From: a virus
Taxonomy: Duplodnaviria > Caudoviricetes
Strand: one strand, 5' to 3'
Virus record (IMG/VR): IMGVR_UViG_3300034039_000011
Location: 153 to 64,152 of that record
DNA length: 64,000 nt
Part shown: positions 1 to 64,000 of the stretch, in pieces
Layout of the letters: each line of letters opens with the position of its first letter
Numbering within the stretch: the stretch's first letter is position 1
Made by a program: the position numbers and the translations under genes
The notes under the pieces: generated by a model
Seen by the model: only the letters and a program-made list of their open reading frames with translations
What the model was told of the DNA's origin: nothing
Databases searched by the model: none

Positions 1-3000
1 ATTTTATATAATACAGAATGTGTTGAAGTATGTGGAGATAGCAATGAAGTAAATGATACAACATCTACTGATGTATCTGGCAATTATAACACTGTTAATT
101 ACACAAATAATTCCACAATATCAGGATATGGCAATGAATCCACATCTAATACATACACAACAATAGGTGGATATAGTAATAATGTTTCTGATAGTGATAA
201 CACTTCTGTTATTGGAGATAGTAATACTGTTGATAGTGGAAATAATGTTAATGTTAATGGGGATGATAACAATGTAACTGATGGTACAAATACTACCGTA
301 AATGGAAATGATAACACAACTACATTAACAGAAAACACAACAGTTGAAGGTAACTTAAACGAATTATATGATACTGGATGTTTTTATATATGTGGATATA
401 ATAATACCGTTTTAGAATCTTATAAAGGTGAATTAAGGGGGGATGAAAACAATATAAGTGGAACAACATATATTGAATCTCACGGAACAGGAAATACCTC
501 ATTTGATAATTTAAATATTGTTTTAAATGGATATGATAACTCTGGATTTACTTTGACACATGGTGTAGTATATGGTGAAAGGAATAAAATTAGTGGTTCA
601 ACATTTTCAGACATATCTAATGGTTATGACAATAATATAGAAAATTCATCTTTAATTTCCATTATAAATTCTGTTTCTGGTGAAACAATATATTCAAATA
701 ATTCATCAATAATTTCATCAACAGATTCAAAAATATATTCTGCAAACACTTCCATTATTATTGGTGGAAAAAACAGTGAAACTATTGGTGGTAAATTTAA
801 TTTTATTGGTGTTGGTGAATATAATAAAATTGTTAAAGTAAGTGATTATATATCTACTACAGCTATATCAACAGACCCAATATTCTCTTCCATATTAAGT
901 GGACAAAAAAATAAAATATTGAATCCTTACCAATATTATTCTCATTCAGTTATTTGTGGTGGATATGGAAACTTAATAGGCTCATATAAAACATTTTATG
1001 GTGGAAATTATCTTTATTATAATCATTTTTCTACAATTGTTGGTGGTAGATATAATACAATTTTAGGACCACATTCATTTATTGGTGGTGGCGCATTTAA
1101 CTCCATAAATTCTCATAGTTGGTATGGTAATATAATAAATGGTGGTCATTATAACTATATTGGTGATAAGTGGTATAGAAATCAAAATAATACAATTAAT
1201 ATAATTGGTGGAGGGCAAAGTAATACAATTACCACATCTGATGTATATATTAGTGGTAATATAATTGGTGGAGGGCAAATTAATAGTATTGGTAAATATC
1301 ACATATATTTTGGAGAAAGTTTATATTATAATTATGATAGTTTTTATGTTAAAAACAATTCAATTTTAGGAGGACGTGCTAATGAAATATTTGGATATTA
1401 TTTACATGATAATATAATAATAGGTGGTAGTAGTAATAAAATAGCATCAATAAATAAGACCAATACTTCTCCATCTTCTAAAAGTGTAATTCGCAATATA
1501 ATATTAAATGGTTCAAGTAGTTCAATAAAATCAATTAACACAAAATATTCAATTATTGGTGGTAATAGCAATGGTATAATTAATGATGTATTTAATAAAG
1601 ATCTTGTAGTACCATTTTCTAAAATTTCTGGTTTTAGAAGAACTGATTCAACAATAGTATTTGGCGAACATAATTTAATATCAAATTCATTATCTTTTGA
1701 TACGATTATTAATGGTTCACACAATAAAATATATTTATCAACTTTTAATATACCAACAATCGAAACAATTAAACGACCAAATAAAGGTTCATTTACATCA
1801 ATATTAGGTGGTAGCTATAATATAATTACATGGGATAAAAACTCATCAAATAAAGAAGTTGTACCAGTAGCTTCAACAATAATAAATGGATTTAATAATA
1901 AAATAAGACATTCATCTTATTCTTTAATTGGTGTAGGTTCAGATAATGTTATTTATACTCAAAATACTTATAATAACATATATAAATCAAACCTAATTTT
2001 GGGTGGATTTAAAAATAAAATATCTAATGCTGGAAATTCACCCACTACACCAAATATTTATTCAAATTCTTATAATTCAATATTAAATGGATTTGGTAAT
2101 ATAATAAAAGTAATTGCCGATCCATTATACACTATGTCTAGATTTAACACCATAAATAACGGATATGGAAATATAATAGAAGAAAGAACAAATTATTCAA
2201 CAATTATAAATGGTAGAAATAATAAAATTAAACATTATAATTCATCTCATTTTAATAACTATACAACAATAATAAATGGATATTATAATACTTTACAGGA
2301 TGGTAGATATACTACTTTATTAAATGGTTATTATAATAAGTCAATACAAGGAGAATATTCAGTATTATTTGGATATAATAACTATTCAAAAGGCTCTTTT
2401 TCTTCTATTGAATTAGGTTCATCAAGTAAAAATTATTATAATTATTCAACTCTAACTATGGTTAGAGAATCTTATGTTAGATATTCACAATACTCATTAT
2501 TATTTGGAAAACATAATAATTTAAATTATCAATATCATACTATAGGTTTTGGTTATAACAATAATACTAATAATAATGATTATTTAATATTTAACTCCTC
2601 AAATTGTAATATTAATTATTCTAATTATTCAATAATCAATTCTGAAAATACACAAATAAATAACACAAACTTTTCAATAATTTCAACATCATCTGGTACA
2701 ATAAATCAAACAACCAACACAATTGGTATTGGTAATACAATAATTAGTGGTAGTTCAATTAATAGTATAATTATTGATGGTTGGACACATGATGTTTTAA
2801 ATTCTATTATTATTAATAGTAAAGGGTTTGGTTCTAATTTAATAAGTGGTAATACTATAATTGGTATTTCTTCTGATTCTTCAACTATAATTGGTAACAA
2901 CATTATTACAATAAATTCACAAAATTCTACCATAGATAGTGATCAATCAATATCTATAAATTCAGAACTTTCTACAATTTCAGGTTCAACAAATTCAACT

Positions 3001-3510
3001 CTTATTGATAGTCCAAATTCACAAATAACATTATCAAACAATTCTTTGATTTTAAATTCAGAAAATTCATCTATTGATAATGTTGAAAATGGTTTAATAA
3101 TAAATTCAAATAATTCAACCCTTACTCATTCAGGTTCTACAATAATCGGTGGTAGTAATATTGTATCAGTAGATTATGATACTGTACATGTTCAAAAATT
3201 AAATATTGGAGAAGTAAGTGCTAGTACAACATCCACAGAACTTCTTGTTAGGGAGAGCAATGGAATGATAAACACAATAAATATTCCAAACATTTCAACA
3301 TCAACAGGAAAATATGTTGCAACTGTATTAATTACTGGTGGGACTCCTGTAACAATAACACATAATCTTAATACTGAAGATGTAATAGTACAATTAAAAG
3401 ATTCTACAGGTAAATTAATAATACCAGATGTTGTTAATAATTATACAAATAACAGTGTTGATATTCAAGTATCAAATACTGATACATATAAAGTAATAAT
3501 AATTGGATAA
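1..3510 (+). CDS. Large repeat-rich fibre/adhesin-like protein (beta-helix/YadA-head-like repeats), 5'-truncated by the window edge
   Basis: Frame +1 is open from base 1 (ILYNTECVEVCGDSNEV...) into the 553..3510 ORF, so the true start lies upstream. It has many S(I/T)I(I/L)(G/N)GxxNxI repeats and a C-terminal ITHNLNTEDVIVQ motif typical of phage structural proteins. Confidence 0.7.
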   Translation: MLYNTECVEVCGDSNEVNDTTSTDVSGNYNTVNYTNNSTISGYGNESTSNTYTTIGGYSNNVSDSDNTSVIGDSNTVDSGNNVNVNGDDNNVTDGTNTTVNGNDNTTTLTENTTVEGNLNELYDTGCFYICGYNNTVLESYKGELRGDENNISGTTYIESHGTGNTSFDNLNIVLNGYDNSGFTLTHGVVYGERNKISGSTFSDISNGYDNNIENSSLISIINSVSGETIYSNNSSIISSTDSKIYSANTSIIIGGKNSETIGGKFNFIGVGEYNKIVKVSDYISTTAISTDPIFSSILSGQKNKILNPYQYYSHSVICGGYGNLIGSYKTFYGGNYLYYNHFSTIVGGRYNTILGPHSFIGGGAFNSINSHSWYGNIINGGHYNYIGDKWYRNQNNTINIIGGGQSNTITTSDVYISGNIIGGGQINSIGKYHIYFGESLYYNYDSFYVKNNSILGGRANEIFGYYLHDNIIIGGSSNKIASINKTNTSPSSKSVIRNIILNGSSSSIKSINTKYSIIGGNSNGIINDVFNKDLVVPFSKISGFRRTDSTIVFGEHNLISNSLSFDTIINGSHNKIYLSTFNIPTIETIKRPNKGSFTSILGGSYNIITWDKNSSNKEVVPVASTIINGFNNKIRHSSYSLIGVGSDNVIYTQNTYNNIYKSNLILGGFKNKISNAGNSPTTPNIYSNSYNSILNGFGNIIKVIADPLYTMSRFNTINNGYGNIIEERTNYSTIINGRNNKIKHYNSSHFNNYTTIINGYYNTLQDGRYTTLLNGYYNKSIQGEYSVLFGYNNYSKGSFSSIELGSSSKNYYNYSTLTMVRESYVRYSQYSLLFGKHNNLNYQYHTIGFGYNNNTNNNDYLIFNSSNCNINYSNYSIINSENTQINNTNFSIISTSSGTINQTTNTIGIGNTIISGSSINSIIIDGWTHDVLNSIIINSKGFGSNLISGNTIIGISSDSSTIIGNNIITINSQNSTIDSDQSISINSELSTISGSTNSTLIDSPNSQITLSNNSLILNSENSSIDNVENGLIINSNNSTLTHSGSTIIGGSNIVSVDYDTVHVQKLNIGEVSASTTSTELLVRESNGMINTINIPNISTSTGKYVATVLITGGTPVTITHNLNTEDVIVQLKDSTGKLIIPDVVNNYTNNSVDIQVSNTDTYKVIIIG

Positions 3511-3521
3511 ATAATAATAAA

Positions 3522-4472
3522 ATGGAAATAAGAGGAAATATACTTTCAGGTAAAGACAATATCATAAGTGGTAGTTCAAATTCAGACATAATTGGTGGAA
3601 TTTATAATGTAATTGATAGTGGGTGTAAATATGTTTCTATATTAGGTGGTATTAGAAATAAAATAAAATCAACAAGTTCATCAATTATAATATCTTCTGA
3701 AAATAGTGAATTTGAAAATGGTGATGGTGTAATAATTAAATCAAATTTTAGCAAAGTATATTATAATTCTAGTAGTGGAATAATTATAGGTGGCGCTTTA
3801 AATATTATTAAAAATTATTCAACAAACAATTTTATAAGTGGTGGTTTTAATAATATAATTAATAATTCAGACTATTCTATTATAATTGGTGGAAAAAATA
3901 ATACAGTAACTGGTAGCACAAATTCTGATATTATTGGAGGATATAATAGTATAATAGATGGAAGTAATATATCTGGAATTGGTTCAGGTGACTTTAACAA
4001 AATCATAAACAGTTCATTTAGTATAATTGCTGGAGGATACAATAATAATATTCATAATAATTCTTTATCATGTTTTATTGGTGGGGGGTATAACAATAAG
4101 ATATATAATAATAGTAGATATTCAACAATAGTTGGTGGTATTGGTAATGTAATATATGGTGGTGGTGGTAATATTGCATCATACAATGTAGTCGGTGGTT
4201 ATTATAATAATGTTTATTATGCAAGACAAAATTTTATTGGTGGGGGTAGATATAATATAATTAAAAACGTTTCATCTACAAGTGTAAACATAACTAGATA
4301 TTCATCAATAGTTGGTGGGGATAAAAATTTAATAGAGCAAAGTGGATATTCATTTATTGGTGGTGGTCATAGTATAACAGTTAATGCTGATGCTAATGGA
4401 GATTTATTAAGTGATTTAACTAATGGTGAGGTTGATTTATATATTTATATTTCACCAATACAAATAATATAA
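3522..4472 (+). CDS. Second fibre-like protein with SxIxGGxxN repeats
   Basis: Tandem FIGGGYNN / SIIIGGKNN repeats of the same type as the upstream gene; short unrelated C-terminus. Confidence 0.65.
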   Translation: MEIRGNILSGKDNIISGSSNSDIIGGIYNVIDSGCKYVSILGGIRNKIKSTSSSIIISSENSEFENGDGVIIKSNFSKVYYNSSSGIIIGGALNIIKNYSTNNFISGGFNNIINNSDYSIIIGGKNNTVTGSTNSDIIGGYNSIIDGSNISGIGSGDFNKIINSSFSIIAGGYNNNIHNNSLSCFIGGGYNNKIYNNSRYSTIVGGIGNVIYGGGGNIASYNVVGGYYNNVYYARQNFIGGGRYNIIKNVSSTSVNITRYSSIVGGDKNLIEQSGYSFIGGGHSITVNADANGDLLSDLTNGEVDLYIYISPIQII

Positions 4473-4536
4473 ATTAAAATATTTATATAATACAATAAAA
4501 TAATCCATAAAAGAATAAAATAAATACTTATAATAT

Positions 4537-5685
4537 ATGAGCGTACCCCAATCAGAAAAAGAAAAATTATTTAGGCAATTTAGACATTCTTTAGGCGCAC
4601 CTTTAAGAAAAATTGAAGTTACCAATGAACAATTGGAAACATTATTAGAGATTGCCATTGAAGATTACACACAATACGTACTTGAATATTTAATTGAACA
4701 TCAATGGCAATCTTTCATTGGTAAAGAGATTGACAATATAGATATGGCGTTTGCATTAACCACAAGAAGTTTTGATTTTATGACTCAATTTACATATGCA
4801 TATTCAAAACAAGTTGGTTTGCAAACAAACGGACCATGGGAACTGAAAAAGGATTTTATTGAAATTGTTCCAGGAAAACAAGTTTATGAAATACCAAAAG
4901 GTCGTGAAATAAATCAAGTATTATGGTTAACCCCACCAACAATGGATCATGCTTTATTTGCATATTATGGTGGTTTTGATTTGGGATTTGGTGGTGGATA
5001 TGCTCAAGTTGGAAGAGGTTGGGGAGCATCAACAACTGGTGGATATGGTTATGCTGGATATGGTGGTTATTATGTTGCCCCAGCATATGACGTTTTATTA
5101 ACCGCAGCAGATTTCAATTTAAAACATAGAATGTTAAGAAGTGAACTTGTATATAAAATAACTGCTGGACCAAACGGAACAAGATTATTGCATTTATTAT
5201 CAACACCAGGTTCTAGATTAACATTTATGAGAGGTGTTGGGGCAAATCAAATTGGATTGGCTGGATGCAAAGTTTGGTATTATTATTATGATATAAATGG
5301 AAAAAGTCCTGATGAATGTAGAAAAGATAATCCTGATGTAATAAAATTACCAAATGAAGTTCCTTTGGGCAAACTTGATTATAGTGAATTTAATGAACCA
5401 ACGAAAATTTTAATACGTAAATTATTTATAGCTGAAGCAAAAAGAACATTAGGAAGAACTCGTGGAAAATTTGGTGGTGTTGTAGGTCCACCCAATGCTC
5501 AATTTACTATGGATTATGAAAGTTTAATACAAGAAGGTAATGCAGAAAGGGAAGAAGTATTAAAAAGATTGGATGAGTGGTTGTCAAGATTAAGTACTGA
5601 AAAAATGTTGGAGAGAGCTGCCAATGAAAGTGAAAATCTTAATAAACATCTTAAATATAGACCATTAGGTTTTTATGTATATTAA
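4537..5685 (+). CDS. Neck / head-tail adaptor protein (T4 gp13-like)
   Basis: N-terminal RHSLGAPLRKIEVTNEQL..IAIEDY and C-terminal AKRTLGRTRGKFGG...LIQEGNAE...PLGFYV match the gp13-like pattern. Confidence 0.75.
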   Translation: MSVPQSEKEKLFRQFRHSLGAPLRKIEVTNEQLETLLEIAIEDYTQYVLEYLIEHQWQSFIGKEIDNIDMAFALTTRSFDFMTQFTYAYSKQVGLQTNGPWELKKDFIEIVPGKQVYEIPKGREINQVLWLTPPTMDHALFAYYGGFDLGFGGGYAQVGRGWGASTTGGYGYAGYGGYYVAPAYDVLLTAADFNLKHRMLRSELVYKITAGPNGTRLLHLLSTPGSRLTFMRGVGANQIGLAGCKVWYYYYDINGKSPDECRKDNPDVIKLPNEVPLGKLDYSEFNEPTKILIRKLFIAEAKRTLGRTRGKFGGVVGPPNAQFTMDYESLIQEGNAEREEVLKRLDEWLSRLSTEKMLERAANESENLNKHLKYRPLGFYVY

Positions 5686-5692
5686 GATTTGT

Positions 5693-8600
5693 TTAAACTT
5701 CATTATCTTTTAAACAATAACAAGTTTTTCCATCATAACCACAATTTTCATTCCCACAATTTATGTTATCATTTCCTTCAAGAAATACATCTTTACCCAA
5801 TTTTGACATTTCTTGAAACCATATATCAAATTTATTATTATTGTTTAAAGAAAATTTAACCCAATTATTTTTATACCATCCTTTTCTAAATAATGCGGTT
5901 TTTTTGTATTTAAAAATACTTTTTAATGGTGCTATTTTAACGCCCCATTTTTTTGAATAAAAATAATATTCATTATTAAATTCTTTAATATCAAGAAATG
6001 TTAATATTTTTTTTGGCAAATTCCCACTTTTCTTTATTTTAACCAAATCATCATATTCAAGTCTTTTAATAATATTAAATAACATTTCCTTTTCATTTAA
6101 TATTGATTGCTTTTTCTTTTTCTCATTTCTTATTTTCCAATCTTCCACAATTTTATCAAATTCAATTTCATCAATATTATTTGGTATTTTATTAACATTA
6201 ACCCAAAATTCTATTTCATCATCTGACATTTTAAGTAAATCATCTAAATTATCTTGGTCTGATGGTTTTATTGGATAACCTGATACCAATTCACATTCTT
6301 TTTTTGTAAAATATGATCTTTCTTCAAGAAAGAGTTTGCCAGTTTTTCTATCTTTTTTTACTGATATTAAAATATTGTCTCTAATATCTTCATTAAATAC
6401 CACTAACATTCTTTTTATTCTTTTATTTAAAGCATCTATGTATTTGGATACATTATATTTTATTTTTTTTGAATTTCCATTTTCCAAATCTTTTTCATCA
6501 ATATACACACAATTTAATATTATATCTTCAATTTCACCATTTTTATTTTTTTTAACGGTTACATCTCCTGCATTTTTGTTATCACTTGTATTCACGTAAT
6601 ACACAGTATCGCCCAAATCCTTTTTTATCTTATGTTTTATTAACAATTCCATGTGGGCTTGTCTTGATTTAAGTATTCCTGTTTTTGTTCTTTCTTTTGT
6701 ATATATGTTAATATAATCTTCTACTGTTTGCTTAACACGTTTTTTTGTTGCAATTTCTGAAATTGGAATTTCCATGTTAAATATTTTTTCCACATAATCA
6801 TAATAATATTCTATAAATTCATATCCTTTTCCATCAAGCAGTAAGGAAATTCCATTTTTAATAAAATTTTCTATATATGTGGGTATTGTTTTTGAACTAA
6901 ATGTATTTCCGACAATTGTTATATCATCTCCTTTTTTATATGCATAATTTTTTCTTGCAAAGTTAATTGTTGAATCAATATATTCATCAATATCAAGTCC
7001 CAATCTTCCAATCATATATTTTTCATTAAATTCGCATAACACGGCTTCAATTCCATTAACCACCGTATTTGGGGGATATTTTTTGGTTTTCCAATGCGAA
7101 CCCTTCACCACATATTTATATTCATCAATATTTTCGGGTATTTTAAAATTAAAACCATCCGTGTTATGAGCAACTATATTTCCAATCCCAGCAATAAACG
7201 TTCCATCCGCTGATATATCATATACATAATCATCATAAGAATCTTTTATTTCAATATTAACAACATAATCTTCTAATATATTATTCTCTTCATTATCAAT
7301 TTTATTCCTTTTATATATTTTAAGAACAAAATTTTCATTATCTGAATCAAAAATAACATCAACATCATATCCTACATCTCTTAACAATAAATTTAATGCA
7401 CATATTAATTGATATGATTTATGGGAAATTTCATTTATATTATCAATTGAATCCGAACCATTATATCCTTTGGCAAATCCTTCCAAAAATATTTTTTTTG
7501 TATTAATATCAGAATTTAATATTGCTTCTGATATTTTTTCAATTTTAAAATCTCCAATTCCGATAAAATATCCATTTAAACGAGCAAATGATTCCATTAC
7601 TTTTATTCCATTCTTTGGCAAATCAAAATTTATGGTGTCTATTTTATCACCATAACTTAAATTGGTTGGTTTTATTTCAATATTATTTGAAAATAATGAA
7701 TGGTCTGATGTGCATTCAATAAATCCGTGTTTGGTATTTATTCGATATATCTTTTTATTTGTTTTATGTCTGTATATATATTTTATATCTTTCCAACCAT
7801 TTTTTGTTAAAATTTGATAATTTTTTGGTGAAAAATCTCTTTGTTGTCCGTTTATATCAATATAATCATCATTAAACAATTCTTTTATTGGCAATATATT
7901 AACCATCATTGTATCCTTATATCTTATGTATACTGGTGTTTCTCCAGTAACGGAATCTCCAACCAATGGTTCAAATCCTTTTGACATCATATATTTAACC
8001 ATCAGTCTTAATAATTGCCTTCCCCTACAAGTTGTTTCTTCTGCTGCTTTTATGTCCCCCCAGGGAAATATATATGGCGCACCGAATGAACCAAAGAATG
8101 AGTTTGCCAAAATCTTTATCGGCATTTCTTCTTTTGATATTTCTTGTATTTTTTTTAATACCTTTTCTTTATCATCAAATTCATTCAATCTTGATTTTAA
8201 ATCTTCTTTTAAAAATTTAAGTTCATCACGTTCATCAACCACATATTCCAAAAACATAATCATTGCATTCGTAAAATCATATTCGCTCTTTATGTTATAT
8301 GTTATTTCGGTTTTTGGATATAGTGCGGCATAATCAAATTTAACAACATTTCTTTCAAAACCAACTTTTAATAATCTTGATAATCCGCCGACAAATGATT
8401 TTTTTTCACCAAAATCGGGTATTGCAAGATTGTTATAATATGACCATGATGTCATTATCAATTTCCAAATGGCTGCCGTTCCAGATGTGGTTGCCGTTTG
8501 GAATGTTGTTGGAATTATTTTGGATATGTGATAACTTGCCTTATTATATATGTTATCAACCTCCATTGTTTCCCATAAGTCATCAATCAAATATCTGTTA

Positions 8601-9841
8601 ACAATATATTCCCCATTAACTTCCTTATATTTTCCAGAATTTATTTTGTTAATATGTTCTTCATTATTTTCATCATATTCAAACCAATCGCCATTTTCAT
8701 TATTAAAATAAAATTTATTTCTTGAATATAATATTTTGTTTATTTTATCACCTTTAATATAAACACGATTTTCCTTATTTATTTTTGAATATTTTGTAAT
8801 ATATTTAAGATTATTTTTCTTAATTTTTCTATCAATGCTTTGCGCCCGTCTTACCGCATGAATGGTATCAATTATTGAATATCCGAACAATATGGTTTTT
8901 TCATATCTTTCAACCTCTTCACCTATTTTAAGATATGATGGTTTTCTTATTAATGTTGTCCCCTTCTTTAATCCCGATACATATTTTGTCAAATCAAAAC
9001 CCAAATGTTTTGATCTTTCAATCATAAAATAAAAATCGAAGTTTTCGCTATTGTATCCTGCGATTATTGATGGTTTTATTTCTGAAATATATTTGAAAAA
9101 TTTAACGATTGCAATTGCTTCTGATTTATATAATTCATCATTTATTATTTTTCTTTCCTCATCCGTTGGTTCTCTTTTTTCTTCAAAATATATTTTATGG
9201 TATGTTTTGCTTTTTACGGTTATTACTTTTTTAACCCCACGATTATCATACATACCGATTTTTGTTATTCTATGTTTTTCTGGATTTAATCCTTCCGTTT
9301 CAATATCGAATACCAATTTATGAACATCTTCATAATCATTAAATCCTTTGAACAACCTAATTCCTTTTTGCAACATAAATTGTTCTGTGGGGTGCAAATA
9401 ATAGAATTTGTTTTTATTTTCTTTTTTATATATGCTTACACCACCTTCTGAAAAAAATGATATTATATCATTAAATGAATTTGTTGTATGGATAATATAT
9501 TTATATGAATTTAATAATCTTTCTGGAACTTTTTCATCAGGTGTATCATCATTTTTATATTTTAATTTTCTTACCTTTAATCCATATTTTTTTAAAGCCT
9601 TTTTTATTTTTATATTATTCCCACCATATAATTCTCTAAACACATCTTCTTTAACCCACATAAAGGGTTTAAACCTTTGCTTTTTTATCAATTTACCATG
9701 TTCGGGATGATCAATAATCAGATAAGCAATGTTTGAATAATAATCACATTCAATATTTGTTACATATTTTTCATCACTTAAACCTTCAAGAAATTTTTTT
9801 ACAATTTCATTTTTATTTTCTAATGTTATAGTTTTGCTCAT
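5693..9841 (-). CDS. polB: Family B DNA polymerase with intein
   Basis: Exonuclease motifs FDIET and GYNSENFD; polymerase motifs DYAALYP and KILANSFFG; motif C GD|TDG is split by an intein; RKNYA. Confidence 0.95.
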   Translation of the reverse strand: MSKTITLENKNEIVKKFLEGLSDEKYVTNIECDYYSNIAYLIIDHPEHGKLIKKQRFKPFMWVKEDVFRELYGGNNIKIKKALKKYGLKVRKLKYKNDDTPDEKVPERLLNSYKYIIHTTNSFNDIISFFSEGGVSIYKKENKNKFYYLHPTEQFMLQKGIRLFKGFNDYEDVHKLVFDIETEGLNPEKHRITKIGMYDNRGVKKVITVKSKTYHKIYFEEKREPTDEERKIINDELYKSEAIAIVKFFKYISEIKPSIIAGYNSENFDFYFMIERSKHLGFDLTKYVSGLKKGTTLIRKPSYLKIGEEVERYEKTILFGYSIIDTIHAVRRAQSIDRKIKKNNLKYITKYSKINKENRVYIKGDKINKILYSRNKFYFNNENGDWFEYDENNEEHINKINSGKYKEVNGEYIVNRYLIDDLWETMEVDNIYNKASYHISKIIPTTFQTATTSGTAAIWKLIMTSWSYYNNLAIPDFGEKKSFVGGLSRLLKVGFERNVVKFDYAALYPKTEITYNIKSEYDFTNAMIMFLEYVVDERDELKFLKEDLKSRLNEFDDKEKVLKKIQEISKEEMPIKILANSFFGSFGAPYIFPWGDIKAAEETTCRGRQLLRLMVKYMMSKGFEPLVGDSVTGETPVYIRYKDTMMVNILPIKELFNDDYIDINGQQRDFSPKNYQILTKNGWKDIKYIYRHKTNKKIYRINTKHGFIECTSDHSLFSNNIEIKPTNLSYGDKIDTINFDLPKNGIKVMESFARLNGYFIGIGDFKIEKISEAILNSDINTKKIFLEGFAKGYNGSDSIDNINEISHKSYQLICALNLLLRDVGYDVDVIFDSDNENFVLKIYKRNKIDNEENNILEDYVVNIEIKDSYDDYVYDISADGTFIAGIGNIVAHNTDGFNFKIPENIDEYKYVVKGSHWKTKKYPPNTVVNGIEAVLCEFNEKYMIGRLGLDIDEYIDSTINFARKNYAYKKGDDITIVGNTFSSKTIPTYIENFIKNGISLLLDGKGYEFIEYYYDYVEKIFNMEIPISEIATKKRVKQTVEDYINIYTKERTKTGILKSRQAHMELLIKHKIKKDLGDTVYYVNTSDNKNAGDVTVKKNKNGEIEDIILNCVYIDEKDLENGNSKKIKYNVSKYIDALNKRIKRMLVVFNEDIRDNILISVKKDRKTGKLFLEERSYFTKKECELVSGYPIKPSDQDNLDDLLKMSDDEIEFWVNVNKIPNNIDEIEFDKIVEDWKIRNEKKKKQSILNEKEMLFNIIKRLEYDDLVKIKKSGNLPKKILTFLDIKEFNNEYYFYSKKWGVKIAPLKSIFKYKKTALFRKGWYKNNWVKFSLNNNNKFDIWFQEMSKLGKDVFLEGNDNINCGNENCGYDGKTCYCLKDNEV
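7163..7954 (-). mobile_element. Intein (264 aa, Ser1) in PolB motif C with degenerate LAGLIDADG remnant
   Basis: VGD|SVTGETPV...CTSDHSLF...YVYDISADGTFIAGIGNIVAHN|TDG; removing it restores GDTDG. Confidence 0.92.
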
Positions 9842-9950
9842 ACCATAATTAAATTATGTGTAACAAAAATATAAAAAAAATTAACACAATTAAGTTTAAT
9901 CGAAAAAAAATATAAAGAATTTTAGATTAACTAAATGAGAGGTAATAAAA

Positions 9951-10304
9951 TTATATAATATGTATATACAATATATCTTTTATTGGGACAATTAATTTAT
10001 TTCCATCAGAAAATTTTATTATAAATTCTCCAATATATCTTCCAGGTTTTGAAGTGTCTTTTTCACTAAAGGTATAACCAATATAAAATTCTTCATCCAA
10101 TGAATCCGATTGTTTAATTTTTTGAAACAATTCACCACGTTTCATTCCCAAAACCTTTTTTCCAGTTTGGGCATCATACATATTAAAAAATATATCAGAA
10201 TTTTGAATGTCATAATATAATTTTCTGAAATCATTTCTTCCATCATTGACAAGTTCCAATTTGAGTATTGGCAATGTAGATTTTTGTTTTATATAAAAAT
10301 CCAT
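9951..10304 (-). CDS. BppU-N/baseplate-upper-like small structural protein
   Basis: MDFYIKQKSTLPILKLEL...YTFSEKDTSKPGRYIGEFIIKF..P pattern. Confidence 0.55.
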   Translation of the reverse strand: MDFYIKQKSTLPILKLELVNDGRNDFRKLYYDIQNSDIFFNMYDAQTGKKVLGMKRGELFQKIKQSDSLDEEFYIGYTFSEKDTSKPGRYIGEFIIKFSDGNKLIVPIKDILYIHII

Positions 10305-10351
10305 TTTATATTTTATTTTAATATTTTATCCTCAATTATTAAATACCTTAA

Positions 10352-10387
10352 AAATTAAAATCCCACCAATTGGCGGGATTTTAATTT
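10352..10387 (-). terminator. Intrinsic terminator (possibly bidirectional)
   Basis: Hairpin AAATTAAAATCCCACC-AATT-GGCGGGATTTTAATTT downstream of the sulfotransferase. Confidence 0.7.
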
Positions 10388-10440
10388 GTTTAAATTTTAG
10401 TATAACTTCCCAATTTCAGTTGGGTTGATAAATATCTTTC

Positions 10441-11274
10441 TTAAATCTGTTCATTTATCTTATTTTTTGCATATTCATTAACCCATGCAAATCTTGTATT
10501 TATTTTTTCAATTATATGGTCTGGAAATTTATGTTCATGTTTTACATATTTAATTTCCCCTTCTTTAATTGTATGGGGGAATTTATAATTATAAAACATA
10601 TCATATTCAACTGTGGTCTGTTTCAAATCGGAGAAATTATTTTTATCGTAATCAAATCTTTCAATTCCGAGAAATTTATGAATTTTATCCATTGTATCTT
10701 GGGTTCTGTTGGTTAATGACCAATAATCAATTATTAATATTCTGTCCTCATATCCCATTTCAATTGCATCATTTAATAACCAAACTGGTCTTGCAACAAT
10801 TCCACCGTCATTTATAAACGCATCCACTCTTGCTGATAATGTGGTAAAATTAACCCCACCAGCCTCATCCACATTTTCCATTAAAATTGTTTTTCTGTGT
10901 TGTCTTTCAATTGACCATAATATATCAATGGGATTTCTGTATGTCCAAATAACTTTTGTTTCTTTATTGTCCATTATTTCATCCAATAACATTAAATGGG
11001 CTGTCCAACCTCTTGATTTGTCAAATATATATTTTTTCCCATCATAATAACCCTTTAAAAAACCAAGCATTCCATTTTTCATATTATTATATAATGAAAT
11101 TCTGTCATTTGTTTTAAAGGTGATATTATTTGAAAAATTTGTTCTCATTGACAACAAAACATCCAATACTGGGGATGTTGATGTTGCATGAAAATTTGGA
11201 TTCATATTTAAAATATTGCATAATAGAGTTGAACCGCTTCTTGGTAATCCTGCAATTAATGTTAGTTTTTCCAT
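10441..11274 (-). CDS. Sulfotransferase family protein
   Basis: PAPS-binding loop IAGLPRSGSTLL, then FDKSRGW and YRNPIDILWS (3'-PB motif). Confidence 0.88.
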   Translation of the reverse strand: MEKLTLIAGLPRSGSTLLCNILNMNPNFHATSTSPVLDVLLSMRTNFSNNITFKTNDRISLYNNMKNGMLGFLKGYYDGKKYIFDKSRGWTAHLMLLDEIMDNKETKVIWTYRNPIDILWSIERQHRKTILMENVDEAGGVNFTTLSARVDAFINDGGIVARPVWLLNDAIEMGYEDRILIIDYWSLTNRTQDTMDKIHKFLGIERFDYDKNNFSDLKQTTVEYDMFYNYKFPHTIKEGEIKYVKHEHKFPDHIIEKINTRFAWVNEYAKNKINEQI

Positions 11275-11477
11275 TTAATAATTTTTTTTTATTTTATTAT
11301 GTTTAAAGAAAAGATAAATATTATAAAAAAAATGTTATATTTTTTTGTATTATTTCCAAATCATTTCTATTTATGTTATGAAAGAAAATTAAAACGTTTT
11401 AATTATCCCTGGGGATGTGAATAAATCGCTTAAATGCGATAAAATAATAATAATAACAAATAAAAAAATTTAAAATT

Positions 11478-11879
11478 ATGTCAGTAATAATAAATGATAG
11501 TTTGGTAGGTCAAAAAATAAAAATTGATTCTTTTACTATTCATGGCAAAAAAGTTTATGATCAAGGAAGAGGAAAAAAGATGTTCCAAGCAACACCAAGA
11601 CATCTTATAGTAGATGATCACACTTTATCAATTGCTAATTTTTCTGTTTTCAATTTTATGGATGCGCTTTATGCATTATTTGGTGGTGTTAACTTTAATG
11701 AAGGTTGGAATTTAGTTTTACCACACAAATCTAGTTTAAATGATTTAATTAGCTTAGCAAGTTCAGGTCAGTATAATGAATTCATTTTAAAAATTAATAA
11801 AGATGAGAAAAATGTATTATTTGATATAAAAATTGATAACGTTCCATTTAGTGGTATAACAAACACATTGGCACTTTAA
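11478..11879 (+). CDS. Hypothetical protein
   Basis: 133 aa ORF with A-rich leader, followed by a terminator. Confidence 0.7.
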   Translation: MSVIINDSLVGQKIKIDSFTIHGKKVYDQGRGKKMFQATPRHLIVDDHTLSIANFSVFNFMDALYALFGGVNFNEGWNLVLPHKSSLNDLISLASSGQYNEFILKINKDEKNVLFDIKIDNVPFSGITNTLAL

Positions 11880-11894
11880 CAAACCTTAAACAAC

Positions 11895-11933
11895 AACCCA
11901 CCCATAACAAATATTGTGGGTGGGTTTATTTTT
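11895..11933 (+). terminator. Intrinsic terminator hairpin
   Basis: AACCCACCCATAA...TTGTGGGTGGGTT followed by a T-rich tract. Confidence 0.7.
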
Positions 11934-11969
11934 AATAAAAAATAACCAACCAATAAAAACTGTTTAAAT

Positions 11970-12191
11970 ATGCAAGTTTTATTTGATTATAGAAAAGAGG
12001 AAAAGGTTATCACAACACAAAAGGGTGATAAAATTGTGAAAGTTATAAGAAGAGGACCAAGAGGTATTGTAGCAAGAGTTATTGGTTACGGTATTATTGT
12101 AATTTATGATAAGACTGAAGCTGATGATCACATGAACGATACTGAAGAACAGCTATTAACAGCACTCATTTCAAAAATTGATGCTATTTAA
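11970..12191 (+). CDS. Hypothetical protein
   Basis: 73 aa ORF with plausible composition. Confidence 0.6.
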   Translation: MQVLFDYRKEEKVITTQKGDKIVKVIRRGPRGIVARVIGYGIIVIYDKTEADDHMNDTEEQLLTALISKIDAI

Positions 12192-12457
12192 TTTTTATTC
12201 ATAAATTCCATTATCAATTTAAATGCCTGATCAATTGTTTTAAACGATTTATCAGGTGCCAACAGATGTTTTTTGTTTATTAAAATCATAGGAACATAAT
12301 CATTACCGCTAATTTTTGTCAATTTTTCAAATTCTTCTTCATTTTTTTCATCAGATACATCAACATCATAATATTCAATTCCTTCATTTTCCAATTTACT
12401 TTTTAGTTTTTTACAATATACACAATCTGGCATTGTATAAATTCTAATCTCTTTCAT
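12188..12457 (-). CDS. Glutaredoxin/NrdH-like protein
   Basis: YTMPDCVYC (CxxC) and the cis-Pro motif YVPMI. Confidence 0.88.
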   Translation of the reverse strand: MKEIRIYTMPDCVYCKKLKSKLENEGIEYYDVDVSDEKNEEEFEKLTKISGNDYVPMILINKKHLLAPDKSFKTIDQAFKLIMEFMNKN

Positions 12458-12469
12458 ATCTTAATTTTT

Positions 12470-15175
12470 TTAACCAAAATTATTTTTTAATATATAATCT
12501 AAAATATATTCAGATTCAGAATAAGAATTTTTATTTTCTGATAGAATAGTATTTATAATATCTTTTTTATTTTTTAACACATTCCACATTATTTCGCTCA
12601 CGGTATTAACAAACAGTTGGTATTTTACAATTGTTCGTTTTGTTTGACCAATTCTATAACATCTATCTTCTGCTTGTTCATTATTACCAGTAACCCAATC
12701 AAAAGAATTAAAAATTACATAATTTGATTTTGTTAATGTAATTCCCACTCCAGCAGAAATAATATTTCCGATAAACACTTTTATTTTATCATTATTTTGA
12801 AATTCATCAACACTTATTTGTTTATCCTTATCAGACATCCCCCCATAATGTATAACGCTTTTATTTCCGAAATGCTCATGCAATTCCATTAATTCATCCG
12901 TAAATGTGGTAAATATAACAACTTTATTTCCATTTTCAATAATTTCATTTACATCTTCTATTGTATATGGGATATTTTCCATTGCAATAAATTTCCTTAA
13001 TAATGTAAGTTCCACCAATTCTCTTCTTGGTCTCCCTCTCTTTTTTTCTTCCCTTCTTTTTTCCAAATAATCTTCCCACAAATTTTCATATTCAAGCCTT
13101 TTCTCTTGTGTTAATTCATGATATTGTGGCATTATTATTTTTTCTGGCAAATCAATAACCTCATCTTTTAATCTTCTAAGCAAAACATTTTTTGTTTTTC
13201 TTGAAAGTTCATCAAGATTTGATGCTCCATTTGTTATCCATATTGTTTTCTTCTTTCCGCTTTTTAAACGTTTATTTATTTTTTTTGCATCACAATATCT
13301 TTTAACATAAAAATCCCATCTGTCAGCCACAGGATGTCTTATTAATTTTAATAAATTATAAAAATCAATTGGTCTGTTAACAATTGGGGTTCCAGTCAAC
13401 AACCACACCCTTTCAATTCCATGATTTAATATTATATCGCTTAATATTTTTGCACGTATTGATTTATAATTTTTAAGATAATGTGCTTCATCAATAATAA
13501 CCAAATCAAATTTGCTATTAACAATTTGTTTGTTATTCTCAATTAATATCCCTTCTTCATTTCTTATCCCATTCCCTATTGTGTGGAAGTTTTTAAGAAT
13601 ATCATAATTTATTATTGTGAATCTGCTACTATCCCATTTTCTTCCATTAACAATAACCACATTATCATCAAAATTTTTTATTTCACGTTCCCAATTTATT
13701 TTTACAGATGATGGACATACAATTAGAACTTTTTTTGCATTTATTTCCAATGCCGATATTATGGCTTGATATGTATTATGTGTAACAATCCCACCTTTTG
13801 TTACAAATAAATGAGATTTTGAATCCAATAAATAACAAACGCTTTCATTCATCCCTACATATTCAATATCAACAATATATTTTTCATATTTTGAATTTAA
13901 ATGTTTATGTTTTAAATAAAAAAATAAATCCATATCAATTGACATGGGTATTATTTCTTCTGGAAATATAAGGCTTAATTTATAATAATCATTTTCTTTT
14001 ATATATTCCCCAACACCACCCAAAGATTGTGTAACCTCAATTATATCTTTTGCCAAATTTATATATTTGGTTTTATAAATAATTTTTAAATATTCATCCA
14101 ATTCCAATTCAACATTGTTGTCAAATAATCCTTTTAATAAAGAAATTCTATCATATATGGAAGAATATTTGTATTCATTTTTTATTTCTTTATTTTTTAA
14201 ATTTGGTTTGTCCTTGTAATATGTTTCTGATAAAATTTTCCCATATAAATAAGGGTCTGTAATTAACGCTTTATTATTTTTAAATTCAATTGGTTTTGGC
14301 AATTGTATTTTCCATATATATTCATCATTTATTTTATAATATGTTTTTATTTTTTCACCATCAACATTTATTTCATTATCTTTATCACATAATTGTTTTG
14401 TGGTTAAAAACAACTCTTTATTATCATCTCTTTTAATAACCTTCCATAAATGGTCATCCGTAACGGTTAATGACGTATTATCATTAAATTTTACCTTATA
14501 TAACTTTCTTTTATCCTCATTATATATAACTTTTTTAACCTTTACTGGTTCACCATTTTCATCAATTAAAAAATCACCAACTTTAATATCCTTTGATTTC
14601 ACAATTCCATTTGGTGTATAAACATATTCATTTAAACCAATACATTTTCCCAATCCCATATCATCTGATAATATGCAACCTTTTCTTGAAACCAAAAATT
14701 TTATTCCTTCCTCTTGATGTTTAAATGGTTTTCTTTTTAATTTATCCAATTTTTCATATTTTGAAAAATCTATATCTATTTCTACATTATCAAAAAACAA
14801 ATCGTCCACCAATTGGGTTTTTGGTAACCAAAACAATTCGGAATTTTTTTGATTTTTTGTTAATTTTCCAATAACATGATAAGAATTTTCATTTTCAGCC
14901 AAAAATTTTTCCACCAGCATTTTTTTGGGAACAAATCCCAAATTATATTTTTCTTTGAAATGTTCACCAAGATATGGGGTAATTTCAATTATTTTATTTA
15001 TTGTTTCGGGTTCTTTATTATAATTGTTTATTATATAATCAATTTGTTTTGTTGTTAAACTTTTTCTTTTCAATACCTCAACATCATATTTTAATTTTTT
15101 TAAATATGGATTATTTCCATTATAATTTAACAACAAATTATATGCTTCTATATATTTTAGCTCTTTGTCTAACAC
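12470..15175 (-). CDS. SNF2-family helicase with intein (GTG start)
   Basis: DDMGLGK|T, IIDEAHY, LTGTPIVN, GVGITLT, QAEDRCYRIGQ. Confidence 0.93.
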   Translation of the reverse strand: MLDKELKYIEAYNLLLNYNGNNPYLKKLKYDVEVLKRKSLTTKQIDYIINNYNKEPETINKIIEITPYLGEHFKEKYNLGFVPKKMLVEKFLAENENSYHVIGKLTKNQKNSELFWLPKTQLVDDLFFDNVEIDIDFSKYEKLDKLKRKPFKHQEEGIKFLVSRKGCILSDDMGLGKCIGLNEYVYTPNGIVKSKDIKVGDFLIDENGEPVKVKKVIYNEDKRKLYKVKFNDNTSLTVTDDHLWKVIKRDDNKELFLTTKQLCDKDNEINVDGEKIKTYYKINDEYIWKIQLPKPIEFKNNKALITDPYLYGKILSETYYKDKPNLKNKEIKNEYKYSSIYDRISLLKGLFDNNVELELDEYLKIIYKTKYINLAKDIIEVTQSLGGVGEYIKENDYYKLSLIFPEEIIPMSIDMDLFFYLKHKHLNSKYEKYIVDIEYVGMNESVCYLLDSKSHLFVTKGGIVTHNTYQAIISALEINAKKVLIVCPSSVKINWEREIKNFDDNVVIVNGRKWDSSRFTIINYDILKNFHTIGNGIRNEEGILIENNKQIVNSKFDLVIIDEAHYLKNYKSIRAKILSDIILNHGIERVWLLTGTPIVNRPIDFYNLLKLIRHPVADRWDFYVKRYCDAKKINKRLKSGKKKTIWITNGASNLDELSRKTKNVLLRRLKDEVIDLPEKIIMPQYHELTQEKRLEYENLWEDYLEKRREEKKRGRPRRELVELTLLRKFIAMENIPYTIEDVNEIIENGNKVVIFTTFTDELMELHEHFGNKSVIHYGGMSDKDKQISVDEFQNNDKIKVFIGNIISAGVGITLTKSNYVIFNSFDWVTGNNEQAEDRCYRIGQTKRTIVKYQLFVNTVSEIMWNVLKNKKDIINTILSENKNSYSESEYILDYILKNNFG
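13775..14644 (-). mobile_element. Intein (290 aa, Cys1) in the SNF2 Walker A motif
   Basis: GLGK|CIGLNEYV...TDDHLW...LLKGLFDNN (degenerate LAGLIDADG)...SVCYLL...IVTHN|TYQ. Confidence 0.92.
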
Positions 15176-15275
15176 TTAAAAAATATAAATATATTTATTC
15201 CTTTGTTAAAACTATTTATTATATGAGGATTTGTATTATATATTATACAATAATAAAATTACCAAAAAAATATAA

Positions 15276-15788
15276 ATGAATAAAAAATTACCCATAAAAC
15301 GATTAAATAAATTTTATTCTGAAGAGGATTATAAATTGGATATTGAGATGGGTATGGAAGCTCTTGGTGATTCCAATTTTACCGTAATATTGTTTAGGGT
15401 TGATTATGATAGAACCGAAAGTGATGATTTGTATGGTGAATCTCCAAGAAACGGAATATCATTTTATCCCCCAGTTGAAATTACGGTATTTCCTTCAATA
15501 TCAGAAGCTGAAAATAAAGCATACAATGAAAATGCTGGTTCATTAAGATATATGCAAGATGGTAAATTGGAATTTTATGTATATGAAACGGAACTTCAAA
15601 TGAGAAATGTTGATATTAAATATGGGGATTATATCGGTTATCAAATTGATGAGGATAGAATTAAATATTTTGTTGTAACAAATGATGGCAAAATAAATTA
15701 TGATGATGAAAAAACAATAATGGGATATAAACATACTTATAGAAAAATAACATGTGCAATTGCAGATGAAAACGAATTTAACGGTTAA
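15276..15788 (+). CDS. Head-closure/neck protein (T4 gp14-like)
   Basis: DDLYGE motif, size and position before the tail-completion gene. Confidence 0.55.
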   Translation: MNKKLPIKRLNKFYSEEDYKLDIEMGMEALGDSNFTVILFRVDYDRTESDDLYGESPRNGISFYPPVEITVFPSISEAENKAYNENAGSLRYMQDGKLEFYVYETELQMRNVDIKYGDYIGYQIDEDRIKYFVVTNDGKINYDDEKTIMGYKHTYRKITCAIADENEFNG

Positions 15789-15790
15789 AT

Positions 15791-16825
15791 ATGGGTTTAC
15801 CAAAAGGATATTTAAAACATATGATGTTAAAAAAGTCCCCACAGGGGAATGAGAAAAGATATGAATTTTTTAAAAATATACAAAAGAATGTCGGTCATTT
15901 ACCAAAAGGGGTGTTATATGAAGATATTGATTCATCGTTCATAAATTTTGCCAATGAAAACTTTACCATTTTAATTGATGGAGAAAAAATACCAGTAATT
16001 TTTTTAACAATTCAAAGATGGAATGAATTTAAAAAGACTTGGTCATTTTCAGATAAAGATAAAAACATAAAATTACCATTCGTTACCATAACACGAAAAC
16101 CCGATATTCAATTTGGAACTGCACATGCTGGTAATTGGAATATACCCCATAATGAACAATATACATATGTAAAAGTTCCTGTTAATAAAGATGGGAGAGA
16201 AGGAATTGATATATATAAAATACCACAACCAATACCAGTAGATATTACTTATGAGGTGAGATTTTTCTGCAATAAGATGAAAGATTTAAATAAAATTTAT
16301 TTAAAAATACATAACTTATTTAAGAGCAGACAATATTATATATCCCCAAATAATCATTTTATGCCAGTTGTTCTTGAAAACATTGGTGATGAAAGTACAA
16401 TTAGCAATTTTGAAGATAGAAGATATTATGTTCAACTATTTGAAATGAAAGTTTTGGGATATATTTTGGATGAAAATGATTTTATTGTTGAACCTGCTGT
16501 TACACGTGGAATTATTTTAAATGAATTATATACAGACAATGATGTGATAAATGTTAAGGTTGATACGGATAAAGAAAATAGAACATTTACATATAATATA
16601 TTATTTAAACCTTTATCCAAAAATTGGATTGAAATAGACCCAGATATTGATGGGCAAGTTTTAACCGTAAACAAAATATCAAACATATATTCTTATGATA
16701 TTTACCTAAATGGTGTTAAAGTTACCGAACCATTTAATTTTACAGCTGATGACATTATAAAAATAAACATAACAAGAGACGCAAACATTGAATCCAAAAT
16801 AATTATTAATGGTATTATAATTTAA
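15791..16825 (+). CDS. Tail completion/sheath terminator (T4 gp15-like)
   Basis: DIDSSFINF, IKLPFVTITR and PIPVDITYEV motifs; synteny with neck and sheath genes. Confidence 0.6.
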   Translation: MGLPKGYLKHMMLKKSPQGNEKRYEFFKNIQKNVGHLPKGVLYEDIDSSFINFANENFTILIDGEKIPVIFLTIQRWNEFKKTWSFSDKDKNIKLPFVTITRKPDIQFGTAHAGNWNIPHNEQYTYVKVPVNKDGREGIDIYKIPQPIPVDITYEVRFFCNKMKDLNKIYLKIHNLFKSRQYYISPNNHFMPVVLENIGDESTISNFEDRRYYVQLFEMKVLGYILDENDFIVEPAVTRGIILNELYTDNDVINVKVDTDKENRTFTYNILFKPLSKNWIEIDPDIDGQVLTVNKISNIYSYDIYLNGVKVTEPFNFTADDIIKINITRDANIESKIIINGIII

Positions 16826-16830
16826 ATGTA

Positions 16831-17226
16831 ATGAGTTGTAATTCAAACCCCAAAAATATAAATAAAACTTTTATTGTTGAGCGTGTAGATAATGATGAAG
16901 ATTTAATACAAATAAGTGCTTGTACAGCCACTTATACAAATAAAATTCATTCTTGTTATGATGACACTGAAATTATATTAAGCGGTGATGTTATAACCAA
17001 TAAAAACATATTGCCAACAGAAGATAATACTTTTACCATTGGTTCTTCCAATTTAAGATTTAGAAAAATAAATTCTGTTGAAGGTGAAGTTACCGTTTTT
17101 AAAGTTACATCATCAATAGAAACTCCCTCATTAGATTTGGGTTATGATAATAATGGCGAACATAGGATAATAACAGCTAACAATTCAATAATACAAGATG
17201 ATATTTTAAGCGGGGGAACTTTTTAA
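16831..17226 (+). CDS. Putative fibre-associated structural protein
   Basis: ILPTEDNTFTIGSSNLRF fibre-type motif; ends in ILSGGTF. Confidence 0.5.
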   Translation: MSCNSNPKNINKTFIVERVDNDEDLIQISACTATYTNKIHSCYDDTEIILSGDVITNKNILPTEDNTFTIGSSNLRFRKINSVEGEVTVFKVTSSIETPSLDLGYDNNGEHRIITANNSIIQDDILSGGTF

Positions 17227-17323
17227 AATGATATAATTAAAATATTGTTTTAATATTTTTTTTGATATTTAATAATAGGTGATAGAAATAAAAAAATAAC
17301 ATTGTTAATATAAGTTAATAAAA

Positions 17324-18562
17324 ATGGCAATTAGAAAAACAACACATGTATTAAAGCATAGTACAATACCAAATAGAGCATTACCCTCATCATTATTGAC
17401 AGGCGAACCAATTGTTAATACTGCTGAAGGTATTGTTTATTTTTCGGGAGTATCATCTTCAACAAATGAATGGGTGCCTTCAGGTGTTAACCCAAATTTT
17501 TTTGAGGTAGGTTCTAATTTATATGATTTATCATTAAGAAATAGAATTATTAAATATGAAGGACAATCAGGATCTGCATTAGTTGATAAAATATTAGTAG
17601 GAACTAGTAGTGGATTTACTTTAGTAGATAAATCTACATTAGTATCATCATTGGATACTTATGTTACTGGTGCAACTTATGATCAAGCAACAGACACATT
17701 AACATTGTCTTTTAATCAAGGAAAACCTGATATTAATGTTACAGGAATTACTGATTATTATGTTACTGGTGCTACCTTAATTGGAAGTACTGTATATTTT
17801 AATAGAAATGATACATTATCAGCTTTTACATTAGATTTAAGTTCATTAGATGTAAATGACACTTATGTTAGCGGAATGACTTATTCTCCAAGTCAATTGA
17901 CGCTATCAAGAACTGAAGGAGAACCAGACCTTACTGTTATTATTGATACTTTTACTGGTGCAACAGTACAAGATTTAACACAAGGAAGAGTTGTGTTTGT
18001 TGGAACAAACGGAAAGCTAATTGACCAAGCTGGATTTACATATGATTCAACAACAAAAACATTATCAACGCCCACAGATGGGGCAATGAATGTTGGTACT
18101 GGAGGGTTGATTGTTGGTTCTGGTGGTGATCCTGATACTCCTGGTGTTGGAGATGTTGTTATTCATGGTAATTTAACTGTTTTTGGTGATTCTGTAAAAT
18201 CATTTACTAATGAATTATATGCAGAAGATCCCAGAATTACTTTAAACTATAATCCTACAGGAGACACTTCTAATTCTTCTGTAAATTCAGGAATTGTTAT
18301 ACAAGATGGTTCAGGTGTTGCTGGTTCTGATGTTGTATTTGCTATTGTTAGGGGAGCTAATTTAACTGGTACAACAACATCTACTATACCTGATATTTCA
18401 GAATATACAGGAACTACAGGCTATGGAAACAGAGTATTTATTACTGAATTAAATGATATAGTAATAAGAAGTACAGATTCATTTGATGATGGAACTGCTG
18501 GTAGTGTTAATGGAGTTAGAGTGTTGGCTGAATTTGATATATTGGATGGCGGAACATATTAA
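17324..18562 (+). CDS. Putative fibre protein (Mtd-N/hyaluronidase-N-like start)
   Basis: LKHSTIPNRALPSSLLTGEPIVNTAEG N-terminus; repeated DTYVTGAT units; ends in ILDGGTY. Confidence 0.6.
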   Translation: MAIRKTTHVLKHSTIPNRALPSSLLTGEPIVNTAEGIVYFSGVSSSTNEWVPSGVNPNFFEVGSNLYDLSLRNRIIKYEGQSGSALVDKILVGTSSGFTLVDKSTLVSSLDTYVTGATYDQATDTLTLSFNQGKPDINVTGITDYYVTGATLIGSTVYFNRNDTLSAFTLDLSSLDVNDTYVSGMTYSPSQLTLSRTEGEPDLTVIIDTFTGATVQDLTQGRVVFVGTNGKLIDQAGFTYDSTTKTLSTPTDGAMNVGTGGLIVGSGGDPDTPGVGDVVIHGNLTVFGDSVKSFTNELYAEDPRITLNYNPTGDTSNSSVNSGIVIQDGSGVAGSDVVFAIVRGANLTGTTTSTIPDISEYTGTTGYGNRVFITELNDIVIRSTDSFDDGTAGSVNGVRVLAEFDILDGGTY

Positions 18563-18588
18563 TTGTTAGTGTAAAATTTTAATAACAC

Positions 18589-18607
18589 AGCCTATATAGG
18601 CTTTTTT
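18589..18607 (+). terminator. Palindrome AGCCTATATAGGCT plus T-tract (weak terminator or regulatory hairpin)
   Basis: Perfect 14-bp palindrome followed by Ts between two fibre genes. Confidence 0.45.
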
Positions 18608-18625
18608 AAATATCCATATAGATAT

Positions 18626-19462
18626 ATGGCTAATCGTAAAAGTAGATTTATTTTAAAGAGGTCAAATGTACCTGGAAAAGTACCGACATTATCTGATTTG
18701 ATTACTGGTGAATTAGCATTAAATACAGCAGATGCTAAATTATATACCGAATCAACATCACAAGGTGCAATTGTTGAAATTGGATGGGATAAAGTATCGA
18801 AGTCAGGAGATACAATGTCAGGACAATTGGTTGCCCCATCGTTTTCAGCAAACACATATTATGGTGATGGGTCAAATCTTACAGGAATTGAAGATTCTTA
18901 TTTAACTGGTGGAACATTTTCATCAAACGGAACGTTAACATTAACTTTAAACAACTCAAAACCTGATGTTAATATAAATTTAAGTGGAATTAAAAGATTA
19001 TCATTTAATTCACAGCAAGCATTTCAAGTAAGTACCACTACAGCATATTTTACAACTTCATCAATGTCATTTATTGCATTTGATGGTACAGGAAATTCAA
19101 GTGAGAGATGTTCTTTTGAATTTATTGTCCCGACAGACTATGTATCAGGTGGAACTTTTTATATTATATACATGACACAAGCGACAACAGAAAACATTAA
19201 ATTTGAAATTGATATAACATCTGTAAATATTGGAGATTCGGCTGCAAACCTGACAGAAACGGGTCTATATGTTGTTGTGCCAGGCTCATCATCTGATTAT
19301 ATATTACAAGAATCACCACAAATATCCCCAGTAACAACTAATTTCACACCAAATAAAATAACATCTGTTACATTAATTAGACTTGCAGGAGATACAGAAG
19401 ATAATTATAATGGAACTGCTTATGTATGGGGGATTATATTTGAATATTATGGAATAATGTAA
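18626..19462 (+). CDS. Putative fibre protein (Mtd-N-like start)
   Basis: LKRSNVPGKVPTLSDLITGELALNTADAKLY; KSGDTMSG and YYGDGSNLTGI fibre motifs. Confidence 0.65.
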   Translation: MANRKSRFILKRSNVPGKVPTLSDLITGELALNTADAKLYTESTSQGAIVEIGWDKVSKSGDTMSGQLVAPSFSANTYYGDGSNLTGIEDSYLTGGTFSSNGTLTLTLNNSKPDVNINLSGIKRLSFNSQQAFQVSTTTAYFTTSSMSFIAFDGTGNSSERCSFEFIVPTDYVSGGTFYIIYMTQATTENIKFEIDITSVNIGDSAANLTETGLYVVVPGSSSDYILQESPQISPVTTNFTPNKITSVTLIRLAGDTEDNYNGTAYVWGIIFEYYGIM

Positions 19463-19479
19463 TTAAATAAATTGATTAA

Positions 19480-20052
19480 ATGGGAGAATTAAAAATTAAA
19501 AATCATATAATTAATGGTGATTTAACAAAAATAAAAAATGTTTCACCATCAGATTATTTTTTACAATTAAGTGGTGGGACTATAACTGGTGATTTATCTA
19601 TTAATGGAAATTTAACTGTTAATGAAATTAGTGAAACAAAAAAAATATGTTCATTATATAATTATGGATTAAATTATACAGTTAATTTTCCAGCAAAAAA
19701 TGTATGGGTAGCACCAAACGTTACATATAACCAAAAATTTTTATTTAATTTTTCAGTAAGTGGAAACAGTATTACATACACTCATCAAACAACTGATTAT
19801 TTTTTAATAATTTTAAGTGGAAATATTGAAAGAAATACTGAAAATGTTGATGTTTCAATGGGTATTTCAATAAATGATTCTATTCCTTCAATGGGTTATG
19901 TCTTTAAAAAATTAACTCATAAAGTTTCATTTACCATAACATCTATTTATCAATTAAATCAGAATGATGTTATTAAAATGGCATTAATGAGTGCAACAAA
20001 TAATTCAAGTGTAATAATAAACGATGTTGACATAAACATAATAAAAATTTAA
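19480..20052 (+). CDS. Putative fibre tip protein (C1q/BclA-like beta-rich C-terminus)
   Basis: LQLSGGTITGDL motif; beta-rich C-terminus ending ITSIYQLNQNDVI. Confidence 0.45.
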   Translation: MGELKIKNHIINGDLTKIKNVSPSDYFLQLSGGTITGDLSINGNLTVNEISETKKICSLYNYGLNYTVNFPAKNVWVAPNVTYNQKFLFNFSVSGNSITYTHQTTDYFLIILSGNIERNTENVDVSMGISINDSIPSMGYVFKKLTHKVSFTITSIYQLNQNDVIKMALMSATNNSSVIINDVDINIIKI

Positions 20053-20055
20053 AAC

Positions 20056-20766
20056 ATGGGACAAATATTAGGTAAATTAAAAACACCAAATAATAAAATA
20101 TTCAATGAAACAGATGTTGTTAACCCAGATTATATTGCTGTGAGTGGTACAACATTAGATACCACATTATATGATGACATTACATCAATTGAAAATTGGG
20201 ATAAATATGGTGAATTGGCATGTACGGATTATTTTCAAATAAGAGATAATATCATTGATATAATGACTGATTTAAGATGGAGTGGGTTAACATCTAATGA
20301 AAAATATATTGCAATAAAATATTATGCAAGAGAAAAAGACGTGGATATAAATACATCAGACACCGATAAAGTAATGTTTTTAATGGGTGAAGGTTATTCA
20401 TATGATGATGCTGTGGCATATGTTAAAAAATCTTATGTAATACATAGAGAAAAATTAATTGAATCTTGTATGTCAAGAGCAAATTCACATAAGTTAATTG
20501 AAGTAGTTTCAACATATTTGGATTTAAATGATGCATCAGATTTAATAAACGTAACTTATAAATTATTTGAATTATATAAAACACAAGCGATTTTTGGTAT
20601 AAGCGGTGGTGATGGACAAGAAGGTATATTTGATTTTGTACTAAGTTATCCAGGAACATCATTTGAATTTAGTGGTTTAGAACAACAAAATTATACCCTT
20701 AAAACTGGAACGTGGGATGATTTTAAAACTGATATAATGTCAATAATAAAATATGGAATATATTAA
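20056..20766 (+). CDS. Hypothetical protein
   Basis: 236 aa ORF in the structural operon. Confidence 0.7.
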   Translation: MGQILGKLKTPNNKIFNETDVVNPDYIAVSGTTLDTTLYDDITSIENWDKYGELACTDYFQIRDNIIDIMTDLRWSGLTSNEKYIAIKYYAREKDVDINTSDTDKVMFLMGEGYSYDDAVAYVKKSYVIHREKLIESCMSRANSHKLIEVVSTYLDLNDASDLINVTYKLFELYKTQAIFGISGGDGQEGIFDFVLSYPGTSFEFSGLEQQNYTLKTGTWDDFKTDIMSIIKYGIY

Positions 20767-20768
20767 TT

Positions 20769-21017
20769 ATGGCTAAAGTTAATTTCACAATTGATGAACT
20801 TGTTTATAACACTGTTTTAAGCGGTGTAAACATATATTATTATGGTGAATTAAAAACCATTGATTACGTAAAAGTAGTGAAACACACAAGACAAATAAGT
20901 GTTCATTGTACTGATGGTTCTATTTTTTTAGTTAATCAAGATGAGGCTTTTGATTTTGAAGTAAATAATGAAAAAATAAATAAAATTCCAAATAAGAAAA
21001 AATTAAAAGGAAAATAA
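20769..21017 (+). CDS. Hypothetical protein
   Basis: 82 aa ORF tightly coupled to the upstream gene. Confidence 0.65.
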   Translation: MAKVNFTIDELVYNTVLSGVNIYYYGELKTIDYVKVVKHTRQISVHCTDGSIFLVNQDEAFDFEVNNEKINKIPNKKKLKGK

Positions 21018-21136
21018 TTTTATAAAAAATGTAATTACCAAAAAAAAACACTATTTATATTATGGAAAGTAAAACCCATATTAAATATAATTTAATATAT
21101 ATTTTTGAATAATAATTACAATAAAATTAAAATATA

Positions 21137-23983
21137 ATGGCATCAAACAAAGTATTTATTAGTCCTGGAGTATATACTTCTGAAAAAGACTTAACTTTTG
21201 TAACAAGAAACGTAGGTGTAACAACATTAGGATTAGTTGGAGAAACTGTTAAAGGTCCAGCTTTTCAACCTATATTTATAACAAATTATGATGAATTTGT
21301 TTCATATTTTGGTGGATTAAATCCTGAATTAATTAAAGATAATGGCGCACCAAGATATGAATTGTCATATATTGCAAAAGAATATTTAAAAGAATCTAAT
21401 CAATTATTTGTAACAAGAGTTCTTGGTTTGTCTGGTTATGACGCTGGATATGCTTGGGCTATTACATTAGATGCTGATTTGGATACTACAACAACTGCTA
21501 CAACTCAAACTATAACATACAACGGTACACCAAATTTAATTGAATTTACCGCATCAACAACAGGATTTTTAAATATTGTTATTAATGATCCGTTAGCCCA
21601 AACTTTATATAATAATGGTGTTCTTGATTTAACAGAAATAATCAATTCTTTTCTTGGTGATAATATAACAACTTCACCAGTATTTGATAAATTAAATGAA
21701 AATTCATGTGATTTTAGTGGTGTTTCACTAAATATGGATATTGTATCCTATGGATTGGACAGCAATAACAATATAACTGGAGCCACTACTGGTGTTACCA
21801 CTTATTATAGCGGTTCTTGTTATTCTGATGTGGAAGACAGAGTTGTGGCATTGTTGCGTTCAAGAGGTCGTTATGATGGTAATGAACAATTATTTTTCAA
21901 TTGTACTGGTAACACTATTGGTATTGATCCTATAAATGGTGAAATGTATAGAAATCCATTAGGTTCATTTAATATTACAGGAACATCTTATTTTGATGGT
22001 GCTTTTTCAATAAATGTATCTTTGGATAAAACTAAAAGAAATTATATATCAAGAGTTTTAGGTAAGAAGGCATTAGACAAAAATACACCTTTATTTGTTG
22101 AAGAAATATATGAAAACATGTTTCAAGATTTAATTGATAGTGGAAAAATTAGAGGTGTCAATTCAACATTAGTATATTATGGTAAAGAATTTAGCAATTA
22201 TAAACAAAGATATAAAGAAGCTAATACACCATATATTGTATCAGAGGTTCGTGGTAATAAAGTTATTAAATTGTTTAGATTTAAAACAATTACCGATGGA
22301 GATGCTGCTAACAAAGAATTTAAAATTTCAATCACTAATATTAAACCTGATGAAAAATTATTTGATGTTGAAATTAGAGCATTCAATGATACTGATGCCA
22401 ATAAAGTAGTTTTAGAAAAATTTGTTAAATGTAATCTTGATCCTTCTACAGAAAATTACATTGGTAGAAAGATTGGAACTATAGATGGTTCATACCCTTC
22501 AAAATCTAAATATGTTTTGGTTGAATTTAACAGTAATGATGATATTTCAGACGCTTTCCCAGCAGGTTTCTTGGGTTATCCAATGAGAGACTATCAAATT
22601 GGTGGAAATGGAAATGTGTCATATCCTGAATTACAATACAAAACAACATATTCTCAATTTGAGAAAAAAAGAAAAGTTTATTTAGGAATTTCAGATACTG
22701 TTGGAATAGACCAAGATTTCTTTGATTATAAAGGATTACCTAATACAAATGATGCTTTATCTTGGACAGCTTATACAAAAGGTTTCCATATGGACATTAC
22801 CGCAACAGGAGTTACTGTTGAAGATAGTGAAATTGTTATAAACTCAACTGGTGGAACAATAAATGTTATATATTCTTTTGATGTTGGTAATGCTGAATTT
22901 AAAAATGAATTTGATTTAATTGGAACAGATTATGAAAAAATTGAAGCAAGAAAATTCACATTAGTTCCTTATGGTGGTTTCGATGGTTGGGATGTTTATA
23001 GAACAAGAAGAACTAATTTAAATAAATATAAAATAAATGGTTCTTCAGGTATTTTAGGATTAACAAATGGAACTTTTGATAATTATGTTATGAGTGATGG
23101 TACACAAGGCATAAATTCTGATTACTATGCTTATCTTGAAGCTATCAGAACTTTTGAGAATCCTAATGAAACCAATATAAACGTATTTGCAACACCTGGC
23201 ATTGATTTATTAGACAATTCAGATTTGGTTAATGAAACAATAGAAATGATTGAAGAAAAACGTGGAGATTCAATTTACTTACCTACATTACCAGATACTG
23301 ATAGTAGTGGAAATCCGTTAATGCCTGAAGATGTTGTATCAATTATTGAGGGAGAATTTGATTCAAACTATACCGCTGTATATTATCCCTGGATACAAAT
23401 AAACGATACTGAAAATAATCAATACTTATGGATACCCCCAACAAGGGATGTAGTTAGAAATTTAGCATTGACTGATAATAAAGCATTCCCCTGGTTCGCT
23501 TCCGCAGGTGTTGATAGAGGTAAAGTTAATGCGGTTAATGTAAGATTGAAACTTAACCTTGACGATACCGATACCTTATATGAAAATAGAATTAATCCGC
23601 TTGTTAGATTTAATACTGAAGGTATCGTTATAATGGGTAACAAAAACATGCAAATTAAAGAAAGTGCATTAAATAGAATAAATGTTAGAAGATTATTATT
23701 GCAAGCAAGAAAACTTATATCAGCAGTTTCAATTAGATTACTATTCGACCAAAATGATGATGTGGTAAGAAATCAATTCTTAACCCTTGTTACACCAATA
23801 CTTGAAAATATTAGAGCTGAAAGAGGTTTGTCTGATTTTAGAATTGAATTGGATAACAGCCCTGAATCAATAGATAGAAGAGAATTGTGTGGTAAAATAT
23901 TTATTAAACCCACATCTTCATTAGAATACATATGTATCGAATTTAATGTATTGAATACTGGAGCAAGTTTTGAAGATGTTTAA
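21137..23983 (+). CDS. Contractile tail sheath protein
   Basis: FISPGVYTSEKD, GETVKGPAF, YYPW, PWFASAG, LYENRINP, LNRINVRRLL, IFIKPT. Confidence 0.95.
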   Translation: MASNKVFISPGVYTSEKDLTFVTRNVGVTTLGLVGETVKGPAFQPIFITNYDEFVSYFGGLNPELIKDNGAPRYELSYIAKEYLKESNQLFVTRVLGLSGYDAGYAWAITLDADLDTTTTATTQTITYNGTPNLIEFTASTTGFLNIVINDPLAQTLYNNGVLDLTEIINSFLGDNITTSPVFDKLNENSCDFSGVSLNMDIVSYGLDSNNNITGATTGVTTYYSGSCYSDVEDRVVALLRSRGRYDGNEQLFFNCTGNTIGIDPINGEMYRNPLGSFNITGTSYFDGAFSINVSLDKTKRNYISRVLGKKALDKNTPLFVEEIYENMFQDLIDSGKIRGVNSTLVYYGKEFSNYKQRYKEANTPYIVSEVRGNKVIKLFRFKTITDGDAANKEFKISITNIKPDEKLFDVEIRAFNDTDANKVVLEKFVKCNLDPSTENYIGRKIGTIDGSYPSKSKYVLVEFNSNDDISDAFPAGFLGYPMRDYQIGGNGNVSYPELQYKTTYSQFEKKRKVYLGISDTVGIDQDFFDYKGLPNTNDALSWTAYTKGFHMDITATGVTVEDSEIVINSTGGTINVIYSFDVGNAEFKNEFDLIGTDYEKIEARKFTLVPYGGFDGWDVYRTRRTNLNKYKINGSSGILGLTNGTFDNYVMSDGTQGINSDYYAYLEAIRTFENPNETNINVFATPGIDLLDNSDLVNETIEMIEEKRGDSIYLPTLPDTDSSGNPLMPEDVVSIIEGEFDSNYTAVYYPWIQINDTENNQYLWIPPTRDVVRNLALTDNKAFPWFASAGVDRGKVNAVNVRLKLNLDDTDTLYENRINPLVRFNTEGIVIMGNKNMQIKESALNRINVRRLLLQARKLISAVSIRLLFDQNDDVVRNQFLTLVTPILENIRAERGLSDFRIELDNSPESIDRRELCGKIFIKPTSSLEYICIEFNVLNTGASFEDV

Positions 23984-23994
23984 AAATGAATAAG

Positions 23995-24037
23995 ATAATT
24001 TCCCAGCATATATTATATGTTGGGAAATTATTTTTTT
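23995..24037 (+). terminator. Intrinsic terminator after the sheath gene
   Basis: ATAATTTCCCAGCATAT / ATATGTTGGGAAATTAT stem followed by a T-tract. Confidence 0.8.
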
Positions 24038-24055
24038 ATTTAAAATTAAAAATAA

Positions 24056-25138
24056 ATGAAAAAAATTTTCATAACCGATTCACAATTAAAACATATTATT
24101 GAGAAAAAAAGAAATAAAAAAATTGTAATAACCGATTCTCAATTAAAATATGTTATTGAAAATTTAAAAAAGAAAAAACAAATCAATGAAGAGGTTGTTG
24201 AAGAAGGTTTAAAGGAATTTGCTCTTGCTGGGTTAATGACATTGGCTTCTCTTACCAATATTGCACAAGTAAAAGATAAAAATATCTCACAAGATAAATT
24301 GAAAGCTGCCGAATATGTTCAAAAAAGATTAGAAAAGGGTGATTTAGACGGTGATGGAGTTAAAGATTTAAAGGAATATTTTGATAAGTTACATATTGAA
24401 ATGAATGAAGATAATTTAAAAAAATTAAAAAGTGCTGATGTTGATAAACTTGTAACAATTAAAACAACTGATGAGGATAGAGCTAAAAAATTAATAGAAA
24501 AAGGATATGTTTTATCTGATGTTAAAATTGATAGAGATACAACGTTTGAAGATATTGGTGGTGGTGGATTGGTTGAAGTATCTTCTTTAATAGACATTTC
24601 TAATGATGGGTTTAAAACTGGTTCTTATGAGCTTTCAGAAAAGACTAAACAAGAACTTGATAGTATTATAAAAAATGTTAAAGAACTTAATGGGGAAATA
24701 AATAATTTATATATAGAATCTTCTACTGATAAAGAACCAATTAAAATAGGAAACGAAAAATTGGCTAAATTAAGAGCAAATGCAGTTAAAGATTATATAT
24801 TAAATTCTGGAGTTAAAGTTAATAATATTGAAATTAAAACTTTACCTGAACAAGGTCCAGACATTTATACCAAAACAATGAGTAAAGAAGAACGTGAGCA
24901 AGCAAGGAAAGAAACTAAAAAATATAGATATGTTAAAGTAAATATGGATTTTTCATATAATGTTGCAAATATAGGTCCAGAGAAAAAAATTAAAGATGTT
25001 GTAGAAAAAGCCACTTTTTATCTAATTAAAAAATCGGAACATAAACCAGAAATTAAAAAAGACAATGTTAAAATAAAAATTAAAAACTGTAAAATTAAAA
25101 CAAAAACTGGTAAAGATATACCTTGTCCAGTATTCTAA
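24056..25138 (+). CDS. OmpA-like peptidoglycan-binding domain protein with duplicated N-terminal ITDSQLK motif
   Basis: FKTGSYELS...IESSTD...NEKLAKLRANAVKDYI...RYV matches the OmpA C-terminal domain. Confidence 0.7.
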   Translation: MKKIFITDSQLKHIIEKKRNKKIVITDSQLKYVIENLKKKKQINEEVVEEGLKEFALAGLMTLASLTNIAQVKDKNISQDKLKAAEYVQKRLEKGDLDGDGVKDLKEYFDKLHIEMNEDNLKKLKSADVDKLVTIKTTDEDRAKKLIEKGYVLSDVKIDRDTTFEDIGGGGLVEVSSLIDISNDGFKTGSYELSEKTKQELDSIIKNVKELNGEINNLYIESSTDKEPIKIGNEKLAKLRANAVKDYILNSGVKVNNIEIKTLPEQGPDIYTKTMSKEEREQARKETKKYRYVKVNMDFSYNVANIGPEKKIKDVVEKATFYLIKKSEHKPEIKKDNVKIKIKNCKIKTKTGKDIPCPVF

Positions 25139-25164
25139 AATACAAAATTCAACAAATTAAATAA

Positions 25165-26463
25165 TTAATCATAAAAAACATAATTTAAAACCATGCTTTT
25201 TGATGTTGAATTTTGCTGAAAAACATTAAATGAATGTTTACATTCATTTAATGAAACTCGATATTTCAATTTCAAGTTTTTTATTTCAATAAAGAATTTA
25301 TTCCAATCTGTATATTTGGTGACCATTTCCTTCCATTGGTGTTTCACCAACAGTTTTGGATAAAATCCCTTATTGTTTTTCTTTATTCTATATTCATAAC
25401 CTCTTCTTGCGATTTCTATCGAAGCATTAACTGCATCTGTATAGTCATACATTAAATTACCAATAAAACTCGAATATGCTGGATTAACTGAATATAGCTT
25501 AATTCCTAAAATGTTTAATCTTTTTGTTAAGTTATCGATAAACAAATTTCTTTTCCAAAGATTTTCATTCTTTCTGTTTGATATTTTAATTGTTGAAGAA
25601 CCTTTAAAATGTAAATCTTCAATAAAAACTGTTTTACATTTAAATTGTTTGGCTATTAAAGATATAGATTTTGATATTTCAAATGTTTCAAACTTCAATT
25701 TGTTTTGAAAGTATTTCATTCTATTTGAATTGGAACTTAACTTTTCATTCATTATTTTATCGAATATTGGTTTCAAGCTAAATTCTCGTGCATAAATTAC
25801 TTTTTCATTTTCTAAAACAGAAATACCAATTGTATCTGGGTTTAAGTCTATACCTAAGTATCTATTTTCATTTAATTTAATCGGTTCTTGTTTAAATTCT
25901 TCAAAACTTATGTAAATATAGTTTAAGTCAAGTTTTATTGAATATGTATATCCTTTTTGTCCCTGTTTAACTTCATTAAGTTGCTGAAGTTTAAATAACT
26001 CTTTCTTTATATTGTTTCTTAAATTAGGTAATTGTAGTTCGATATGTTTATTTCTGTTTAATTTAAAGATGATTTGGTTGTTTTTAATTACATCTAATTT
26101 AAATGACCTATTTCCTTGTTTAAGTTCTTCGCCTTGAATATTTATAGGACATAATCTTTTAAGTTGATAATCTTCTTTAGATATTTTATTTTTTAGTCTA
26201 TTGATTAGATTATGTTTACCACCAAAAATAACTTTTTCATTTTTAAACCTTGTTTGTATTGCTTTACCATCTTTAATAGCACACTGAATTAACCATGAAT
26301 TAAGTAAGTTAATGTTGTTCAATGATTTAGTTAACTTTCTTATATCCTTTTCTGTTTTGCCTTCAAGAAAACGATTATAGCTATACCTAACAACATTAGA
26401 ATATTGTTTAAGTATAGAAGTTAAATCTTCAGTAGTTTTATATGGTAATTTAATTGTTTTCAC
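25165..26463 (-). CDS. tnpB: IS607-associated TnpB-like RuvC nuclease lacking the zinc finger
   Basis: VVRYSYNR, RuvC-I GIDLN, RuvC-II FIEDL, VNPAYSS, RuvC-III DAVNAS. Confidence 0.85.
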   Translation of the reverse strand: MKTIKLPYKTTEDLTSILKQYSNVVRYSYNRFLEGKTEKDIRKLTKSLNNINLLNSWLIQCAIKDGKAIQTRFKNEKVIFGGKHNLINRLKNKISKEDYQLKRLCPINIQGEELKQGNRSFKLDVIKNNQIIFKLNRNKHIELQLPNLRNNIKKELFKLQQLNEVKQGQKGYTYSIKLDLNYIYISFEEFKQEPIKLNENRYLGIDLNPDTIGISVLENEKVIYAREFSLKPIFDKIMNEKLSSNSNRMKYFQNKLKFETFEISKSISLIAKQFKCKTVFIEDLHFKGSSTIKISNRKNENLWKRNLFIDNLTKRLNILGIKLYSVNPAYSSFIGNLMYDYTDAVNASIEIARRGYEYRIKKNNKGFYPKLLVKHQWKEMVTKYTDWNKFFIEIKNLKLKYRVSLNECKHSFNVFQQNSTSKSMVLNYVFYD

Positions 26464-27046
26464 TTTTCTGTTTTAATACTTTTTTTAAAGCGTTTAATTC
26501 TTTTCTTCTATTAGAATACATTTTCATACTAAAATGATGTATAATTGAAATTAAATCTTGAGTTAATTCTGTCTGGAAATCTTCTTCTTTAGTTAAATTA
26601 ACAACTTCAATTTCAGTACCAAACATTTTAAATATGTATTCAAAATAGTTATAACCAAATCTCGCTAATCTATCTTTGTATGAAATAAATACTTTATTTA
26701 CTTTATTTTCAACAACCAATTTAATAAGCTCGTTCAAGTCTTTTCTCGATTCATTCATACCAGAAGCAATATCTTTAAAGACATAATCAACTTTATATCC
26801 GTTTGAAATTGCATATTCTTTCAATATTTGTTCTTGTTTATTTAAATCATCTTTTTGTTTTGTATTTGAAACTCTACAATAAATTACATTATAACGATTT
26901 GCATCAGTTTCAATATTTTCTTCAAGCCAATAGAAATAAATGCCATTAACTTTTTTAAATTTTACTTTACCTTTCTTACGTCTTTCATATAAGGCTTGAT
27001 TTGATAAACCAAGTATCTTTTTAAATTCTTTAGATTTTACCCACAT
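26450..27046 (-). CDS. tnpA: IS607 serine recombinase/transposase
   Basis: N-terminal HTH, YCRVS, DIASG, YKDRLARFG, ELTQDLISIIHHFSMKMY. Confidence 0.92.
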   Translation of the reverse strand: MWVKSKEFKKILGLSNQALYERRKKGKVKFKKVNGIYFYWLEENIETDANRYNVIYCRVSNTKQKDDLNKQEQILKEYAISNGYKVDYVFKDIASGMNESRKDLNELIKLVVENKVNKVFISYKDRLARFGYNYFEYIFKMFGTEIEVVNLTKEEDFQTELTQDLISIIHHFSMKMYSNRRKELNALKKVLKQKSENN

Positions 27047-27148
27047 AAAATTTATTTCCTTTTTATTATATAAATATATATATATTAAAGAAAATTATTT
27101 TTTTTATGATTTTTATGTTAAATTATTGTCAATTTATAATATTAAAAA

Positions 27149-29287
27149 TTATAATAAACCTTTTATAATATTTTTTTCTTTTATTGATTTGTTTTCTTTT
27201 GTTTGAAGGAATGTTATCGGGTTTGTTTTGCTTGCATCAATTATCATTCTTGAATTATCAAATATAATATCTTCAAATACAACACCATCTTTACCAAATC
27301 TGGATTTTAAAACCGCTAATGTTGCTGTATTATATTCTTTTTGTTCCAATGTCTTGGCTATTGATAATAAGAAATGTCCTATTTGTCCTTTTTTTATTGA
27401 ACCACCCATTTGATTAGATTGCACCACATCTGAAGTTATGGATGATCTATTTCCTTGTACGGCTGTCCAACCAGCTATATCAAAATCAGATAATAAACTT
27501 TCAAATTCTCTCATCACACTCCCTTCTCCAGAATATTCATCTTTAAAATCTTTTGATGGTGATACACAATCAATATAATCCAACACAATCATATCTGGTT
27601 TAAATCCTTTTGAAATCAATCTCCTAATCAATTGTCTTATGTTGTTTATAGTTACCCTATCACTTGGCATTTTTTTAAGCACTATATTACCTGGTTGTGC
27701 TTTCATTAAATTTACAACTTCAATTATTTCGTCCCTATGATTTGATAATTCTAATAATTCATATTTACCACCCATCCAACAAGCATAATGTTTTCTTTGA
27801 ATTTCGGTTAATTTATCTTCAAAAAATACTTGCAATACATTCTTACCATTATTTTTACAAGAATTTGCTATTTTAGTTAGCATGGTTGTATTATGTGTTA
27901 CTATAAAATCATCTGTAAGATATAGTTTTTCCTCATCATCAATAGATATGCAAACACACTCTTTTTCTTTATCCAGTAACTCTACTTTTACAATTTTACG
28001 CATATTAAATTCATCAACCCCAGAACCATAATATTCAATTTTGTTATACATGTAAGAATCTCTAAATACTAATTTTAGTAATTTTTTATATGAAAGTGTA
28101 TCTTCAACTAACACAATCCCACCCATAGAATTTACCATATTTACGAAAAAATTGTATGTTTCATCTGATAATGAATTATCAATATATATTTCATCACCAT
28201 TTTTATATTGCTCAATAAAACCTTTAACCAATTCTATTTTTTCATCTAAAGATAAGTTATGTGATATTATATACGATTCTGGAAAATCATATCCGTTTAA
28301 TGCAATATGTTTACCCAGACTTTCATAAAATTCTTTACTTCCATTACTTATATTATGTTCTTTTAATGATATATTTGTACATAATGGTATAAATAATTCT
28401 TTATTTTCATTTAATAATGATATAATTTCTTCAGTATTGATTACCACATATTTACCATCTAAATAAACTTTCCATAAATGAGAAATATCACATTCTGTTG
28501 AGGAATTATCATTAAAAATTATTTTACATACTTTTCTTTTACCTTGAGGAAAAATACCATTTATTTTTGATATTTTATTTCTTGGTGTTATTATTTTATC
28601 ACCTATTTTTAATTTTCCAATTTCTTCCCAACCATTTATTGTCATTACTTTACGGTTTAATGGTTGAGCTTTACCTACACCGAATGGTGCTAATATTATG
28701 CCAAGCTCCCCTTTGCTTAAACCGCCGTTCATTATTTCATCCAAACCTTTAATTCCTGTTGGTATAGGATCTCTATAATCATCTCTTAACGCATCTTCTG
28801 GATTTTCAAAAACGGATTTTGTATCATTTTTATCTTCACCAATCTCTAAAAATTTCTTAAATTCATTTTCTATAATATCTATATTATTAACTTCACCACT
28901 ATCTATTAATTTATTTAATTTTATTGATAATTTTTTTGCTTCTTGTTCTTTGCAAAATCTAATGGCTAATTTTTTAATAATTTCACCATCATTTAATTTG
29001 GTGTTTTTTATTTTTAAAATTGTTGATTTTATTATTCCCTTAACACTTTCTTTTTTTGCCTTTGATAATAATCTTATTTCTAGTGAACCAATATCTGGGA
29101 TTGTCCCATCTTCATCAAAAGCATTTTTAATTTCTCTAACAATAATTCTTAAAACATCTATATCAAAATAGTTTGGTTTTAAAATATCTAATATTGTTTC
29201 TGCAAATTTATAATCAGTTAGGATTTGTAATATTAATCTATACTGATAATCAACACCTAAATAACCCAGATTTTTATTTTCAGACAT
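27149..29287 (-). CDS. dnaB: DnaB-like replicative helicase with intein
   Basis: IPTGIKGLD, APFGVGK|TT, LDYID, WTAVQGNR, KSRFG. Confidence 0.92.
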   Translation of the reverse strand: MSENKNLGYLGVDYQYRLILQILTDYKFAETILDILKPNYFDIDVLRIIVREIKNAFDEDGTIPDIGSLEIRLLSKAKKESVKGIIKSTILKIKNTKLNDGEIIKKLAIRFCKEQEAKKLSIKLNKLIDSGEVNNIDIIENEFKKFLEIGEDKNDTKSVFENPEDALRDDYRDPIPTGIKGLDEIMNGGLSKGELGIILAPFGVGKAQPLNRKVMTINGWEEIGKLKIGDKIITPRNKISKINGIFPQGKRKVCKIIFNDNSSTECDISHLWKVYLDGKYVVINTEEIISLLNENKELFIPLCTNISLKEHNISNGSKEFYESLGKHIALNGYDFPESYIISHNLSLDEKIELVKGFIEQYKNGDEIYIDNSLSDETYNFFVNMVNSMGGIVLVEDTLSYKKLLKLVFRDSYMYNKIEYYGSGVDEFNMRKIVKVELLDKEKECVCISIDDEEKLYLTDDFIVTHNTTMLTKIANSCKNNGKNVLQVFFEDKLTEIQRKHYACWMGGKYELLELSNHRDEIIEVVNLMKAQPGNIVLKKMPSDRVTINNIRQLIRRLISKGFKPDMIVLDYIDCVSPSKDFKDEYSGEGSVMREFESLLSDFDIAGWTAVQGNRSSITSDVVQSNQMGGSIKKGQIGHFLLSIAKTLEQKEYNTATLAVLKSRFGKDGVVFEDIIFDNSRMIIDASKTNPITFLQTKENKSIKEKNIIKGLL
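27890..28669 (-). mobile_element. Ala1 class-3-type intein (260 aa) in the DnaB Walker A motif
   Basis: GVGK|AQPLN...SHLW...ECVCISI...IVTHN|TT, containing the W-C-T signature. Confidence 0.9.
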
Positions 29288-29314
29288 ATTTTTTTTATTA
29301 AAAATACAATTTTT

Positions 29315-29617
29315 TTAATTGCTTTTTATAAAAACTCCATTAATTATTTTTCCATTTCTTTTTTTAATTATTTCATAAGCATAATTGATGCATTCTTCAA
29401 TTGACATACCTTTTAATTCTGCCAATGATGTTAGAACTACAACACAATCTCCAATAGCATCTTTAAATGCCTCATCATCATTTTTTAAAATTGATTCGGC
29501 AAGTTCTCCACATTCTTCAAGCAATTTAACATATTGTGTTTTAATGTCTGATTTTTCTAAAATATTTTTTTCTTTTAACCAATCTTTAATTGGTTTAAAT
29601 TCATTTTTCAATTTCAT
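29315..29617 (-). CDS. mazG: MazG-like NTP pyrophosphohydrolase
   Basis: KLLEECGELA...DAIGD...AYEIIKKR. Confidence 0.88.
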   Translation of the reverse strand: MKLKNEFKPIKDWLKEKNILEKSDIKTQYVKLLEECGELAESILKNDDEAFKDAIGDCVVVLTSLAELKGMSIEECINYAYEIIKKRNGKIINGVFIKSN

Positions 29618-29634
29618 GGTATTAGTTTTTTTAA

Positions 29635-30450
29635 TTAAACAAAATCAATTTCTTTTTGAATATTAGATAATCTATTTTTTATGAAATTACAATAATTTTC
29701 AGATATTTCTATACCTATCCATCTTCTCCCAAGTTTTTCTGCAGATAATGCAGTTGTTCCACTCCCCATGAATATATCTAATATTAAATCATTTTTATAT
29801 GATAAGCCTTTTATTATATTATTTGGTATATCTAAACTAAAATTTGCTTTTGTTAATTTTCTGGTTTCGGGACGATAATATATTTTTCCGCTAACAAGAT
29901 TAACAAATTCTTCTTTTTCTATATCAGATTCCCCTTTATATGTCTTTTTCCAAACCTCATTGTATCCAATTAATACACATTCTTTTGGATTATATATGTA
30001 TGGAGCTGATGCTGACAAATAACTCCCCCATGCTGTATATTTAACTCTTTGAGGGTGTTTTTCTTCTAAATCTATAATTGTATTATAATTTAATCCAACA
30101 TCTTTTATTATTTGATAATATTCGCATAATAAAGAAATCCTTTTATTATTATCATGTTTAATCTTAACTTCATAAGGAATGTTTATCGCAAATCTACCAC
30201 ATTTTTTTAATTTTTTCTTTAATGTTGATAACGTTTTTTTTATAAAAAAAATATATTCATCCAATTTCATTTTATCATCCCAAGAATCATAATCTATACC
30301 AACATTATAAGGCGGTGATGTTATCATTAAATCAATTGATTCATCATCAAAAGTATTTAAAACTTCTAAACAATCTCCATTATATAAAATACCATTTTCT
30401 GTTTCAAAAAATCTATTTTTTTTAGGAAAAAAATTTTTCCAATTTTTCAT
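29635..30450 (-). CDS. Beta-class N4C/N6A DNA methyltransferase
   Basis: TSPPY precedes DIFMGSGTT. Confidence 0.92.
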   Translation of the reverse strand: MKNWKNFFPKKNRFFETENGILYNGDCLEVLNTFDDESIDLMITSPPYNVGIDYDSWDDKMKLDEYIFFIKKTLSTLKKKLKKCGRFAINIPYEVKIKHDNNKRISLLCEYYQIIKDVGLNYNTIIDLEEKHPQRVKYTAWGSYLSASAPYIYNPKECVLIGYNEVWKKTYKGESDIEKEEFVNLVSGKIYYRPETRKLTKANFSLDIPNNIIKGLSYKNDLILDIFMGSGTTALSAEKLGRRWIGIEISENYCNFIKNRLSNIQKEIDFV

Positions 30451-31310
30451 AAATTTAATGATTTTTGTATATTAGACAATCTGTTTTTGGTTATATCACA
30501 ATATTCATAACTAATATCAGAACCTAACCATCTCCTATTTAAAATTTCACATTGTTTAGCAACAGTCCCGCTTCCCATGAAAGGATCGAATACCAAATCA
30601 TTTTCATTTGACCAAGAAATTATATGGTCATATGCCAATTGTTCAGGAAATGTGGCTGGATGTTGAAATGCAATATCATCTTTTTGACTAAAACCTTTCC
30701 CAACATTATATTTCCAAATGTTATATCTCATTCCATATTCAGACATAATTCTTCTCTTCTTTTCTACCAATTTACCGTCTTTTGTTCTTATAGTATTTCT
30801 TCCCCAACTAGTTTGTCCAGCATATTTATTTTTTTTATCTTTTATTGGATTAAATGTTTTTGGTTTTCCTTTGCTAAATATAAACATATATTCAAACACT
30901 TGATGGTATCTGTTGTGTGATGGTTTTGAAAATCCGTTTTTCGCATAAATCATTGTATCATGTATATTTAAACCACATTTTTCTTTAAAATATAATGCTT
31001 GTTTAAAACTGCTGCCAGTTTCGCTACCTTTTATCGTAGCATCACCGACAACCCACACAATAACACCACCATTTTTCAAAACTCTTGTTAATTCTTTTGC
31101 AATGTTTTTGAAAACATCAAAACACCATATTTCATCAATATTATTTTTATAACTTCTCAATGAATCGTATGGTGGTGATGTAACAACTAAATCAATTGTA
31201 TCTTCAGGGAAATTTTTCATTATTTCTAAGCAATCCCCACAGTATAAAATACCATTTTCTGTTTCAAAATGACGATTTTCATAGTTAAATGATTTTTTCC
31301 AACCTTTCAT
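30447..31310 (-). CDS. Beta-class N4C/N6A DNA methyltransferase
   Basis: TSPPY, HPATFP, DPFMGSGT. Confidence 0.92.
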   Translation of the reverse strand: MKGWKKSFNYENRHFETENGILYCGDCLEIMKNFPEDTIDLVVTSPPYDSLRSYKNNIDEIWCFDVFKNIAKELTRVLKNGGVIVWVVGDATIKGSETGSSFKQALYFKEKCGLNIHDTMIYAKNGFSKPSHNRYHQVFEYMFIFSKGKPKTFNPIKDKKNKYAGQTSWGRNTIRTKDGKLVEKKRRIMSEYGMRYNIWKYNVGKGFSQKDDIAFQHPATFPEQLAYDHIISWSNENDLVFDPFMGSGTVAKQCEILNRRWLGSDISYEYCDITKNRLSNIQKSLNL

Positions 31311-31331
31311 AAATTTAATTTTTAAAAATTT

Positions 31332-31625
31332 TCACAAATATTTGTTTATCAATTCTACAAGAATATCGCCATGACAAGGTTTTGGTTTGCACCAACAACC
31401 AAGTGTTTTGCCTTTTAGTTCATGAAGGTCTTTCAGAAGGTGCTTACCATCTCCTTCTGTAATCCATTCTCTGTATTTCTCAATAGCTTCTTCTCTTGAA
31501 GATACGACGTATTCCGCTTTAGTCTTTTTATCTTTTATGTGGGTAAACGGATTTCCCCACTTACTTGGTCTCCCAATATATACGTCGTACTTCTCTTTTT
31601 TGCAATGTACTACTTTTGTTTTCAT
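31332..31625 (-). CDS. DUF4326 protein
   Basis: VYIGRPSKWGNPF...LGCWCKPKPCHGD. Confidence 0.88.
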   Translation of the reverse strand: MKTKVVHCKKEKYDVYIGRPSKWGNPFTHIKDKKTKAEYVVSSREEAIEKYREWITEGDGKHLLKDLHELKGKTLGCWCKPKPCHGDILVELINKYL

Positions 31626-31713
31626 AGAATTATAAAATTAAATCTCTTGGTTAGGCATCGCCAGGATTCTGTTTTAATAATAAGACGACACTTCAGCCAA
31701 GAGCTTGTGTTAT

Positions 31714-32241
31714 TTATTGTTTATTTATACTCTCAAATATTATATCTTTTGGTAACAGTTTCCAACAGAAATAACTTGTATTAAACCAGCATCCTGTTTT
31801 TGTTTCCTTACCTGGTGTCACGTCATAAAACTCAATTCTTCTGTCTAAAACAATAAGCTGTAAACCATACTTTCTATACAGTTTGTTTCTCTTTATCCCT
31901 TCAAGAGTTGTAATCGGAAGTAGCAGTGCGAATGGTTTGCCAAGTTCGTAACACCTTTCAAGAATCTTGTCTTTAATAGAATACGGAGGGTTGCTTATTA
32001 TTATATCGAAATCATTTGGTTGATATTCAAAGAAGTCTTGTTTATAGTTTATATGTGTATGTATAACATCATTTCCGTTTTCTTTTAACAGCTTGACATA
32101 GTTTGAATCTTCAGTATCAAATGGACACCAAATTTTTGCATGTTTAGGAATATACTTTAGTAATGGAAATATAGCATAATCTGGTGTATATACTTCATCA
32201 GAAATTTCGTTTTTTGAATAGTTTATTAATGCTTGTTTCAT
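31714..32241 (-). CDS. Small phage-type N6-adenine DNA methyltransferase
   Basis: DEVYTP, IWCPFD, DFF, SNPPYS. Confidence 0.8.
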   Translation of the reverse strand: MKQALINYSKNEISDEVYTPDYAIFPLLKYIPKHAKIWCPFDTEDSNYVKLLKENGNDVIHTHINYKQDFFEYQPNDFDIIISNPPYSIKDKILERCYELGKPFALLLPITTLEGIKRNKLYRKYGLQLIVLDRRIEFYDVTPGKETKTGCWFNTSYFCWKLLPKDIIFESINKQ

Positions 32242-32269
32242 AATATATTTTTAAATTGGTTTACATTAT

Positions 32270-32277
32270 CAAATATA
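32270..32277 (-). promoter_or_regulatory. Bacteroidota-type -7 promoter element (TATATTTG)
   Basis: TAnnTTTG about 30 nt upstream of the 32241 start codon. Confidence 0.55.
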
Positions 32278-32298
32278 CAAAAAAAATAAGAATAAACA

Positions 32299-32646
32299 TC
32301 ATTTATTTCTGTTTTTTTTAAAATTTTCAAGCAATCTTTCAATATTTTCTTTTCCAACAGAATTTGCTGAATGTACATTATATTCAGGCAAATCCAAATT
32401 ATTGTCCAAACAATAATTAACTAACCATTTGGCACAATCATAACCAGTATATTCCTTCCCATTTTTATAATCTCCCAAATCATGGTCAAAAGATATGAAA
32501 TCTGGGAGACCATTCTTTTTTATATAATTAACAAATTCATCATAAGATTTAGCCCAATAAACCTTATTTCTAATTGCTCTACTGAAAGGAATCCAATGAT
32601 AAGGATCTCTCACATCATCAAGCCATAGTGTTACTTTTTTCTCCAT
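32299..32646 (-). CDS. Cyclic-phosphate-processing receiver-like (cREC) domain protein
   Basis: LWLDDVRDP, ISFDHDLG, TGYDCAKWL, VHSANSVG. Confidence 0.8.
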   Translation of the reverse strand: MEKKVTLWLDDVRDPYHWIPFSRAIRNKVYWAKSYDEFVNYIKKNGLPDFISFDHDLGDYKNGKEYTGYDCAKWLVNYCLDNNLDLPEYNVHSANSVGKENIERLLENFKKNRNK

Positions 32647-33568
32647 TCTCTTTTAACTTTGATAAGTTAATTAATAATTTTGAAAATCTATTACAAGAAT
32701 CAATTATATCTTCATCTTTGTTTAAATCCATTCTTATTAAAAATGTTTGCAAACCACTTATAATTATTTCATCTGGATAATCCGATTTAAATGATTTAAC
32801 TACCTCTCCAATATTAAAGTCTGAAATATTATATTCAAATGATTGTAGTTTATTTTTGTGAAAATGATATTCAAAAGAAACATCTTTTCTATCTAATCTT
32901 ATTACACCATCACTAATTTGGGTATAAAAATAGTTTTTTAATTTTTCTTCTATCAACACAATACCATAATTTTTAAATAAATTTTTAATGTGATTTTTAT
33001 AATGTTCTTCTTCACAATGAACATCCCATTCAGGTATTTCAATATTATTTTTTATACAATATTTAATTAACCATACAGCACAATCGTAACCGTTTTTATT
33101 ATCAATATTATTATTTGATAAATCATAATCAAATGAAACGTATTCAGGGATTCCATTGGTTTTTATATGATCGACAAATTGAGTATATGAATTAACCCAA
33201 ACTACTGTATTAGTAAAAAATTTTGCTTTTTTATAATATCTTCTTGGATTTATTTTATCATCCAACCATAAAGTTATATCTCTATTAATATCTTTATCTC
33301 CAATATTATTTCCATATTTTTTCTTATATGTTTCTTTTATTTCCAAAACTTTTCCAAATAATTTATAATTATTTATTTTTGTTATGAATTTATAATTAAA
33401 ACCTTTTCCATTACAATCCAAACACCTGATTCTTTCACCATCAACTATGCGAATAAAACCATCACCATAACAAGTATGGCACATTTTTTCAAATGAATAT
33501 TCTTCACCAGATATTTTTTTTCCAAAAGTTTTAAATAAAAATTTTGTTATTGTGTTCAACATATACAT
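32618..33568 (-). CDS. DnaJ-type Zn-finger plus divergent cREC domain protein
   Basis: CHTCYGDG and CLDCNGKG; LWLDDKINP, VSFDYDL, GYDCAVWL, VHCEE. Confidence 0.7.
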   Translation of the reverse strand: MYMLNTITKFLFKTFGKKISGEEYSFEKMCHTCYGDGFIRIVDGERIRCLDCNGKGFNYKFITKINNYKLFGKVLEIKETYKKKYGNNIGDKDINRDITLWLDDKINPRRYYKKAKFFTNTVVWVNSYTQFVDHIKTNGIPEYVSFDYDLSNNNIDNKNGYDCAVWLIKYCIKNNIEIPEWDVHCEEEHYKNHIKNLFKNYGIVLIEEKLKNYFYTQISDGVIRLDRKDVSFEYHFHKNKLQSFEYNISDFNIGEVVKSFKSDYPDEIIISGLQTFLIRMDLNKDEDIIDSCNRFSKLLINLSKLKENGEKSNTMA

Positions 33569-33573
33569 AAATA

Positions 33574-33867
33574 TTATAAACTAATTATTGAAAAACCTAT
33601 ATAATGTTTTATTAAAACTGTATCACCAATATTAAATTTTGAATATAAACCAAAAGAAACTTTCATTTCAGAACCATCACTAAAAGCAAATTTGTGAACA
33701 GGTTCTCTATTATAAAAATAAATTGTCTCTTTATTAATAATAACCTCTTTAGTTATGGTATAAGATGATTCTTGTTTGCAAGATAAGATATTTAAGTATA
33801 ATAAAATAAAAATATAAATAAAAATTTTAATATAAATAAATGTTTTAATATATTTCATTGTTAACAT
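33574..33867 (-). CDS. Hypothetical membrane protein or lipoprotein
   Basis: Hydrophobic N-terminus ending ILSC (lipobox-like). Confidence 0.5.
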   Translation of the reverse strand: MLTMKYIKTFIYIKIFIYIFILLYLNILSCKQESSYTITKEVIINKETIYFYNREPVHKFAFSDGSEMKVSFGLYSKFNIGDTVLIKHYIGFSIISL

Positions 33868-33936
33868 TTTTTCATATTATGTTTTAATATTGTTGATAAC
33901 AATATAAACCTTTAGTTTATGTAAAAAATATCATTA

Positions 33937-33944
33937 CAAATATA
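33937..33944 (-). promoter_or_regulatory. Bacteroidota-type -7 promoter element (TATATTTG)
   Basis: Intergenic TAnnTTTG in the sense orientation. Confidence 0.5.
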
Positions 33945-33967
33945 TAAAAAATACCAATTTAAAATCA

Positions 33968-34219
33968 TTATTCCAAATTAGTTTTAATAATTTCACATTC
34001 TACATTCCTATATACATTATCAAGATAACCAATTTCATTGCACATTTTAACATACTCTCCACAATTTCTCCATGTGTTTAATTTAATAAAAGTGTTGTTT
34101 GCTTTTTCAACATATTTTTCTGCTTTTTCCTTGTCTCTTGTGGCAAACAAAACTTTTTTATCCACAATATCATAAGAATCAGAAATGTTCAGACAAACCA
34201 CATATATAATTTCTTTCAT
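33968..34219 (-). CDS. Hypothetical protein
   Basis: 83 aa ORF. Confidence 0.6.
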   Translation of the reverse strand: MKEIIYVVCLNISDSYDIVDKKVLFATRDKEKAEKYVEKANNTFIKLNTWRNCGEYVKMCNEIGYLDNVYRNVECEIIKTNLE

Positions 34220-34246
34220 AATATTTAGTTATTTATATTTAATGAA

Positions 34247-34747
34247 TCAAACATCAAATAAATAAACTTTATCATTGGATGGATTAAAAAACACGTCAAT
34301 ATGTACCCAAGAAATTGGTTTTCCTTTCATATTATGTTCTAATCTTACATGGTAAGGCAATTCATTTTCCATTTCCTTCAGCCACATTCTAACTTCTTCA
34401 GCACTCATTCCTTTTGCATCAAAATCCACTGCCTTGCCCATAGTATGAGCAGATAAATACATTTTACCAGACTTGGTTTTTTTGCTTACTATATCAGATG
34501 TATTTTCTCTTAAACCTCTTTGTGAAAAATTACCACCCCATTTCCAATTATTAATTGTCATAGGCTTGTCAAGATTTGTTCTAATCCATAAAATAGTTTT
34601 CAACAATCTTGGACATATAAATTGCCAAGAAGTCTCCCCATATCTATTATATACATTTGGTGATACAAACTCTTCCACACAGAAATATTTTTTAATCTCT
34701 TTTATTAATTCTAAATCAGTTAAATTTAAAATTTCTTCTTTTTTCAT
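34247..34747 (-). CDS. Peptidase M15-family peptidoglycan hydrolase (candidate endolysin)
   Basis: SAHTMGKAVDF (HxxxxAxD) and WVHID zinc ligands. Confidence 0.82.
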   Translation of the reverse strand: MKKEEILNLTDLELIKEIKKYFCVEEFVSPNVYNRYGETSWQFICPRLLKTILWIRTNLDKPMTINNWKWGGNFSQRGLRENTSDIVSKKTKSGKMYLSAHTMGKAVDFDAKGMSAEEVRMWLKEMENELPYHVRLEHNMKGKPISWVHIDVFFNPSNDKVYLFDV

Positions 34748-34775
34748 AATTTATAATTTTAAAATTTGTTATTTA

Positions 34776-35162
34776 TTAAAGTTTATAACGTAATATTCTC
34801 TCTTCTAATTCTAAAATCTTTAATTCCATTTCATTTACAATGTTTTCAAGATTGTTTTTTTCATATCTCAATTCTTCAATTATTGATTCGTATTGGTTAA
34901 TTTGAGATTTTAAATCATCAACGGTTTCATATAATTCATTACCCCAATCTCTGAGTATGCTATTTGCATTGCGAACTTCTTCAATATAATCAACTGCATC
35001 TTCTATATATTCAAGTGAAGATTTTAGTTCATATTCGTATTCTATGTCATTTTCTTTTATTAATATATCTTTTATTTCTTCCTTTGCTTCTTTCAAATAA
35101 TCTAATATTTTATCTATAGTATTACATGTAGGTTCTACAGGGGCATTATCAAAACGGCTCAT
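34776..35162 (-). CDS. Hypothetical coiled-coil protein
   Basis: 128 aa, heptad-rich. Confidence 0.65.
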   Translation of the reverse strand: MSRFDNAPVEPTCNTIDKILDYLKEAKEEIKDILIKENDIEYEYELKSSLEYIEDAVDYIEEVRNANSILRDWGNELYETVDDLKSQINQYESIIEELRYEKNNLENIVNEMELKILELEERILRYKL

Positions 35163-35539
35163 AGTAAAAATTTTTTTGTTAAAATAATATCAATATTTTC
35201 AATAAGTTTTTCAAAAATAAAAAAATATTTTATAATTGATAAATCATCATCATTATAAAAAGGAACATTGTATTTTAAAATAAATTTATTATCTGAAAAT
35301 TCAACCATAAGGTCATTTTCATAACAAAATTTAACAATATCACCAGTTATATTATAAGATGTCAATTCTTTTTCACCAGTATAAAAAAATAAATTATCAC
35401 AATTAAAATAAATAATATCAGTTTCAGATGTAGTTTCAATGCTAATATAAGAATTATGTTCTTTGACTTTTAATCCTAAATTTTTAAATTTTTCGACTAA
35501 AGAAGAACACATAATATACATTTTATTTTTTATTTTCAA
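35159..35539 (-). CDS. Hypothetical protein
   Basis: 126 aa ORF overlapping its neighbours. Confidence 0.55.
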   Translation of the reverse strand: MKIKNKMYIMCSSLVEKFKNLGLKVKEHNSYISIETTSETDIIYFNCDNLFFYTGEKELTSYNITGDIVKFCYENDLMVEFSDNKFILKYNVPFYNDDDLSIIKYFFIFEKLIENIDIILTKKFLL

Positions 35540-35711
35540 CTGCTTTCAAGCCATTAATTGGATTTTCAAGCAAGTTTATTTTTTTTCCACTAAAATTATA
35601 TATTGCTGAATATATAATATTTTCAGTTACACTATCTATCACAACTTGATGGAAATTACCATCATTTAATTTAGCTATTACAAAAATTTTTTCAATTTTT
35701 TTATTTTCCAT
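35523..35711 (-). CDS. Hypothetical protein
   Basis: 62 aa coupled ORF. Confidence 0.55.
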   Translation of the reverse strand: MENKKIEKIFVIAKLNDGNFHQVVIDSVTENIIYSAIYNFSGKKINLLENPINGLKAVENKK

Positions 35712-35913
35712 TTTCTTCTATTTTTTTGTTTTTGCGAATATAATAATCTTCTATTGCTTTTGCTAATGAAATAAAACTATCTGGTTCAAATCTTGCAATT
35801 AAAACATCATCATAAACTAAATCAATGGTTGAATGTGGTGAATCTATACAAAAAGAAATGTCATCAAATTCACCATTATCATTTACAAAACCATTTATTT
35901 TTAATTCAAACAT
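35701..35913 (-). CDS. Hypothetical protein
   Basis: 70 aa ORF just downstream of a host-type promoter. Confidence 0.6.
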   Translation of the reverse strand: MFELKINGFVNDNGEFDDISFCIDSPHSTIDLVYDDVLIARFEPDSFISLAKAIEDYYIRKNKKIEENGK

Positions 35914-35936
35914 ATTATTATTTTTTTTATTTAATG

Positions 35937-35967
35937 CAAATATATAAAAAAAAATTATATTATCAAA
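35937..35967 (-). promoter_or_regulatory. Bacteroidota primary-sigma promoter TTTG-N19-TATATTTG
   Basis: TTTG at 35967-35964, a 19-nt spacer, then TATATTTG at 35944-35937, 23 nt upstream of the 35913 ATG. Confidence 0.75.
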
Positions 35968-36142
35968 TAAAATTTAAAAATTTTAAATAAAAAACAGTGC
36001 TAACCTGAACCAAAAGACCAGTTAAAAGCGGTATTTTTCTTTCATCTTTAAACCAAAAATCAATATTGATAATGCACAAACACAAATATATAATACCTAT
36101 TATTGGAATATTCCACACTATCTTTTTAAAAGTTTCTTCCAT
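35963..36142 (-). CDS. Small membrane protein (likely start MEETFKK at 36142)
   Basis: Two hydrophobic segments; the longer start at 36181 lies inside the IS end. Confidence 0.5.
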   Translation of the reverse strand: MEETFKKIVWNIPIIGIIYLCLCIINIDFWFKDERKIPLLTGLLVQVSTVFYLKFLNFI

Positions 36143-36213
36143 AATGAAAATCAAATTTATATGACGGAGCGTAAAACCCACCCATCAGAACGTGGGTGGG
36201 ATGTAAGCGACCA

Positions 36214-36615
36214 CTAACCTTGTGATAAGATATACTGACGTATTGTTTCTGGTGATGCTTCACCTATTGAACAGACAAAATAACCATCACTCCATAAGAG
36301 ACGCTGATACCAATAATATTGACGTAATGTAGTATGATGTAACAGCCATAACTGACGAGTAGATTCTTGTTTTAACCTACGGACTAATTGAGAAACAGAT
36401 ATACGTGGTATATACCTAATTAAGAAATGTACGTGATTAATGTCGCTTTCCATAACTTCAATTTCAAAATCTGAATTATCAGCTATGGAACTGAATATAT
36501 CTTTTAAATCATCATTTAACTGACCGACTAAGATATTTCTACGATACTTGGTTACTAAGATTAAATGACATTTTAAGTAATGTTTTGAACGATTTGTACT
36601 GATGTAGTGAGACAT
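36214..36615 (-). CDS. tnpA: IS200-type Y1 HUH transposase
   Basis: HLILVTKYRR, HVHFL, LWSDGYF, IRQYI..Q. Confidence 0.95.
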   Translation of the reverse strand: MSHYISTNRSKHYLKCHLILVTKYRRNILVGQLNDDLKDIFSSIADNSDFEIEVMESDINHVHFLIRYIPRISVSQLVRRLKQESTRQLWLLHHTTLRQYYWYQRLLWSDGYFVCSIGEASPETIRQYILSQG

Positions 36616-36740
36616 ATTGTGGAAGTTTTTTACCCGAAGACGGAAACTTTTACAATATGTTGAACGGCATTTTACAGAAAAAATAAAAAAACTTTAAAAT
36701 GAAAGCAACTTTTTGTATATTTGTACGTATTTAATAATAT

Positions 36741-37913
36741 ATGTTGAAGTCATTTAAATATAGAATTTCACCTACGAAGGCACAAGCCGAACTAATCAAT
36801 AAGCATATTGGTAGTTCAAGGTTTGTGTATAACCTTGCGTTGGAGACCAAAACAATGGCTTACGCTGGTAATCAAATAAACCTATCTTGTTTTGACCTAA
36901 TCAAACAATTGCCAGATTTAAAGAAAGAATGTACTTGGTTAAAAGAAATTAATTCTCAATCATTACAAGCACCAATAAGAAATTTGGATAATGCTTTCAC
37001 AAGATTTTACAAAGGACAAGGGAACTTTCCTAAATATAAATCTAAAAGAAGCGGTAAACAATCATTCCATATCCCACAAAATGTAATTGTAGAGAATGGG
37101 AAGTTAATCATTCCTAAATTTAAAGAGGGAATTGATATTGTATTACATAGAGAAACCAAAGGTGTAATTAAATCAGCAACTATATCAAGAACACCAACAG
37201 GTAAATACTTTGTTTCTATTCTTTGTGATACTAAAGAAGAAATACCAACTAAAGCATCAATAACCGAAAGTACGACTATTGGTATCGACTTAGGAATTAA
37301 AGACTTTGCAATTACATCAAAAGGTGAAGTTTTTGAAAATCCAAAATACCTACGTAAAGCACAAAGTAAATTAAAATATGTACAACGTAAATATTCAAAA
37401 CACAAAGGTAAGCGTACTAAAAAGAAACTTGCCAAACTACACGAAGATGTAGTAAACAAGCGCAAAGATTTTTTACACAAAGTTTCAACTAAACTAATTC
37501 GTGAGAACCAAACGATAGCACTTGAAACTCTAGCTGTAAAGAATATTGTTAAAAACCACAATTTAGCACAATCTATTAGTGATGCAAGTTGGTCAACTTT
37601 TGTCTCTATGTTAGAATACAAGGCTGAATGGTATGGTAAAAATATCCTACGAATAGGGCGATTTGCACCATCATCAAAGACTTGCTCCTGCGGAGTAATC
37701 AACAAGGACTTAAAACTATCCGACAGAGAGTGGACTTGTAAGTCTTGTGGAACTACACACGATAGAGATATTTTAGCTGCTTGTAACATAAAATCTTTTG
37801 CCTTAAAAAATATCTTATCTGGAACGGATAGGAAAAATCAGGACGAACTGCCCACGTTGGTGGGAGTGTTGACTCCTGAAGCCCAACCCATCGCCTCTGG
37901 CGTGGGTGGGTAG
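36741..37913 (+). CDS. tnpB: TnpB RNA-guided nuclease
   Basis: RFVYN, GIDLG, IALETL, SSKTCSCG...CKSCG, HDRD..AACNI. Confidence 0.95.
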   Translation: MLKSFKYRISPTKAQAELINKHIGSSRFVYNLALETKTMAYAGNQINLSCFDLIKQLPDLKKECTWLKEINSQSLQAPIRNLDNAFTRFYKGQGNFPKYKSKRSGKQSFHIPQNVIVENGKLIIPKFKEGIDIVLHRETKGVIKSATISRTPTGKYFVSILCDTKEEIPTKASITESTTIGIDLGIKDFAITSKGEVFENPKYLRKAQSKLKYVQRKYSKHKGKRTKKKLAKLHEDVVNKRKDFLHKVSTKLIRENQTIALETLAVKNIVKNHNLAQSISDASWSTFVSMLEYKAEWYGKNILRIGRFAPSSKTCSCGVINKDLKLSDREWTCKSCGTTHDRDILAACNIKSFALKNILSGTDRKNQDELPTLVGVLTPEAQPIASGVGG

Positions 37914-37925
37914 TTCACATTTTTT

Positions 37926-38561
37926 TTAATTCCAGAAACCGTTTTTTTTCATATACCCCAGACAACAAGTATATGCATCACTCATATCAAAGTTTTCCTT
38001 TTTTAATTCACCTTTTTTGTTATAAATCCATTGAATATCATTTTCCTTTTCATTAACTTTCTCCCAAATTATTTTTTTCTTATCAACATTTTTATCATAT
38101 GCACCAAATAAGGTAGGTTTTATTTTATCAATATTTTTTTTCTTATTACCATTTGAATCATATATTCTTTTCCCCATTAGTTCAGGAAATGCATATTTTC
38201 TTGAATCGTATGATGATATAAAATCTGGTATTACTCCAGTATAATCATAACACGATTTTGATATTAATGAATTAAATCTTAATAATAAGCCAACGGTATT
38301 TATATTGTTTGATCTTAATAATGGTTCTTCTATTATTATTTTTTCAAAATCAAGATCAACGAATTTAACTAAAAATTGATTTTCAAAAATTTCTACTTTT
38401 CTAAATAATTCTTCAAGTTTATTTTCTGGTTTAGGTTTTACAATTAATTTAACATGTTTTAATAATATTAGTTTTCCTTCATTTCCAAGATTTTCAAAAA
38501 CTGCAACACCAATTGTGCTGGTTGAAACATCAAGTCCCATTATATACTTTTTTTTATCCAT
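37926..38561 (-). CDS. RuvC-like Holliday junction resolvase
   Basis: MGLDVSTSTIG, IIIEEP, DMSDAY. Confidence 0.75.
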   Translation of the reverse strand: MDKKKYIMGLDVSTSTIGVAVFENLGNEGKLILLKHVKLIVKPKPENKLEELFRKVEIFENQFLVKFVDLDFEKIIIEEPLLRSNNINTVGLLLRFNSLISKSCYDYTGVIPDFISSYDSRKYAFPELMGKRIYDSNGNKKKNIDKIKPTLFGAYDKNVDKKKIIWEKVNEKENDIQWIYNKKGELKKENFDMSDAYTCCLGYMKKNGFWN

Positions 38562-38565
38562 TTCT

Positions 38566-39615
38566 TTAATAAATAACTTCTTTAAATGTGATTATTTTAT
38601 TATCATATATAAATGTGAATATATACAAACCAACATTAAGTTTAAATGTAAATTTATCTATGTTTATATTTGATTTTATAATTAATTTACCGCTAATATC
38701 ATAAACATAAAGAATGTAATTAACATCATTATTGGTTGTAATTTCAACAAATGAGTTCTTTTTTTTTATATTAAAAATAACATCATCATTATCTTTTTTA
38801 TTAAATTTAAATGTTGTTAATTTATTAATATCACCATTAACATCTTTTTCATATAAAACATAATAATTTAAACCGTTTTTTATATTATAATCATTAAAAT
38901 AATATTTATTTAATGTTCGTTTTTTTGGCGTTATTGTCCCATAATTAACTAAACCATTTATAAATTTATATATGTAATATTTTTCTATTGAACTTTCATC
39001 TGATGTTGAAAAATATAATGTTAAATAATCGCCATTATCATAAATTTCTTTTTCCAATATTTTTGTTGGTAATGGAAAGTCATATGTAATACATATTTCA
39101 ATATAATCTATACATAATACATTATTATTTAAATTTGATTCAAATTTAACTTTTAAACCAAAATTTGAATCATTTACATCAGAAGGTGTCAATGAAAGTG
39201 AATTATCAGTATAAATTGTAGTATCATCAATACCATTATTTCCAATTATTGAACAACCACTTTCTTTTATTCCATTAATACCATTATTATATAATCGTAT
39301 TTCTGATTTTTTACAACCATTATTTAATAACCAATAACCTTCTATTAATATATCTATGTTTGTTATGATTGCATTATTTGGGATTGAAAAATTAAATCCA
39401 ACAAAATAACCATCTATCTTTTCCTTTTTATTTAATACTATACAATTATAATCATTGTCTGATGATGACAGGTTGTTACCTTGAGATGCTAATGAATTGT
39501 TAAAATCTATGCCTTTATTCTTAATATATATTGTTGGACTTGAACATACCACATTTTGAGAAAAACCATAAATGGATATAAATAATAATAATTGAATTAT
39601 AAAAATTCTAATCAT
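38566..39615 (-). CDS. Secreted protein with signal peptide and T9SS type-A C-terminal sorting domain
   Basis: MIRIFIIQLLLFISIYGFS|Q signal peptide; PLP linker plus Ig-like domain (KYYFND..IKNGLNYYVL...DVNG); CTD VYDISGKLI...LNVGLYIF...TFKEVI. Confidence 0.75.
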   Translation of the reverse strand: MIRIFIIQLLLFISIYGFSQNVVCSSPTIYIKNKGIDFNNSLASQGNNLSSSDNDYNCIVLNKKEKIDGYFVGFNFSIPNNAIITNIDILIEGYWLLNNGCKKSEIRLYNNGINGIKESGCSIIGNNGIDDTTIYTDNSLSLTPSDVNDSNFGLKVKFESNLNNNVLCIDYIEICITYDFPLPTKILEKEIYDNGDYLTLYFSTSDESSIEKYYIYKFINGLVNYGTITPKKRTLNKYYFNDYNIKNGLNYYVLYEKDVNGDINKLTTFKFNKKDNDDVIFNIKKKNSFVEITTNNDVNYILYVYDISGKLIIKSNINIDKFTFKLNVGLYIFTFIYDNKIITFKEVIY

Positions 39616-40802
39616 AGAACCAGTTTTATAGTAAAATAAATAAAGTCAAGTTTTGTTTTTTTAATTGGTTCACTAACTCTCCCAACTGCAATTACATTAT
39701 CTTTTTCATCCAACAAATATATTGAAGTTATATAAGTATATTCATTTTCATTATATGTTGGATTTAATGAGGTATTAAAAGAATTTTGTTCTATTCTTAT
39801 CGGTATAATGCATTCAACAGCAGATTCATAAGATGTTAATACTCCATTATGAGATGTACTTGATAAATTTAAATCGCTAACAATTGTCTGGTCTGTTATA
39901 ACAACCAAACCGCTTAATAAATCCACATATCCTACAGGTTTATCTCTAACAATTCCTGAATTTGGAACATCTATATAATTATATAATGGTTTACCATGTT
40001 TTGAGTATGGATATATTTTGCCATATCCATCTCCCCATGATTTTGTAGGATCATTGTTTGGTGGTTGAATTTCATCTGAAAATAATAAAATTTTATATTC
40101 ACCTAAAGCATTAACAACATTGTTAGAATCGTCATATAATTTATTGTCTAATAATTTACGTCTGGTAAGGTTGTTTTGAAGTGTCCCATATAATGTATAC
40201 GTATTTAAATTTCCAAATAATTCTAATTTAATTTCACTACCCGATATAATATTTCCAAACTTACTATCATCTATAGATATTACAATAACATTATCAACAT
40301 TCAAAAATTCTAATGCTGTATTATAATAACCACCACGTTTATAATCTAATATATAATAACTTTTTTGATTATCTGTCAATGGAAAATTTAAATATTGTAA
40401 AATACCAATATATTGGTTTGAAGTATTTGTTCTGTCAATTGATAAAAAAGAAAAATCTGAATTTGATAATGTTTGTGTAGGTATTTTTTTGTTTGTTTGA
40501 GATATTTTTATATCTTCTTCATTTAATTCTTGATAATATTTATCATCTTTATATTTTAAAATACTTTTGGGTATCTTATAATCATAAGCTGAATTATTGC
40601 TTATATTACCAACAAAATCTAATTTTCCAGATATTGATGGGACATACCCATTAGGTAATACTAAATCTGATGAATAATCAATTCCTTCATCAGATACTGC
40701 AAATTTTTTAATATCATTAATTGTATTACTTAACAAAAAATCTCTACCATATGAGGTAAGTCTTGTAACAATTGTTTTAGGTGGTTCTGTTATAAATCCC
40801 AT
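39612..40802 (-). CDS. Baseplate/tail-collar-type structural protein
   Basis: RLTSYGR...FAVSDEGIDY N-terminus and ITSIYLLDEKDNVIAVGRVSEPIKK C-terminus; paralogous termini to the next gene. Confidence 0.55.
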   Translation of the reverse strand: MGFITEPPKTIVTRLTSYGRDFLLSNTINDIKKFAVSDEGIDYSSDLVLPNGYVPSISGKLDFVGNISNNSAYDYKIPKSILKYKDDKYYQELNEEDIKISQTNKKIPTQTLSNSDFSFLSIDRTNTSNQYIGILQYLNFPLTDNQKSYYILDYKRGGYYNTALEFLNVDNVIVISIDDSKFGNIISGSEIKLELFGNLNTYTLYGTLQNNLTRRKLLDNKLYDDSNNVVNALGEYKILLFSDEIQPPNNDPTKSWGDGYGKIYPYSKHGKPLYNYIDVPNSGIVRDKPVGYVDLLSGLVVITDQTIVSDLNLSSTSHNGVLTSYESAVECIIPIRIEQNSFNTSLNPTYNENEYTYITSIYLLDEKDNVIAVGRVSEPIKKTKLDFIYFTIKLVL

Positions 40803-40812
40803 AATATTTAAT

Positions 40813-42924
40813 TTAAAAATCTATTGATAATTCAACCATTATTGTACTACCTGGTTCTAATTCTATTGGTTTACTTGTTTTACCCAACAGAACTAAATTT
40901 TGTTCATCATCATAAATACCAATTTCACTAACTCTAATATTAGTATCTAAATCACTTGACCATGTTTTATTTGTCGTTGCAATAAATTTATCTGAATTAA
41001 TTCTTATATCAAAAATACTTTTAAAAATTGTAGCTCCAATATGAGTATTTATATTACCATAAAATATTCTTTCATCACCAAATTGCAATCTTTCAGGTTC
41101 TGTTAATAATGGCAAATCAAATAAATTAAACAAATTATATGTTGTAGCAGATAAATCAACCGTAGAATCAATAATAAAACCGTTTACTGTCGGGTCTTGA
41201 ACTTCAATCAAATTCGGATCAATTGTTTCATTTGCATTAACTGTTATTCCTGTTGATGTGAAATCTGCAACCTTCCATGAAGAAGGATCTGGTCTATCAT
41301 TTTCATCATCAACAATCTGATATAAAATTTTAAATTTATCTGCATAAAACCCAAGCCCATCATATGTTGGATATTCAATCTTTCTCATATATGGGAATAA
41401 CTCCAAATCTTCAAAAGTAAATAACACATCTCTTGATGTTGATGTTTTATTGGTAATTTTTGTATAATATTGACAATGTAATGGTGTAGTATGTCCACTA
41501 GACATGGTATTTTCAAAGATATATGTTAAATACATTGTTTTATTTTGTTCTAAAACTCCAGTTGATGTTGGAGATGATAGATTTGCTTTCAATGGCGGTA
41601 ATGTCCAATTTCTATTACTTTTATATGACATTGCCATAACAATTTCATCATCATCAATTACCACAAATTTTAATTTATTAAATACTTTACCAACAACTTT
41701 TGGTTCTTTATTTGGATCTATAAAATTCGGATTTTCAATTAAATCATAATATTCAATATTAGTATTTTCTATTGTTTTTACATCACCAGTAGATATAAAA
41801 TACATACCCATTTCATCCCCTGTTCCGTTACCACCAGAAAAATATCTTCTATGATACATTATTGTAGGTAAATACAATTCAAAATGTTTATTATTATCAT
41901 GGTCAATATTAAAATATTCACCATATACATTAGACAACAAATTATTGGTATAATGAATAATAGATATACTTTTTCGTACAGGGTCTATAATACTTTCACC
42001 ATCACATTTAGGAGATGTGTCTATAAATGTATCAAAACAATTATAATTTAAAAATGGATATTTTTCGCCTAAATATTGATAAGAACCAAAATATTCATAA
42101 TTTTCATGAGTGTTACCTGAATATCCTGCTAAATCTTCACACCATATATTATTCATGTTCCATATTGGAATATCCTTACAAGTTACTTCGGATATGGCGT
42201 CAAAAGATAATGTTCCACTATCCCAATAAGCAGTTGTGTCTCCACTATATATTGTTGAATAAAAATCGTTAGGATATAAATGATATTCCACATCAACACT
42301 TTCACCAGATAAATTAGGAAATGCCCTATCAACTTCTATTGTGTTTCCAGTAATACCTTCTATTTTATACCATAATGTTGGTGTGGGAGTAGTTGCATCT
42401 AATGGTTGTAATAATCCTGCTGTATCGTTTGTAAATCTTATTAAGATATAATCATTAACATTTGCATTACCATTAAACCCAGAATAAATTTTAGTACCGG
42501 TAAACCCAGAAGCTGGTAATATTCCATACTCCATTTCATAAGACGAACCACTTAATATATTCCAACCACTTGTAGTGTCCCCAGTAAAAAAACCTCTTTC
42601 TTTAGCTTTGTTACTAACAACTAATTTTAATGTTTTAAATTCATCAGTACCTATTTCATTAAAAGGATTTAAAGAGCTATTCCCATCATATACATAAGAT
42701 ACGAAATCATTGTTATCATCAACTGGTCTTAATAATTTTGTAGTTGCAGATAATGTAACATCAGATGTGTTGTTTTCTACTAAAAATTCTCTTTCATAAT
42801 TTATTTCAGAATCTCCAATAGCCCAATATTTAAAGTTTAAATTTCCAGATGCGATTCTTTCTCTACCCTTTTCTGTTAACTTTGTGCTAATATATGGGTC
42901 TGAATTGTTTATTATAAATGACAT
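40813..42924 (-). CDS. Baseplate/tail-collar-type structural protein
   Basis: KLTEKGRERIASG...WAIGDSEINY and VSEIGIYDDEQNLVLLGKTSKPI. Confidence 0.6.
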   Translation of the reverse strand: MSFIINNSDPYISTKLTEKGRERIASGNLNFKYWAIGDSEINYEREFLVENNTSDVTLSATTKLLRPVDDNNDFVSYVYDGNSSLNPFNEIGTDEFKTLKLVVSNKAKERGFFTGDTTSGWNILSGSSYEMEYGILPASGFTGTKIYSGFNGNANVNDYILIRFTNDTAGLLQPLDATTPTPTLWYKIEGITGNTIEVDRAFPNLSGESVDVEYHLYPNDFYSTIYSGDTTAYWDSGTLSFDAISEVTCKDIPIWNMNNIWCEDLAGYSGNTHENYEYFGSYQYLGEKYPFLNYNCFDTFIDTSPKCDGESIIDPVRKSISIIHYTNNLLSNVYGEYFNIDHDNNKHFELYLPTIMYHRRYFSGGNGTGDEMGMYFISTGDVKTIENTNIEYYDLIENPNFIDPNKEPKVVGKVFNKLKFVVIDDDEIVMAMSYKSNRNWTLPPLKANLSSPTSTGVLEQNKTMYLTYIFENTMSSGHTTPLHCQYYTKITNKTSTSRDVLFTFEDLELFPYMRKIEYPTYDGLGFYADKFKILYQIVDDENDRPDPSSWKVADFTSTGITVNANETIDPNLIEVQDPTVNGFIIDSTVDLSATTYNLFNLFDLPLLTEPERLQFGDERIFYGNINTHIGATIFKSIFDIRINSDKFIATTNKTWSSDLDTNIRVSEIGIYDDEQNLVLLGKTSKPIELEPGSTIMVELSIDF

Positions 42925-43030
42925 AATATATTTTTTAGTTTTCTTTTTATTTTAATATTTTTAATTATTTAAATAGGTTCTATACTCTGTAATATAAATA
43001 TAAAATTTGTATTTTTTTTGTTATATAAAA

Positions 43031-44863
43031 TTAATATGAATTTATTGCATTTGACATTATTGTTATTTTAACTGTATCACTATTTTTAGTTCTAATTATC
43101 TTATCTCCATTAACTGTTTCATGTATTTTTTTATTTACAACTCTATAATATAAAATATCACCAATTGAACCACTTACCAATAATTTGGTATTATATCCAC
43201 TTTTACCTTTAACATATGGTATTGAATCTGTATATAAAATATTATTAAATGAAATGTCATTAGATACTTCCACAACAAATTCACCGCTATCTGTATCTAT
43301 AGGTCTTGAAACATACCATGATATTGTCGGGGTATTTGTATATACTTCTCCTACATATTCTGGTGCTTGTACATATATTACATTTATTACATCATTAGGT
43401 AATAAATTACCTTCTAATATAATCCTTTTAGGGTTGGATATTGATTGATAATAATCAATATTATTTGATAATGTAACACCGTTTAAGGTTACAATAATAT
43501 CGTTTGGTGATATTGGATAATATTCAATAAATATTTCGTATTTTGACGTGTCTGTATTATAATATACTTTATTATCACCTTCCATATTTGTTTGTCCAGA
43601 GGATATTGGATTTGGTGCTATAATGGTTTCGCTATATGGTGAATTTAATGATTGGTTAGACACATATACCAAAGTAACTACATCTCCCTCATATATGGTA
43701 TCATTAAATGTTATTGTGTTAGATGAGAAGGTATAATCATTGTCTTTAGACAACATCAAACCATTTAAATAAACCAAAACATCACCATTTATCTCATTAT
43801 TTATTATAATTGATGTTTCACCCTCTTCCATTATTTTCGTTGTAGAATAAAGAGAGCCTGTCGAAACGTCTTCATCAATTGTATTTTTGTTAAATAATGG
43901 CTCTAATGGTTCAACAATACCCACAAAATATAAATCTCTTTCCTTAGTATATAAACCATATTCTTTTCCATTTTTATATTTATCAGTAATTAACCTATCC
44001 CCAGTTAATGAAATTATTTTATTACAATGTGGTATATCATAATAAGATTTTAATAAATAATCACCATCAAAATCTAATTCTTCACCACTTAATTCTACAG
44101 TTAAAACACCAGTTTTATATATTTCTGATGCTAATACATATTCTGATGTATATATTGGTATTTTATTAAATTGTTTACTATCTTTATTGTATTTATATAT
44201 TTCAAATTTATATTTTGAATCATCAATAAGATATTGACTTAACGGAAATTGTAAATCAAATGTAATAGTATCAGATTTATTGTCTATAATAAAAACATTT
44301 GAATCATTTTCTGTTAATGAACTGAATGAATAGTTTAACCAACTATTATCACTTAAAATGCAAGAATTATTACTATTATCAATTATTTCAGGTAATAAAT
44401 TTATGGAGATGTAAGAAACCCCATTTGGTTTTTCAATATATATTAAACTACCATCAAAATAATAATTATAACCCAAAGTTTTAAAACCACGACTTAATGA
44501 TAATTTAATTGTATTTTCAGATGGAGTTCCTGTAAAAGTATGAGTTGATATTGTGCCACTTAAAATATTATTATCATCTTCTAACACATAATTATATTTT
44601 GTTTTAGTTACGGCAGAAACTGGGATTGAACAACCGTTTAAACCATAAAAAATTCCAGATGTTTCGGAAGAAGTTACGATACCGCTAAATGATAAATTGT
44701 TTATATCATCACTATCCCATCCTTTTATAATTTTATATAACTTGTCAGAAGTTATTATTGGTTCAATAAATGAGCAAATTTCAGAACTGGTATTAACTGT
44801 GTTTATTTCTATATTTTTATTAAAGATTCCTGTCTTATTATATATTTTTTCTTGAAATCTCAT
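43031..44863 (-). CDS. Putative structural protein with two VxLNG..L..DY repeats and an FN3-like end
   Basis: VYLNGLMLSKDNDY / VTLNGVTLSNNIDY; YYRV. Confidence 0.55.
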   Translation of the reverse strand: MRFQEKIYNKTGIFNKNIEINTVNTSSEICSFIEPIITSDKLYKIIKGWDSDDINNLSFSGIVTSSETSGIFYGLNGCSIPVSAVTKTKYNYVLEDDNNILSGTISTHTFTGTPSENTIKLSLSRGFKTLGYNYYFDGSLIYIEKPNGVSYISINLLPEIIDNSNNSCILSDNSWLNYSFSSLTENDSNVFIIDNKSDTITFDLQFPLSQYLIDDSKYKFEIYKYNKDSKQFNKIPIYTSEYVLASEIYKTGVLTVELSGEELDFDGDYLLKSYYDIPHCNKIISLTGDRLITDKYKNGKEYGLYTKERDLYFVGIVEPLEPLFNKNTIDEDVSTGSLYSTTKIMEEGETSIIINNEINGDVLVYLNGLMLSKDNDYTFSSNTITFNDTIYEGDVVTLVYVSNQSLNSPYSETIIAPNPISSGQTNMEGDNKVYYNTDTSKYEIFIEYYPISPNDIIVTLNGVTLSNNIDYYQSISNPKRIILEGNLLPNDVINVIYVQAPEYVGEVYTNTPTISWYVSRPIDTDSGEFVVEVSNDISFNNILYTDSIPYVKGKSGYNTKLLVSGSIGDILYYRVVNKKIHETVNGDKIIRTKNSDTVKITIMSNAINSY

Positions 44864-45090
44864 TAATAATCAATTTTATATTCAATGTATTTTATTCCAT
44901 TGTTTTTATTAACTAATTTATAATCATAAAAACTAATAGCATTTTTTAATTCAATCCCATTCTTTTCAAATGACATTATTTTAAAATATCTACCATAACC
45001 AACATCTCCAGATAGCGATTCTCTATAATCAAGTTCACTATCTATTGTTTCTAATATTTTACTTTCTATTTTTTTTATAAATACAGCCAT
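44863..45090 (-). CDS. Hypothetical protein
   Basis: 75 aa ORF with stop-start overlaps on both sides. Confidence 0.6.
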   Translation of the reverse strand: MAVFIKKIESKILETIDSELDYRESLSGDVGYGRYFKIMSFEKNGIELKNAISFYDYKLVNKNNGIKYIEYKIDY

Positions 45091-47936
45091 TATATTTGTG
45101 TATTTGAATCAATAGTTATTATTTTATTAGATGTACAATTGTTGGTATCTGTAACAGTTACTTCTATTTCAATAGAATCTGATTGAGTTATTTCAGTAAA
45201 TGATGTTCCACTAATAGTAACAGTTTCATTATTTTCAGTGCCACTTACAATTTCCCAATCACTAAAGTTTCCTGTTTTTGAATTTATTGACCAATTAAAT
45301 GAATATGGTGCTGTACCTCCGACATATGTTGGTGTTAAATCAATGCTACCATTTGATATATCTGAATTAATTTTATAATCAGATATTAATAAATCGCATT
45401 CATTTAAAACCCCTTCACCATTTTTCAATATTCTAATTTTTCCGATAAATTCAGAACCAACATTAAATTGTTTAATGTTTATTTCTTCACATATGCTTGG
45501 TATTTCTTTTTCTTCATCACAAACATCTATAATTTTTCCATCATAAACATATGTGGTAACACCAGTAGTAACACCTGTTAAACTACTTGGATATTCTACA
45601 TAATCACTTTCTTCACATGTAAAAATTGTATATTTTTTATAATTAAATTTAGGTGAATCAAAAAATCCGTTTCTATATTTTATTACAGAGTTCCATATTG
45701 CAGTGGAAGGCATTACTTCCTCAACTAAATCAATCCAATTATTATTAATTTTATCAATAATTTTTTCAATACTTTCATAAGTAAATGCATTACTTTCCAC
45801 AGTTCCAGAAAAACTATTTAAATATCTTTCATATAACAATTTAATGGTTGGATATGATTTTATTGTTTTCCTATTCCTAACATCAATTAAATTGGATATT
45901 ATGTTTTCTTTAAATTCATAAAAATTAGTTATATCATTAATTTCAAATTCCAATAATTTGGATAAATCAATCCCAGAATCTCCACAATATCCTTCATTAC
46001 ATCCATTACAATCAGATGCTATTAAATCAACATCATCTCTTATTATTTTTGTACATTTAAAATCATTCGGATCACAAGTGTCCAATGAATAACCAGTAGG
46101 ACAAGAATATCCGTTAACACTACCTAACTGAAAATAATCATTTATATAGTCTTTTGTGCTAAATACTGTTACTCCAGATAACTCTGATTCGCTTGTCATT
46201 CCAGATAATTGATCTATTGTAGCATCATATATTTCAGCACACATTCCAGCAATAGAAGTTACATTATAATATTCCATTTCAATAATATTCTTACCACTTT
46301 TAAGATAATATTCAAATATCCAAACATGTTGCATAAAAAGTGATAAGTTTGGTGATGTATATGGTGCTAATCTTGAATGTGGTAATGAATCAAATACCAA
46401 TTCACCATTTATTTTTAACCTAAATCTATCATCCGCAGACAATGCAATATTATATACACCAGTTTTTGGTAAATCAATACAAAAAGAAAATCCAATCCAT
46501 TCTTGAGTTGGGTTTCCTTGTGCTTTTATTCCAGCAGCGTTTAATCTACCGTGATTAACTGATAACCCATCTCCCCATAAGGAATTTCTTATTGTGGGTG
46601 GTCCATAATAAGTACTACCAGTTCCAGGTCCACCAACAACAGCATTTACAACTTCAAGATTTCCATCAACCACAAAATTAGTTCCTGAATAAGAACCTGC
46701 TTGACCTGTATATCCACTAAATTTTAATGGTTTTGGTCTTTCTGTTATATTGCCTAAAAAAACTGCACCATAATAATTATATTGTGAATATTTATCACCA
46801 TCAACTGCAAGATATGGGGTCCCATTCAATGTCGGGTCTGTTGATTCAATATATAAACATTCTGTTTTTTCAGGGGATAATTCACCAACAATACATCCAG
46901 GCTTATATCCCAATGAACAACCGATTAAATCATTATTTTCCAAAACATAACAATATAAATCATATTCAATACCATTAGCCCCACATAAAACCAAATCAAT
47001 CTCTTTACTGTTTAGAATTTGTTTCTCATTGTTTAATGTATATTTTGTCTCTCTATTTATAAAATCATAATCTCTTATTGTTTTAATATCAACATCTACC
47101 CAAGATTTTTTGTTATCAACAGTCTTTTCTAATTCAAACCCAATACATTTACTTATAAAATTTGTAGTACTATTATCTACTAAGCATTTTTTTTCAATAA
47201 CAACTTTATCTATTAAAATGGAAATATCAATATTTGAATTATAAACTTTTAATGATAATTTTATTTTATTATTTTTAATTTTATCAATTATTCCTTTATC
47301 TGAAATTTTAAATGTTTTACTAATCCATTCAGAATTTAATGTACAATCCTCTAAATATTTACAATTTTCACCTAATTCATTTTTTATACATGATTTTACA
47401 TTCTTAATACAATTAGTATCTCCTGTTAATAATATTCCAGTTTCACAATTGTCTATAATATATTCTGAAAAAATACCAGTATTTATTATTTCTTCTTCAT
47501 ATACTTCTTCTACTACATAATTTCCTATAGGTGTTTCCCCTTCATTTGGTTCTCTATATAAATCTACTGTTGATGATATTTTTATATCATTTAAAGCCTC
47601 TAAACAATTATCATAATTCAAAATATTATTACAATCTATAGAAACCATAAAATCAAAAGAAATTTCCAAATAACAATCTTCATTTTCATCAACATCGAAC
47701 AAAGAACCATCGTTGTATGTAGAGTTTACATTTATTTTATATGGAAAATTATTTGAAACATCAGACCAATAACACCTACCAGTAGCTTCATTCCAATTTT
47801 TATTTAATGAATTACAACATTCTTTACCAATGGGATTATTGTTGCCATCTGAATCAATTCCATAAACAATCCCATCTTCACCAAAAGATACTGTTTCTAT
47901 AATATTTCCAAATATGTCTTTACAATCATTTGCCAT
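45090..47936 (-). CDS. Cys-rich baseplate-cluster protein with PA14-like domain and C-terminal SprB/PKD-like repeat
   Basis: LSADDRFRLKINGELV...LKSGKNIIEMEYY; GGTAPYSFNWS...VTVTDTNNC. Confidence 0.55.
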   Translation of the reverse strand: MANDCKDIFGNIIETVSFGEDGIVYGIDSDGNNNPIGKECCNSLNKNWNEATGRCYWSDVSNNFPYKINVNSTYNDGSLFDVDENEDCYLEISFDFMVSIDCNNILNYDNCLEALNDIKISSTVDLYREPNEGETPIGNYVVEEVYEEEIINTGIFSEYIIDNCETGILLTGDTNCIKNVKSCIKNELGENCKYLEDCTLNSEWISKTFKISDKGIIDKIKNNKIKLSLKVYNSNIDISILIDKVVIEKKCLVDNSTTNFISKCIGFELEKTVDNKKSWVDVDIKTIRDYDFINRETKYTLNNEKQILNSKEIDLVLCGANGIEYDLYCYVLENNDLIGCSLGYKPGCIVGELSPEKTECLYIESTDPTLNGTPYLAVDGDKYSQYNYYGAVFLGNITERPKPLKFSGYTGQAGSYSGTNFVVDGNLEVVNAVVGGPGTGSTYYGPPTIRNSLWGDGLSVNHGRLNAAGIKAQGNPTQEWIGFSFCIDLPKTGVYNIALSADDRFRLKINGELVFDSLPHSRLAPYTSPNLSLFMQHVWIFEYYLKSGKNIIEMEYYNVTSIAGMCAEIYDATIDQLSGMTSESELSGVTVFSTKDYINDYFQLGSVNGYSCPTGYSLDTCDPNDFKCTKIIRDDVDLIASDCNGCNEGYCGDSGIDLSKLLEFEINDITNFYEFKENIISNLIDVRNRKTIKSYPTIKLLYERYLNSFSGTVESNAFTYESIEKIIDKINNNWIDLVEEVMPSTAIWNSVIKYRNGFFDSPKFNYKKYTIFTCEESDYVEYPSSLTGVTTGVTTYVYDGKIIDVCDEEKEIPSICEEINIKQFNVGSEFIGKIRILKNGEGVLNECDLLISDYKINSDISNGSIDLTPTYVGGTAPYSFNWSINSKTGNFSDWEIVSGTENNETVTISGTSFTEITQSDSIEIEVTVTDTNNCTSNKIITIDSNTQI

Positions 47937-47947
47937 ACTACAAAATT

Positions 47948-50900
47948 TTATAATGCTGCATTACCAGTACTTGATTTACATCTTGTTATTCCAAACTCAT
48001 CCGTTTCATAATTATATCCAAAGTAAGAACAACATTCAGGAGTAAATTCTTCTCTTCTTGTTCCAAAAATGTCAATAAACGTTATATAACCCGTGTTTGG
48101 ATCAGTAGAATAATAAGTATAATGTTTACAATCCAAACTACAAACGAAATTACCACCACCAGTATTACCAGCTATAAATCCATTAGAATTACAACAATCT
48201 TGTGAAACAAATTCTGTTACATTTTTTGTTGAATTATCTATCCAAAATACTAAACCTTGTTCATCTGAACCATATGCCACATAATTTCCACAGGATGGTG
48301 GTGGTTCTCCGCTCCCATCTCCATCTTGATTAACAACAACAGTATCGTCTACACAATAATCAACTCCTTTTACATTTGTTACTGAATAACCTTTAGCTGT
48401 ACAACATTCCGAAGGAATTGAATCATAACTATTTTTATATATATCTACAAAAGTTACAATACCAGTATTCGGATCTACACTGTCAACAGAATATTGATTA
48501 CAAGATAATTTACATCTTATTCCTGCTTTTTGAGTATAATCAACATCAAATCCATACTCTCCACAACATTCAGCATTAATAACATAATTTGTTGTTGCTT
48601 TATTTGTAGTATCCATAAATAATATAATTCCATCGCTACTTACATCACTTGGTACTAATGTTCCACATTTTGAACCTGTTAATGTTGAAGTATCTATACA
48701 ATAATTGCCATTGTCATCACTAGCAGAACTATATCCACCATAAGAACAACATTCACTACTAATATATATTGTTGTGTTACCTAAAGGATCAACAAACGTA
48801 ACCACACCTGTTTCTTTATCTACGGATACTGGTTTATAAGAATCACAACCAACATAACAATATGTTTGACCATTATCAACAAATGTTAAATATCCATTTT
48901 TAGAACAACATTCACTACTATCAACTATATATGTATTTGTGTTGTTTTCATCAACCCAAATAACAAAACCTTTTTCATCAATTGATGATGGAGATAATCC
49001 ACTACAAGGTCCAGTAGGTATCATATTTTCATCCCACCAACAAGAAGTATCACTTTCAGCAAAATATGTAAATCCCAAAACTTCACAACATTGTGGATTT
49101 GATATAAAAGTTGTGTTTGTACCATCATATAAATTAAATATTACATAACCATTTGAATCAAACGTGAAACCAGTATATGGACAATCATTTACACCTTCAC
49201 TTATATCTTCTTTTTTTGTAACAACATCTATTTTAATAGACCTGTCTATTGAACCAGTTTCACACCCACAATCCGTTGTTTCCACAGTTGGCTTCGGATC
49301 ATCTATTATTTCACCGCTTACCAACACAACATCAGATAAATCAACACCATCTGTATTAACTACATCTAAATATACATCTGTTGATGAAGTATCATTTACA
49401 TATCCACTATTATAATTTACAAAAATATTTTGAGAATATTCTTCAATATCCTCATTTTTTATCATTACTGGAGAAAAATCATTTATTAAACATCTCAATT
49501 TTTCAAAATATTTATAACCACCATCATATTCTCCCACATGGGGGTTATTACCTTCAAGTATATTAAAATTTGTATTATCTCCAGCAGTTTCTCTATACCA
49601 TAAACCATTATTTTGGAAATAATCGTCAATTGAATCTGATTTTAATTTAGGGTAACCTTCATCATCAACAAAATAATCATTTAAATCATCGTTTAATTTT
49701 AATTCAGATAAAACTTTTTTAAAAGTATCAATATCTATTTTATTTTTGGCTTTATATACATATTCGTTAAACTCAATTAACCCTCTTGGTATCCCAAAAA
49801 AATCTAATATAAAATCAATTGCTTTTCTTGTTCCTTTTGATTTCCACAACCAACTACTATTTAATATTAATCTTCTCCAAAATTCAATTTCCTTTTCTTT
49901 TAAAGTATATCCAACCGAATGTCCAGAAAATTCAGGTTCTTCTCTATTAAACAAATAATTTAATAAATTATTTTCATTTGAAAAGTTAATATTATAAAAT
50001 CCAAGAGCTTTTGATATGTTTTTTATAAATTTATCGGGAACATTATCTTTTTTATTATATGTAACAGTATAAGCATAAGATATGGAATCAATATATCTTT
50101 TTATTTTATCAAATTCAACACCATAAATGTTTAATAATTTATTTATTTTTTGACTTTCTGAAATTATTACTTCACCATCACAAGTTCTTATACTATCAAA
50201 TTCAGTTATAGATTTTGGTACTAAAAATCTTTTTATTAAATCTGTTTTAAATGAATCATAATTTTCTGAAATCTCCATTAACTTTTTAACATATGAAATA
50301 TATTCAGGAGAATCATAGTCAATATTATACCCATCACTTGTATTCCAAGTTAATTTTTCTTTACTTCTAATTATTCTACCATCATTTGACCTTTTTAATA
50401 TATTAAATTCTGCTGTATATTTTGGAATTGTATGCCTATTTAATAAGGTAGCTTCAAAATCATTTAATGACATGAAAAATTTATCTATTTCCACATCATT
50501 TGGTCTTATATGATAGTTTAAGGTATTATTTATATTTCCATCATTAATATTTCCTTCAACCTCAAAATATACATAACCAGATGATGCATCACTTGATCCT
50601 GTAAACGAAAGAATTTTATATGTTTTACCACTATAATCTACGACAAATTTACCATATGATAATTTAAGATTTCTTAATTCATTATTTTCATTATACTTAG
50701 CTAATGGATTGCCATTTTCCAAATAACTTATTAAAAATTTATTTGATATTGCCCCGACATTTATTTTAAAAGTAGATTTATTAGTAGTTATATCATAATT
50801 ATAATCTTCTATTGTTTGATATGTTTGATTAGTAAAATCATTGGTGTTTTTTATATATAAAGATGCAGGATAATTTATTATTATATTTTCCAATGAAACT

Positions 50901-51244
50901 CTTACCATTTCAGCCATTGAGCTGAAATAAGAATAATTTGTTAATATTGAATTATCGTAATTTAATTTTACTGAAGAAAATTCATTATTTACTATCTCAA
51001 TTGACTTCTCATCTAAATTAATATCACTTAAAGTTACAAAACTGCTAAATTTCCTTGTAAGATATTGTTTTTCAGTCTTTTCAGTAGGTGATGGGACAAT
51101 CAAAAAATTTCCAAAAGTAAACAAAGATTGGCTTTCTTTTGATGATATTTGGTTTCCGACTAAATCGTCAGAAAAATTTCTATATTCTATACCATCATCA
51201 AAAAAAACTCTTTGTGCGTATCCTACTATTTTTACTTTTCCCAT
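47948..51244 (-). CDS. Baseplate wedge-like protein (tail protein I/gp7-like core) with C-terminal 4-Cys repeats
   Basis: WLWKSKGTRKAIDFIL..FG motif; seven C..CC..C repeats. Confidence 0.6.
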   Translation of the reverse strand: MGKVKIVGYAQRVFFDDGIEYRNFSDDLVGNQISSKESQSLFTFGNFLIVPSPTEKTEKQYLTRKFSSFVTLSDINLDEKSIEIVNNEFSSVKLNYDNSILTNYSYFSSMAEMVRVSLENIIINYPASLYIKNTNDFTNQTYQTIEDYNYDITTNKSTFKINVGAISNKFLISYLENGNPLAKYNENNELRNLKLSYGKFVVDYSGKTYKILSFTGSSDASSGYVYFEVEGNINDGNINNTLNYHIRPNDVEIDKFFMSLNDFEATLLNRHTIPKYTAEFNILKRSNDGRIIRSKEKLTWNTSDGYNIDYDSPEYISYVKKLMEISENYDSFKTDLIKRFLVPKSITEFDSIRTCDGEVIISESQKINKLLNIYGVEFDKIKRYIDSISYAYTVTYNKKDNVPDKFIKNISKALGFYNINFSNENNLLNYLFNREEPEFSGHSVGYTLKEKEIEFWRRLILNSSWLWKSKGTRKAIDFILDFFGIPRGLIEFNEYVYKAKNKIDIDTFKKVLSELKLNDDLNDYFVDDEGYPKLKSDSIDDYFQNNGLWYRETAGDNTNFNILEGNNPHVGEYDGGYKYFEKLRCLINDFSPVMIKNEDIEEYSQNIFVNYNSGYVNDTSSTDVYLDVVNTDGVDLSDVVLVSGEIIDDPKPTVETTDCGCETGSIDRSIKIDVVTKKEDISEGVNDCPYTGFTFDSNGYVIFNLYDGTNTTFISNPQCCEVLGFTYFAESDTSCWWDENMIPTGPCSGLSPSSIDEKGFVIWVDENNTNTYIVDSSECCSKNGYLTFVDNGQTYCYVGCDSYKPVSVDKETGVVTFVDPLGNTTIYISSECCSYGGYSSASDDNGNYCIDTSTLTGSKCGTLVPSDVSSDGIILFMDTTNKATTNYVINAECCGEYGFDVDYTQKAGIRCKLSCNQYSVDSVDPNTGIVTFVDIYKNSYDSIPSECCTAKGYSVTNVKGVDYCVDDTVVVNQDGDGSGEPPPSCGNYVAYGSDEQGLVFWIDNSTKNVTEFVSQDCCNSNGFIAGNTGGGNFVCSLDCKHYTYYSTDPNTGYITFIDIFGTRREEFTPECCSYFGYNYETDEFGITRCKSSTGNAAL

Positions 51245-51250
51245 TACCTA

Positions 51251-52147
51251 TTAAACATTTGTAATATCATCAAAACCTTTATTAAAGTCAATATCTAATT
51301 TTTGTTCTTTAACTTCAAACAATGGTTTTCCTGTAAATTCATCTTTTATTTCATATAAATTATATTGTCTATAAATCTCATTGTCAAAATTATATATTGT
51401 ATATATTCCATCTTCAAGAGATTTAGTTTGATTTCCATATAAGGCATATGCCAATGTTTCAATATCATGTTCAACTATTTCAACTTCAAGAAGTAATGGG
51501 TTAAAATATGTATTTGTTATTATAACATCTTGATTAGGATTACCAATAAAAGGAACTGCATTTGGCTTTACATTACTTGTAGAAGAAGGTGTTAAAGTAC
51601 AAAACACCAATGAAGAACTATCATTAAATCTATACCTTATTGCTTTTTGGTTGCTATTTGTTAAATTTTGATTTACTGGTTCACATTTATTATTACTTGT
51701 AACAATTCTAAAAAGATTTGGTATTTTTAATCCTTCTCCATTAAGGTATTCTATTCTAAATCCAACCAAATTACCATTTTGGAATTTATTCACAAAATTA
51801 TTTGGTATTTCATTTAAATCAAATACTAGACCTTTAACATTAGGAGATGTTGCTAATACTCCACAATCAACAATTCTTGTTCTTATTTCTGCTGGTCTTA
51901 TGTAGATATTATAAATTCCAATAGCATTAAATATTGTGGTTGGTATTTTCAAATCATATAAACCTCCCATTAATTCAATACCATTTCCATTGGGGTTTTC
52001 TATTTTTGATAAAACTTGATCCCCAGATAATTTTGTTATTGTAGGACTTTCTGTAGAGGTTCTTGATGGTGTATAATATACAATAACCTCAACGTCTGTT
52101 AACTCAACGTCTGCTGGTCTTACTGTTCCAAATGTTCCTGTTGCCAT
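51251..52147 (-). CDS. Hypothetical protein in the baseplate cluster
   Basis: 298 aa ORF in the operon. Confidence 0.7.
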   Translation of the reverse strand: MATGTFGTVRPADVELTDVEVIVYYTPSRTSTESPTITKLSGDQVLSKIENPNGNGIELMGGLYDLKIPTTIFNAIGIYNIYIRPAEIRTRIVDCGVLATSPNVKGLVFDLNEIPNNFVNKFQNGNLVGFRIEYLNGEGLKIPNLFRIVTSNNKCEPVNQNLTNSNQKAIRYRFNDSSSLVFCTLTPSSTSNVKPNAVPFIGNPNQDVIITNTYFNPLLLEVEIVEHDIETLAYALYGNQTKSLEDGIYTIYNFDNEIYRQYNLYEIKDEFTGKPLFEVKEQKLDIDFNKGFDDITNV

Positions 52148-52151
52148 ATTT

Positions 52152-52958
52152 TTATGTTTTATTTATATTAAAAAAACCGTTACCAAATAATTCTAAATGT
52201 TCTAAACTCTTAACATCTACTAATGATAAGTGATATTCAAATACACTATTCTCACCTCTATCTATAAATACATCACTTTTAACTTCTGGTTCTTCACTTA
52301 TATTCATTAAATATTCTTCTTTAAAAATTGCTTTAATATCTGTATTTGTATCGTTCCAACCTTCTGATTTGTATCTTATTATTGTTGTTCCATCATCAAG
52401 TTTTACCAGTCTAAACCCACCTTTTTGTTGGTCAGTTCCGATATTTGAATCATCATTGGCATCAATAACATATTCTATTACATCACCACTTATTGAAATA
52501 ACTCTATTTACACCGTTTATTAAATCATTTTTATAATTATAATAAACTTCTTTTTTAACATCGAAACCAACAATATATGGTGAATTTGATTTTATTGTTC
52601 TTACTTCAGATAATCTACTCTCACTTGTTAATGCTATTTCATCACCTTCAGCAAAATATTTTTGCGGCGTTGAAAAATCTATTCTAGTATCACCTGTAAA
52701 ACCACTATAATTAAAAACATATATTGGATTGTTAAAAAATCCAAATGTAATACCACTTTGAGATAACTTATCAATTAAAACATCATAATTTACTTGTGTT
52801 GTTAAATAATTATCATGAGAATAATAACCAACATCATTTATATTTTGTGTTAATAAAATTTTAAATGTTACATATTCTTTATCAATTGAACCATAAAATC
52901 CACCACCCTCACGAGTGATTAAATCTTCTATTGATATTTTATAACGTTTTATATCCAT
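52152..52958 (-). CDS. Hypothetical protein in the baseplate cluster
   Basis: 268 aa; PEVKSDVFIDRG near the C-terminus. Confidence 0.7.
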   Translation of the reverse strand: MDIKRYKISIEDLITREGGGFYGSIDKEYVTFKILLTQNINDVGYYSHDNYLTTQVNYDVLIDKLSQSGITFGFFNNPIYVFNYSGFTGDTRIDFSTPQKYFAEGDEIALTSESRLSEVRTIKSNSPYIVGFDVKKEVYYNYKNDLINGVNRVISISGDVIEYVIDANDDSNIGTDQQKGGFRLVKLDDGTTIIRYKSEGWNDTNTDIKAIFKEEYLMNISEEPEVKSDVFIDRGENSVFEYHLSLVDVKSLEHLELFGNGFFNINKT

Positions 52959-53782
52959 TATTTAACTTGAACTTCGTATAATTCAATAATATATTCATTA
53001 TTGGAATATGTTATATTATTTGAATATGTTTCATCAATTAAATAATATAATTTATTATTATCTTCTTTTAAAGTAAATTTCATAAATAATGACTTGTTTA
53101 TTTCATTTATTTCAAGTTTCGTATTACTTGTAGATAAATTTTTTGTTTTACCATTTGATGCATTATTCCATGTTGCTCTCATAAATAAATCCAATGGTAA
53201 ATCTTTTTTATTATATAAAATATAATATCCATCAGATAATAAATCACTATTTTTACTTGAATCACCAACAATAAATCTTATTGGTATTTGTTGCAATGGT
53301 TTTGGTTTATTTGAATCCAATGCTGATGACAATACTCCTTGCTGTGGTTTAATAATATCTGAATCATATAATCTGCAATATATTATTGTCTGAAATAAAA
53401 AGTTTTGATTTGTTACATCATCACTATCAAAAAACATTAATCTTAAAAAAGAACGTTTAAATTTGTTTTTATTATATCTTAAATCCCCATATGTAAACCC
53501 TTCAATGTCATATGTGGTGTGGTTTATTAAATTACCATTATCGTCTAATAAATTTAAATAATACGATATTTTATCTACATCACCATTATTATTTGTTGGT
53601 ATAAACCTATATTTTTCATAATCAACAATAGGATTTATTGCTTTTTCAACTTCTACTGAAATAAAATCTTTTTCCAATATTTCAGCTTGACCATACCAAT
53701 CTTCATTTTGAATTATTGGTATTTTAAAGTTTATATAATCGCTTTTTAATTTATTTAAATTTAATTTATATCTATTTAACAT
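52958..53782 (-). CDS. Hypothetical protein in the baseplate cluster
   Basis: 274 aa, translationally coupled. Confidence 0.7.
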   Translation of the reverse strand: MLNRYKLNLNKLKSDYINFKIPIIQNEDWYGQAEILEKDFISVEVEKAINPIVDYEKYRFIPTNNNGDVDKISYYLNLLDDNGNLINHTTYDIEGFTYGDLRYNKNKFKRSFLRLMFFDSDDVTNQNFLFQTIIYCRLYDSDIIKPQQGVLSSALDSNKPKPLQQIPIRFIVGDSSKNSDLLSDGYYILYNKKDLPLDLFMRATWNNASNGKTKNLSTSNTKLEINEINKSLFMKFTLKEDNNKLYYLIDETYSNNITYSNNEYIIELYEVQVK

Positions 53783-55479
53783 ATTTCACTGCTTTTATTT
53801 ACTTTAAATTTATCACTTAATACATATCCTCTTGGATCAGATGGAAACTCATCTGAATATAACCCATATAATCCATTAGGGTCTTGTCTTTTTAATAATA
53901 AACATATTTTTTTATGTATATAATGCCTTCCATTTATAAATGGGTAATCTAATGGTTTATTGCTAGTGTCAGATATACCTAAATCTAATAAATCTCTCCA
54001 TAACCATCTACCATCTCCCAAGTCCTCAGCATAATCAGGTATTCCATATGTAGATTCATCACCTTGTTCCACATAATTTGAAAATTCTCTAATTTTAATT
54101 AAATGATGAGGTTTATAATAATATCCTTCATATCTTGGTGATACAGTAATTGAGCTTTCAGCACCTGTAAGATCAGTAATAGTTCCACCAAGTATTCTAT
54201 TATTTGTGTTAAATCTATGCATAACTTCAGCCAAAACAGTTTCTTTAACCTCAAACCTGTTATATTCTACAATATCACCAAAAAAGTGTGTGTTACTTAT
54301 ATCTACATTTGTTTCTAATGACACATGTGGAATTGGTGATGAACCATTATGTATTCTATGTATATCAGGTATTATATTTGGAAAATTTATCATTGATGGT
54401 ATATATGGTGCTTCAATACCAGATTTTATTTCCGTAAACATATCACCATTACCATCATTAAAATTACTTCTTTTTTTTATGAATGTAAAATATAATTCTG
54501 AAATTGGTCTGTTTAAATTATCTCTTATATTAGCTAAATCAATATCATAATTTAATAAAAAATGATAATTTACATCATTAAAAATATTTTTTGAAAAAGA
54601 TAATTTATTTATTAAAAATTTATCAGTATCAACATATCCGTTAACTATTGGTATTTTTTTAAACATTCTGGCATAATATGTTGATTCCTCACCTCTAAAA
54701 ATTCTAACCATTCTTGAGTTGTTTGATATTTCACCACCTTCCATCTCAATTGAAAAGAAATAATCACTAAGTTCATTTTTTTCATTTCCTATTTTAAAAA
54801 CAGTATAAATACCATCTTTACTATTATCAAGTAAATTTTTCAATCTCACAGTATCTCCAGGTAATAAATTATGTTTTATTGGCGTTGCAAATTGATATAC
54901 TGTTTTCCCACCTATCTCTAATTGTGTTGATTCAATAATTATTATTCCACCATCAATTAAATCAATTGTTTTGTTATAATCGGGATATGTGATAGCCAAA
55001 TCCCAATTTGTTGGATTTATTTCAAAATGATTTCTAGATGGATACATGTCGTTCCATTTACAACCATCTGTTGATCCTATGTTTGGGTCTAGATAACCAA
55101 ACCACCCATCAACTTCTTTTAAATTTTGTTCTATTGCTTCTTTATAAGTAATATCTTCTTCCTCATCAAAATCAACTGTATTTGGTGGGTATGACCTATC
55201 CCTAAAATAGGGATTAACCATAAAAGTCTCAAAACTATTATCACCAGTAATGTTCATTAAACAATTTGAAAATATTGTTGTTACATCAAAAGTAAACCTA
55301 TATTTATATGATTCTTGTCTTTCTTTATTAAATTGTTCACTTTGACTTATTATTTTATTAATTTCAGAATATGGTAATAATTTTGATTTTGAAGATAATA
55401 TAATTTTGTTCTTTTTGCTTATATCACTTTTTTCCTTTGATTTTGAACTTTCAAATATGTATTTAAATTTATTTTCCAT
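53776..55479 (-). CDS. Hypothetical protein in the baseplate cluster
   Basis: 567 aa, translationally coupled. Confidence 0.7.
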   Translation of the reverse strand: MENKFKYIFESSKSKEKSDISKKNKIILSSKSKLLPYSEINKIISQSEQFNKERQESYKYRFTFDVTTIFSNCLMNITGDNSFETFMVNPYFRDRSYPPNTVDFDEEEDITYKEAIEQNLKEVDGWFGYLDPNIGSTDGCKWNDMYPSRNHFEINPTNWDLAITYPDYNKTIDLIDGGIIIIESTQLEIGGKTVYQFATPIKHNLLPGDTVRLKNLLDNSKDGIYTVFKIGNEKNELSDYFFSIEMEGGEISNNSRMVRIFRGEESTYYARMFKKIPIVNGYVDTDKFLINKLSFSKNIFNDVNYHFLLNYDIDLANIRDNLNRPISELYFTFIKKRSNFNDGNGDMFTEIKSGIEAPYIPSMINFPNIIPDIHRIHNGSSPIPHVSLETNVDISNTHFFGDIVEYNRFEVKETVLAEVMHRFNTNNRILGGTITDLTGAESSITVSPRYEGYYYKPHHLIKIREFSNYVEQGDESTYGIPDYAEDLGDGRWLWRDLLDLGISDTSNKPLDYPFINGRHYIHKKICLLLKRQDPNGLYGLYSDEFPSDPRGYVLSDKFKVNKSSEIC

Positions 55480-58400
55480 TATACAATTATACTTACTGTT
55501 TCTGAACAGCCGTTATTATCAGTTACTTCTACAGTATAAGTTCCGATTGAATTTGGTGTATATGTATCACTACCACCAGAATAAATGTTTTTACTATATA
55601 CTTGATTATTACTACTGTCATATATTTTTACCACATACGGTGCTTGTCCACCACTTGGGGATATTGTTATATCTCCACTACTAGTAGTAACACCTGGAGA
55701 TATTGGACCAGGTTCATTTATTGGTATTGTAGCATAGATTTCACATCCATTATCATCTGTTATTGTAATTTCATATTCACCTGGTTCCAAATTATCAAAT
55801 ACTACAGGACTTCCATTAAATGTTTCGGTTTGACCAAAATCAAACACAATTGTATATGGTGGAACTCCTCCTGTTATATTACTTATTGTTATTGTACCAT
55901 CATTATTACCATAACAGGTTACATCTGTAAATGTAATAGTAGGAGAAATTTGTTGTGGTTCTGATATGTTTACTGTTTGAGTTACTGTTTGATTTAAAGA
56001 ATCTGTTGCTGTTATTGTATATGTTCCACCTTCTAAATCATATAAATTTGTATTTGAACTTGAAAAACCATTTGGTCCAGTTATAGACCAAGTTATAGGT
56101 GGATTACCACTTGTATAATCTAAATAAATTTCACCATCATTAGCTCCATAACACGTTATATCTGTTTTTTGGACATCAATAATCAATTCATCAGGTTCTA
56201 TTATTGTAACTAATGCTGGAGAACATTTTACAGAATTATTATTAACATCATAAATATTTACTTCATAATTTCCTGCTGGTAAATTAGTGAATGTATAAGA
56301 ATTACTATTTGAAACTGTAGTAGTATTTATTATGTTACCATTATTATAATCTTTTAATTCTAATGTATATGGTCCACCATCACCACCACTAATATCTGTA
56401 ACAATTATTTTTCCATCATTTAAACCATGTTTGCTTATATTAACTGGAGTTAAAAAACAATATAATGGTAGCCCACCATTTATATAATAAGAATATGTAA
56501 ATACCTTACCATCACTTGTAATTATTTTTAAAACATAAGTACCTTCACATAAATTTGATATATTTTGTGAAGTTGATGTAAACCCACCAGGTCCTTCCCA
56601 TGAAATATCATAAGAACCTGAACTATATATAATTTCTAATGAAATTGAACCATCACAAGAAGTTGATGAAGTTGCATGATTTATATCTGCATTAACAGTT
56701 ATATTGGTTTTATTTTGACTCTTACAATCATTAAAATATTTTTCTTTCATTAAATCCAATGCACTTTTTCCTGGTCTTAAACCGAAATAAAAATAAAATG
56801 AATTTGATGGTTGATTTATAATACCTATTTTAACACCTCTGTATAATTCATAAGCAACAGAATTAAACAATGCATGTTTATTGCTATCAGTAAAGTTTAA
56901 TAAATCAATGCCTGAATTTGGTTCATTAAGTAATGCAAAATAATCTCTAATCAATAAATCATCAACATCACAATTATCAATAACTCTATCTATGCCCATA
57001 CTTCCATTACACCCTAATTTTGGTGGTTCGTCTGTTCTATCTTCATCAAGACCTACACCAATTTCACAAATTCTTTTAATATTCTCACAGGTTCTTGCAT
57101 TTGTTTCAATACCTGTACATGTTAAATTAAAAAACAAGGAATCTGCTATATCATTGCTTGCTGAATCATAACCACTAACTATAACTTTATTGCCATCATA
57201 TTCATCTAATAAATCAGGTGTTTTATATGATGTTATATTTAATCTGTCATGTATTTTTAATATATTTTGCCAATCACAATCATACATACTACCTAATATA
57301 ACTAAATCAGTAGCTAATAATTTATAATTATCATTATGTGATATTGGTGAATAATATAAAGTATCGTTATGTTTATTTATTAGTCCATCTCTTATTAAAT
57401 CGCTTAAATTTGAATCCGCACCATCTGATGTACAAGTGTCAACTAAATAATTATTTCTACATTTATTATCTCCTATGTTATCATTATTACCATCTACACC
57501 ATCACCATAATCACTACAATTATTTTCACAAAACTTTTCTTTACCCTTTTTATTTTTCTTATACTTGAATAAAGGAAAATATAATACCCCATTTACCCAA
57601 TCATTATAAAAATCAAATTTCCACACATCTAAAATTTCTGCTAATTGTATTGATAAACAAAATGCCCATCCAGCGTCTTTTTTGGGAGACGTTTCATTTG
57701 CACCATGTCCTGGATGTCCATCATCAGGATAATGTTGTGGTTTGTCGTCTGTATTTCTGTATGGGGATATTTTATCCGAACTCTTTTCACATCCTGGACC
57801 ATAAGTTTCATCATTACATTTTACTATAATACACCCTATATAATCAATATAATCTTTATTACAATCACAATCACATGAATTGTTACCACCACAATCACAA
57901 TTAGCATCTCCTATACAAGCCTTTTTTTTACAATTGCATTTTTTACTACCACTTTTAATTGAACAAGCAAGTTTACCAATGAACCATATTACTTTACAAA
58001 TTACTTTTAATATATCATTTATAACTTTAAAAACAGAGTTTATTATTTTAAAGATAACAGAATTTAAAAAGACAATAATAAATGATATTATCTGTATTAT
58101 AATACAAAGTATTAAAAACAATGGGTTTAATTTTGAATCTATCCTATTAAACGGAAATGGATTTGCTGTTCCTACACAATCATCAACATCTTTTATACCA
58201 ATAAAAGTTCTTTTATTATGACCTGATGTGGCTTGAAATCTTGGTATAAAATTTTTAACAGTATATATTTTATTCCAATATAAATCTCTAAAATTTTCTT
58301 CTTTTGTTTCTTCATTAAAATTGTAATCAACATCATTTATGGTATTAGGATTATGTGGAACTAAATAAGATGCTCTTGTTCTTAATCTACCATCACCACC

Positions 58401-59486
58401 ATCCATATCCAAACCAACTTTAAATCTAACCTTTGCCCTTGTAGGTATTCCCTTATTCGGCGATTCACTTGGAACTAATTCACCAAATTCATTTGTTACC
58501 ATATAATCCAAATTCATTGGAACTTGGAAAGCCCAAACACCATCATCATTTATAACCCTTCCACCATCTATTGATATTTCTTCAACACCACCATCAACAG
58601 TTTTTCTTAAAATATTTATACTTCCAGGTGTAGTGGTCATATCACATATATAACCTGTTTTTTTTCTTGGTCTGCACCTTTTATTTACTGAATTTTTATG
58701 ACTATCTGTTATTGCAGAACCAATAAATAAAGCACTTGGTTGTATTTTTATTTTTGTATCGAAATCAATTCTTGTTATACCGATTTCACAATTTGATTTA
58801 TCACCCCAAAAAGGAATTACATTTACAGAAGTTATATTTGATTTGAATTGAGGTAATGTCAATAATTCTTTTGAGCTTTTAAATTGAGTTGTACCTTCAA
58901 AAATTTCTTTTGGTGAACCTTCCCTTATTAAATCATAAGGTCTTTGAGAATAAATTCCAATATCTGATATGTCAACGTTAAAAACAATATTATGTTCCCC
59001 TACAGGAACACCAAATATCATAAAATCACCAGCTTCATTTGTTACGGAAGTATATTTATAATATTTACAATATACATCAGAATATTTATCAACATCCAAA
59101 ATCTCTCTTTTATCGGGGAATGAGCCTATTGGAGTATGACATTCAAATTTTTGATTTTTTGGTAACAAATTATATATGATTCCATCATCATTCTTATCTA
59201 AAGGGGTTTCATATGGATAAAGTTCTTTTATTTCATCATCCAAATCATCATATTCAGATGCCTTTACAAATATAGAAACTTTTGCATTAGGAACACCAAC
59301 ACCACCATTCATTATCACCCTACCAACTACAACACCATAATCTGAACAAAACCTTCTATAAGCCTCATTTTGAGAAATATTAAGAGATAAAATTTGTATA
59401 AAATCAAAATCTTGTTCAATATTTACTCTAATACTAGAACTTTTAAAACTATTTGGTGTTGTTCTTATTCTTATGGTTTTGTCCAT
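55479..59486 (-). CDS. Large baseplate-cluster protein: carboxypeptidase-regulatory-like domain, hydrophobic helix, Cys-rich region and C-terminal SprB repeats
   Basis: GVVVGRV..GVPNAKVS...TNEAGDFMIFGVPVG; PLFLILCIIIQIISFIIVFL; TDITCYGANDG, TDVTCYGNNDG..GGVPPY, NLxxGxY.VT.TD.NGC. Confidence 0.7.
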   Translation of the reverse strand: MDKTIRIRTTPNSFKSSSIRVNIEQDFDFIQILSLNISQNEAYRRFCSDYGVVVGRVIMNGGVGVPNAKVSIFVKASEYDDLDDEIKELYPYETPLDKNDDGIIYNLLPKNQKFECHTPIGSFPDKREILDVDKYSDVYCKYYKYTSVTNEAGDFMIFGVPVGEHNIVFNVDISDIGIYSQRPYDLIREGSPKEIFEGTTQFKSSKELLTLPQFKSNITSVNVIPFWGDKSNCEIGITRIDFDTKIKIQPSALFIGSAITDSHKNSVNKRCRPRKKTGYICDMTTTPGSINILRKTVDGGVEEISIDGGRVINDDGVWAFQVPMNLDYMVTNEFGELVPSESPNKGIPTRAKVRFKVGLDMDGGDGRLRTRASYLVPHNPNTINDVDYNFNEETKEENFRDLYWNKIYTVKNFIPRFQATSGHNKRTFIGIKDVDDCVGTANPFPFNRIDSKLNPLFLILCIIIQIISFIIVFLNSVIFKIINSVFKVINDILKVICKVIWFIGKLACSIKSGSKKCNCKKKACIGDANCDCGGNNSCDCDCNKDYIDYIGCIIVKCNDETYGPGCEKSSDKISPYRNTDDKPQHYPDDGHPGHGANETSPKKDAGWAFCLSIQLAEILDVWKFDFYNDWVNGVLYFPLFKYKKNKKGKEKFCENNCSDYGDGVDGNNDNIGDNKCRNNYLVDTCTSDGADSNLSDLIRDGLINKHNDTLYYSPISHNDNYKLLATDLVILGSMYDCDWQNILKIHDRLNITSYKTPDLLDEYDGNKVIVSGYDSASNDIADSLFFNLTCTGIETNARTCENIKRICEIGVGLDEDRTDEPPKLGCNGSMGIDRVIDNCDVDDLLIRDYFALLNEPNSGIDLLNFTDSNKHALFNSVAYELYRGVKIGIINQPSNSFYFYFGLRPGKSALDLMKEKYFNDCKSQNKTNITVNADINHATSSTSCDGSISLEIIYSSGSYDISWEGPGGFTSTSQNISNLCEGTYVLKIITSDGKVFTYSYYINGGLPLYCFLTPVNISKHGLNDGKIIVTDISGGDGGPYTLELKDYNNGNIINTTTVSNSNSYTFTNLPAGNYEVNIYDVNNNSVKCSPALVTIIEPDELIIDVQKTDITCYGANDGEIYLDYTSGNPPITWSITGPNGFSSSNTNLYDLEGGTYTITATDSLNQTVTQTVNISEPQQISPTITFTDVTCYGNNDGTITISNITGGVPPYTIVFDFGQTETFNGSPVVFDNLEPGEYEITITDDNGCEIYATIPINEPGPISPGVTTSSGDITISPSGGQAPYVVKIYDSSNNQVYSKNIYSGGSDTYTPNSIGTYTVEVTDNNGCSETVSIIV

Positions 59487-59497
59487 TAAACTTTTTT

Positions 59498-59761
59498 TTA
59501 TTCAAATAATTTAGATGGTGAAAAATCAAATTTAACCTCATCATTCAGTACAATAGTAACAAATAATGAATAAAAAATAAATCCGATTGATAATGGTAAG
59601 AATATTATTATAGAAAATGGTGTTAAAATTAAATATAATAATATTCTTATGAATAACATATAAGTAAATTTAATTTTACTTTCTTTTTTATCAATTAAAT
59701 CAATATTATTCAAATTAGAATTTATATTTTTTTTCTTTCTTTTACAGCTTTGACATCCCAT
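59498..59761 (-). CDS. Small membrane protein with N-terminal CxxC
   Basis: MGCQSCKRKKK followed by a long hydrophobic stretch. Confidence 0.6.
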   Translation of the reverse strand: MGCQSCKRKKKNINSNLNNIDLIDKKESKIKFTYMLFIRILLYLILTPFSIIIFLPLSIGFIFYSLFVTIVLNDEVKFDFSPSKLFE

Positions 59762-59781
59762 AATTATAATTTTATAAATTA

Positions 59782-61602
59782 TTATTTTACTCTTACTTTA
59801 ATATCAATTTCTGGGTATCTTATTTCAAACATGGCATTAGGTTCACCAAACAATGTATATTCACCCAACATATCAATTTGTTTTTTTTCTTCATCAATAT
59901 ATGGTTGAGCAATTTCATCCATTGAATATTTCCCTTCACCAACTTTATTAAATGCTCTAATGTCCACAATATTTAAAACCCCATTTATATTATTTATTCT
60001 TTCAATAAGTTGGGATATATATATGTTTTCACCCATATAATGTTTATTTATATCAAAATAGTTTTTCACCTCATTTATTGTTTTAGAAATAATTTCAGTT
60101 TGTGGAACATTTTTATCAATAAACAAATCAATTTCAAAGGATAAATTTATTACTTTACCATTTTTCACAACCACATAATCATTTATCATTCTAAATTCTG
60201 ATAAATATCTTGAAATATTTTCTTTAATTGTGCTAGATATTTTTGTGCTTAATTTACCACTTGAATTTAATGTTAAAATATAAACAGCAATTTTATTTTG
60301 TTCTTCAATAACATTAACTCTAAACGGAACACCAAATTCACCTGGCATTAAAGATATTCTTACCAGATAGTCTTTTAATGTTACACATCTGTTTTGAGAA
60401 GAAAAGTTATATTTAATTAGATTTCTTATTTCTTCATGAGACATTTCATCTTTACCACCAATTGCAGGAATTGGATTATTTACTTTTAATGAACGCTTAA
60501 CTAAATTATTGTCTGATTGATTTGGTCCGTTAACAATAATATCAGCACTTACTACAGAATTTATTGTATTTGGACCAACGTTTGAAGATTTTCCACCACC
60601 AACTCTATATTTAACAAAAATTGTTTTATTTGGTGGTGGTATTTCCCCAAGTGATTTGTTATTTATAATATTGCCTATTTTATCAATTAAAGATTTATCA
60701 TCATAAAAATCACACATATTGCTTACATCAACATTCCCCCCACCAAAAATCAATTTCATAAATCCATTATCTGTATATTCGGTAATGAATTTTTTTGTTA
60801 TTTTTTTCCACGTACCATTTTTTATTCCAGCTTCAGAACCAGAAGAGGTGTTAGTATCTTCAACAAATACCAAACTTTCAGCTAACGAATCAACTTCATA
60901 CCATTTCAAATCTTCATCATAAAATTCATCTGATGAAGGTAATGTGTTAAAGTTAGTCCCATTTTTTATAATAACAGATTCTACCGATAATACATCTTTT
61001 TCAGGTAATAATAATTCCATAAATGGAACAACATCTTCAGAAGTAATTACTTTTTTAAAAATTTTAGTTACACCATTTACAATAAATTCTCTTTTGGTTA
61101 AAGTATAATTTATTAGATTTCCATTTGAATCAAAATTTGGTATAACTAATCTATTTGGTATCCCACCAGTAGTAAAAGGTGAAGCAAAATTAATATCATT
61201 TAAAACTTCAAATATTTTACCGTTTCCAGACACCTGCGCCCCGCTTTTTATTACAGGAGCATATCTTATATCAAATTTATCACCATTAACAGGTACAGTA
61301 ACAGAAAAATCTGCAATAGTAACAGATGGTCTTTTTCCAGGAATTTTTACACCAAATGTTCTTGCAATTGAAAGCAATGATTTTTTTTCTTTTGCGTAAT
61401 CTATTTGTGTTTCTTGAAACATTCTATCTGTATGGAATGATAACATATCTGCAACCGCAGCATTTAATTCAAGAAACAACATACCAACAGAAGAATCGTT
61501 AAAATCATTCAATATATCAGGATAATATTGTCTAATGAAATCAACAAGTTCTGAACGTATTGATTGAAAATCTCTATTATAATAATTTATTTGTTTTGAC
61601 AT
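59782..61602 (-). CDS. Baseplate wedge protein (T4 gp6 / baseplate J-like)
   Basis: INYYNRDFQSIRSEL, YRVGGG..SNV, GGKDE, SQNRCVTLKDY. Confidence 0.88.
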   Translation of the reverse strand: MSKQINYYNRDFQSIRSELVDFIRQYYPDILNDFNDSSVGMLFLELNAAVADMLSFHTDRMFQETQIDYAKEKKSLLSIARTFGVKIPGKRPSVTIADFSVTVPVNGDKFDIRYAPVIKSGAQVSGNGKIFEVLNDINFASPFTTGGIPNRLVIPNFDSNGNLINYTLTKREFIVNGVTKIFKKVITSEDVVPFMELLLPEKDVLSVESVIIKNGTNFNTLPSSDEFYDEDLKWYEVDSLAESLVFVEDTNTSSGSEAGIKNGTWKKITKKFITEYTDNGFMKLIFGGGNVDVSNMCDFYDDKSLIDKIGNIINNKSLGEIPPPNKTIFVKYRVGGGKSSNVGPNTINSVVSADIIVNGPNQSDNNLVKRSLKVNNPIPAIGGKDEMSHEEIRNLIKYNFSSQNRCVTLKDYLVRISLMPGEFGVPFRVNVIEEQNKIAVYILTLNSSGKLSTKISSTIKENISRYLSEFRMINDYVVVKNGKVINLSFEIDLFIDKNVPQTEIISKTINEVKNYFDINKHYMGENIYISQLIERINNINGVLNIVDIRAFNKVGEGKYSMDEIAQPYIDEEKKQIDMLGEYTLFGEPNAMFEIRYPEIDIKVRVK

Positions 61603-61745
61603 ATCATAAATTTTTCATTGAATTTATTATGTGAACTTCTTATTTTAAATATAATCAAAAATATTTTTATGGATATTTATATTGTAGGTGTTTAATTAAT
61701 ATTTTTTTCTGAAAATTAAAATAAATTACTATAACTTAATATAAT

Positions 61746-62129
61746 ATGGCAGGTGAATACATTAATGTAAAATTCCCGTTTACTGAAAGTAAAAATGGAA
61801 GTTTTGTTGAATTAACTAAAACAAATTTTGATGCAATCAAATCTGATTTAATGTTATTGTTACTTACAAATAAAGGTGAAAGAATATATTATCCAGATTA
61901 TGGAACATATTTATTGAAATATATATTTGAACCTAATGATAATATTACATTTAATTTAATGAAAGAAGATATTCAAAACACCATTAACAAATATATACCA
62001 AATCTAAAGATAAAAGATATTAAAGTAAATATTGGTGAATTTGATATATATAAAGCAAATGTAAAAATAGAATATGTAATAACAGATAGTGTTTTTGAAA
62101 AAACGGATTTTGTTGAAATAAATCTATGA
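61746..62129 (+). CDS. Baseplate gp25/GPW-like protein
   Basis: IKSDLMLLLLTNKGERIYYPDYGT.L..YIFEP. Confidence 0.9.
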   Translation: MAGEYINVKFPFTESKNGSFVELTKTNFDAIKSDLMLLLLTNKGERIYYPDYGTYLLKYIFEPNDNITFNLMKEDIQNTINKYIPNLKIKDIKVNIGEFDIYKANVKIEYVITDSVFEKTDFVEINL

Positions 62130-63668
62130 TTTCATTTTTTCATTAATATTTTTAATGGTGTTTAACATAATATTTTGTATTATTTTCTTACTAGCACCAA
62201 ATACATATTTTGCAATAAGTATATTTACAGAACATCTTTTAATTATTTTATCTTTATATTCATTAGAATTAATTATATTTGATTTATATGATTTTATTTT
62301 ACCAAAATCTTCATTATATTTAGCAACTGCTTCACCACATACATAATTTACATAACCATTATTTATGGTTCTTAGAGATATATCATGTTTGATAGTAATA
62401 TCTTTGTTCAATTCTAGTTCAAAACCATTTAATTTTTTAAATAAATCTTTTTTCATAAGAAAAATTGGAGAATCTACAAATAAAGTTTCTTTATTATAAT
62501 GATAATAATAATATTTACTACCAAAACCATACATGAGATTTAATAATAATATATTATTTTTGGCATTAATAATTCTAAGATATTCACCACTATAACATAT
62601 ATTATTATCTTTAAAATGAACTCTTGGAGATATTATACCTACAGGTTTATTTATTTTTTCTATATTATACATAATAATAGAAACTACATCATTTAAGAAA
62701 TTTATTTTTGGTGAGGTAAATAAAATATATTCAGAATCTATTTTTGATATAGTACTATTATAAAATTCATATTCATTTTCATCATTATATTCAATTATAT
62801 TTAATTTATCATTTTTTTGTAATTTATCTATATCAATACTATTATGTATTCCAAGAAATATATTATATTTCTCATAATTGGTTTTATCAATAATATTTGA
62901 TATAAAATCATTTATTTTATTTTCATCAAATTCTTTGGAGATATATGACAATATTGATATTGATTTTTTATTTTTAATATTTATTTTTTTGTTTTCAACA
63001 AAAATATCAATATCCATATCTATTGGAAGATATTCTTTATATTTTTCTTCAAATTTCCTTTTGTTTTTTTCCCATTCTTCATTTGGATTACCTAGAGATT
63101 TATGTATAATATCTATTTTGGTAAAACATCCTATTCTAACACCATTTATGTAATTATTGAAAGTAAAATCAATATCGTAAAAATGGAATCCATCAAAACT
63201 TTCATCAAAGTTCTTTTTTATTTTATTTTTATTTACAAAAAAACATAGACCATCTAGAATACAAGTATCAATAATATCAGTATATGTTGGAGAAGAATAA
63301 AATACTTTTTCCAAATTTCCATTTATTTTATGAATGACATTTTTATAAGAAGTTTCAGGTACTTCCCACCATTTACCACTAATTAATTTTGAAGTACCTG
63401 CAAATCCAATGATACCATAATTTGTTTTATTAAAACATTTTATTACTTTTCTACCCCAATTATTTGTAGTAAATTCAATATCATCATGTGAGAAACAAAT
63501 AATATCATATTTTGCTTTATGTAATATTTCATTATATACTTTTGTTAAAGATTTACTACCATCATTTTCTATTGGGATTATTTCTATATTTTTTATACCA
63601 GATGTCTTTTTTACATGTGATATAAAATTTTCATCAATTTTTTTAGTACTAAATCCAAATGTTATCAT
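62124..63668 (-). CDS. Glycosyltransferase family 2-like protein (two GT-A domains)
   Basis: YNEILHKAKYDIICFSHDD, LDG, FDESFDGFHFYDID; second degenerate GT2 domain. Confidence 0.8.
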   Translation of the reverse strand: MITFGFSTKKIDENFISHVKKTSGIKNIEIIPIENDGSKSLTKVYNEILHKAKYDIICFSHDDIEFTTNNWGRKVIKCFNKTNYGIIGFAGTSKLISGKWWEVPETSYKNVIHKINGNLEKVFYSSPTYTDIIDTCILDGLCFFVNKNKIKKNFDESFDGFHFYDIDFTFNNYINGVRIGCFTKIDIIHKSLGNPNEEWEKNKRKFEEKYKEYLPIDMDIDIFVENKKINIKNKKSISILSYISKEFDENKINDFISNIIDKTNYEKYNIFLGIHNSIDIDKLQKNDKLNIIEYNDENEYEFYNSTISKIDSEYILFTSPKINFLNDVVSIIMYNIEKINKPVGIISPRVHFKDNNICYSGEYLRIINAKNNILLLNLMYGFGSKYYYYHYNKETLFVDSPIFLMKKDLFKKLNGFELELNKDITIKHDISLRTINNGYVNYVCGEAVAKYNEDFGKIKSYKSNIINSNEYKDKIIKRCSVNILIAKYVFGASKKIIQNIMLNTIKNINEKMKS

Positions 63669-63797
63669 ATTTTTTTATTTAAAAATACTGTTTTTTTTCT
63701 TATAATTTTTTATTTTTTTCATATAAAAAAAAATAGAATATACTATCCCCAAATCTATTAATAATAATAGATTATTTTATTTTTTATATGCCCTAAG

Positions 63798-64000
63798 ATA
63801 TTTTATAATAATTTCTAGAAAAATTCTAGAATATTTTATTTTATTTATTATATATTCTAGAATATTTTATAATAATTTCTAGAAAATTCTAGAATATTTT
63901 ATAATAATTTCTAGAAAATTCTAGAATATTTTATTTTATTTATTATATATTCTAGAATATTTTATAATAATTTCTAGAAAATTCTAGAATATTTTATTTT
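63798..64000. repeat. AT-rich tandem array of 31-32 bp units rich in TCTAGA palindromes (runs off the window)
   Basis: Unit A ATATTTTATAATAATTTCTAGAAAATTCTAGA and unit B ATATTTTATTTTATTTATTATATATTCTAGA in the order A' B A A B A B(partial). Confidence 0.9.

Follow-up and report, generated by a model that had tools for sequence, protein, structure and literature searches.

The locus lies within a 64,000-nucleotide stretch of DNA (hereafter, the window) taken from an IMG/VR virus fragment with a CheckV completeness of 16%. On the minus strand, positions 38,566 to 39,615 hold an open reading frame (ORF) that is present exactly as described in the original prediction and encodes 349 aa. [quoted passage not shown] The gene, the parts of its product and the two neighboring genes are the following:

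38566..39615, minus strand: cargo-like gene, complete CDS of 349 aa plus TAA stop (ORF listing).
39559..39615, minus strand: predicted signal peptide, Sec/SPI-type, residues 1–19, with predicted cleavage between GFS and Q (hydropathy screen).
39079..39555, minus strand: N-terminal passenger, residues 21–179, jelly-roll-like beta-sandwich (modelled strands, profile).
38797..39072, minus strand: middle Ig/Fn3-like domain, residues 182–273, beginning with "PLP" (alignment A1, profile).
38569..38778, minus strand: CTD, residues 280–349, predicted to be a divergent T9SS type-A sorting domain (TIGR04183, model).
39612..40802, minus strand: upstream 396-aa gene, the last gene of a conserved tail/baseplate block (homologues in 5/5 loci).
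37926..38561, minus strand: downstream RuvC-like resolvase gene (phrog_159 at 3.5e-8).

The start of the cargo gene shares the nucleotides ATGA with the stop (TGA) of the upstream 396-aa gene, and the RuvC-like gene begins 4 nt past the stop of the cargo gene. An overlap with the last baseplate gene had been claimed; the overlap itself is real, and "baseplate" is a label that the upstream gene, which has no family match, carries by position. The gene had also been described as being as AT-rich as the phage, in agreement with its GC content of 0.197, its GC3 of 0.094 and a codon usage that correlates with that of the phage core genes at r = 0.93. The identical 349-aa protein is present on three contigs. 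Phage genes accompanying it include a tail sheath gene (phrog_23 at 2.6e-59), a baseplate wedge gene (phrog_6 at 2e-19) and genes for PolB and for SNF2 and DnaB-like helicases, and this gene content marks the window as part of the genome of an uncultured jumbo myovirus. Judging from sequence comparisons, this myovirus most likely infects a Bacteroidota host. One of its tail proteins carries SprB repeats (59 bits), the named phages nearest to its baseplate wedge are Flavobacterium phages, and among its nearest TnpB relatives the best 15 loci include 9 with Bacteroidota labels and 5 with Saccharibacteria labels. The latter were not counted as pointing to a CPR host, because a 184.7-kb contig of one Saccharibacteria-labelled MAG encodes a tail-sheath homologue (E 3.8e-55) and the label is therefore probably that of a mis-binned large phage.

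In five related phage loci from IMG/VR, homologues of the 396-aa gene (29–32% identity) and of the RuvC-like gene (55–57% identity) are present without exception, and in all five the RuvC-like gene follows 56–65 nt after the 396-aa homologue with nothing between the two. The proposed check of whether related phages have an orthologue at this locus came out negative (0/5); no domain of the cargo protein was found in the five related loci, and TIGR04183 has no match in any of the five related phage records. Because the flanking genes are adjacent in 5/5 related phage fragments, we regard the cargo gene as a lineage-specific insertion and, because none of these fragments has a TIGR04183 match, as dispensable for the phage group. 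Lying between conserved flanking genes here and absent from that place in relatives, it is an accessory gene of the type called "moron." A tblastn search of 50,697 phage records returned no phage relatives of the protein, scans of IMG/VR with P0001, P0007 and P0152 as queries found nothing, and no RNA run holding the sequence was found among the public runs listed.

Homologues of the protein number 220 representatives at E ≤ 1e-3 (phmmer), many of them 350–390 aa long and aligned over residues 5–345. Members of this ~360-aa family are laid out as signal peptide, beta-sandwich, Ig-like domain and CTD, and the cargo protein is homologous to them end to end, with the parts in the same order. Among 60 family members of the same length, 43 match TIGR04183 and 33 match PF18962 (E ≤ 0.001); of 401 Bacteroidota genomes sampled, 3 contain a full-length member. 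These three cellular homologues have a GC content of 0.44–0.49, compared with 20% for the phage gene, and adjoin housekeeping-type genes, as judged from the translations of their neighbors. A word-indexed search of 5.8 billion proteins returned only the cargo protein itself. When metagenomes were scanned for DNA encoding the nearest relatives, P0007 as query gave no match, and P0152 gave only AT-rich contigs of 1.5–2 kb (GC 0.28–0.29), on which none of the genes beside the matches resembles anything in the window. One family member is labelled Wolfebacteria.

The N-terminus reads MIRIFIIQLLLFISIYGFS followed by QNVV, with a predicted cleavage site between GFS and Gln20, and scores H10 = 3.15 by a hydropathy heuristic. 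In a simple hydropathy screen, signal-peptide-like N-termini are found in 2 of the 49 ORFs of the window, the cargo gene included, and the N-terminus is therefore no by-product of AT-rich composition. The same feature recurs in the family, 56 of 60 members being signal-peptide-like and 50 of these 56 having a small residue followed by Q, so that the Sec signal peptide claimed to end in GFS before Q is borne out both by hydropathy and by the pattern in its signal-peptide-bearing relatives. A Gln at position +1 corresponds to the Bacteroidota "Q-rule," as stated in PMC5837995.

An AlphaFold2 model built with 60 homologues (alignment A1; pLDDT 86.2) has three all-beta domains (residues 21–179, 186–273 and 282–348), among which both the beta-rich passenger and the Ig-like domain that had been predicted can be seen. 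The "PLP linker" (residues 181–183) of the same prediction had to be given up; it is no linker and instead forms the start of a middle-domain motif, "LPV.L..F," whose residues L182 and P183 reach at least 90% conservation across the family (alignment A1). Per-domain profiles were built without the query, with 500 shuffles as control: the N-terminal passenger scores 97.5 bits (shuffle maximum 8.3, n = 500) and the middle domain 35.0 bits (shuffle maximum 10.7, n = 500). The pair formed by the middle domain and the CTD is found in 165 of the 401 Bacteroidota genomes, on many differing passengers; the N-domain alone gives two weak matches in these genomes, both to giant proteins.

The passenger (residues 21–179) matches no Pfam family and has no catalytic signature, and a Foldseek search of the PDB with the whole model returned generic jelly-roll and Fn3 arrays (CtXyl5A, MAM-Ig-FN) and no functional lead. 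Because a catalytic signature is absent and the N-domain adjoins adhesin-type modules in other proteins, the most likely role of the passenger is binding, by which it would change the surface of infected cells or of their debris. Its N-domain profile matches no other ORF in the window or in the related loci (best 2.4 and 7.7 bits). Receptor masking by way of a shared receptor-binding domain is not supported, the passenger being absent from the phage's own tail proteins, and one easy argument for receptor masking thereby falls.

For the C-terminus, a type-A sorting domain had been claimed from its sequence features, and HMM searches with TIGR04183 and PF18962 had been named as a check. The NCBIfam model TIGR04183 matches residues 287–346 at 24.0 bits (E 2.7e-5; cut-off 23), and a six-frame search of the record with this model gives 26.8 bits, the sole match above the cut-off there. 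The check failed with the Pfam model PF18962 (Por_Secre_tail), against which the CTD alone scores 14.5 bits (E 0.046), short of the gathering score of 27, and the whole protein has no match at E ≤ 1. Against the query-free family profile, the CTD scores 24.2 bits, with a shuffle maximum of 6.8 (n = 500). In the model, whose block-mean pLDDT is 80–96 from residue 281 on, the CTD has seven strands (residues 282–286, 289–293, 300–305, 311–317, 321–325, 329–337 and 340–348), the last of which stops one residue before the C-terminus at residue 349. Type-A CTDs are defined in PMC11285876 as 70–100 residues at the extreme C-terminus that form a seven-strand (3+4) beta-sandwich, and the cargo CTD agrees with this in size, in C-terminal position and in its seven modelled strands. 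The same paper describes two conserved residues as relevant to secretion in P. gingivalis, a glycine at the beta3-beta4 loop and a lysine of the last strand. In the cargo protein, the motif YDISG(309)KLI directly precedes strand 311–317, Gly309 is at least 90% conserved in alignment A1, and K345 lies within strand 340–348; by alignment and position, Gly309 and Lys345 fit the secretion motifs as given in PMC11285876. The model also matches the RgpB CTD (7pq4) at a TMt of 0.60 in Foldseek, and the family profile matches solved CTDs (8glk_D, "Endonuclease I," at 1.5e-10; 8glj_D; mirolase 8qb1; and RgpB 5hfs). With the CTD alone as query, a sequence search of solved structures gave chance-level matches only and no solved CTD, and the "PNP" with which the CTD begins in most family members (alignment A1) is missing. 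The TIGR04183 match, the seven-strand model, Gly309 and Lys345 uphold the assignment, and the CTD can be read from its sequence and model as a T9SS type-A sorting domain, which we call divergent because the TIGR04183 margin is 1 bit, PF18962 failed, "PNP" is missing and no solved CTD is found by sequence.

The central claim, that a phage gene here encodes a T9SS type-A cargo protein, thus has computational support from the phage context, the full-length family homology and the seven-strand CTD. Gene, architecture, family membership, phage context and insertion were computed directly; from here on we infer an export route, a timing of expression and a purpose (receptor masking, exclusion, adhesion or altered gliding). 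We consider it probable that this phage accessory gene is read with the late genes and that the host T9SS secretes or displays its product. The ancestors of the gene would belong to a cellular family whose members are small T9SS type-A cargo proteins, and the gene would have resided in AT-rich phage DNA long enough to acquire phage codon usage. Its transcription would be part of that of the late tail genes, and the ATGA overlap would couple its translation to that of the last tail gene; the precursor would be exported by Sec, cleaved by signal peptidase I before Gln20 and folded in the periplasm, where the C-terminal beta-sandwich would be recognized by the host T9SS, which may then either release the two-domain passenger or leave it anchored to the outside of the infected cell.

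It is doubtful, by comparison, that the protein is exported by Sec and is no working T9SS substrate, staying in the periplasm or outer membrane as a binding protein there or as a decoy that clogs the T9SS, whether because the CTD has drifted too far, because the host T9SS is mismatched or because the host has no T9SS. The PF18962 score (14.5 vs. 27 bits), a TIGR04183 score just 1 bit over the cut-off and the missing "PNP" start would all fit such a protein, as would the species specificity of CTDs, which according to PMC11285876 are not freely interchangeable between species. Against it, none of the seven strands has been lost from the CTD, which also retains the glycine of the loop and the lysine of the last strand and stands well apart from shuffled sequences on the query-free profile (24.2 vs. 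at most 6.8 bits), and the ORF has stayed intact at 20% GC, where stops arise easily.

A more specific proposal, which we hold to be unlikely, is that the protein is made late and planted by the T9SS on the dying cell and its debris, where a lectin-like domain would cover the receptor or a T9SS-delivered structure such as the gliding adhesins. Progeny would then not be lost on debris and rival phages would be excluded. Phage T5 Llp, a small lipoprotein that acts on FhuA, is a Sec-exported envelope protein that, like similar phage surface proteins, blocks the receptor, and it provides a functional model for such surface covering, which could protect infected cells as well as progeny against adsorption; unlike Llp, the cargo protein has no lipobox and its predicted route is another secretion system. 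If true, the protein would be the equivalent of Llp for the T9SS route, and an exclusion system that rides on type IX secretion would be seen for the first time.

That the protein belongs to the virion or is accessory to the tail, for instance as a decoration or an added receptor-binding part, with the N-terminus uncleaved and the C-terminal beta-sandwich merely an Ig-like structural domain, seems quite unlikely. The gene lies at the end of the tail/baseplate block, with translational coupling to the last gene there, the matches of the whole model in BFVD include tail and structural proteins of phages (e.g., a "Tail protein" of Methanobacterium virus Drs3, TMq 0.48), a structure-based lead in the ESM Atlas is a phage protein whose cluster carries SPP1_Dit, and the phage's own 1335-aa SprB-repeat protein has a weakly CTD-like C-terminus (16.9 and 14.6 bits) with no signal peptide. 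The likeness of the cargo protein to tail proteins is at the level of fold only, however, with neither a structural family match (no PHROG match at E ≤ 0.1) nor conservation of the gene with the structural module, as it is absent from 5/5 relatives that have the whole tail block. The proteins to which it is related are cellular and secreted, and carry a signal peptide, Gln+1 and a CTD; a cleavable Sec signal removes a protein from the cytoplasm, the site of virion assembly.

An assembly chimera or decaying, functionless host DNA, to which the occurrence of the gene in this phage only among its relatives and the IS200/IS605 element 650 bp away (a sign that the region accepts foreign DNA) might point, is highly improbable in view of 349 intact codons with three recognizable domains, neighbors joined within 4 nt on both sides, and a phage-like GC3 (0.094) and codon usage (r = 0.93), unlike those of the IS200/IS605 element (r = 0.59–0.73). 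Both junctions are bridged by short contigs from public runs of two studies (at the stop end, X1 record 2 and X3 record 18; at the start end, X2 record 12). Because codon usage matches the phage and public contigs bridge both junctions, misassembly is unlikely, and the assignment to the phage withstands the host-derived misassembly that had been named as its possible refutation.

T9SS-delivered surface proteins underlie gliding, polymer degradation and virulence in Bacteroidota, and flavobacteria that resist phages often turn out to be mutants in gliding or in the T9SS. By sending cargo of its own through the T9SS, a phage can alter the cell that it infects at its surface, with possible consequences for adsorption, the exclusion of other phages and particle attachment. 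We know of no phage for which the CTDs have so far been shown to function in the host T9SS, and the present protein, small (~330 aa when mature) and tractable, lends itself to asking whether they do. With cellular Bacteroidota type-A cargo it shares a signal peptide with Gln+1, a passenger, an Ig-like domain and a terminal seven-strand CTD of ~70 aa; it differs in being phage-encoded, in having a CTD that is below the Pfam cut-off and lacks PNP, and in a GC content of 20% versus 44–49%.

Phage T9SS cargo was reportedly published earlier, by de Jonge in 2019. Phage-encoded T9SS cargo is in any case already known, and the present gene is a further example and no new principle, adding a clean case in which the passenger is non-enzymatic, the insertion point is dated and the source family is cellular. 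According to Bellas et al. (2020, Nat Commun, PMC7468147), "Cryophage" carries three T9SS type-A cargo genes; an endoglucanase and a GH39 glycoside hydrolase are the products of two of them, and one of the three has a binding-type passenger (PA14). Cryophage too is an uncultured phage with a Bacteroidota-type host and variable accessory genes bearing type-A sorting domains, and for it too use of the host T9SS to place phage-chosen proteins on or outside the cell has been proposed; compared by description, our case differs in its uncharacterized beta-sandwich and Ig-like passenger, in the jumbo myovirus that carries it and in the insertion at the end of the tail module. Huge phages encode sortase B substrate modules and outer-membrane proteins, according to a preprint (bioRxiv 10.64898/2026.10.24.761521). 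There too, large phages encode proteins whose host export and sorting signals suggest surface display, in that case by a sortase and a cell-wall sorting signal or as beta-barrels; "type IX" is absent from the available portion of the preprint. A literature search for "huge phages" together with "type IX secretion" found no co-mention.

Two unannotated ORFs in published huge-phage genomes, one of 369 aa in LR756500.1 and one of 329 aa in LR756504.1, resemble the cargo gene in size and in encoding a signal peptide (a small residue, then Q), the same middle domain and a type-A CTD, and differ from it in N-terminal passengers that have no match to family residues 1–180. With TIGR04183, the 329-aa ORF scores 18.7 bits, below the cut-off (the 31.4-bit match in that record is to another ORF), and the 369-aa ORF scores 37.1 bits, above it.

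The window takes in the whole of a 64,152-base IMG/VR virus record except for 152 bases; CheckV puts the completeness of that record at 16%, suggesting a full genome of several hundred kilobases. [quoted passage not shown]

38566-39615, minus strand: cargo gene, an intact ORF of 349 aa from ATG to TAA

It overlaps the preceding 396-aa gene, whose stop codon and the cargo ATG share an ATGA; at the other end, a RuvC-like resolvase gene begins 4 nt after the TAA. The protein begins with MIRIFIIQLLLFISIYGFS|QNVV, in which a single basic residue, a hydrophobic core ~15 residues long, and a Gln preceded by a small residue can be recognized. Both the ORF with its export features and the proposed Sec signal peptide ahead of Gln were borne out, the latter as a prediction of a simple hydropathy screen in which 2 of the 49 window ORFs, the cargo ORF included, have a signal-peptide-like N terminus; because there are only two, AT-rich composition does not explain this N terminus. 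The other is a 97-aa ORF (33574-33867, minus strand) whose signal end, ...LNILSC|KQESS, resembles a lipoprotein signal (lipobox) and which, judged by its sequence, may encode another envelope protein of the phage.

The C-terminal sorting domain (CTD) of the original prediction passed one family check and failed the other. NCBIfam TIGR04183 (cut-off 23 bits) matches residues 287-346 of the cargo protein at 24.0 bits, and across all six frames of the complete record its sole match above cut-off scores 26.8 bits, whereas Pfam PF18962 (gathering score 27 bits) has no match in the whole cargo protein and reaches 14.5 bits against the CTD alone. Together with a sequence search of solved CTDs with the query CTD alone, which found none, the narrow pass and the miss mark the CTD as divergent, and support for it as a T9SS sorting domain is stronger from its family than from direct HMM matches. 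Against a profile of the CTD columns from 58 relatives, with the query left out, it scores 24.2 bits (maximum of 500 shuffles, 6.8 bits), and the family profile in turn matches the solved sorting domains 8glk_D (1.5e-10), 8glj_D (5e-9), and mirolase 8qb1 (1.5e-3). Foldseek matches the cargo model to the RgpB CTD (7pq4; TMt 0.60), with PorU at rank 19 among the structure matches. A glycine in the beta3-beta4 loop and a C-terminal strand with a conserved lysine are described as relevant to CTD secretion (PMC11285876); the query has both residues, Gly309 (YDISGKLI) immediately preceding strand 4 and Lys345 within its final strand. The 'PNP' that opens the CTD in most relatives in the 60-member alignment is absent from the query, as might be expected under the best-surviving rival reading, in which the protein is exported yet not T9SS-competent, or acts as a decoy.

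From the single sequence, AlphaFold2 gave a model of low overall pLDDT (51.8), poor everywhere but in the last 70 residues; with an alignment of 60 homologs, pLDDT rose to 86.2 (pTM 0.65), and three all-beta domains were resolved (residues 21-179, 186-273, and 282-348), the last with seven strands. The supposed 'PLP linker' is no linker: it opens 'LPV.L..F', a motif conserved in the middle domain, with L182 and P183 at least 90% conserved among the 60 relatives. Against family profiles built without the query, the N domain scores 97.5 bits and the middle domain 35.0 bits (maxima of 500 shuffles, 8.3 and 10.7 bits, respectively). Structure-based leads for the passenger include a Bacteroidota hypothetical protein (TM 0.82) and phage proteins, one of them from a cluster with a Dit domain. 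None of the ten larger relatives scanned for domains carries an enzyme domain; their other domains are thrombospondin repeats, VWA, Ig-like, SpaA-like, Gly_rich_2, and T9SS CTDs. From these data we infer that the passenger is a binding module.

An exhaustive phmmer search of 1.84 billion representatives returned 220 proteins at E <= 1e-3, of which 13 pass E <= 1e-10; many of the 220 are 350-390 aa long and align over their full length. Among the matches listed, the closest is 44% identical to the query over residues 10-263, and one family member is labeled Wolfebacteria. In the family alignment (60 proteins of similar length picked from the best 150 of the 220), TIGR04183 matches 43 and PF18962 matches 33 (E <= 0.001), and 56 have a signal-peptide-like N terminus, followed in 50 of these by a small residue and then Gln, the pattern of the 'Q-rule' described as specific to Bacteroidota (PMC5837995). 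The family profile was also run against a sample of Bacteroidota genomes (n = 401) centered on a Flavobacterium MAG, and 165 have a match at E <= 1e-25. Nearly all of the best 150 matches (there were 481 further ones) span only profile positions ~189-367 (i.e., the middle domain and CTD), with which ORFs of 250-3583 aa terminate, so these two domains together are a common tail module of T9SS cargo. Matches to the N domain alone are rare and weak (2 of 401 genomes). Full-length matches occur in at least three genomes (ORFs of 399, 384, and 360 aa; GC 0.44-0.49), with neighbors that, read by eye from translations, are of housekeeping type (RNase H-like, thiolase-like, and succinyl-CoA synthetase-like).

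The tail block recurs in five IMG/VR fragments, with protein identities of 29-63%, and in all five the gene order is 298-, 1098-, 948-, 610-, 703-, and 396-aa homologs followed by the RuvC-like gene. An ortholog of the cargo gene at this locus, for which the original prediction proposed a search, is found in none of them: the 396-aa homolog and the RuvC-like gene are only 56-65 nt apart, the N, middle, and CTD domains are absent from all five loci (best scores 7.7, 6.7, and 8.5 bits), and TIGR04183 matches nowhere in the five records, each of which covers part of a genome. The cargo gene is therefore a lineage-specific insertion and, given its phage-like GC3 (0.094) and codon usage (r = 0.93 versus phage core genes, themselves at 0.91-0.96), not a recent one. 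Just past the RuvC-like gene lies an IS200/IS605-type element (36214-37913), whose genes we take, from their translations, to be tnpA and tnpB:

36214-36615, minus strand: tnpA of the IS200/IS605-type element
36741-37913, plus strand: tnpB of the IS200/IS605-type element

The element is foreign in composition (GC 0.32-0.34, GC3 0.24-0.26, codon usage r = 0.59-0.73) and absent from all five related loci.

That the cargo gene is an artifact or relic is the weakest rival, since the ORF is intact and short contigs from public sequencing runs bridge both its stop-end junction (X1 record 2, 38062-39004; X3 record 18, 38528-38852) and its start-end junction (X2 record 12, 39471-39772), although the runs come from two studies, one possibly of the source sample, so that this support is not fully independent. 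The public runs listed include no RNA run. In one X3 contig (depth 4.1) one base is missing at window position 38548, at the start of the RuvC-like gene, which may be an assembly error.

Other genes of the phage are listed here:

window: tail sheath (phrog_23, 2.6e-59)
window: family-B DNA polymerase, SNF2 helicase, and DnaB-like helicase
window: baseplate wedge protein (phrog_6, 2e-19)
window: tail-fiber-like proteins

Several hints point to a Bacteroidota host: the Q-rule signal peptide of the cargo protein, a tail protein with SprB repeats (59 bits), a wedge protein whose top matches come from an uncultured huge phage (28%) and from Flavobacterium phage immuto (27.7%), and the 15 best genome loci for the TnpB (62-85% identity), of which nine are labeled Bacteroidota, five Saccharibacteria, and one Hyphomicrobium. 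A relative of the TnpB at 85% identity lies in a Flavobacterium MAG. A 184.7-kb contig (G010:C1, with loci L019 and L030) of a MAG labeled 'Candidatus Saccharibacteria' has two TnpB copies (70% and 44% identity) and a tail-sheath homolog (35% identity, E 3.8e-55); the contig probably belongs to a large phage that was grouped with a CPR genome in binning. The Wolfebacteria label of one family member leaves a small doubt about a Bacteroidota host.

Taken as a prediction from sequence and modeling, the core reading of a phage-encoded T9SS cargo is supported. The gene would most likely be transcribed together with the late tail genes; its product would cross the inner membrane via Sec, be cleaved ahead of Gln20, fold in the periplasm, and reach the host T9SS through its CTD, for secretion or anchoring at the surface. 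The phage might keep it to alter adhesion, mask a receptor, exclude other phages, or shield progeny from debris. A profile search of the window and related loci found the N domain in none of the phage's own tail proteins, leaving masking via receptor-binding-domain mimicry without sequence support. A less likely rival makes the protein a virion accessory protein, a reading with which its place beside tail genes and the lead from a Dit-domain cluster would agree.

As T9SS cargo, the gene joins known phage-encoded type-A cargo, a principle already in print: three variable genes of 'Cryophage' have type-A sorting domains (Bellas et al. 2020), T9SS sorting-domain proteins are noted on crAss-BACON phage contigs (de Jonge et al. 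2019; PMC6949934), and P. gingivalis prophage genes obeying the Q-rule are noted as well (PMC10367356). In a 2026 preprint that does not mention type IX, surface display is the reading given to huge-phage sortase-B substrates and outer-membrane proteins. Literature searches pairing 'huge phages' with 'type IX secretion', or Por_Secre_tail with 'phage', returned no paper on the subject. BFVD holds an entry 'Secretion system C-terminal sorting domain' from 'uncultured Caudovirales phage', and two published, unannotated huge-phage genomes encode similar ORFs:

L009 3449-4558: 369-aa ORF of LR756500.1
L010 3551-4540: 329-aa ORF of LR756504.1

Like the cargo protein, both start with a signal peptide that closes with a small residue and Q, and both share its middle domain and a type-A CTD region, but their passengers are unrelated to its own. 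The 369-aa ORF exceeds the TIGR04183 cut-off (37.1 bits) and the 329-aa ORF falls short of it (18.7 bits); another ORF of LR756504.1 reaches 31.4 bits, also above cut-off. Three particulars make the cargo gene useful: its insertion site is dated, its source family is cellular and has no known function, and its CTD, though divergent, is full-length.

The 396-aa (39612-40802, minus strand) and 703-aa (40813-42924, minus strand) proteins, both kept in all five related phages, have no meaningful Pfam, NCBIfam, or PHROG family match; they look alike at both ends by eye and may be paralogs. Right after the tail sheath gene, a 360-aa protein (24056-25138, plus strand) has an OmpA-family peptidoglycan-binding domain (PF00691, 51.4 bits) and, in the hydropathy screen, no signal-peptide-like N terminus; OmpA-like proteins of huge phages are discussed in the 2026 preprint mentioned above. 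The SprB repeats (59 bits) belong to a 1335-aa protein of the structural block (55479-59486, minus strand) that also has Ig-like domains, lacks a signal peptide, and contains a long hydrophobic stretch at ~residues 450-510, odd in a tail protein; its extreme C terminus weakly resembles a T9SS CTD, below cut-off (TIGR04183, 16.9 bits; family CTD profile, 14.6 bits over residues 1269-1334).
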